This document shows, piece by piece, positions 1 to 33,585 of a DNA stretch of 33,585 nucleotides; the first letter of the stretch is position 1; every line of letters begins with the position of its first letter. The stretch lies in IMG/VR virus record IMGVR_UViG_3300025403_000028, positions 1 through 33,585 of that record; one strand, 5' to 3'. Under the pieces are notes generated by a model, which did no database searches, had not been told where the DNA came from, and saw nothing but the letters and a program-made list of their open reading frames with translations. The translations under genes were made by a program, and so were the position numbers. Source of the DNA: a virus. Taxonomy: Duplodnaviria; Caudoviricetes.

Positions 1-39
1 CATGTTGAGTGTCTGTACGGATAATTTTATTTCTTGCAT
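1..39 (-). CDS. partial hypothetical protein (N-terminus only, runs off the window)
   Basis: ATG at 39 just after the previous stop, reads MQEIKLSVQTLNM. Confidence 0.5.
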   Translation of the reverse strand, partial: MQEIKLSVQTLNM

Positions 40-40
40 A

Positions 41-235
41 TTAATTCCCTGTAGGTTGGTTAAGTTCAATGTATCGCAGTAATACCACGACCACGGAAAT
101 TATAATGCCCACTAACATCTGATGAATCGGGGTCAGCGGAAAGACAAACAGAAAACCCTGCATCACGGACAGCACCGCAATAAACAACGCCCAAAGAACG
201 TGCTTGTCTTTTAAGAGGGTGGTGAGTTGGTTCAT
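41..235 (-). CDS. small two-TM membrane protein, holin-like
   Basis: 64 aa with two hydrophobic stretches; lies after the tail fibre genes. Confidence 0.5.
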   Translation of the reverse strand: MNQLTTLLKDKHVLWALFIAVLSVMQGFLFVFPLTPIHQMLVGIIISVVVVLLRYIELNQPTGN

Positions 236-1446
236 ATTCCTACCTTGGCTTTAAGTGCCGTTACTTCTGCTGAAAGTTCTTGGATTGCGGAAGCCATTAA
301 AGAAACCATATTTCCATAATGTATAGCATCTGGTTTCCCGTCATCCCCATAAACAACAAATTCTTTTAAACCTGCGGCATCAACTTCTTCAGCAATAAAT
401 CCTGCGTGAGTATTTGTATCAACGGGATTTGCAATTTCATTACCTTTATCGTCTTTTATAAATGTTGGCCTTGACTGATAAGTAACTGCACGAAGTTTTA
501 ATACATCCGCAAGTCCAAAATTTGCATTTTGAATGTTTTGTTTATATTTTTCAGATGATGTTGAACGATACAATAATCCACTACTGTCAACATACATATT
601 TGCAGCATTGCTTGTGGTGTTTGCATATGCTTGAGCAATGTATACGTTATTACCTGCATTATTTATTTTTAATGGTTTACTAGAATATGATTGTATATAT
701 ATATAAGAAGGATCTTGGTATATATCAAAACCTTGAGATGTTGCTCCTAAAGTAGATCCTAAAGGAAAAGCTACTCTAGGACTAGCTCCAACACTTGCGT
801 ACATCCCAATAATTCCATTTCCATCTGATAAAACAATATTTGCTCCAGATAAGCCACCGTTTGCCCTAATATCTAAGCCATTTTGGTTTCCTGAATAATT
901 TCCAATAATTACGTTGTATGAACCAGAAGTCATACTATATCCTGCACCAACACCAAAGAAACAATTTTGAGTTCCTGAAGTTACCCCGTATCCCGCTTGG
1001 TTTCCTACATAAGTGTTATAAGATGCACCAGAATTTGATTGTGTATATCCTGCTTGATAACCGACTGCAACGTTATAAGATGCTATATTAGCATTCAGAG
1101 CTTGTTGACCAACAGCAATATTACTTGAGCCTGATAAATTTGATAGTAAAGATGAATCACCAATGGCAACATTAGTATTTCCAGTTGTTAAACCACCTAA
1201 TGCATTGTACCCAACACCAATATTGTCAGAACCACTTGTTACACTTTGAAGGGCGTGATAACCTATTGCAGTATTGTATCCAACTGTTTGAGTAGCCGCA
1301 CCTGCATTTGCCCCAACTGAAGTTGAGTAAGTATTTGAACCACCGCCCTTACCTACTGTTATTCCATTAATTGTCGCATCTGTTGTAGATACTACTGTAC
1401 CTGAGTTGGTGGTAACACCATTTGTTCCATCTAATACTATACTCAT
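232..1446 (-). CDS. tail fibre/spike with beta-roll repeats and C-terminal peptidase S74 chaperone domain
   Basis: repeated N(T/V/I)A(I/V)GxxAL motifs; C-terminal SSEKYKQNI...AGFIAEEV...AIQEL typical of intramolecular chaperones. Confidence 0.8.
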   Translation of the reverse strand: MSIVLDGTNGVTTNSGTVVSTTDATINGITVGKGGGSNTYSTSVGANAGAATQTVGYNTAIGYHALQSVTSGSDNIGVGYNALGGLTTGNTNVAIGDSSLLSNLSGSSNIAVGQQALNANIASYNVAVGYQAGYTQSNSGASYNTYVGNQAGYGVTSGTQNCFFGVGAGYSMTSGSYNVIIGNYSGNQNGLDIRANGGLSGANIVLSDGNGIIGMYASVGASPRVAFPLGSTLGATSQGFDIYQDPSYIYIQSYSSKPLKINNAGNNVYIAQAYANTTSNAANMYVDSSGLLYRSTSSEKYKQNIQNANFGLADVLKLRAVTYQSRPTFIKDDKGNEIANPVDTNTHAGFIAEEVDAAGLKEFVVYGDDGKPDAIHYGNMVSLMASAIQELSAEVTALKAKVGI

Positions 1447-1652
1447 GGTAATGTCTCCAAGAATGTTGTGATTTGCTCAGGTGTCATTTGATTGCCCTCT
1501 GCATCTTTTAATTCCACACCATTTTTGATATCACGGACGAATTGTTGGTAGTCTGTGTTGTCTGGTGAAAAGGGTATACAGGCTTTATCCAAAATACGAA
1601 TCACCGCTGTAGGGCTAGTTTCATTACGATTTAATTCACCTAATTTGTACAT
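1443..1652 (-). CDS. small tail-fibre-associated protein
   Basis: IPFSPDNTDYQQF motif common after phage fibre genes; likely start is MYKLG at 1652. Confidence 0.55.
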   Translation of the reverse strand: MYKLGELNRNETSPTAVIRILDKACIPFSPDNTDYQQFVRDIKNGVELKDAEGNQMTPEQITTFLETLP

Positions 1653-1653
1653 C

Positions 1654-2763
1654 TTATAACTCCGCTGTAAATGCAAGGAAACTTGCTGTTGAATTTACCC
1701 ACAATGTTTGAGGTCTGTAAAGCGTTTGACCTGATGCTGTAGTAACTTTTCCAGATCCATAGTTTGTATTACTTTGATTGGTAACAATTGCAGATATTGC
1801 TAAATCATAAGTATTTGAATCACTAACATTTACAGTTCCTCCATAACTAATTGTTGGCCCAGTTCTCATTGATACAGGAAATGGAACTTGTATATAAGCT
1901 TGAGTAGCACTAATTGATGTTGCACTTCCAAAATTAGTTGTAGTACTGGCTAATCCAGTATTTTGAAAATAATACCTCTGACACAAAGCCAACTCAGTAC
2001 CATAAGGACGATAATCAAAAGATGTTGCTTGTGCTCCTTTTTCTAATTGCACACCAGTCACATACCATGTAGCACCATTAGTTGCCGCCAAATTTACAGA
2101 GCCAGTTACTCCACCATAGTTACCAGAAGCCCAAGCCCCTCCAGTAGTAACATAAGTTGTTCCAATTCCTAGGTCAAAATTTACAGTAAGCCCGATTCCA
2201 TTTGTGCCTACAATCCAAGTGCCAGATGTATCACCAGGTATAGTTATTGATATTTGCGTCCAAGTACTTGCAGAAGATATTGTGTAACTAAATGGATAAG
2301 CACGACTTTGAGCAGAGTTTTTTAACGCACCGCTAAATGATCCAGTAAGTGATGAATAAACCCAAAATGATAAAGTAACAGATTGAGCATTAGCAGTACC
2401 AAATGCAAGGTCTGTCGTATTAAATGCTTCTATTTTTTGATTAACTTGAAAATAGTCACTTGTTCCTATTGTTGTTGCGGCAAGAGAAGTAACAAGCAAA
2501 GAATTATAAAATCCTGTCGGTGCATTAGTACTTTGTTGTGCAGAAAGTTTAGGAGCTTGGCTAAAGTCAAAATTCCAACGATCTATGGCATATTGAGAAC
2601 CAGCACCTGATGTTCCAATATTTACACTACTTGTTCCATTGTATTGGCTTACACTCATCGCACCATTAATAATCCTATTACGCAATGATGTAATGTTTGG
2701 GCTTATTACCCCACCAGTTGAACTGGTTATGTTCTCAGCGTTTATTTGTCCGTATGTTGCCAT
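1654..2763 (-). CDS. tail fibre-associated protein with carbohydrate-binding-like domain
   Basis: RNRIINGAM...DRW...VTLSFWV...GVQLEKG..AT.F..RPYGTELALCQRYY motifs. Confidence 0.7.
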   Translation of the reverse strand: MATYGQINAENITSSTGGVISPNITSLRNRIINGAMSVSQYNGTSSVNIGTSGAGSQYAIDRWNFDFSQAPKLSAQQSTNAPTGFYNSLLVTSLAATTIGTSDYFQVNQKIEAFNTTDLAFGTANAQSVTLSFWVYSSLTGSFSGALKNSAQSRAYPFSYTISSASTWTQISITIPGDTSGTWIVGTNGIGLTVNFDLGIGTTYVTTGGAWASGNYGGVTGSVNLAATNGATWYVTGVQLEKGAQATSFDYRPYGTELALCQRYYFQNTGLASTTTNFGSATSISATQAYIQVPFPVSMRTGPTISYGGTVNVSDSNTYDLAISAIVTNQSNTNYGSGKVTTASGQTLYRPQTLWVNSTASFLAFTAEL

Positions 2764-2764
2764 G

Positions 2765-3682
2765 TTATGCTCCTACCTTTGCTTCTAAAGCTGTTACTTT
2801 TGCGGATAGTTCTTGGATGGCTTTGACCAACACAGGGATGAGTGTGTCCCTTGTAACACTTAAGAGTTTTGCAGATTTTTCTCTGTCGGTGTCAGCTTCA
2901 TCAAACTCAATCTCTTGCCCAACAACAGCTTCTGGCAATGCTTCTTTTAGTTCTTGAGCAATAAAACCAATGTCTTCTGTACTGTTTGCTGTAAACGTAT
3001 AGCGCCGGGGCTTAATTGCCAGCACAGTGGACAGTCCAAGATCAAGGTCAACAATGTTGGATTTAATTCGTCTATCAGAATATGCAGCCCATGATGTTCC
3101 AGTATCTGTCAGAGAAACGCCAGACGCAAACGAAGCAGGAGTAATGTTCAAACGATTTGTTGAGGCTTCATTCCAAAAAAACCAACGTGCCACGTTTGCT
3201 CTACGCAATTGAAATTCAGAATTGCCACCAGAAGTTACAGTATCACATTGAACTGAACCTGAGCTTGTGCCTGTGACGTTTAAAATGCCAGTATTCGAAA
3301 GCGTCATTGCTTGGGTAAATGTGATAGTGCTACCCGCTGTTCCAGATGTAGCTACGTTCCAAAAATGAGATCCTTGATATTGCTGATAATAAGAAGCATT
3401 TACAGAAGATGCAGCATATTTATATCCACTGTTGTAATAAAAGTTAGACCCTAAAAGAACATTTCCAGAACCAGCTCCCCATAAAGAATTTCCATTACTC
3501 CCAACTTCTATTGCCTTTCCTAAACTCCAAGTTTCTGTCGTAACTCCTACACCTACGTTTTGACTTGTATCTATTGTTACCGCAGTAGTCGTACCATTAG
3601 TTTGTAAAACTAGATTACCTGTTGTATCAGACGTATATACTAAGCCTGTCGTTGTCGTTGTTCCTGATGCAATTGAACTCAT
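2765..3682 (-). CDS. tail fibre protein with C-terminal peptidase S74 chaperone domain
   Basis: SDRRIKSNI...IGFIAQEL...LVKAIQELSAKV. Confidence 0.8.
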   Translation of the reverse strand: MSSIASGTTTTTGLVYTSDTTGNLVLQTNGTTTAVTIDTSQNVGVGVTTETWSLGKAIEVGSNGNSLWGAGSGNVLLGSNFYYNSGYKYAASSVNASYYQQYQGSHFWNVATSGTAGSTITFTQAMTLSNTGILNVTGTSSGSVQCDTVTSGGNSEFQLRRANVARWFFWNEASTNRLNITPASFASGVSLTDTGTSWAAYSDRRIKSNIVDLDLGLSTVLAIKPRRYTFTANSTEDIGFIAQELKEALPEAVVGQEIEFDEADTDREKSAKLLSVTRDTLIPVLVKAIQELSAKVTALEAKVGA

Positions 3683-3696
3683 ATTAATCCTTTATA

Positions 3697-4584
3697 TTAC
3701 ACAACTACCCAGCGCTGACCTGAGCTGACTGTTACTGATACACCCGTATTCACTGTAACTGGGCCGACTGAGAATGCGTTGTTGCCTGACGCTATCGTAT
3801 AGCTTGTAGATACGGTTGTACCATTAATCATAAAGCCGTTTGATGAAATATGGACTGGTGATGTTAATTCGCCCGTGCTAGGCTTAAATGTGTACTGCGT
3901 ATTAGATGTGTAAACAACCTGTGCAGTGCCACTTGTTGCATGAGCAAATAACGGGTAATAAGCGGTCGTGGATGCCGTGTCATTGCTTATACTTGATCCA
4001 CCTACAGAATACCACCCTGGTACGCTTGCAACCTCGCTATAGCCCTCAAATTGCTTCGTAGTAGAGTTGTATCTGATCATCCCTTCTATCGGACTAGCAG
4101 GCTCTTGTGCGGTCGTTCCTACAGGCAAAAGCAATGCGGCAGTACCACCAAAAGAAGATGTTTTGATAAAGTCACCAGCCACAGTGCTCCAAAATACAAT
4201 AGCCTGTTCGCCGTTGTAAACTGTTACCCCAGTTGTTGGTCCTGTTACACCTCTAACTGTAATGCTATACCCGCCAGTTGTGGAGTTGTTAACCACATAC
4301 ATCTTACTCGCATTGGGTACGTTTATATTCCTATTGGCAGTACGCGCGCCAGTGCAGAGTAATTGAGCATACTGCGCCGTTGTGCTAACAATGTTATTTC
4401 CTGAGCTATTACCAACCGTCTGGGTAAGCGTAATGTCCGCATCTGTAGTAATATTGTTAGTTCCAGCTATGGCTATGTCAATATAATCGGTAGTTCCATA
4501 GTTAATGTCGTAACCCCAAGTACCAGACTCGGAGCCAACAACGGGCTCTACAAGCTGTAAATTTGTTGAATACGTTACGGACAT
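3697..4584 (-). CDS. tail structural protein
   Basis: Thr/Ser/Gly-rich; GE SGTWG-type N-terminus, GMIRYNSTTKQFEGY module, C-terminal SVGPVTV..GVSVTV.SGQRWVVV. Confidence 0.65.
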   Translation of the reverse strand: MSVTYSTNLQLVEPVVGSESGTWGYDINYGTTDYIDIAIAGTNNITTDADITLTQTVGNSSGNNIVSTTAQYAQLLCTGARTANRNINVPNASKMYVVNNSTTGGYSITVRGVTGPTTGVTVYNGEQAIVFWSTVAGDFIKTSSFGGTAALLLPVGTTAQEPASPIEGMIRYNSTTKQFEGYSEVASVPGWYSVGGSSISNDTASTTAYYPLFAHATSGTAQVVYTSNTQYTFKPSTGELTSPVHISSNGFMINGTTVSTSYTIASGNNAFSVGPVTVNTGVSVTVSSGQRWVVV

Positions 4585-4593
4585 TTATAACCC

Positions 4594-5433
4594 CTATGAT
4601 GTAATCTTAGTCCAATTTGGCGCTTGGCTATCATCAATTTGCGTCCAATTAGGTGTTTGAGAAGTTCCTACATTTTGCCACAATGGAGTTTGATTGTCAT
4701 TAATTACACTCCAATATGTAAAACCTAATGCTCCTAAAGATCCAGATGCTTGTACTCCAGCTAAAGTTAAACTCGTAGAATGAGCCGCAGTACCAACCGA
4801 TCCCGCCGCACTTGCACCAGTAATAAACGCTGACTTACCTGTTTGTATAGACCCAACCAAACCACTGGCACTTATTCCTGTCAGCGTAATTACTAAATTC
4901 GGTACTACGGTTCCAACATTACCAGTCGCAGAGTCTCCTGTCTCCCCTTCAGTCGTACTTGGAGTAACTGTACCCGTAAGCCCCTTAGAAAATACGCCGC
5001 TTAAATTGACCGCACCATTAGGCGATACCGTACCCGTAAATCCAGATGCTAAAACCCCGCTAAGTGCAACTTGTTGCACTGGGGATACTGTACCTGTTAA
5101 ACCAGATGCAATAACGCCTGTAATTGAAACCGTGATATTGGCTGTGGTATTACCAACAAATCCAGATGCAAATACATTTGTTATTGCTATTGATGTACCA
5201 GGAGTAATAGCTCCCGTAAATCCTGATGCATTAACTCCGCTTAAACCTACGGAATTAGATGGCGCTAAAGTACCCGTTAATCCCGCCGCATTAACACCTG
5301 TTAAAGATATTGTTGGATTAGAAGATGCCATTCCCGTCTGACCAGATGCGTTAACTCCTGTAAGAGCTACATAAACAACGGGCGTGCCTAAAGTTGCAAA
5401 AGGAGACTGGGCAAAGGCGGCGTACCCAAACAT
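4594..5433 (-). CDS. repetitive structural (tail) protein
   Basis: about 19-aa repeats LTGVxASGxTGTV; C-terminal QTPNW repeats. Confidence 0.6.
   Translation of the reverse strand: MFGYAAFAQSPFATLGTPVVYVALTGVNASGQTGMASSNPTISLTGVNAAGLTGTLAPSNSVGLSGVNASGFTGAITPGTSIAITNVFASGFVGNTTANITVSITGVIASGLTGTVSPVQQVALSGVLASGFTGTVSPNGAVNLSGVFSKGLTGTVTPSTTEGETGDSATGNVGTVVPNLVITLTGISASGLVGSIQTGKSAFITGASAAGSVGTAAHSTSLTLAGVQASGSLGALGFTYWSVINDNQTPLWQNVGTSQTPNWTQIDDSQAPNWTKITS
5064..5079. repeat. 16-bp palindrome copy 1
   Basis: GTGCAACTTGTTGCAC, inside a CDS. Confidence 0.9.
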
Positions 5434-6360
5434 TTAGAACACCAACCAACGTGAGCCACTAGGCACAGTTATTGAAACGCCATTACTCAAAGTAACAGGC
5501 CCGACAGAATGAGCAGAATACCCTGTTGGAATTGTATAACTTGTTCCTATTGTTAAATTATTTACAAATATACCATTAGAAGCAACAAGTTCCGCCCCCT
5601 GCAACTGGTTGGGCGTAGTGACGTTACCAGCCGTACTAATGGTTAAAGAATCAGTTGTTGTGCCCGTATTACCTGAGTTGACAACAAAATGAATTGCATT
5701 TGAACCATATGTTGTTAGTACTAAATCGGAACCAACTGACTCAACAAAGTTAGCGTTTGCGGCATTAGCCGCATTATTTCCGTATCCCGCCGCTGAATAA
5801 CTATAAGTGGAACTGTTTGTTCCCATCTCCATATAGACGGATGAATAGTTATTTGCAGTAGTTACATAGGAAGCATAAGATGTATTTCCACCATTATTAT
5901 TCTGTAAAACTACATTTGACCAAGTGGTATCTGTGCCGTAAAAAGTTGCAAGCTGACCAGTAGTAGAAACACTATACCCGCTCGTTCCTACATTTAACGT
6001 ACCAATCGTAGTAGTAGCATTAGATACATAAGTTAATATATTAACGTTGCCGTTTGTATCTTGTATTACAACTTTTTCAGCGGGGTAAGTAATAAATATA
6101 GAAACCGTACCACTAAACGTAACCACCGATCCAGAATTGCTAGAAGCCAGTATCGTTGTCCTGGCAAGAGCGCCAGTCGTATATGTGCCGTAGCCCACCT
6201 CCCAGTTACCAACCGTATCCGTTGCGGCGTAATAGGTCGTATTACCGCTGGTTAAAGCAGTAAAACTTTGAAAACCAGTAAGCGCAGACCCAAGCGTAAA
6301 ACTACTTGTCGTATACGATGTACTGTTAACCTGGACTCTATCAGCTACTTGCAGAGCCAT
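5434..6360 (-). CDS. tail structural protein
   Basis: N-terminal ADRV...WEVGYGTY...RTTILASSNSG...VFITYPAEK-type domain; C-terminal SVGPVTL..GVSITVPSGSRWLVF. Confidence 0.65.
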   Translation of the reverse strand: MALQVADRVQVNSTSYTTSSFTLGSALTGFQSFTALTSGNTTYYAATDTVGNWEVGYGTYTTGALARTTILASSNSGSVVTFSGTVSIFITYPAEKVVIQDTNGNVNILTYVSNATTTIGTLNVGTSGYSVSTTGQLATFYGTDTTWSNVVLQNNNGGNTSYASYVTTANNYSSVYMEMGTNSSTYSYSAAGYGNNAANAANANFVESVGSDLVLTTYGSNAIHFVVNSGNTGTTTDSLTISTAGNVTTPNQLQGAELVASNGIFVNNLTIGTSYTIPTGYSAHSVGPVTLSNGVSITVPSGSRWLVF

Positions 6361-6369
6361 ACACTACCT

Positions 6370-6849
6370 TTAAGTTGTAGACAAACGAACTAATGCAGTT
6401 GTAGTCGTGTTAGATGGCATTGTTAATGTAAAGTTTCCAGCCGTAATGGTCTGTGAACCAAACGTGTATACAGCTACCGCCTTGTTACTCTGTGATGAGT
6501 TATAAAGAAGCATCGTATCAAATGCAGTTGATAGTGTTACACTTGAATAAATAATACTTGCGGATGGTGTCCAATACCCTACTCCCGCCGTAGTAGATGA
6601 GTTTGTAGATGCTGGATTGGTTGCATTTGTTACTGTCACCCCGCCTGCTGAATATCCAGTACCAGATACTTCATTGGTAGCAGAGTACGCAGTAGTAGAC
6701 GCATTCATTGTAGCAGTCGTAACATACAAAGCCGCCTTGAACGTATCAGCCGTGTTAGCCGTATGCGCAGGATTAGCGGAACTAAAGTTATGAGTTGAAC
6801 TCAATAACTCACCTAAAAAAGAAGTACACATTGATTGCTGATTTGCCAT
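6370..6849 (-). CDS. virion structural protein (paralog of 7044-7487)
   Basis: TFKAALY...STTAYSATNEVSGTGYSAGG motif. Confidence 0.65.
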   Translation of the reverse strand: MANQQSMCTSFLGELLSSTHNFSSANPAHTANTADTFKAALYVTTATMNASTTAYSATNEVSGTGYSAGGVTVTNATNPASTNSSTTAGVGYWTPSASIIYSSVTLSTAFDTMLLYNSSQSNKAVAVYTFGSQTITAGNFTLTMPSNTTTTALVRLSTT

Positions 6850-6852
6850 GAT

Positions 6853-7044
6853 TTATCCTAAAGTTGCACCGATCAAATCGGTAAAGGGTGTTTTCTTAAG
6901 AGTAACATGGGCAGAACGATGCACAAGCTCACCGTTTAAGTAATACTCATCCCAAGTTGTATATTCAACATCATTATCTACACTGCCAGATTTGTGCTCC
7001 AGTAATGAATCATCCATCTCGCCTTTAGTCGTTGTGATTAACAT
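6853..7044 (-). CDS. hypothetical protein
   Basis: 63 aa, tightly coupled within the operon. Confidence 0.6.
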   Translation of the reverse strand: MLITTTKGEMDDSLLEHKSGSVDNDVEYTTWDEYYLNGELVHRSAHVTLKKTPFTDLIGATLG

Positions 7045-7487
7045 TATGCAATCCTTAAAATGGCTGTTGTAGACCCAGCAACTGGGAACTGAACAGTAAA
7101 TGAGTTAGAACAAATTTTATCACTACCAAAATCCAATACACAAACAGAAGCGTTATTTTGACTTGCATTGTAAATCAATGCGCCTCTAACAGTAAAGGCG
7201 GCAGGGCTCCAAATAGCATCATTAAAAGACCAATACCCTACCGTGCCGCCCGTTGATCCAGATGTTGGCGTTGTACTAATTGTCAACGCCTGACCACCAG
7301 CCGTATACCCAGTACCAACAACTTCACCCGTCAAACCAGATACATACTGCGTTGTTGATGGCCCAAGCGTTGCCGATCCATTAAATAAAGCAATGTAAAA
7401 AGTATTTGGACTTGTAGGGCCAAAGTTGTGCAAGCCTTGAGCAAGCTGGACTTTGAAACTGGTTGTTGCACCTTGTTGAAAAGCCAT
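7044..7487 (-). CDS. virion structural protein (paralog of 6370-6849)
   Basis: TFYIALF...GEVVGTGYTAGG...RGALIYNASQ..SVCVLDFGSDK. Confidence 0.65.
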   Translation of the reverse strand: MAFQQGATTSFKVQLAQGLHNFGPTSPNTFYIALFNGSATLGPSTTQYVSGLTGEVVGTGYTAGGQALTISTTPTSGSTGGTVGYWSFNDAIWSPAAFTVRGALIYNASQNNASVCVLDFGSDKICSNSFTVQFPVAGSTTAILRIA

Positions 7488-8599
7488 TATGTAACCGCCT
7501 GTCTATATTGTCCCGATCTGTATGCATCTTGACGCTCCATACCATCTCCAAGACGTTTTGCAATTGCCAATGCTTCGTTATACTTTTTATCGTAAAGAGC
7601 TATCAAATCAGGCTCTCCCTTGATAAACGTATATGCCTCTACAAGTGAACCATATAGTAAAACAGAATCAAAATTCTGACCCAGCCAGCTTGTTCCCGTT
7701 GGGTTATTTACCGAACTAACTTGCAATTGGAATCCTGTACCACCTGGAATAGATGCTGATAACAAGTCATTTACAGCAAAATAAGACCCATTTGTACTCA
7801 TTGTGACCGATGTTACAGCCCCTCCAGATACAACAATATCAGCCTTTGCACCACTTCCAGTACCGCCTGTTAAAGCTGTGTTGTAATATGTACCATTTGT
7901 ATATCCCGATCCAGCCGTGTAAATGCTAGTTACATTAACAGCAGATTGCACAATAGAAACAGGATAATAGTAATAATGCATCTCTGCACTATACCCAATA
8001 TCAGGCGTAGGACCAACAATAAATGATAGATTATTTGTAAGCGCTGAACTTACCACAGACGGCCCAAAAAGCGCGTAATATCCTGGCGTAGCGTAATAAT
8101 TAGGCAATGGAAATGCCTCACGCATATAGTTAACATCTTTATTAAGCAAGTAGTTATACTGCCCTTGGAAATTAATTGTGCCGCTAACATTGTTAGCATT
8201 AACCACAGATAAATAAACCGTAGTTCCAGATACCGATGTGACATAAGCACTAGAACCTATACCTGTTCCAGTCACATATTGTCCAATCTGGATGTTACCT
8301 GTAACAGTTCCTGATGTAGTAATTGTATATGTACCAGCAGTGCCAGTTGCAGTAGCAGATGCAGTCGTATAAACAGCTAAAGAATACGGCGCAAGAAAGT
8401 CTGTAGGGCAAGCTAAATATGGGTTATAAGCCGTCAAAACGCCCGTAACATTCTTACGCAAAGATGGAAATTGAACCGTGTTATAGATTCTTTGCTCAGC
8501 TTGCTCAACAAACGTAGGAATATCCGCTACGAAAGTGGTTTCGTAGTTCTGTAGATAGTCCTGTATTGACTGAGAAAGCTGAGAGTAATCTAAACTCAT
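7487..8599 (-). CDS. putative head-tail adaptor protein with inserted beta modules
   Basis: helical N-terminus (IQDYL...FVEQAEQRI), GPTPD..Y..E.HYY, LLYGSLVEAY motifs; two Thr/Gly-rich inserts. Confidence 0.6.
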   Translation of the reverse strand: MSLDYSQLSQSIQDYLQNYETTFVADIPTFVEQAEQRIYNTVQFPSLRKNVTGVLTAYNPYLACPTDFLAPYSLAVYTTASATATGTAGTYTITTSGTVTGNIQIGQYVTGTGIGSSAYVTSVSGTTVYLSVVNANNVSGTINFQGQYNYLLNKDVNYMREAFPLPNYYATPGYYALFGPSVVSSALTNNLSFIVGPTPDIGYSAEMHYYYYPVSIVQSAVNVTSIYTAGSGYTNGTYYNTALTGGTGSGAKADIVVSGGAVTSVTMSTNGSYFAVNDLLSASIPGGTGFQLQVSSVNNPTGTSWLGQNFDSVLLYGSLVEAYTFIKGEPDLIALYDKKYNEALAIAKRLGDGMERQDAYRSGQYRQAVT

Positions 8600-8907
8600 G
8601 CCATTGGGCCTCTGGACATAAAGCCACGCTCAGCCGCTCCAGCTCCACGCATCTTAATACCATCAGTCTTAACATCATTAGCACCAGGATCACCCATGCT
8701 AACGCGCAATGTACCTGTCAAACGGCCTTGTTGTTTCGCATTAAGCGTATTAGGGTCTGTATGAACAAAAGAATCAGTCTTGGGACTAATGTTTTTGCCG
8801 CTCATTGTGTGAGGACGGGAATATTCATCAGCGTTACCATTGTGAACATCTTTTGCCCTGTGAATAGATGGGCTATTCTTTTTGGTTGGTTTAACCATTG
8901 TCTTCAT
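8596..8907 (-). CDS. small basic protein
   Basis: C-terminal GIKMRGAGAAERG. Confidence 0.6.
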   Translation of the reverse strand: MKTMVKPTKKNSPSIHRAKDVHNGNADEYSRPHTMSGKNISPKTDSFVHTDPNTLNAKQQGRLTGTLRVSMGDPGANDVKTDGIKMRGAGAAERGFMSRGPMA

Positions 8908-8908
8908 A

Positions 8909-9136
8909 TTAACCTCCGCGACCAGAGCTCTTCTGGTTCATTGCACGAGCCATATTACGACCCATTGCTTTCATAGATTGGCCAGTTACACCGCCTTTTG
9001 CCATCTTTTTAACAGTTTTACCGCCCTTTTTGAGTTTGGATAAGTCTGTATGCTTACCAGTATGCTCTTGTTTATCATGCATACCAAAAGCCTTTTTGAT
9101 CAGCTTTTTATCTTCTTGAATATCGTCATGTTTCAT
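8909..9136 (-). CDS. small basic KKGG-motif protein
   Basis: LKKGG and MAKGG motifs; SD GGAG upstream. Confidence 0.65.
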   Translation of the reverse strand: MKHDDIQEDKKLIKKAFGMHDKQEHTGKHTDLSKLKKGGKTVKKMAKGGVTGQSMKAMGRNMARAMNQKSSGRGG

Positions 9137-9144
9137 GATTTCTC

Positions 9145-9573
9145 CTACGTTGTTACTATGGTTACTGTACCAACTTGCACGTTGAGTTGCAAGTAATTCT
9201 GTGTAAGAGCAACATCAAAAGAACTTGCTCCCCCAACTGGATTCCAACCCCACTGAAATACCCTGCTACCTTCGCTAGGATACCCATCTTGCGTAATACT
9301 TGTACCGTTTGACCGACAAGTATGCAATCCAGTTGTACCAGATTGATAATAACTAATGTCTGGCCTTGGATCACGCACGCCTTGTGGATCATCTACTGGG
9401 TACATACCAAGTTGCAACTGCGGCTGGTCTGGGTCCCAACAAGTTGGACACACTTTTAAGTCATACGTCTTGGTTTTAATGATCTCTTTTTTAAGATCAA
9501 ACAACTTATAGCGAAAACCACACCGATCACACTCTGCAATCGAGTTTTTACCAGAAGAAAACCTGTTTCCCAT
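9145..9573 (-). CDS. Zn-ribbon (CxxC...CxxC) phage protein
   Basis: CDRC...CPTC, then DDPQGVRDPRP. Confidence 0.65.
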   Translation of the reverse strand: MGNRFSSGKNSIAECDRCGFRYKLFDLKKEIIKTKTYDLKVCPTCWDPDQPQLQLGMYPVDDPQGVRDPRPDISYYQSGTTGLHTCRSNGTSITQDGYPSEGSRVFQWGWNPVGGASSFDVALTQNYLQLNVQVGTVTIVTT

Positions 9574-10523
9574 TAGGTTCCACCACCAATATACATTCTC
9601 TGCGGCACAAACCGTAAAGAAGCCTTCTCTCTGTCCTCTGTTGAAGCCAAATCCCAGGATTCATCGTATTGTTGCTTAAGTATTTGTAGTCTATTTAGCC
9701 CATCTGGTACTTTTAAACATAAATAATAAGCCAAACCAGACACCATACAGTTTACAAACCTGAATGGCACATCCATTATGTTGACTCCATTACCAACATC
9801 TTGCATTCTGCGTAGTCTCCAGTACACAAACTGGTAACTTGCGGCTGAATCAGGCGTTGGCCATACAGTAATACTGTTCTTTTGAGACAAAATGATAGGA
9901 GCACCCAAAGCATGAGATGCCGCAGTTGTATTTTGCTGGCCTCTAGTGCAGTTTAATAGGTAAGGCGGGTTGCCATTTGCGGCTGGTTGCACTTCGTTAT
10001 ACCCAATTAACTCGGAATCTAACGTAATCCAACCTGCATTTGGTAAACCAATAAGAGAATTTACAGCTATAGTGGTATCTGTCGTACCAATAGCGGCCGA
10101 AATTGCATTACTTGTAGGTTGATTATTAGCCGTTAAACGCTGAATCCAAACCTGAATAGGTCTTCCTTGATTTAACTTGTTAGGCAAGGTAGCATAAGTA
10201 TCAATACTAATACGCGTAATTGTTAAATCGGCCTGGTTACTGGCCACATTTGCATTAGTTCTAATGACGTTTTCAATAATATCTACTGTGTCATCGGGCA
10301 ATGCGTATGTAGGCTGACCTTGAACAAGAGGGATATAGTCCTGCTCAAATGTCCACATATTAAGACCACGATTGGCCCAGTCTGTAAACAATAAATTAAG
10401 AGAACGCCTAGCAGTCCTTACGTCATAACCGCTTCTTACTTCAACTCCAACGCGCTCATAAGCCTCCTCTATAACATCAGTTAACTGAAGATTAAACGCG
10501 GAAGAACCAGAAGTAGTAGCCAT
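9573..10523 (-). CDS. putative tail tubular/head-completion protein with inserted domain
   Basis: IEEAYER.G...ARRSLNLLF.DWANRGLN; VWPTPD; GLAYYL; insert ending RGQQNTTAASH. Confidence 0.6.
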   Translation of the reverse strand: MATTSGSSAFNLQLTDVIEEAYERVGVEVRSGYDVRTARRSLNLLFTDWANRGLNMWTFEQDYIPLVQGQPTYALPDDTVDIIENVIRTNANVASNQADLTITRISIDTYATLPNKLNQGRPIQVWIQRLTANNQPTSNAISAAIGTTDTTIAVNSLIGLPNAGWITLDSELIGYNEVQPAANGNPPYLLNCTRGQQNTTAASHALGAPIILSQKNSITVWPTPDSAASYQFVYWRLRRMQDVGNGVNIMDVPFRFVNCMVSGLAYYLCLKVPDGLNRLQILKQQYDESWDLASTEDREKASLRFVPQRMYIGGGT

Positions 10524-10777
10524 TATTTAGGAGCTACACAAGTTAATGTTACAGCAACAGGAGTGGGTGCAACAAGTTGCACTTCTTCTACAACTTCAAT
10601 TACAGGCTCAAAAATAACATTGTTAACAGGTGCTACAACATAATTTTCTAAACCGTCAATAATCTCTTGAAGATCATCTGCAATATGGCCATGATCTCTT
10701 TGCTGTTGTACCGCACGAACTTTAAGCTCGCTAAGCAAGTATTCAGCTTTTTCTTCAATAATATTTAATAAACTCAT
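10523..10777 (-). CDS. acidic hypothetical protein
   Basis: 84 aa, translationally coupled to neighbours. Confidence 0.55.
   Translation of the reverse strand: MSLLNIIEEKAEYLLSELKVRAVQQQRDHGHIADDLQEIIDGLENYVVAPVNNVIFEPVIEVVEEVQLVAPTPVAVTLTCVAPK
10567..10582. repeat. 16-bp palindrome copy 2
   Basis: GTGCAACAAGTTGCAC, inside a CDS. Confidence 0.9.
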
Positions 10778-10983
10778 TTTGCGGCCCTCATGTTGTCAAC
10801 TAGATTTGGATAAGGTCTACCAGCGGCCTTTGCCATTGCTTTAGCCTTTGCTTTTTTGGAAGAAGATAACTTCTTGGGTTTGCCAAGTCCTTTTGGACGA
10901 GGCTTATCCCAAACTTCTCCACCCTTCTTCTTGCCAGGCACTTTTGAAGGATTAATATCACCCATGCCACGGCTTGAAATCAT
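10774..10983 (-). CDS. small basic protein
   Basis: SRGMGDINPSK; KKKGG; AGRPYPNLVDNM. Confidence 0.65.
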   Translation of the reverse strand: MISSRGMGDINPSKVPGKKKGGEVWDKPRPKGLGKPKKLSSSKKAKAKAMAKAAGRPYPNLVDNMRAAK

Positions 10984-11255
10984 CGCATATGTCCTTTGGT
11001 ATGGCCGCGTTCAATGCAACCGTCTGCACGGTGTGATGCACCGCCCTTAGACATTTTATGCTTAACCTTGCCACCCTTTTTCATGTTTTTACTAGCCTCT
11101 TGTGCGGCAGTATTGGTCTTCTCTTGGGTTTTTTGTTCGTTACGTTGTTTTTCCATATCGTAACGATCTTTAGGTGAAACATAATCTGCATCTGATTCGT
11201 CAGTGCGTTGAGGATTTACAAAGCCTCTACCAGCTCCAGCATCTTTTGTAGCCAT
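10980..11255 (-). CDS. small basic KKGG-motif protein
   Basis: MKKGG; C-terminal RADGCIERGHTKG. Confidence 0.65.
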   Translation of the reverse strand: MATKDAGAGRGFVNPQRTDESDADYVSPKDRYDMEKQRNEQKTQEKTNTAAQEASKNMKKGGKVKHKMSKGGASHRADGCIERGHTKGHMR

Positions 11256-11258
11256 GAT

Positions 11259-11462
11259 TTATCCTTTGACGTGACCGCCACCACACATCACAATTTTGCC
11301 TTTGGTGTGCCCTTTTTCAGCGCAACCATCAGCACGTTCGTGACAGCGATGAGCCATACCACCTTTTTTCATCATACCTCCTGGACGAGCCGCCGCCATT
11401 CCTGGTCTAACAGGCATCTTTCCAGCCATAGGAGGACGTATAGTCATTTGTGGCATTGGCAT
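11259..11462 (-). CDS. small Met/Pro/Gly-rich KKGG-motif protein
   Basis: MMKKGG; RADGCAEKGHTKG. Confidence 0.6.
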   Translation of the reverse strand: MPMPQMTIRPPMAGKMPVRPGMAAARPGGMMKKGGMAHRCHERADGCAEKGHTKGKIVMCGGGHVKG

Positions 11463-11465
11463 GAT

Positions 11466-11699
11466 TTATCCTTTGTGATGTACATGACCACCATGCTTAT
11501 AAGCTTGATGCTTATGCAAGTGCTCTACAGTTTCATGATGCTTAGTATGTCCAGCGGCGTGCTCACCATAATGATGATGATGGTGTTTATGTCCACCTTC
11601 CTCATGCTCTTTTAAATGGTGAACTGCGTGCTTGTGCTCATGATGATGCTCATGACCAGCAGGATGGACGTGCTTGTGGTGCTCTGGATGATGTGACAT
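11466..11699 (-). CDS. histidine-rich protein
   Basis: 32 of 77 residues are His; SD AAGGA upstream; fits exactly between neighbours. Confidence 0.65.
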   Translation of the reverse strand: MSHHPEHHKHVHPAGHEHHHEHKHAVHHLKEHEEGGHKHHHHHYGEHAAGHTKHHETVEHLHKHQAYKHGGHVHHKG

Positions 11700-11708
11700 T
11701 TTTAGTCC

Positions 11709-12191
11709 TTATTTCTTGTGATGAGTTTTACCGCCACGCTTCATAGCTGGGCCTTTAACGTTATACAAAGGTCCATCGCCAACTGTGTTGCCCTTCATCT
11801 TAGGCATCATAGCTTTTGTAGCGCCTTTTTTCTCAACAGAGTGCTCGCCGTGTGGTTTTCTACCGCCCTCAGTAACTTTGCTCATCTTGGCTGTAGTCAT
11901 GCCTTTTTTCTCTTCAATACCATGCATACCAGTAGTTGATCCACCAGATGCCATTTTTTTGACGTGACCGCCGTGTTTCATCGCCATTTGCAAATGATGA
12001 TGAGCCATTTTCATATGATGCCCGTGAGCTTCGTGATCTTTCATTTCTCCACCTCTTTTAAATGTGCGGCCTGTGTCCGCTTTACTGAACTCCTGCCCCA
12101 CACTACGCGGGACTCCCACTTTCTTGGCGAACGCTGGATTGTGGGCCACCGCCTCCATGAAATTATGTTGTGCTTTTGATTTACTTGGCAT
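11709..12191 (-). CDS. basic His/Met/Lys-rich protein
   Basis: MPSKSKAQHNFMEAVAHNPAFAKKVGV; FKRGG, MKHGG, MASGG, MKRGG. Confidence 0.65.
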   Translation of the reverse strand: MPSKSKAQHNFMEAVAHNPAFAKKVGVPRSVGQEFSKADTGRTFKRGGEMKDHEAHGHHMKMAHHHLQMAMKHGGHVKKMASGGSTTGMHGIEEKKGMTTAKMSKVTEGGRKPHGEHSVEKKGATKAMMPKMKGNTVGDGPLYNVKGPAMKRGGKTHHKK

Positions 12192-12192
12192 A

Positions 12193-12381
12193 TTAGAATT
12201 TTACAATCCAACCTTTACCAAATGCAAATCCAACCACAATTGCTCCAATCCAAATAAGAATCTTGTTGATAACAGTCTTACCTACTTGTTTGTAAAACTC
12301 ACCAGCCAATTCTTCAATGGCAATCTTTGCCGCTTCTTTGGCTATAGCTTGTTCGCGTTCTGTTAATTCTATATCTGACAT
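12193..12381 (-). CDS. small membrane protein
   Basis: likely start MSDIEL at 12381 (SD GAGG); C-terminal TM helix. Confidence 0.55.
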   Translation of the reverse strand: MSDIELTEREQAIAKEAAKIAIEELAGEFYKQVGKTVINKILIWIGAIVVGFAFGKGWIVKF

Positions 12382-12383
12382 AT

Positions 12384-12671
12384 TTACCTCATTGTGCCTT
12401 TTGTAAGACCACGAATTGCACATCCATCAGCACATTTCCAAACCCTCAAGCTTTTGTTAATGCGGCTATTAGGATCATGCGCTGTCTTTTCTGAAGTTAA
12501 CTTTTTCTTCATACCTTCCATTCTGGCACAAAATGATTTTTTCCTAGAGCCACCCTCTGGTTGAGGAGGCTTTAGATCATGCCCTTCTTTCTTGGCAGAA
12601 GCTCTACCTTTAGCATTTAAGCCGCCATTTGGGTTTTTACCCTCTTTGCGTTGCCATGCTGGAGTAGACAT
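12384..12671 (-). CDS. basic phage protein (resembles DUF6321-type)
   Basis: AWQRKEGKNPNGGLNAKGRAS...SFCARM...RINKSLR.WKC. Confidence 0.6.
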   Translation of the reverse strand: MSTPAWQRKEGKNPNGGLNAKGRASAKKEGHDLKPPQPEGGSRKKSFCARMEGMKKKLTSEKTAHDPNSRINKSLRVWKCADGCAIRGLTKGTMR

Positions 12672-15220
12672 TAAGCCATCGCCTCTTGTGCAACAACGTT
12701 AATTTGAACAGTAGCACCAGCAGAAGAAGTTACAGCAACCGTCAAAATGTCGGCTACGTTACCTTTAATGTTGGTAAGCACTGGGAAGAAGTTGCTTAAA
12801 TCAAGCTGTTGCAAACCGTTAGGAGGAGTTGAGAATGCATACACAACCTCACCTCCAGCCAAAGTGGTAGCACTTAAATCTTGCTCAGCAAATGAGTTAT
12901 ATGAACCCAATGTGTTAAGTGCAACAAAGTTTGCTTGACTTAAAGACAATTGGTTAGTAGGCGTACTTGAAATTAACTCAACCAAACAAGTTGCAGATGA
13001 ATTTAATAACAATGTTGCAGGCAATAATTGACCGCGATCAATCAAACCAATTTGATAGTTATTTCCAGATGATGGACTATTTGCTAATGGTAAACCCGTA
13101 ACAACATCACCAAATGTTATTGCACTGGTTGTATTAGATGTAATACGGCCTGTGTATGGAGATACAGCAGATGCTCCAGATGTATAGTTTGCAGGAGCAG
13201 AAGCAAAGTAACCCCAGCTAACCACAATTGTAGTAGTTGGATTTGTAGTTGGTATTGTTACAGAGTAAATACCATTCATGTAAGCAGGAGTTGATCCGCT
13301 AATAATAATTACATCACCCTGTTTCAAATTATGAACAGAGCTAAATGTAATTGTAGATGTGTAGTTTGTAATACCAGCTACAGTTCCAGATGCAGGATTT
13401 GAAATGGCGCTGATAGATGGCAAACTGGCCTGGTAATAAACAAACTTACCAACCCACTGATTTGCACCCCAATATGTTCCAGTTGGATTTGTTGTGGCTG
13501 TTACACCTGTCAACAATTGAATTGGAAGAATCATTGTGGTTGTAGATGGCACTTGCTGAATTAACCAAGTCTGAGCGGCATATGTGGTTGTGGCGGTCAA
13601 AGTGCCAGTACCAGTAGTTTGTGCAGAGCTAACTTGATAAGTACCCAGTCCACCAGGTGCATATGAGTTATATGTGCCAGATGCTTGAGCTGTAAATGCC
13701 TTATTAATCGTAATGGTAGCGCCATTAACCGCAGTAATGTACGTTGCTGTTGGTACGCCTGTACCCGCAAACAACTGGCCTACTGCAAACGATGTACCAG
13801 CCGCCAATACAACAACACTTGATCCAACTGCGCCACCGCTTGCAAAAGCTTGTGAACCCACAGCAGAACTTGTAGCAGTCAATTGAGCAACAATGGTTGG
13901 AGAACCTGTAACACCAGTTCCTGACAATATTTGTCCAACTTGAAGAGCTCCAGTAGCTACAGCAGTTGTAACTGTTAAAGTTGTTCCAGAGAATGCGTAG
14001 TTTCCAGTTGCAACAGTACCTACTTCAGTAAATGAACTAAGAGTAATGTACTGAGCTGGGCTATTAGCATTGGCTGGGTTAGTCACTGCATAACCATGAG
14101 CAGAACCAAATGTAACCAAAGCCTGACCACTGTTTGGCTGTCCTACTACAGAAGATATAGAAGGAGTAGCCGCGCTAATTGTCAAAGTCGTAGGTGATCC
14201 ACCCGTAGCCGCCGCATTGCTTTGATCAAAAATATCAGAACCAACAGCTCTCATCCTAAATGACATTGCAGGATAGCGAACAGAAGATGCAGGAACTGAA
14301 CGGTTTTGAGTTTTAGCATCATTACCATATGAATAGGTAAATCCACGCTGTTTATCAATTGATCCTTCAATCAATACTGACACACCATAGTGAGTCATTA
14401 ATGATGCTGTACTACTTCCGTTATCTCTTTGCTCATAACGAACAGGCAAGTTACCAGTACGGCTCCAAGGCTTAACTTGAGCAACGCCGTTAATAACACC
14501 ATTACCAGTACCAACTTGATGCAATACCCAAGGCTCGCCATTAAGGACTACGCCCCAACGAAGAGCACCTGCGCCGTACCAAGCATATTCCATCCATATC
14601 ATTTGAACTTTAGTCCAATCAAGTGCATAGATAATATTCTTATTACCGTTCCATGCCTCGCAAGGAATAATCTGATCAACTACGCCATTACTTCCAGAGT
14701 CAGAACGAATAACTACATACATAGCTCCTGGATTTAGAGGTCCAGTAGGCCCAGTCTGCATAAAGAAAATACCATTGGAATCATCAAAAATACCAACACG
14801 TTGAGTTTGGCCAGTAACAGAACTACCAAAGTTAACGTTAGATGCCATGTAAAAAGTCTTACCTGGCTGGTATCTGTGATAAGGACGGCTTTGACGAATC
14901 GTAATATCACCAGGAGTATTACCTCCACCAATGTTCATTGATACGCCACCCAAACCAGGATTCTGAACAATGTAAGCTTGTCCAGATGTATTCTGAATAA
15001 AGTTTTCCCAACGCAAAGGTTGTACGCCGTATTCAAAGTCGGCATCATAAATATTTTGCGATTGGCTAACTTTTAACTTACCAACAACATCACGCAAACG
15101 CTGGGGCGCTACAAACTCAGCGGCCCCGTCAATACCTTGCCAAGCGGTGCTGGGGGTTTGTGTCCCCATACTAGCCGTTTGGTTATTAGGCGAGAAAAAA
15201 TTAAACAGATTCAAACCCAT
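12671..15220 (-). CDS. large multi-domain virion protein
   Basis: 849 aa; lectin-like N-terminal part (YQPGK, WYGAG) with several inserted Thr/Gly-rich beta modules (SAHGY, VHNLKQGD.IIISG). Confidence 0.6.
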   Translation of the reverse strand: MGLNLFNFFSPNNQTASMGTQTPSTAWQGIDGAAEFVAPQRLRDVVGKLKVSQSQNIYDADFEYGVQPLRWENFIQNTSGQAYIVQNPGLGGVSMNIGGGNTPGDITIRQSRPYHRYQPGKTFYMASNVNFGSSVTGQTQRVGIFDDSNGIFFMQTGPTGPLNPGAMYVVIRSDSGSNGVVDQIIPCEAWNGNKNIIYALDWTKVQMIWMEYAWYGAGALRWGVVLNGEPWVLHQVGTGNGVINGVAQVKPWSRTGNLPVRYEQRDNGSSTASLMTHYGVSVLIEGSIDKQRGFTYSYGNDAKTQNRSVPASSVRYPAMSFRMRAVGSDIFDQSNAAATGGSPTTLTISAATPSISSVVGQPNSGQALVTFGSAHGYAVTNPANANSPAQYITLSSFTEVGTVATGNYAFSGTTLTVTTAVATGALQVGQILSGTGVTGSPTIVAQLTATSSAVGSQAFASGGAVGSSVVVLAAGTSFAVGQLFAGTGVPTATYITAVNGATITINKAFTAQASGTYNSYAPGGLGTYQVSSAQTTGTGTLTATTTYAAQTWLIQQVPSTTTMILPIQLLTGVTATTNPTGTYWGANQWVGKFVYYQASLPSISAISNPASGTVAGITNYTSTITFSSVHNLKQGDVIIISGSTPAYMNGIYSVTIPTTNPTTTIVVSWGYFASAPANYTSGASAVSPYTGRITSNTTSAITFGDVVTGLPLANSPSSGNNYQIGLIDRGQLLPATLLLNSSATCLVELISSTPTNQLSLSQANFVALNTLGSYNSFAEQDLSATTLAGGEVVYAFSTPPNGLQQLDLSNFFPVLTNIKGNVADILTVAVTSSAGATVQINVVAQEAMA

Positions 15221-15237
15221 AAAAACTCCTATTAAAT

Positions 15238-15261
15238 CAAAGAAAGGGGCGCAAGGCCCCT
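15238..15261 (-). terminator. intrinsic terminator
   Basis: minus strand AGGGGC-CTTGC-GCCCCT followed by TTCTTT, just after the stop at 15267. Confidence 0.65.
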
Positions 15262-15266
15262 AGCTA

Positions 15267-15998
15267 TTAGTCGAAGTTACCGTATGGGTAAGTTGTTGAA
15301 TTACCGATGTTAGGATCAGCCTGTGTGTAACGAACAGTAAAGTTGAGCTTACCGCCTGTAGGCACTGCAACAGAAGTAGAACCTGTAATACTCAATGTAA
15401 ACACAATTTGTGAGAAGAAACTTGGCTGTGTTCCCACTTGTGGATTTTGAATATCAGAAGTTGTTGCCAGCATATTGATCAAGTTAGTTGCTGTGTAAGT
15501 CGTAGACAAACGACCTGCTGTACCAACACCAGTGCTTGAAGAAATAACGGCTGTACCATATGTTGGTGTACCGCCTGCGGCTGTGTAGTTGTTAGAAACA
15601 AACACAGATGTGTTAGACAATGTTGCGCCACTTTCGCCAGTAATAGCAAGTAAGTAATCAACTGTAATGTCTTGAATAACACTGTTGATTGGAACGTACA
15701 TTACCGCGCCACGATAAATCTGGCCACTTGAACCAGTAACGTCAGCAGGGATTGTTTGTGTTGTTGGTCCTGCATTTTGGAATGCAGAGCTAGGTGTATA
15801 TACAGTAGCATTCTGGTTTGGTATCACGTTTGATGATACAAACTGTCCTGATGCTCCGCTATAACCAGCGGTGTTTACTGTTGTATTGGATAAATCAATA
15901 TAACAAGTTTGGACTAACTCTGTGTAACCAATATCGCGAAGAGGTCCAAAACGATTGTCACCCGATATGATCGGGCCGTCAAATGTACTGCGTGCCAT
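15267..15998 (-). CDS. putative capsid decoration/minor structural protein
   Basis: MARSTFDGP N-terminus; beta-rich; directly downstream of the major capsid gene. Confidence 0.55.
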   Translation of the reverse strand: MARSTFDGPIISGDNRFGPLRDIGYTELVQTCYIDLSNTTVNTAGYSGASGQFVSSNVIPNQNATVYTPSSAFQNAGPTTQTIPADVTGSSGQIYRGAVMYVPINSVIQDITVDYLLAITGESGATLSNTSVFVSNNYTAAGGTPTYGTAVISSSTGVGTAGRLSTTYTATNLINMLATTSDIQNPQVGTQPSFFSQIVFTLSITGSTSVAVPTGGKLNFTVRYTQADPNIGNSTTYPYGNFD

Positions 15999-16006
15999 TA
16001 TAAGTT

Positions 16007-16083
16007 TCCTTATGCAAAAGATACCTTGTTAATCGTTGCATCGTCTGCTGGGCCAGTGGCAACAAGGTTGAATTCCCAGATGC
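16007..16083 (-). ncRNA. candidate structured 5' leader RNA (pseudoknotted)
   Basis: CUGGG/CCCAG, ACCUUGUU/AACAAGGU and AUGCAA/UUGCAU complementarities, interleaved, ending at the SD. Confidence 0.45.
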
Positions 16084-16087
16084 CCTT

Positions 16088-16115
16088 AATATACACTATT
16101 TTCAAATATAGTCAA
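16088..16115 (-). promoter_or_regulatory. sigma70-like promoter
   Basis: TTGACT-16 nt-TATATT just downstream of the capsid terminator. Confidence 0.5.
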
Positions 16116-16127
16116 CAAATTTTGTAT

Positions 16128-16154
16128 AAAAAAAGGGCCCCTTGTGAGGGCCCT
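16128..16154 (-). terminator. intrinsic terminator after the major capsid gene
   Basis: AGGGCCCT-CACAA-GGGGCCCT followed by a T run. Confidence 0.8.
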
Positions 16155-16160
16155 CCTTAA

Positions 16161-16176
16161 GTGCAACAAGTTGCAC
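16161..16176. repeat. 16-bp palindrome copy 3
   Basis: GTGCAACAAGTTGCAC, between the MCP stop and its terminator. Confidence 0.9.
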
Positions 16177-16182
16177 CTGATC

Positions 16183-17085
16183 TTAATAAGAACCGTAGAT
16201 TCCTAGTGGATCAGACCAGCCAAAGCTATAACGCTCGCGGGATTTGTAACGGACGTTACCTGTATCAAAGTCACCGTCCATTGAGTTCTGTAAGGACACG
16301 CGCTCAAAGTGCTTAAGTCCGTTAGGAACGTCAGTGGTCAGGAACCATGCGTTAGGTGCTGTCAAGAAGTGGTTAACTGTGTAACCTTCTGGGATAGAAC
16401 CGTTGTTCTTGATAGCGTTCAAGTCGTTGTTGTTAGTACCAACGCGCAACTCTGTGTCTAATAGACGAGTAGCAACGAACATGAGTGCTGGGGGAACAAT
16501 CAATTTCTTGGGACGTGCGGCAATCAAAAGTCCACGCTCGTCTGTCCATGCGGCGATTTGAATAACGGCATTCTCAAGGGATGTCTCATTCAAATCAGCA
16601 GGAGTAGATGGAGTGTTGGCGTTTGTACCACCGTTAACCAATGGGTGAGCACTGTTCAATAAAGATACGCCGTCACCGCCAACGTATTGGCTGTTAAATG
16701 CGTTGTTCAAAGTTGAAGCGGCTTTAACCTGCTTGGTATACGCCATAGCGCGAGCTAGACCCTTGGTATAACGTGCTGACAAAGAGTCATACAAGTTATC
16801 TTCAATCGCTTCTTCAGTGATTGAGAATCCAAGAGCAATAGTCTCGTGGTTATAACGTGCTGTGAATGCTTCTTGCGCATTGTCATAAGCAAGGGATTGA
16901 CCCTCGTTTTTGACTGGTGCGGCTGAGAAGCCAGACAGCTTGGTTTCTTCTTCAAAGCTACGCTCAGATTTCTCTGTTTCGTAGATTTCTTTATGCTCTT
17001 CGCCGTAACGGGCATACTCTAAACCGAACAATGCGTTCAATCCAGGGAGCAACTCTTTCAGTAGTTGTGCGCGTGAAATAGCCAT
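16183..17085 (-). CDS. major capsid protein
   Basis: 300 aa, biased high-expression codon usage, strong SD AAGGAG; MAISRAQLLKELLPGLN...KLIVPPAL...RERYSFGWSDP; followed by a terminator. Confidence 0.85.
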   Translation of the reverse strand: MAISRAQLLKELLPGLNALFGLEYARYGEEHKEIYETEKSERSFEEETKLSGFSAAPVKNEGQSLAYDNAQEAFTARYNHETIALGFSITEEAIEDNLYDSLSARYTKGLARAMAYTKQVKAASTLNNAFNSQYVGGDGVSLLNSAHPLVNGGTNANTPSTPADLNETSLENAVIQIAAWTDERGLLIAARPKKLIVPPALMFVATRLLDTELRVGTNNNDLNAIKNNGSIPEGYTVNHFLTAPNAWFLTTDVPNGLKHFERVSLQNSMDGDFDTGNVRYKSRERYSFGWSDPLGIYGSY

Positions 17086-17100
17086 GTTTTAGCTCCTTAA

Positions 17101-17988
17101 TTAAACGCCAGTAGCATTGAAGTAGCTGTGGAAACCAAAGTTCCAAGTTACCAATACTTCTGGATAGCCAGTGAATGAAAAACCAACAGCAGTCGATTGT
17201 GCAGTTGTAACAGCGGAGCTGATAGTTACTGCTGTACCGTTTACTTTGGTTACCCAGGTGTTTGAACCTGCCAAAATGCCAGGGCCGTTAACAGCCATTC
17301 CAGCAACAATACCAGAGTTAGCGGCAGATAAAGTAATAGTTGTGCTAGAACTTGTACCTGTTTGCAACACTGTTACTGCTGTATCTGGAACCATTCCAAC
17401 AATACGCAAAGGAGCACCACTTGTTAATGGAGCACTTGTTGTAGATGTCGTAGTAGCAGAAGCAGAAAGAGCAATACCAGCAGTAGAGTCACCGCTAGTT
17501 GTAGAGCCGCCTGGACCTGTATAGAAAGCATTTGCACCAATATATGCGTTGTTAGCATAGTATGGTGTAAATGTTGAACTTACAGTACCAGTGTTAGCTG
17601 TACCGCCGTTAACTATAACACCTTTGAAGATCGCTTGAGGATCATCAACAACATAACCAATACAGTCTGTTGCGGCTGTACTAGCTTGCCAATAGTTGAA
17701 ACGGTTTTTGCCGTAAATTGGACCGCTAGTATTTGTATATTCACAACCAACAAATACACCAATGGTGTTTGAGGAAGGAACAGATGTGCTGTTATATGTC
17801 AAGCCAGTTTGGATCAATGTTCCAATCGTAGCTCCTGTATAACCAATATCAACAATGTCACCATTGAAGAGCGAGTTGCTGTAACCGTTGTTGATAGGGA
17901 ACATTCTGGTTGAACCAGAAAACACCCTACCACCAATTAGGTTTACAGGCTTTAGCCCGTAAGGGGCTGGGATAATAGGATAAGCCAT
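17101..17988 (-). CDS. capsid-associated (cement/decoration) protein
   Basis: PYGLKPV...LFNGD...IGVFVGCEY...VVDDP motifs; immediately upstream of the MCP. Confidence 0.6.
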   Translation of the reverse strand: MAYPIIPAPYGLKPVNLIGGRVFSGSTRMFPINNGYSNSLFNGDIVDIGYTGATIGTLIQTGLTYNSTSVPSSNTIGVFVGCEYTNTSGPIYGKNRFNYWQASTAATDCIGYVVDDPQAIFKGVIVNGGTANTGTVSSTFTPYYANNAYIGANAFYTGPGGSTTSGDSTAGIALSASATTTSTTSAPLTSGAPLRIVGMVPDTAVTVLQTGTSSSTTITLSAANSGIVAGMAVNGPGILAGSNTWVTKVNGTAVTISSAVTTAQSTAVGFSFTGYPEVLVTWNFGFHSYFNATGV

Positions 17989-17998
17989 TTAAATTCCT

Positions 17999-18448
17999 TT
18001 ATTTGAGACTTGCACTTAACCCTCGTCCGCGTGTGACCTCAGAGTATTTCTCAGAGAACTTACGCATTCTTGGATCGTTATCTTTCATAAAACTGTTGTC
18101 AACCGATTCCATTTGATCTGCGGCTTGCTTAGCGTAATACCGATCATAAGCTTTGACTTTTTCTACGGTATTTTTACATAGAATCAATCCACCTATCTCG
18201 ACATTACCGTTTACAGAACCTTCAAGCATAAGCTCTGGGTGATCTGAAGCTTTCACTGGTTCCCATCCATCGCGCCTCATACGAGACAATCTAATGGCAT
18301 CTGGATTGCCTAAGATATGAGTTAGCACATAGCGATACTCATAACCAGGTTCAGGTGTTGGGTCTGGTAGTGAACTAGCAGGCTTGTAATCAATATGAAC
18401 TTCTTTTTCGCGTGTTTCTAAATCACGGGTTTTTTTAACATCAACCAT
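17999..18448 (-). CDS. conserved head-module protein
   Basis: likely start MVDVKK at 18448 (SD GGAG); GWEPV...IGGLILC. Confidence 0.6.
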   Translation of the reverse strand: MVDVKKTRDLETREKEVHIDYKPASSLPDPTPEPGYEYRYVLTHILGNPDAIRLSRMRRDGWEPVKASDHPELMLEGSVNGNVEIGGLILCKNTVEKVKAYDRYYAKQAADQMESVDNSFMKDNDPRMRKFSEKYSEVTRGRGLSASLK

Positions 18449-19388
18449 TTTGTTTCTCCAATTTTTGTTGTTCAAGATAATATTTCTTCGGATCAAGATT
18501 AAACTTTTTCACTAACGCGGCTTGCGTAGGTGTTAGCTGAACCTTTTTGACACCCGATGAACGAGTAGCAGGAGCAACAACATTTGAAGGACGTTTAGCG
18601 GTTTGAGCCGTAGATTTTGATTCTGGTTCACCAAATACTTCTGGGAACTTTGAATGGATGCGTGAATCTATTTCTTGATAGTATTCATCGGAACGCGGGT
18701 CAATGCCCGTATTGACTAGCTTTTGGTGCAGTCCTAGTGCATAACTGGTAACTTCTTCAAACCCATTAGAACCAAACCACTGGTTTTTTGCCTGCCAGCG
18801 CAGGGATTTTTCGTCAGGTCTAACTTGTTGAGTCTGTCTAGGTTGAGTTTGTACCTCATTGTCTTCATTTTGTAAAGGGGTATGACGGTAATTCTTAACC
18901 TGTTCAAAGCGCATTTTGGCTTCTGTCAATGCTTCTTGAGCCGCAATAATGGCATCAGTATCATAGGCTTCTTGTGCTTCCTTATACTGTTTACGAGCCA
19001 AAACCAGGTCAGCTTCGGCCTTTTGTTTGGCAGATGAAACAATCATCTCCTGGCCAGCATTAACGTTGTTTTTTAGAGTCTTGTTTTCTTCAATCAAGCG
19101 CTGAGTAAGCCTTTCCAACTCTTGTCTTTCGCGCTCAATAGACTCTGCTTTCCTACGCTCATCGTGTCTAGCGTGCGTCAATTCCTTGATGCGGGACTGA
19201 ACATTTTGAGAGTAACTTGCTATTTCATCTTCTGTAGGGTCTGCAACTTCCTTGTTTAAAGGTTGTCTGCCCCTGTCTTTTTCGGGTGTGTCATCCACGA
19301 TTTCAATTTCAAACTCATCACCGTCCGCTTCAATCTCAACGTCCGTTTTGTTTTCAATCTCATCGGGAAATTTGTATGTGTCGTTCAT
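18441..19388 (-). CDS. capsid scaffolding protein
   Basis: acidic N-terminus, long coiled coil, W..KN.WFG; lies between portal and MCP. Confidence 0.7.
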   Translation of the reverse strand: MNDTYKFPDEIENKTDVEIEADGDEFEIEIVDDTPEKDRGRQPLNKEVADPTEDEIASYSQNVQSRIKELTHARHDERRKAESIERERQELERLTQRLIEENKTLKNNVNAGQEMIVSSAKQKAEADLVLARKQYKEAQEAYDTDAIIAAQEALTEAKMRFEQVKNYRHTPLQNEDNEVQTQPRQTQQVRPDEKSLRWQAKNQWFGSNGFEEVTSYALGLHQKLVNTGIDPRSDEYYQEIDSRIHSKFPEVFGEPESKSTAQTAKRPSNVVAPATRSSGVKKVQLTPTQAALVKKFNLDPKKYYLEQQKLEKQNG

Positions 19389-19397
19389 ATATTTCCT

Positions 19398-19835
19398 TTA
19401 CATAGCACGGGTAATACCTCGTGGGTCTTGCACAACTGCATCTACTTGATCTTCATTAATGAGCCTGAACTCTTTGCCAAAGATCATGAAACGCGTACCA
19501 GAATAAGTCCGAGTCAAAATAAAATCACCAGGCTTGCACCAGGGTCCATTTGGGTATCTTTCTTTATCTTGGTATGCGTCAGGTCCTACTTTCAACACAA
19601 ACAAAACGGTTGTGGCGCTCTGTTCTTGCTGTGCGAAATGGGAAGGTCTAACCAAATCAAGCTCAGTTCCATCTAACTTATCGGATACCTGGGGTACTCC
19701 GCAAAGTATTTTGTAACCCGCTGGATCTGGAAGCGCTGTAGCCTTTTGCTCGTTTGTTGCATCCTCTATTGGGCTCTCAATAGGTTGGATGGGTTCAGGC
19801 ATTTGCACGCCTGGTGGAAGAATTAAATCACTCAT
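19398..19835 (-). CDS. GroES-like co-chaperonin
   Basis: VLKVGPDAY...WCKPGDFIL...YSGTRF...GKEFRLINEDQVDAVV matches the Cpn10 pattern. Confidence 0.8.
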   Translation of the reverse strand: MSDLILPPGVQMPEPIQPIESPIEDATNEQKATALPDPAGYKILCGVPQVSDKLDGTELDLVRPSHFAQQEQSATTVLFVLKVGPDAYQDKERYPNGPWCKPGDFILTRTYSGTRFMIFGKEFRLINEDQVDAVVQDPRGITRAM

Positions 19836-20019
19836 CTTTGTCTACCTTTTCCGCAAGATCAATAACATAACGCTCTGCAATGGCTAGACCTTGGATCACC
19901 CCACAGAGTTTTTGGTACTCGTCAAAATTTTTGCATACTCCCGCCGCGAGATCATCAGCGTAGTTGTTCATGTCTTTGCGTATGTATTCGCGCAATACGC
20001 GTGCGAAGTCTTGTATCAT
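19828..20019 (-). CDS. small helical protein downstream of portal
   Basis: Y..LCG.IQGL motif. Confidence 0.65.
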   Translation of the reverse strand: MIQDFARVLREYIRKDMNNYADDLAAGVCKNFDEYQKLCGVIQGLAIAERYVIDLAEKVDKDE

Positions 20020-22697
20020 TATTTAGATTTCTCCTTTGGTTTTTCGGCGGCTTGCTTGGCTTGCCGTGCTTGTTGCTCCATCCTAAGATTCTCTTGCTGT
20101 CTGTCAAGATGATCTTTTTGAATGGTATGCAATCTGTCTGCGGAGTTTTCTCCGTGTTCAAGAGCTGTCTTCCTAGCGTCCATGCGCTTGTCTTCCATCT
20201 CTCTGCCATGCTCTAAAGCGGCCTGGCGAGCCGTAAGTTCTTGTTGAGATTTTGTCTTCGCAATATCAACCCCAACTTGCGTTCCAGTACGCATCTCTTG
20301 AGATTTGATATTTTCTTTTTGATGCTGTATATCTGCACCAATTTTCATAGCGCCCAACTGTAAAGTACCAGAAACTTTTTCCTTCTCAAGCGCCAAACGT
20401 GCCGCCTCAAGTGTGGAATCTGTCTGCAACTTAGACTGTGCCAACTGCATATCTTGTTGCATCTTTTGCTGTTTGATTGCAACTTCTTGCTGTCTAATCT
20501 GCAACTCTTGTTGCTGTAACTGTATAAGCGGGTCTTGTGCTTGCTGTTGCGCTTGTTGCTGAGCCGCCGCCGCCTGGTGTTGCTGTAATACTTGTTGCGC
20601 CGCTTTTGCCATCATGTCTGACATAGCGTACTCAATCTTAGGATCAAGCTTCTCCTCTTCTTTAGGCATTGCCATACCCAACTGTTGCTCTACTTGTTGT
20701 CTATACATATATCCAACGTGTTCGGCAATATGCGCCTGTAGTGCCGCTTGTATCTGCTGAGCCTGCGGATTCTGCCCTATAGATGCCGCAACCATCGGGT
20801 CTTGCAATAACCCTTGGTGCATCTGGATGTGCGCTTGGTGGTTCTGATACTGAAATGCCTTTAGCGGTTTGCCTTTAAGCGCCGCTTGGTTTTCAGATAC
20901 AGGGTCCGTAGGTTTCTGATCGTCTGGCAAAGGAACGAGTTTTTCTGCATTTTTAATCCCCAAAACATCAAGCATTGAACGATGTAGCTGTGGCAGATCA
21001 TAAATCTGTGGAGCCATTTGTGCCATTTGTATAACGGCTTGGTACTGCACCACGCGTTGAGACATGGTAGCGGCATTAGGATCACTAACAGGAATAATAT
21101 CAACTAAATCATAATCAGCCTTCTTAGACTTGCGTCCCCCATATTCAGGATCATATGTATAGTCTTCGTCTGTATAGTCTCGAATTAAATTCTTTATTAA
21201 CTTAAGCTCTTGCTTTAAACTAAAATGTGTTCTAGCCTGCACCGCCGTTAACACTTTTAACTGGCGCTCTAATAATGCCAGCGTAGTTCCAACAGGAGCT
21301 TGGGCAGACATATCGCTAATCTGCATATCAGCAGTAGCGGCAAACCTCCTGCCCTCCTCAACAATCGTACCTAACAATCCAGCCAATACCGCACTCGGCT
21401 CCTTATAAGGCAACGGAAGAATACTATCCCTAATGTTTCCAGATGCTAAATCTACATCTCTGAACTCTCCTGGCCTAATGGGTGTATCATCACCTTTAAT
21501 CCGAAGTCCTCTGGACTTAAGACCTCCAGGCAAGTTAGATAAAGTTCCCGCGTCCACCAGTTGACGCATAATGCTTGTCGCCGACTTTGCATATCCCCCA
21601 ATGAGGTGGAAGAGTCCAAATCCGTAAGCTCCAAATCCTGGGATGTATTGGTAGTGTACGAAATGCTGGCGCTTAAGTTTAAGATCATCGCCCTCCTTCC
21701 AGTTCCTCCGAATCGACAATACTTCATTTGTACCCTTTATGAAAGTAACAACATAGGGAAGCATAATCCCTGTCGGTCCATCATCGTCCTCATCCTCAAA
21801 CCCCTCTAGGTCTAAGTCAACGTGACACTCATACAGAGTATATCTTTCATCGCTTAAATCATTAAACCCAGTCTCTTTATCTTTCCCCTTTTGTATCTCA
21901 CTCTTATCATTCTGTGGATCAGGCAAATCTATATCTAAATAAAATCCAGCGCGTTGTAATTTAACAATATCATTTTTTGTCTTACGCATCACATGGGTAA
22001 CGCGGTACGCCGTATCCATATCCGTTGTCCCATACGGCAAAATAATATCTTCTGCTGGAACAAACATAGACACAGGTCTACCCAATCCTGGATCGTAATA
22101 AGTCTTCTTAAATGTAGAACCCACCGCGGGCAAAGAGAACAACATCCTCTCATGCTCTGGTCTAAACTCCTTCATCTCCTCAGTCAATTCAAAGTTCATA
22201 TCATCTTGAACATTGATCGCCTTTTCTCTTATCTCAGGAGTCTCTTTACCAATAATCTTACTCAGCACAGGCCCAGCGGTCGGGAATGTCTCCGTTACCA
22301 TCTCCGCTTGGAACCTAACAATCGCCTCAGTAATCAATGGATGAAACACCCCGCACGCGCCGTCCCAAGGTTCAGTCCTATCTTCTATATGAAGACCCAA
22401 TAACTTCAACCCCTCAGAGTACGCTTTCTCCCAATCCTTCCTAGAACCAATATCTTGTGTAATATCAAAATCTAACTCTGATGCTAAAGACGATACCGCA
22501 CCTGGATGCATTTCTTCAGCAAGGTTCGCATTAAAGTCTTCGCCGCTTTCCTCCCCCTCCTCCAGCGTTATCTCCATTCCATCCATCTTAATACCAACAG
22601 ATTCTGGATCAACAATCTCTATCTCTAATGGCTCCTCATCTTGAGCTAAACTCTCAATACCCTGGGGCGCTTGATATAAACTTTTATCAATACTCAT
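20019..22697 (-). CDS. portal protein (P22-like, long C-terminal coiled coil)
   Basis: 892 aa after TerL; HPLITEAIVRFQA, GFGLFHLIG, RQLVDAGTLSNLPGG; Gln-rich barrel. Confidence 0.85.
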   Translation of the reverse strand: MSIDKSLYQAPQGIESLAQDEEPLEIEIVDPESVGIKMDGMEITLEEGEESGEDFNANLAEEMHPGAVSSLASELDFDITQDIGSRKDWEKAYSEGLKLLGLHIEDRTEPWDGACGVFHPLITEAIVRFQAEMVTETFPTAGPVLSKIIGKETPEIREKAINVQDDMNFELTEEMKEFRPEHERMLFSLPAVGSTFKKTYYDPGLGRPVSMFVPAEDIILPYGTTDMDTAYRVTHVMRKTKNDIVKLQRAGFYLDIDLPDPQNDKSEIQKGKDKETGFNDLSDERYTLYECHVDLDLEGFEDEDDDGPTGIMLPYVVTFIKGTNEVLSIRRNWKEGDDLKLKRQHFVHYQYIPGFGAYGFGLFHLIGGYAKSATSIMRQLVDAGTLSNLPGGLKSRGLRIKGDDTPIRPGEFRDVDLASGNIRDSILPLPYKEPSAVLAGLLGTIVEEGRRFAATADMQISDMSAQAPVGTTLALLERQLKVLTAVQARTHFSLKQELKLIKNLIRDYTDEDYTYDPEYGGRKSKKADYDLVDIIPVSDPNAATMSQRVVQYQAVIQMAQMAPQIYDLPQLHRSMLDVLGIKNAEKLVPLPDDQKPTDPVSENQAALKGKPLKAFQYQNHQAHIQMHQGLLQDPMVAASIGQNPQAQQIQAALQAHIAEHVGYMYRQQVEQQLGMAMPKEEEKLDPKIEYAMSDMMAKAAQQVLQQHQAAAAQQQAQQQAQDPLIQLQQQELQIRQQEVAIKQQKMQQDMQLAQSKLQTDSTLEAARLALEKEKVSGTLQLGAMKIGADIQHQKENIKSQEMRTGTQVGVDIAKTKSQQELTARQAALEHGREMEDKRMDARKTALEHGENSADRLHTIQKDHLDRQQENLRMEQQARQAKQAAEKPKEKSK

Positions 22698-23358
22698 TAT
22701 TTATCCTTTTAGCTGTTTTGCCTTCTAATTTATAACTGTCTATTTGCTCAAAATTTACTTCTGGCATAGCCAATCTCATTCGAATTCTGTGGAGATAATA
22801 AGATTTTTTTACATACCTATAACTGTTAGTATCAAAATCAAACTGGGCATTTTCTGGTATTTTCAAATCATCTTTACTTACATTGTTATAAGCTTTATCT
22901 TCCAATTCCTCGGCGGTTAAATATGTATCTCCCCATTCACGAATATAGTCAGACTTAAATTGTGGTTTAACTCTCCACACAATTTGCTTTCTATCCCCCT
23001 CGTCCAACTCTTTAAGCCCTTCGTAGAAATGTTTTGCCAACATTGATTCGGCTTCTTTAGCTGTATATCCTTCGACCGCATAAGCCAAAGTGTCATATGA
23101 AATTCTAATTATTTGCGCATCTCCAGCGGGATCCAAAACTTTCATAGAAGCGTCTGTGAAAAACTTATTGGCATCATGCCTTGGCAAGTCCATGAATGCT
23201 GATGGTTCACCCATAACACAATAAAATTTTGACTCCATCCATTCGGTCAAACTTTTTGCGCAAGTAGGGCCACTCCATCCAGTTCCAGAATGCACAACTG
23301 GCACAGCCAGCGTAATTGCGCCCGCACCAATTGATTGTAAAAAAATTCTACGTTTCAT
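22687..23358 (-). CDS. hypothetical protein with twin-arginine-like signal peptide
   Basis: MKRRIFLQSIGAGAITLAVP; SD AAGGA. Confidence 0.6.
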   Translation of the reverse strand: MKRRIFLQSIGAGAITLAVPVVHSGTGWSGPTCAKSLTEWMESKFYCVMGEPSAFMDLPRHDANKFFTDASMKVLDPAGDAQIIRISYDTLAYAVEGYTAKEAESMLAKHFYEGLKELDEGDRKQIVWRVKPQFKSDYIREWGDTYLTAEELEDKAYNNVSKDDLKIPENAQFDFDTNSYRYVKKSYYLHRIRMRLAMPEVNFEQIDSYKLEGKTAKRINNEY

Positions 23359-23366
23359 ATTTATCC

Positions 23367-24866
23367 TTAGTAATAAGCGGCAGACCTGCGCCGTCTATAT
23401 ATTGGTTCATCTGGTTCATCACTACCCAAAGATATAAACCCTCCCTTTCTGAATCGAATCAATGCCTGCGTAGTCGAGTCTACCAAGTCATCGTGATCAG
23501 AATTAGGGAACGCCGCCATCTCTTCAATTAACTCATCAGCCCATCTTGTTGCAGGAGCCCATACCTTACCGCTCGCAAACAAATCAGACACAGAGTTAAT
23601 CCTCACCATCTTATCATTTCCCCTGCTCGGCGTAAACTCTTGTACAGGTATTCCCATAGCCCTCAACTCAAATATCAACGGCGCACCACTTGCCTTCGCC
23701 TCAACAATAAAAGAGTCTGGTTCCCAGTTCCTATATTCTCGCATAGCAATCTCCTTTAACTCAGGAAATTCCATCCTCCTCTTAAACGCATCAAGCAAAA
23801 TAATATTGGGATCGCGCGCATTCTCATTTAAATAAAATATCCCCCATGTCGTACACGCAGAATAGTCACTCCTCTCACTCTTCGTAAACGCCGTATCCCA
23901 ACTCTGAATAATATACTCGCACGGTGGTATATCTTCCCCTTCCCATATCCTCCACCAATCCCTCTTAACAATCGCCCCCTCCTCACTGGTCGGGCTTTGC
24001 ATATACTGCGCATTCCACTTACTCGCAGGCAATTCAGACTTCAACGCCTCCAGCTCTGGCAAACTCCAAAACTCTGGCCAAAGCGGTTTTCCACTCGGCA
24101 TAATCGCAGGCAACTGTATAACGTCCCACTTCTCTCCGTCCCGATCAATCATCGACTGCACAATCTTGCCCGTCAAATCTTTCTTCGCCCACCTCGTCAT
24201 CACCACAACAATAGACCCACCAGGCTGAAGACGTTGTCTCGGTCCAGATGTATACCACTCATACACCTTATCAAACACTGTTGGGTCACCCTGCGCCAAC
24301 GCCGCTTCTTGCTCACTATGCGGATCATCAATAATAAGTAAGTCCGCACCCTTACCCGTCACCGTACCTCCAACACCTATCGCAAAGTATTCGCCATTCT
24401 TATTCGTACTCCACCGCCCCGCCGCCTTAGAGTCAGACCGCAAATTAACAAAAGGAAATATCCTATGGTACTGCTCACTCGCAACTAAGTTCCTTACCTT
24501 CCTACCAAACCCCACCGCCAACTCAGCCGTGTTAGATGTTTGGATAATCTTTTTTCCAGGAAACTTCCCCAAATACCACGCAGGCAAAAGATAACTCGCA
24601 AACTCACTCTTGGTATGCCGAGGCGGCATATTAATAATCAACCGCTTTATCTCCCCCCTGGCTATCTGTTCAAACTTCTCAGCCATTAACTCATGATGCC
24701 GACCGTGTATAAACCCAGGCCACATCTCATTAACAAACATCATAAAGTCATCTGCCGCCCGCTCAACCGTCAGACTCTTTTTATAAACCTCAAACATCTG
24801 AAACATCTCATCAGCCATATCATCTGGCATCTTAGAGATAGCATCAATAATATCTTGATCCCTCAT
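23367..24866 (-). CDS. terL: terminase large subunit
   Basis: Walker A-like MPPRHTKS, Walker B LLIIDDP, VVMTRW, nuclease QSWDTA and HDDLVD. Confidence 0.92.
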   Translation of the reverse strand: MRDQDIIDAISKMPDDMADEMFQMFEVYKKSLTVERAADDFMMFVNEMWPGFIHGRHHELMAEKFEQIARGEIKRLIINMPPRHTKSEFASYLLPAWYLGKFPGKKIIQTSNTAELAVGFGRKVRNLVASEQYHRIFPFVNLRSDSKAAGRWSTNKNGEYFAIGVGGTVTGKGADLLIIDDPHSEQEAALAQGDPTVFDKVYEWYTSGPRQRLQPGGSIVVVMTRWAKKDLTGKIVQSMIDRDGEKWDVIQLPAIMPSGKPLWPEFWSLPELEALKSELPASKWNAQYMQSPTSEEGAIVKRDWWRIWEGEDIPPCEYIIQSWDTAFTKSERSDYSACTTWGIFYLNENARDPNIILLDAFKRRMEFPELKEIAMREYRNWEPDSFIVEAKASGAPLIFELRAMGIPVQEFTPSRGNDKMVRINSVSDLFASGKVWAPATRWADELIEEMAAFPNSDHDDLVDSTTQALIRFRKGGFISLGSDEPDEPIYRRRRSAAYY

Positions 24867-25174
24867 TCAATACTCCTAAAGTTAATATAAGCAGGCCGAA
24901 CACTCCTATCCTTCCCAGGCAATTTCTTTAACGCCCCCAACTCACAAAGATTCTTAATAACCCTAGATACATTCCCCCGCCCCTTATCCCCACTATTCCT
25001 CATAATGTCATCTATAGTCGGCCCATACCCAAACTCCTTCCACCACTCATCAACCACTATAAATATATTCCTCTCCTTCGGCGTCATCTCCATCTCCATA
25101 CACTGCTCATAACTCTTACCCACTATCCTCATCCTATCCAACATACTTTTGCTGTATTCGTATTTTTTCTTCAT
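24863..25174 (-). CDS. LexA-type winged-HTH DNA-binding protein (no peptidase domain)
   Basis: MTPKERNIF...FGYGPTIDDIM...GNVSRVIKNLCELGALKKLPGKDRSVR parallels the LexA N-terminal domain. Confidence 0.7.
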   Translation of the reverse strand: MKKKYEYSKSMLDRMRIVGKSYEQCMEMEMTPKERNIFIVVDEWWKEFGYGPTIDDIMRNSGDKGRGNVSRVIKNLCELGALKKLPGKDRSVRPAYINFRSIE

Positions 25175-25198
25175 ATAAATCAACCACTTACGATAGGG

Positions 25199-25214
25199 GT
25201 GCAACAAGTTGCAC
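25199..25214. repeat. 16-bp palindrome copy 4
   Basis: GTGCAACAAGTTGCAC, about 25 bp upstream of the LexA-like gene. Confidence 0.9.
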
Positions 25215-25325
25215 TTGTTTTTTTAAAAAATATACCCCCCCCACCTTTTTATTTTGAGCTTGGGAAAAACAATTTCTCATATCAATTACTTTTTTTGCGG
25301 AATCGTTTGTATGGAATAGTATGCG

Positions 25326-26024
25326 TTAGGAAGTCCCACGCGGGCCTGCGAGCGCGCGGGGTGCGGGTGCGGTGGGGTCTGCGAGTGCGGGATTTGCGTC
25401 TGCGCTTTGTGCGTGCGTGTCTGCGAGTGCGTGCGTGTCTGTTGCGTCTGTGTTATCTATCTCGTCTTGGAGACTTCGTGCGCCAGTTCGAGACGGCTTG
25501 GCCTCTACGTCTATTACTTCTTTGATACGTTCTATCAGTTGAGCCTTGATGTCCTCAGACTTCTTGTTGATGACGGTCGTTTCCTTTAGCTCAACGAATG
25601 CGCCCACTTCATATAGCTTACCTATGAGTTCCAATGCTTTCATCCTTTGTGCAGGTGGAAACTCAGTATCGAGTGAGTGTTGCACCAACTGTTGTACGAG
25701 CAATGCCTTTAGTTGAGCAGGTTCTCGCTGTTTTTCTGCTTCCATTGCTAGCTTGTAGGCTTCGACCTCTCGTTGGATTCTTGCATCTCTCATCATTACA
25801 TATGGATTACTATTGAGTGAATGCTCACTGGTGACGTTGTATGTCTCTTTGTAGGATTGTCTTTTACTCATAGTGCCTAGTGCTACTTTGCGGGCGAATT
25901 CTCTTTGTTTGTTGGTAAGCGGTTGTTTTGTCCCTAGGATTGTCTCTATTGGTGTCTTGTCTAGCGTCTCTTTTATCTGCGCCCTTGTCATTCTCTTGAC
26001 GGTCTTCTTGTTCTCTGCGGTCAT
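25326..26024 (-). CDS. terS: terminase small subunit
   Basis: start MTAENKK at 26024 with SD GAGGAG; LTNKQREFA...Y...; RMKALELIGK; upstream of terL. Confidence 0.7.
   Translation of the reverse strand: MTAENKKTVKRMTRAQIKETLDKTPIETILGTKQPLTNKQREFARKVALGTMSKRQSYKETYNVTSEHSLNSNPYVMMRDARIQREVEAYKLAMEAEKQREPAQLKALLVQQLVQHSLDTEFPPAQRMKALELIGKLYEVGAFVELKETTVINKKSEDIKAQLIERIKEVIDVEAKPSRTGARSLQDEIDNTDATDTHALADTHAQSADANPALADPTAPAPRALAGPRGTS
25330..25452. repeat. GC-rich degenerate repeats in the terS 3' end
   Basis: recurrent GTGCG, TGCGAGTGCG and GTCTGCG units. Confidence 0.55.
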
Positions 26025-26034
26025 GTCGTCTCCT

Positions 26035-26050
26035 CTGCAACTTGTTGCAC
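26035..26050. repeat. 16-bp palindrome copy 5 (1 mismatch)
   Basis: CTGCAACTTGTTGCAC, abutting the terS SD. Confidence 0.85.
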
Positions 26051-26099
26051 CAGTTCGTGAGTATATATCAATAACCATTATAAACAGGATGTACACACC

Positions 26100-26224
26100 T
26101 TATCAACAGGGCGGGATAACTCAAATAGTTATACACATTGATACTTTAGATGTACAAAAACTGTAACCGATTAGTTTACATAGGGTTTTCATATGTGGAT
26201 AACCATACCCGAAAATGTGGACAA
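26100..26224. promoter_or_regulatory. DnaA-box cluster
   Basis: TTATCAACA 26100-26108, TTATACACA 26129-26137, TGTGGATAA 26194-26202, TGTGGACAA 26216-26224. Confidence 0.6.
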
Positions 26225-26303
26225 CTCTGACTTGGCACGATTCTTCCACGTATAGATAGAGAAGCCGTTAAATTTAATAAACATACACACAGGGAGTAAA
26301 CAG

Positions 26304-26519
26304 ATGTTCAAATTATTTGCTGATAAGTACACAGGGAAAAAATACTTAGTGCCGACAAACTATACCCGCACGACCGTATACCAATATCCTGCAGGTTGCA
26401 AAGTTTGGGAGATAGATGGATCTTCGGATTGTTCCAAGAATGATATTGGGTTTGTTTGCTTCAAGACACGTTCCAACCTAAACGCTTGGGTGCAGATGAT
26501 GGGCTTCAATCAAGTTTAA
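26304..26519 (+). CDS. early hypothetical protein
   Basis: SD GGGAG; first gene of the plus-strand island. Confidence 0.65.
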   Translation: MFKLFADKYTGKKYLVPTNYTRTTVYQYPAGCKVWEIDGSSDCSKNDIGFVCFKTRSNLNAWVQMMGFNQV

Positions 26520-26565
26520 CTGATGAGCCTTTAGTAGGCGAAACGGTCGAAAGGCCGTCTTAAAC
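26514..26565 (+). ncRNA. type I hammerhead ribozyme 1
   Basis: GUUUAA-CUGAUGA-GCCU/uuagu/AGGC-GAA-ACGGUC/gaaa/GGCCGU-C^UUAAAC; predicted cleavage after 26559. Confidence 0.92.
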
Positions 26566-26581
26566 AAATAAGGAGAATTAA

Positions 26582-26812
26582 ATGATGTTAGCAATAAATA
26601 TGACTGAGCCTGATTTCATTCGGTTTATGCGGGCTTATGCAATGGAACATTACGACAAAGGCGGTTGGGACGAAGTTTGTGAAGCATGGGACGATGGCGA
26701 CATTCTTGAATACTACATTGAGGGCAACCCCACAAAGGCATTCAAAGAACTATCCAAGACGGTCAAATTGCGGTTCGAATACGCACAGGAGATTCGTAGC
26801 ACCGCATTCTGA
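26582..26812 (+). CDS. early hypothetical protein
   Basis: SD AAGGAG; Y.KGGWD.V.E.WDDGDI. Confidence 0.7.
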   Translation: MMLAINMTEPDFIRFMRAYAMEHYDKGGWDEVCEAWDDGDILEYYIEGNPTKAFKELSKTVKLRFEYAQEIRSTAF

Positions 26813-26862
26813 GCATAACTGATGAGACTTCAATAGTCGAAACCCCGAAAGGGGTCTTATGC
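26813..26862 (+). ncRNA. type I hammerhead ribozyme 2
   Basis: GCAUAA-CUGAUGA-GACU/ucaau/AGUC-GAA-ACCCC/gaaa/GGGGU-C^UUAUGC; predicted cleavage after 26856. Confidence 0.92.
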
Positions 26863-26879
26863 AACTACAAGGAATACAA

Positions 26880-27086
26880 ATGATATTAAAAGCAAAATTT
26901 AAATTGAGTGTTGATGACATGAGATTAAAAATTAGTGGATTCAGGTTCAAAGAGTTTATTGTTAGTAAAACAATCGAAGATAAAAAGTGCATTGTGATTG
27001 GTGAGCAGTTGGACATCATGCACTTGATCGGTCATTTGGCAGTAGATCAAATGAGTATTTTGGAAGCAGTCACTGAAGTTCTTTAA
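26880..27086 (+). CDS. early hypothetical protein
   Basis: true start likely ATG 26880 after SD AAGGA. Confidence 0.65.
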   Translation: MILKAKFKLSVDDMRLKISGFRFKEFIVSKTIEDKKCIVIGEQLDIMHLIGHLAVDQMSILEAVTEVL

Positions 27087-27100
27087 TAAAGGAAATACAA

Positions 27101-27244
27101 ATGTTAACAACAGTTTTACAAGACCCATTACAGATCAAGGCCTACATAAAAGCATTTGGACTGAGATATACATTTTGGTATCTCAATGAGATGTGTAACT
27201 GCTCAATTGGACGCACGGTCTATTTACTTGTCTTATCAATATAG
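27101..27244 (+). CDS. 47-aa hypothetical protein (not in ORF track)
   Basis: AAAGGAAATACAAATG leader; MLTTVLQDPLQIKAYIKAFGLRY... Confidence 0.6.
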   Translation: MLTTVLQDPLQIKAYIKAFGLRYTFWYLNEMCNCSIGRTVYLLVLSI

Positions 27245-27253
27245 GAGATCACC

Positions 27254-27433
27254 ATGCTACACGACAGAGACTACTACTTGCTTTGCGCACAAAACATGGA
27301 AAAGAGCGGTGGCGGTTTTGCATACGCAATTGCACAAGCCTTTTACAAAGCTGATGCCAAAAACGCTATAAAAATTGTTGTGGCCTTTTCAGATTTATTT
27401 GAAAAGTTTGCACCAAAGGAGAATGAGCAATGA
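27254..27433 (+). CDS. 59-aa hypothetical protein (not in ORF track)
   Basis: SD AGGAG; MLHDRDYY...GGGFAYAIAQAFYKADAKN...AFSDLFEKF. Confidence 0.7.
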   Translation: MLHDRDYYLLCAQNMEKSGGGFAYAIAQAFYKADAKNAIKIVVAFSDLFEKFAPKENEQ

Positions 27434-27579
27434 TGTGGCTAGTCAAAATCATTCAAGTCGAAACAGTGTTAAGCGAGGAGCGTTTCAACACTTTCGAGGG
27501 AGCGCAGTATTGGGCAAAGCAATACTTGAGGACTAACAAACTCAAAGACTGCGACATATCCATCAAACTATCTAACTGA
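27430..27579 (+). CDS. 49-aa hypothetical protein (not in ORF track)
   Basis: ATGA overlap with the previous gene; stop TGA lies inside the hammerhead 3 core. Confidence 0.55.
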   Translation: MMWLVKIIQVETVLSEERFNTFEGAQYWAKQYLRTNKLKDCDISIKLSN

Positions 27580-27620
27580 CGAGGCCGTAAGGCCGAAACG
27601 GTCGAGAGGCCGTCTTAGAT
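27570..27620 (+). ncRNA. type I hammerhead ribozyme 3
   Basis: AUCUAA-CUGACGA-GGCC/guaa/GGCC-GAA-ACGGUC/gaga/GGCCGU-C^UUAGAU; predicted cleavage after 27614. Confidence 0.92.
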
Positions 27621-27639
27621 TAACTACAAGGAAATAACA

Positions 27640-27999
27640 ATGGAAACTACAAGAGATTTAGCAAGCGAACTAGGCCAATTTATCGGCACAACACGGTATT
27701 ACAAGCCGTCTATCTTCTCAAGCATGAGAATCACGGATGGGGTGAAATACTTTATTGACCAAGCGGGCGCTTACTGGTTTACTGACATAGTAGCAAGCGA
27801 GATTGTGCCTTTGATTGATGATTTTATGACGGTGCAACTTGTTGCACTCGATAGTAAGGCTACGATCATTGCAGAGGACGGTGACGAAGAACAAATATTT
27901 CTTAAGAAAATTAGCTACACCGATTGCCCTGACGGAGAGTACAAATTTTTTATGCAAAAAGGTGATTTTGTGGTCATGATGTTGCCAAGTGAGTATTGA
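27640..27999 (+). CDS. hypothetical protein (resembles DUF6876-type)
   Basis: QFIGTTRYY...TDGVKY....GAYW..D.VAS...I.YTD.P...MLPSEY. Confidence 0.7.
   Translation: METTRDLASELGQFIGTTRYYKPSIFSSMRITDGVKYFIDQAGAYWFTDIVASEIVPLIDDFMTVQLVALDSKATIIAEDGDEEQIFLKKISYTDCPDGEYKFFMQKGDFVVMMLPSEY
27832..27847. repeat. 16-bp palindrome copy 6
   Basis: GTGCAACTTGTTGCAC, inside a CDS. Confidence 0.9.
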
Positions 28000-28198
28000 A
28001 ATGATATTAACAACACCCGACCAGATTGAGCACTTCAGGATGTTGACGCTTTATCAAGGACTAAAACTTGAGATTGCGGGCATGAAAGTAAACCGTCACA
28101 CGTCTATTTTGAAGATTCTTAAGAAAATGGGCTACAAGGGCACAAGAAAAGAAATCTTGGTGCAACTGGCCAAAGACCTAGGCAAAGAGATTAACTGA
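27989..28198 (+). CDS. early hypothetical protein
   Basis: GLKLEIAGMK motif; start may be ATG 28001; stop lies inside the hammerhead 4 core. Confidence 0.65.
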   Translation: MSIEMILTTPDQIEHFRMLTLYQGLKLEIAGMKVNRHTSILKILKKMGYKGTRKEILVQLAKDLGKEIN

Positions 28199-28240
28199 CG
28201 AGCCCTGATTGGGCGAAACCCTAGCGATAGGGTCTTAATC
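28189..28240 (+). ncRNA. type I hammerhead ribozyme 4
   Basis: GAUUAA-CUGACGA-GCCC/ugauu/GGGC-GAA-ACCCUA/gcga/UAGGGU-C^UUAAUC; predicted cleavage after 28234. Confidence 0.92.
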
Positions 28241-28259
28241 AACTACAAAGGAAATACAA

Positions 28260-28550
28260 ATGCAAACTTACAAATTTTTTGAAGACCCAGGCCACGCTTG
28301 GTTAGAAGTTCCACTAAGAGAATTGATCGACTTAGGAGTCGCAAGTGCCATCAGTCATTATTCGTATATCAAAACTCGACTGGATACCCCGTTTGTTTAC
28401 TTGGAAGAGGATTGCGACTATGCAATTTTTGCTAGAGCAATGGCTATGGCGGGCAAGCAATTTAAATACGAATCAATTTACCAAGAGAACACACCGATTC
28501 GAAACTACGCAAACTACCGCCCGCTTGATTGGGCATCTTACAAAGGATAA
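28260..28550 (+). CDS. early hypothetical protein
   Basis: DPGHAWLEV...IS.YSY...VYLEEDCD. Confidence 0.7.
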   Translation: MQTYKFFEDPGHAWLEVPLRELIDLGVASAISHYSYIKTRLDTPFVYLEEDCDYAIFARAMAMAGKQFKYESIYQENTPIRNYANYRPLDWASYKG

Positions 28551-28553
28551 CCT

Positions 28554-28715
28554 ATGGCCGAGATTGATTTAACGTCAATCTGGAATGCCTTAGAGGGGTA
28601 CAGGGAAACCTGTATCCCTGAAGGGCAAGCAGAATATGACGAAGAATGGAATGAGATATGTACCCAAATGGCATGGATAGAGGAAGAATTAAATAAAGGT
28701 GAAGAAAATGGCTAA
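28554..28715 (+). CDS. 53-aa acidic hypothetical protein (not in ORF track)
   Basis: SD AAGGA; MAEIDLTSIWNALEGYRETCIPEG...YDEEWNEICTQMAWIEEEL. Confidence 0.65.
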   Translation: MAEIDLTSIWNALEGYRETCIPEGQAEYDEEWNEICTQMAWIEEELNKGEENG

Positions 28716-28935
28716 AGTTATACAAAATGAGGACGGAAATTGGGTGATGCAAATTCAGTGGGGCACAGATGATGTTTCAATGGTTTGCGAAAACATGGAT
28801 ATTGTTCTGACCGATGATGAGAAAATCCGCGTTTTAAATGTAATGGCTGACGCGCATGACGCTGAAATCGGCACAACATGGTATTCGGTTGAGTATGCAA
28901 TTGAATATGTAATTGACGAAAGGATTCCAAAATGA
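28708..28935 (+). CDS. acidic hypothetical protein
   Basis: likely start MAKV at 28708. Confidence 0.6.
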   Translation: MAKVIQNEDGNWVMQIQWGTDDVSMVCENMDIVLTDDEKIRVLNVMADAHDAEIGTTWYSVEYAIEYVIDERIPK

Positions 28936-29261
28936 AATACACAATAATTACAGGCAACCCAGTTGATGGCTTTAGGGCTTTGGGCATATTTGATAGTAAC
29001 GAAGATGCTATCGCGTTTGCCGATATGCAGAGATTAATTAGCGATTATTCAATAATGGAAATTGAAGAAATAGAAAAGCTAGAGACTGTTACGCGCAAAA
29101 AAATGATAGATTTGCTGATTGAAGATGATATTGATGACTGGAACAACAAAAACGATCTAAAAGCTTATTTATATGAAACCTTAAATAATGGATTTGAGGG
29201 TTACAACTCTTGGAGTGATGAAAAGCTTAAAAAAGAAATGATTGAAAGGGATTTAGCATGA
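28932..29261 (+). CDS. acidic hypothetical protein
   Basis: ATGA-coupled; GNPVDGF...G.F. Confidence 0.65.
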   Translation: MKYTIITGNPVDGFRALGIFDSNEDAIAFADMQRLISDYSIMEIEEIEKLETVTRKKMIDLLIEDDIDDWNNKNDLKAYLYETLNNGFEGYNSWSDEKLKKEMIERDLA

Positions 29262-29413
29262 CAGTAGCAGATTTAATCCGTAAACTTTTACAAGTGGACG
29301 ATATAACCAAACCAGTTTACATTTACAAATGCGAGGAAAGTAAACTCGCTGAAGTAGATATAGTTGACGAACTATCCGACAGGGTTGACATCAACGCAAG
29401 GGAAACGGCATGA
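29258..29413 (+). CDS. 51-aa hypothetical protein (not in ORF track)
   Basis: ATGA overlap; MTVADLIRKLLQVDD...DRVDIN. Confidence 0.6.
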   Translation: MTVADLIRKLLQVDDITKPVYIYKCEESKLAEVDIVDELSDRVDINARETA

Positions 29414-29437
29414 TAGAAATCAAATAAAGGATGCAAA

Positions 29438-29623
29438 ATGAAAATAGATCAAGGAATGATTCAAGAAATCAATTACGAATATCCAGGAATTCACCTAATC
29501 CACCTAAAAGATGGACGAATCATTGGGATAGATGATGATTTTATTTGTCTGTACAAAGACATGGATCAATTTTATTTCTCAACTGAAGAAATCCCAACTA
29601 TTAACTTAAAGGAAATGGCATGA
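29438..29623 (+). CDS. hypothetical protein
   Basis: SD AAGGA; 61 aa. Confidence 0.55.
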   Translation: MKIDQGMIQEINYEYPGIHLIHLKDGRIIGIDDDFICLYKDMDQFYFSTEEIPTINLKEMA

Positions 29624-29682
29624 AGTACACCCGGTGTGAGGAACTGGGAGTATGCCAAAAACTAGACTGCAACCAATGCAAA

Positions 29683-29698
29683 GTGCAACAAGTTGCAC
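29683..29698. repeat. 16-bp palindrome copy 7
   Basis: GTGCAACAAGTTGCAC, at the convergence of the early and replication units. Confidence 0.9.
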
Positions 29699-29715
29699 CC
29701 ATAAAGACAAAATGG

Positions 29716-30495
29716 TTATTCCCAGTACATTTTAAGACCAAGACTAGCAAGAGGAGTTCCAAGTCTTAACTCGTAATCGTTGAAATCCTCATTAGCCTCT
29801 CCTACCCAGTAACGAGAGGCTATTTTTTTGGCGGTGCGCACCCCAACTGGGTCATTATCGGCCACAACCAACGGATTTACGGCATTCTTTGCTATCTCAA
29901 GCATATTGGACGCACTAAAACAAACGTGTATCTTAAATGGCACGCCAAGCAACCGAAGTGCCCTTCTCACAGACAACCCAGTTGCATACCCTTCCACCAA
30001 CACATCTTTGCCCTTTTCATCCATCACCAAGCTCGCACCCTTTGTCAATTGCCCCGACAAAAACTTCTTAGTTCCATCCGCATTTATCATTTGACAACCA
30101 ACCAATTTGCCATCAACCCGCATTGGAACAATCAACATTTCCTTCCACACCCAACCATTTTCATCAAATCCTTTCCTGATTAAATATGGATGCTTGGCTT
30201 TCTTGGCGCTTTTAAGGATGTATTCAGCCTTTTCGCACGCTTTCGCACGCTTTTCCAATTTATCTTCATTAGCCTTCTTTATACGTTCACGATCAACCAA
30301 AAGTGGCTTATCGGACTTGTAAGGGGCATGAAGCTCCATTGTTGCAAAGTTAATGACTGCACCACTACAACCATCAAAAATGTATGCGCCATTGGTCTTA
30401 TTTGGCTTGTCTAACGTCTTAACTCTTGCCCATCTGCCAATTACTAAATTATCAATCACCAATCCATATTGGTATGCAAAATCTGTAAAGCTCAT
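29716..30495 (-). CDS. TOPRIM-domain primase
   Basis: HPYLIRKG, LIVPM, Q.I..DGTKKFL.G, EGYATG, VVADND, DFND. Confidence 0.85.
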   Translation of the reverse strand: MSFTDFAYQYGLVIDNLVIGRWARVKTLDKPNKTNGAYIFDGCSGAVINFATMELHAPYKSDKPLLVDRERIKKANEDKLEKRAKACEKAEYILKSAKKAKHPYLIRKGFDENGWVWKEMLIVPMRVDGKLVGCQMINADGTKKFLSGQLTKGASLVMDEKGKDVLVEGYATGLSVRRALRLLGVPFKIHVCFSASNMLEIAKNAVNPLVVADNDPVGVRTAKKIASRYWVGEANEDFNDYELRLGTPLASLGLKMYWE

Positions 30496-31967
30496 TTGTT
30501 TCTACTCTTTGCCCATGCAATGTTTCTTGAACGAATCCAGCTAACCGTTTTCTGCGTAACTGGACTTGGATTAGCACTCAGCCCCCTTGGAAATACACCA
30601 AATTTCTCTTTGTATTTGTGTGCCGCCCAACCATCTTTGAAGTTTCGCATCCTTGCATAGTATAAAAGTTCGGAGTAAAACTGTTGATTGTTTTGGGTTT
30701 TATCAGCGCCATCGGTAAACAATTCTTGTAGCTCACCTGGCACTATGGCTATGCCACGCAACGGTTTTTCATACCCGCAGGAGTAGCAAATGTTGCTTCC
30801 CATGATCCACAAAGCTCCACAACTGGCACACTTTGCTTCTTTCTTTTCGTCCTCAGTCGGCTCTTTTTTGGCTTTATCTTCTATGCCACTTTCAAGCTCG
30901 GTCACTCCTTCTTCGTAAAGTTGATCCCAATCTTTCCTAAAACGCAGATAATTTCCACCGTGATCCAACCAAACACCAAACTCTTTGCCTGGAGATGGAC
31001 GCATAACGCGCCCCATTTGTTGGACGTGCGAACTAAAAGACTTCGAAAACGGTCTTGCACTTACTCCCATCAACACGTCTGGCACATCAAACCCACGAGT
31101 TAATATATCGGTAGCAATCAACCCATGTATATTTGTGTCAGGCTTACTGAAATCATCTATGACTTCACGCTTATATTCGCCATCTTCCATATAGGAAATG
31201 GACTTAAAGTTGTACCCTTGCTCGTTAAACTGCCTTTCCAAGTCACGCCCATGCGCCACACCTGAGCAAAATACTACCGTCTTTACTGGTCTACCGAATA
31301 TTTCATTGGTTTTATTCTTCCATTCGGTAACAATATCGCCAGTAATCTTCATGCCACGCGCAGTAACTTCATCTTGCGACCATTCACCCGCAACTTTTTT
31401 TGCCCCAGTCATGTCAATTTCTTTGGCAATATAGATTTTTAACGGTGTCAGCCAACCTTCTTTGATGAGTTCTTTCGTAGGCTTTGCACCAACCACCACA
31501 TCATAAATATCGCCCAATCCCTTGGTAAATGGTGTAGCAGTCAGCCCAATTACCTTTATTGCTGGGTTGTCTTTGATAAAAACAACCAAACTCATACGCA
31601 TGATGTGGCATTCGTCAATGATTAAATAATCAATGTGAGGAAAATCAGAACGCTTTTCTAACGTTTGAACAGAGCAAATCTGAATATTTTCTGTCGGGTT
31701 GTACCGCCAGTGGTCTGCTTGCATCACTCCATGCGGAATAGAGTAGCGAGATAGTCTTGTGCTGGACTGATTGACCAAAACAATCCTATCCATCATCATT
31801 GCAACGCGCTTGTTTTGCTTTGCATATTGTTGCATCAAGGAGATGGCAACCTCTGTTTTGCCAAATCCTGTAGGAGCATATAGCAATTGACTGCCTATGC
31901 CCAGATCAAAATTGAGATTGATCTTGTCAACCACCTCAATTTGGTGGGGTCTGAGCGATAGATTCAT
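30492..31967 (-). CDS. superfamily II (DExH) helicase with C-terminal Zn ribbon
   Basis: APTGFGKT, IIDECH, GLTATP, LTRGFDVP, QQMGRVMR, CASC...CYSC. Confidence 0.9.
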   Translation of the reverse strand: MNLSLRPHQIEVVDKINLNFDLGIGSQLLYAPTGFGKTEVAISLMQQYAKQNKRVAMMMDRIVLVNQSSTRLSRYSIPHGVMQADHWRYNPTENIQICSVQTLEKRSDFPHIDYLIIDECHIMRMSLVVFIKDNPAIKVIGLTATPFTKGLGDIYDVVVGAKPTKELIKEGWLTPLKIYIAKEIDMTGAKKVAGEWSQDEVTARGMKITGDIVTEWKNKTNEIFGRPVKTVVFCSGVAHGRDLERQFNEQGYNFKSISYMEDGEYKREVIDDFSKPDTNIHGLIATDILTRGFDVPDVLMGVSARPFSKSFSSHVQQMGRVMRPSPGKEFGVWLDHGGNYLRFRKDWDQLYEEGVTELESGIEDKAKKEPTEDEKKEAKCASCGALWIMGSNICYSCGYEKPLRGIAIVPGELQELFTDGADKTQNNQQFYSELLYYARMRNFKDGWAAHKYKEKFGVFPRGLSANPSPVTQKTVSWIRSRNIAWAKSRNK

Positions 31968-32764
31968 TTTTTGGATTTTTCTGCTTTTTCAGCCCTGCGT
32001 TTCCAATATTGCACTTGCTGAATAGCATCGGCCGATTTTTTCTGATAATCATTGCGAGATAAAGTCATGGCTTGCAAATCACTCTCACACTTTGCCAAAT
32101 CCAGCCTCAAGCTCTTAATTGTTTCTTGTACGTCAGCTATTTCTTCTTCTGGTAAATCCAAACTACCTACTGCAATGGCATCACGCAACCTAACATTCTC
32201 TTGCATCAATGCGGAATTTTCAACAACCAGCTCCTCTAGCTTCTCGTTAAATGTCTCGTCTTCCAACGGTTCTTCGTAAACTGGGTCGGGTGCAACTTGT
32301 TGCACTTTCTTTGACTTTTTGCCCATTTCTTTTGCAAGAGCAAGTTCTTTGCGAACACGACCAACCGTCATGTCTGAGCACTTACACATCCTGGCAATCT
32401 CACGATTACTTTTGTCGCTAAATTCAACATCTTCTAATATTTCAATAACGATTTTGCGTAAGTCTTCGTTACTTCTGCGTAGTCCATGATTCGAATTTGC
32501 ACTCCAAGAGTAAATCTTGGCATCACGCTTTGTACCCTTGGAAATGTCACAATCAACTTCTGTTAGCTTGGCTCTGCGGTGAGCATGGTAACGGTGAAAA
32601 CCATCACCCAACCAATTATCCAAGCCGTCAAAGAATATTTTGACTGGCGGCATTACCACTTTGTTTAAAAGGTTCTCTGTGTACTCCTGAACAATGTTAT
32701 CGTGAATTTTTACCCGTGATTGTGTATCTCCATCAATCCTGATTTTCTCAATATTAATTTTCAT
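31964..32764 (-). CDS. ParB/Srx-like N-terminal domain protein with HTH and coiled coil
   Basis: QSR...PPV...LGDGFHRYHA, ANSNHGLRRS, SNREIARMCKCSDMTVGRVRKEL. Confidence 0.75.
   Translation of the reverse strand: MKINIEKIRIDGDTQSRVKIHDNIVQEYTENLLNKVVMPPVKIFFDGLDNWLGDGFHRYHAHRRAKLTEVDCDISKGTKRDAKIYSWSANSNHGLRRSNEDLRKIVIEILEDVEFSDKSNREIARMCKCSDMTVGRVRKELALAKEMGKKSKKVQQVAPDPVYEEPLEDETFNEKLEELVVENSALMQENVRLRDAIAVGSLDLPEEEIADVQETIKSLRLDLAKCESDLQAMTLSRNDYQKKSADAIQQVQYWKRRAEKAEKSKK
32290..32305. repeat. 16-bp palindrome copy 8
   Basis: GTGCAACTTGTTGCAC, inside the ParB-like gene. Confidence 0.9.
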
Positions 32765-32949
32765 TCTTCTTCCCTTGTTGTATGTTTATGTAATTCTGTT
32801 TCTTCTCTTGTAAAGAATATCCGTTTGCACTCCGTACACATCCACGCGGGCTTGAACCGCTCATCTAGTTTGCCCGTATGTACACCTAGTTCCCTTGCCT
32901 CATAAGTGTTAATCTTTTGGAACACTTGCTTCTTCCTCCATCCTGTCAT
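32761..32949 (-). CDS. small C2H2-like Zn-finger protein
   Basis: WMCTECKRIF......ELHKH. Confidence 0.5.
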   Translation of the reverse strand: MTGWRKKQVFQKINTYEARELGVHTGKLDERFKPAWMCTECKRIFFTREETELHKHTTREEE

Positions 32950-33151
32950 GTTGTTCCCTTGCTTTCATCATTTCATCTGCTATTTCATATGCAAACTGAA
33001 CTCCTTGTTTTACTCCCAAACCTTGAAAAGCAATTGATTCCATAGCCAAACCTTGTATAGCTAACCCTGCAAACCAATCCCTTAAATCCATACCTGAATG
33101 CTCTTGCCGTCCATTATGGATTGAAATAACGCTTGGAAATGCCTTAATCAT
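32909..33151 (-). CDS. hypothetical phage protein
   Basis: AFP...GMDLRDWFAGLAIQG...AYEIADEMMKAR. Confidence 0.7.
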   Translation of the reverse strand: MIKAFPSVISIHNGRQEHSGMDLRDWFAGLAIQGLAMESIAFQGLGVKQGVQFAYEIADEMMKAREQHDRMEEEASVPKD

Positions 33152-33245
33152 CGTAACCCCCTAATATCATTATGATGTAACAAAAAATGGCCAGAATCCA
33201 GATCGCCCCGACACCCAATGTACCAATTAGCAATAACCAATCCAT
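33144..33245 (-). CDS. 33-aa single-TM protein (not in ORF track)
   Basis: MDWLLLIGTLGVGAIWILAIFCYIIMILGGYDD; fills the gap between coupled genes. Confidence 0.5.
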   Translation of the reverse strand: MDWLLLIGTLGVGAIWILAIFCYIIMILGGYDD

Positions 33246-33249
33246 TATC

Positions 33250-33498
33250 TCATTCACTATTTTTCTCCTTCAGTTTGCGCTCAACCAGGCGGGCGTATTG
33301 GGCTAAAGTAACACTGATAAAAGGAATATCGTTTATCTCCTCATCTGTCAGGTCATACCATGTATTCCAACGCTTTGGTTTTTCTTCTGGCATATTGATT
33401 TTGGCTTTCAATATTAAAGGTTTACCACCCTCAACCTCTACTTTAGTAACCCCTGCTCTTGGGTGTACCCATTCTAAAAATTCAATTTCTACATTCAT
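33250..33498 (-). CDS. hypothetical phage protein
   Basis: W.DLTDEEI...YARLVERKLKEKN. Confidence 0.65.
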   Translation of the reverse strand: MNVEIEFLEWVHPRAGVTKVEVEGGKPLILKAKINMPEEKPKRWNTWYDLTDEEINDIPFISVTLAQYARLVERKLKEKNSE

Positions 33499-33585
33499 GT
33501 GTTGCGCTCCTTTAATTTAGCCTCTATTGACCGATAAAATTCTAATGGGTGACTGGTGCTATCTACTATGTCCAAAACTTCAGAC
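33495..33585 (-). CDS. partial hypothetical protein (C-terminus)
   Basis: ...EFYRSIEAKLKERNT*, same C-terminal motif as the downstream gene. Confidence 0.55.
   Translation of the reverse strand, partial: SEVLDIVDSTSHPLEFYRSIEAKLKERNT

Follow-up and report, generated by a model that had tools for sequence, protein, structure and literature searches.

Multiple hammerhead ribozymes flanking genes or short gene blocks were described in phages and prophages by Perreault et al. in 2011, who proposed that they cut transcripts into operon- or gene-length mRNAs (PMC3088659). Three of these clusters cleaved in vitro and one in E. coli. The same work reported an archaeal-virus hammerhead 13 nt 5' of a start codon, where a 5' end was mapped close to the cut (PMC3088659). 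Two reviews call the function of such hammerheads open. In 2026, type I hammerheads were described in untranslated regions before ORFs of RNA viruses of fungi and plants (PMC13725137). In the RiboJ element, cutting gives the downstream gene a defined 5' leader, and this is assumed to increase stability in E. coli (PMC7536230).

Here we analysed a window of 33,585 nt (the whole stretch of DNA under study) from a tailed phage with terminase, portal, head, tail fibre, helicase and primase genes. A preliminary description of this DNA had reported four hammerheads and read them as the basis of a self-processing polycistronic mRNA. We found that self-processing is still the best reading. Its novelty did not stand, because this interpretation was proposed and tested for phage and prophage clusters in 2011 (PMC3088659). 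The kind of system, in which phage hammerhead clusters process mRNA, is already known. What the present analysis adds is a compact hammerhead subtype with a stem I of 6 bp and a stem II of 4 bp, which is widespread and missed by Rfam, together with a covarying tertiary signature and cultured test systems.

Four hammerhead motifs in a block of small phage genes

The four motifs lie in a block of small co-oriented ORFs (Table 1), which is flanked by minus-strand genes, one terminase small subunit-like and the other a primase gene. No block ORF other than the DUF6876 gene had a confident family. The block ORFs are short and AT-rich and lie in a variable region. Judged from gene layout only, the block would be expressed early. 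The nearest terminases were those of the Pelagibacter phages HTVC027P and HTVC023P and of two related phages (52-58% identity). The relative L165 was found in a Burkholderiales metagenome bin, which hints weakly at the host. Identical copies of the ribozymes were present on a 61,481-base metagenome contig, so the window may represent about half a genome.

There was no plus-strand sigma-70 match in the divergent intergenic region, and sigma-70 and terminator scans gave no excess over shuffles. A sigma-54-like motif was rejected as a family-wide promoter, as it occurred on the same strand in 6 of 82 loci and on the opposite strand in 5.

Table 1. Positions of the hammerhead motifs, predicted leaders and surrounding features in the window
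Feature	Position	Strand	Remarks
Divergent intergenic region, presumed block promoter	26097..26303	.	kept in L230, L231 and L165
Block of 15 small co-oriented ORFs, presumed operon	26304..29769	+	47-119 aa, mostly without family
Hammerhead type I, copy 1	26514..26565	+	predicted cut after 26559; upstream stop TAA inside stem I; last loop II base U, base after stem I A
Leader after cut 1, with SD	26560..26581	+	predicted, 22 nt; AUG at 26582
Hammerhead type I, copy 2	26813..26862	+	predicted cut after 26856; upstream stop TGA adjoins stem I
Leader after cut 2, with SD	26857..26879	+	predicted, 23 nt; AUG at 26880
Hammerhead type I, copy 3	27570..27620	+	predicted cut after 27614; upstream stop formed by the UGA of the core; tetraloop GUAA; unpaired U seven bases 3' of cut
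Leader after cut 3, with SD	27615..27639	+	predicted, 25 nt; AUG at 27640
DUF6876 gene	27640..27999	+	Pfam PF21781, E 6e-27; directly 3' of copy 3
Hammerhead type I, copy 4	28189..28240	+	predicted cut after 28234; upstream stop formed by the UGA of the core
Leader after cut 4, with SD	28235..28259	+	predicted, 25 nt; AUG at 28260

When both strands of the whole window were scanned with a descriptor, exactly four hammerhead matches were obtained. These had the coordinates, full core and three helices that had been described, including stems I (GUUUAA/UUAAAC, GCAUAA/UUAUGC, AUCUAA/UUAGAU and GAUUAA/UUAAUC) and stems II (GCCU, GACU, GGCC and GCCC). We observed the CUGA(U/C)GA core, GAAA and the GUC site in 4/4 copies, with a stem I of 6 bp, a stem II of 4 bp and a stem III of 5-6 bp in each. 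The type I topology was likewise confirmed, with stem I open and stems II and III closed by loops in all four copies. In 300 dinucleotide shuffles of the window, loose matches averaged 0.013 (maximum 1), and matches of equal quality numbered 0. A covariance model of these four copies and seven from relatives found no fifth copy in the window (next best 12 bits, E 1.1). Neither this model nor the descriptor scan detected degenerate or additional copies in the window.

Rfam hammerhead models had been suggested as a check, and no copy reached the gathering threshold of a hammerhead family (clan CL00010). The best Rfam score in the window was a Hammerhead_3 match to part of copy 3, at 24.7 bits (E 0.39) against a gathering threshold of 48.5 bits; other Rfam RNAs gave one chance-level match in the window. 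A BLAST comparison of copy 3 with cultured sequences gave chance-level matches only. The minimum-energy fold was the hammerhead fold in one of the four copies (copy 2), and copies 1, 3 and 4 had competing minimum-energy folds.

Covariation pointed to selection on RNA structure. Across 11 copies from the window's phage group, 165 of 165 cells were paired and 10 of 15 pairs were doubly changed, compared to 25-41% paired cells in slid-partner controls on the same copies. Orthologs compensated too. The copy 1 ortholog in L248 had one compensatory pair in stem II, the copy 3 ortholog in L231/L247 had two in each of stems II and III, and the copy 4 ortholog in L231 had one in stem III. These data bear out the covariation of stems that the preliminary description had noted among the window's copies. 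The four elements are real, conserved hammerhead motifs. From established knowledge of the class, they are very likely catalytically active.

A compact subtype and its proposed loop II contact

One strict search pattern gave 131 loci from 12 of the 64 parts of IMG/VR (~650 stored stretches estimated), and two further scans returned 45 loci from genomes and 49 from viruses. A helix filter was passed by 121/131, 32/45 and 27/49 of these loci, respectively, and the failures (10, 13 and 22) were dropped before counts were made. After this filter, viral and genome contigs held at least 230 distinct copies of the subtype. Stem I was 6 bp in 157/167 copies of the IMG/VR strict-pattern set, and stem-loop II was 13 nt in 146/167. 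Conservation next to the core is by construction, because the search patterns fixed these bases; the last loop II base and the stem I flanks were left free. At Rfam gathering thresholds, no hammerhead was detected in nine subtype-bearing loci or in L250. Type II copies in L227 passed these thresholds.

In 229 copies, which are related to one another, we compared the final base of loop II with the base that follows stem I (position 1.7). The combination was U-A in 154, A-U in 41 and U-U in 0, and the minor combinations were G-A (19), G-G (8), A-A (4), G-C (2) and A-G (1). The U-A and A-U forms coexisted inside seven loci, some of them mutually related. In the window, copies 1, 2 and 4 have the U-A form, which mostly goes with a 5-nt loop across the subtype, and copy 3 has the A-U form with its GUAA loop.

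A Hoogsteen contact between a loop II A and U1.7 occurs in the minimal hammerhead of O'Rourke et al., as described in PMC11875169. Copy 3 resembles that ribozyme in its GNRA loop ending in A and its unpaired U seven bases past the cut, and the same A-U arrangement recurs in the 41/229 subtype copies. The 154/229 copies differ from it in being reversed (loop U, flank A), mostly with a 5-nt loop. The covariation suggests that loop II and position 1.7 may form a reversed version of the known A-U tertiary contact. Such reciprocal covariation would also provide a natural rule for designing hammerheads that are very small and fast.

A second pairing was seen between the first base of loop II and the base that precedes stem I, which were U-A in 181/206 copies and A-U in 10/206. 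The conserved loop-start U opposite an A is another difference from the O'Rourke hammerhead. This pairing is the weaker of the two, because its A-U cases appear to be mostly of one lineage. A multi-base pseudoknot between loop II and the flanks was unsupported by mutual information in 144 copies, which gave only single-base contacts.

The literature we covered, which lay outside the Dataset S1 alignments of Perreault et al. and most subscription papers, contained no paper on the compact subtype or the reversed contact. The available text of work on minimal and natural hammerheads did not mention a reversed U-A contact, and the available parts of PMC10085705, PMC7967978 and a 2026 preprint held nothing specific to the compact subtype. 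Among titles and abstracts, there was no paper on hammerhead cleavage in phage infection RNA-seq.

The subtype is common, escapes Rfam and is present in cultured phages. Flavobacterium phage elemoA carries it in the U-A form, and a type III motif was recognized by eye at the start of its small-gene block. Cellulophaga phage phi19:3 carries, in one small-gene block, the A-U form together with a pistol ribozyme. In an Elemovirus, the type III motif read by eye precedes a start codon. In Streptomyces phage Janus, Rfam detects seven type II hammerheads, which lie between small genes. Because the subtype is present in two cultured Bacteroidota phages, its function is testable. Cutting itself seems to be kept, because type III, pistol and type II ribozymes occupy the same pre-start position.

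A co-transcriptional cut might free the nascent RNA from the polymerase, with downstream genes shielded from Rho-type polarity or from RNA-tracking host surveillance. The short, AT-rich ORFs of no known family in this variable block would suit such a role, as would the apparent greater importance of where the cut lies than of which ribozyme makes it. Cleavage would, however, have to outpace Rho, and we regard a shield of this kind as very unlikely.

Placement at stop and start codons, and turnover among relatives

The cuts had been placed 22, 23, 25 and 25 nt 5' of the next AUGs, and the predicted sites agreed, with the SD on the 3' product. Across the subtype, an ORF-opening AUG lay 15-40 nt 3' of the cut in 174 of the 220 copies with enough flank (10/230 short-flank copies were excluded from spacing counts). 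The corresponding values were 17% for random positions, a control not matched for intergenic location, and 14/220 on the opposite strand. The median distance from cut to AUG was 27 nt with an SD-like motif (91 copies) and 22 nt without one (83 copies). The ORFs downstream of the copies were small (median 75 aa, n = 172). The AUG coupling shows motif orientation and intergenic placement. A spacing of 22-25 nt is near the minimum, because a 6-nt stem I and a ribosome site need room, and genome compactness could therefore produce it.

Each motif in the window overlaps or abuts the upstream stop codon in the way the preliminary description had it: TAA in stem I for copy 1, an adjoining TGA for copy 2 and the core UGA for copies 3 and 4. 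An upstream stop at -9..+6 of the core was found in 146/221 subtype copies. Stops in or beside the motif, present in 4/4 copies of the window, could point to a role in shutting down or timing expression. The cut would then start decay, as glmS cleavage does, and ribosomes terminating on the overlapping stop would block folding, with cutting mainly when upstream translation falls. Stop-codon overlap is expected from compactness, however, because 217/221 copies contain stop codons in two or three frames within the motif. The upstream stop lay >20 nt upstream in 16/221 copies, and the SD stays on the 3' product, which also count against such a switch. We consider it unlikely.

Opening of the ribosome site was predicted to become cheaper on cutting, by 0.5-2.9 kcal/mol for the window's copies and by a median of 0.8 kcal/mol across 183 copies, with shortening of the RNA not controlled for in either value. 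The predicted gain in ribosome-site access from cutting is small. The stem III hairpin (median -8.7 kcal/mol) is predicted to stay at the 3' end of the upstream piece.

Relatives of the phage differ in their ribozymes. Copy 1 was missing in four relatives. Both it and its upstream gene were missing in L230 and L165, and a different first gene, without a ribozyme, stood in place of the copy 1 unit in L231 and L243. Copy 2 was kept in L230, L231, L243, L244, L165 and L248. The gene after it was present or absent across relatives, with the boundary at the ribosome site. Only 2/7 distant DUF6876 loci had a hammerhead directly upstream, and no hammerhead was found in 17-19 kb stretches of four phage genomes among the five best terminase matches. 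The loss of copy 1 in relatives and the many homologous genes without the motif indicate that the ribozymes are dispensable.

The motif could be a passenger, nearly neutral and spread together with gene modules through DNA recombination between repeats, its cutting being tolerated and not useful. Consistent with this, the gene and copy 1 were gained or lost as a unit, swaps fell at ribosome-site boundaries, and many homologous genes lacked the motif. Stem III of L230 copy 4 resembled that of copies 1 and 3, and it looks converted from another copy. A DNA repeat would, however, have no need of compensatory pairs or of loop II / 1.7 covariation. The stems diverge among copies, which lowers DNA identity, and unrelated ribozyme types occupy the same position. 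Passenger status thus appears quite unlikely.

Proposed processing and comparison with described systems

The motif structure and placement suggest that the four motifs probably self-cleave the long transcript of the block into five linear messages. The whole block would be transcribed as one plus-strand RNA. Each motif, which is joined to a small phage gene's ribosome-binding region, would fold with the aid of the proposed contact of the terminal loop II base with position 1.7, and would cut after GUC. The 6-bp stem I would then dissociate, so that the cut would be effectively one-way. Stems II and III, together with a cyclic phosphate, would form the end of the upstream piece. The downstream piece would carry a 5'-OH on a leader that is short and has little structure. 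The likely benefit would be that decay and translation of gene blocks are uncoupled from what precedes them, in a region of frequent gene swaps.

The messages would not be uniform. Only 4/15 starts in the block have a ribozyme, and the predicted cut products hold 1, 1, 4, 2 and 7 genes, so the earlier term 'standardised' mRNAs was overstated. Any stabilisation by the 5'-OH would depend on the host: it is assumed for RiboJ in E. coli (PMC7536230), whereas the cut of glmS is followed by decay.

Neighbouring ribozymes might instead excise RNA segments that are then circularised or re-ligated, giving retrozyme-like circles or gene shuffling at the RNA level. Arrays without SD contained 43 adjacent pairs, of which 22 belong to two large arrays that are related to each other. 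A full stem I could be re-formed across copies in 40 of the 43 pairs, compared to 39% between arrays. In the window's phage group the value was 0/10, which argues against self-ligated circles there. The segments are coding, which also sets them apart from retrozymes, and no reverse transcriptase was found among the 40 window proteins scanned. One junction with a ribozyme-free relative lay exactly at a cut site, but only 4/29 downstream-shared alignments with ribozyme-free loci started at the cut, all from one event, and breakpoints were mostly at the ribosome site or AUG. Perreault et al. found neither circles nor spliced products (PMC3088659). Taken together, excision with re-ligation seems most improbable. 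RNA-mediated shuffling was rejected as an account of the exact cut-1 junction in L231/L243, which is one event; the bases shared at this junction are the end of another gene's reading frame.

Returning to cleavage into linear messages, a more specific joint reading is conceivable, though doubtful. The subfamily may be highly active with a 6-bp stem I by means of the reversed U-A pair and the second loop II-flank pair, and may also act as an inter-gene insulator gated by ribosomes terminating on the built-in stop. If true, this would mean that mRNA processing is coupled to translation.

The early RNase III sites of T7 offer a functional analogy only: there, a long transcript is cut between genes, the host enzyme is needed and the ends carry a 5'-monophosphate. 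A close match is with the clusters of Perreault et al. (PMC3088659), in which several close hammerheads likewise lie between small variable genes and the same processing was proposed. We observed the same layout in the window, with phage genes, blocks of 1, 1, 4, 2 and 7 genes, and swaps in relatives. That report stressed type II motifs and pseudoknots, whereas the window's motifs are type I without a loop II-tail pseudoknot beyond single-base contacts. The motifs of RNA viruses of fungi and plants are similarly type I, precede ORFs, give shorter RNAs on cutting and have a proposed role in translation (PMC13725137). They differ in belonging to eukaryotic RNA viruses with cap-independent translation and no clear tertiary contacts, whereas the window is from a DNA phage with SD-led leaders. 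As in RiboJ, a hammerhead cut would set the 5' leader of the downstream gene. RiboJ is engineered, follows a promoter and retains a 23-nt hairpin (PMC7536230), whereas the window's motifs lie between genes and are predicted to leave a largely unpaired leader.

Motifs in the divergent intergenic region

A sigma-54-like motif lies ~60 nt 5' of the first gene of the plus-strand block. The motif is conserved in the phage group of the window, where it is imperfect in the window itself and perfect in the relative L244 (see table). We assigned both sites to this type by the sigma-54 consensus. The motif was not enriched over the wider family. The same 207-nt divergent intergenic region contains a cluster of four DnaA-box-like 9-mers, one perfect and three with one mismatch each, typed by the DnaA-box consensus. 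The window as a whole held 17 such matches, compared to a chance mean of 11. The cluster is a possible origin or DnaA-linked promoter.

Inserted gene and arrays lacking SD motifs

Compared to the relatives L230, L231 and L165, the gene 3' of hammerhead copy 2 is an insertion, and near-duplicate ribosome-site/start sequences flank it. Arrays without SD motifs were observed at loci L010, L150-L152, L139 and L164, with up to nine copies per locus. Stem I was homogenised across the copies in these arrays (70% identical variable positions), more so than stems II (28%) and III (21%). Because stem I is homogenised, cross-ligation between copies would be possible at these loci. Separately, a hammerhead-like element in L234 has a core with an apparent additional base 5' of stem II.

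Features and their coordinates
Feature	Locus	Position
Sigma-54-like motif, imperfect	window	26232-26247
Sigma-54-like motif, perfect	L244	2422-2436
Cluster of DnaA-box-like 9-mers	window	26100-26224
Inserted gene	window	26880-27100
Hammerhead-like element	L234	2991-3050
Flavobacterium-1 RNA, Pelagibacter phage HTVC027P	L252	12754-12874
Type II hammerheads, Streptomyces phage Janus	L227	1483-6125
Type I-like hammerhead, Salinibacter phage 5_14	L251	2481-2597
Type III-like hammerhead, Flavobacterium phage elemoA	L226	10200-10260
Type I hammerhead, elemoA	L226	11987-12080
Type I hammerhead, Cellulophaga phage phi19:3	L250	5992-6075
Pistol ribozyme, phi19:3	L250	7383-7450

RNA elements in other phages

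In HTVC027P, the Rfam Flavobacterium-1 RNA (90 bits) was located 5' of the terminase region. One genome arm of the cultured phage Janus has Rfam matches to seven type II hammerheads, all placed between small genes, and the features listed for this stretch in its record include none of the seven. The type I-like hammerhead of phage 5_14 is longer and sits between two genes. Both elemoA hammerheads fall in a small-gene block, and a short annotated ORF on the opposite strand overlaps the type I motif. In phi19:3, a compact type I hammerhead shares one small-gene block with a pistol ribozyme.
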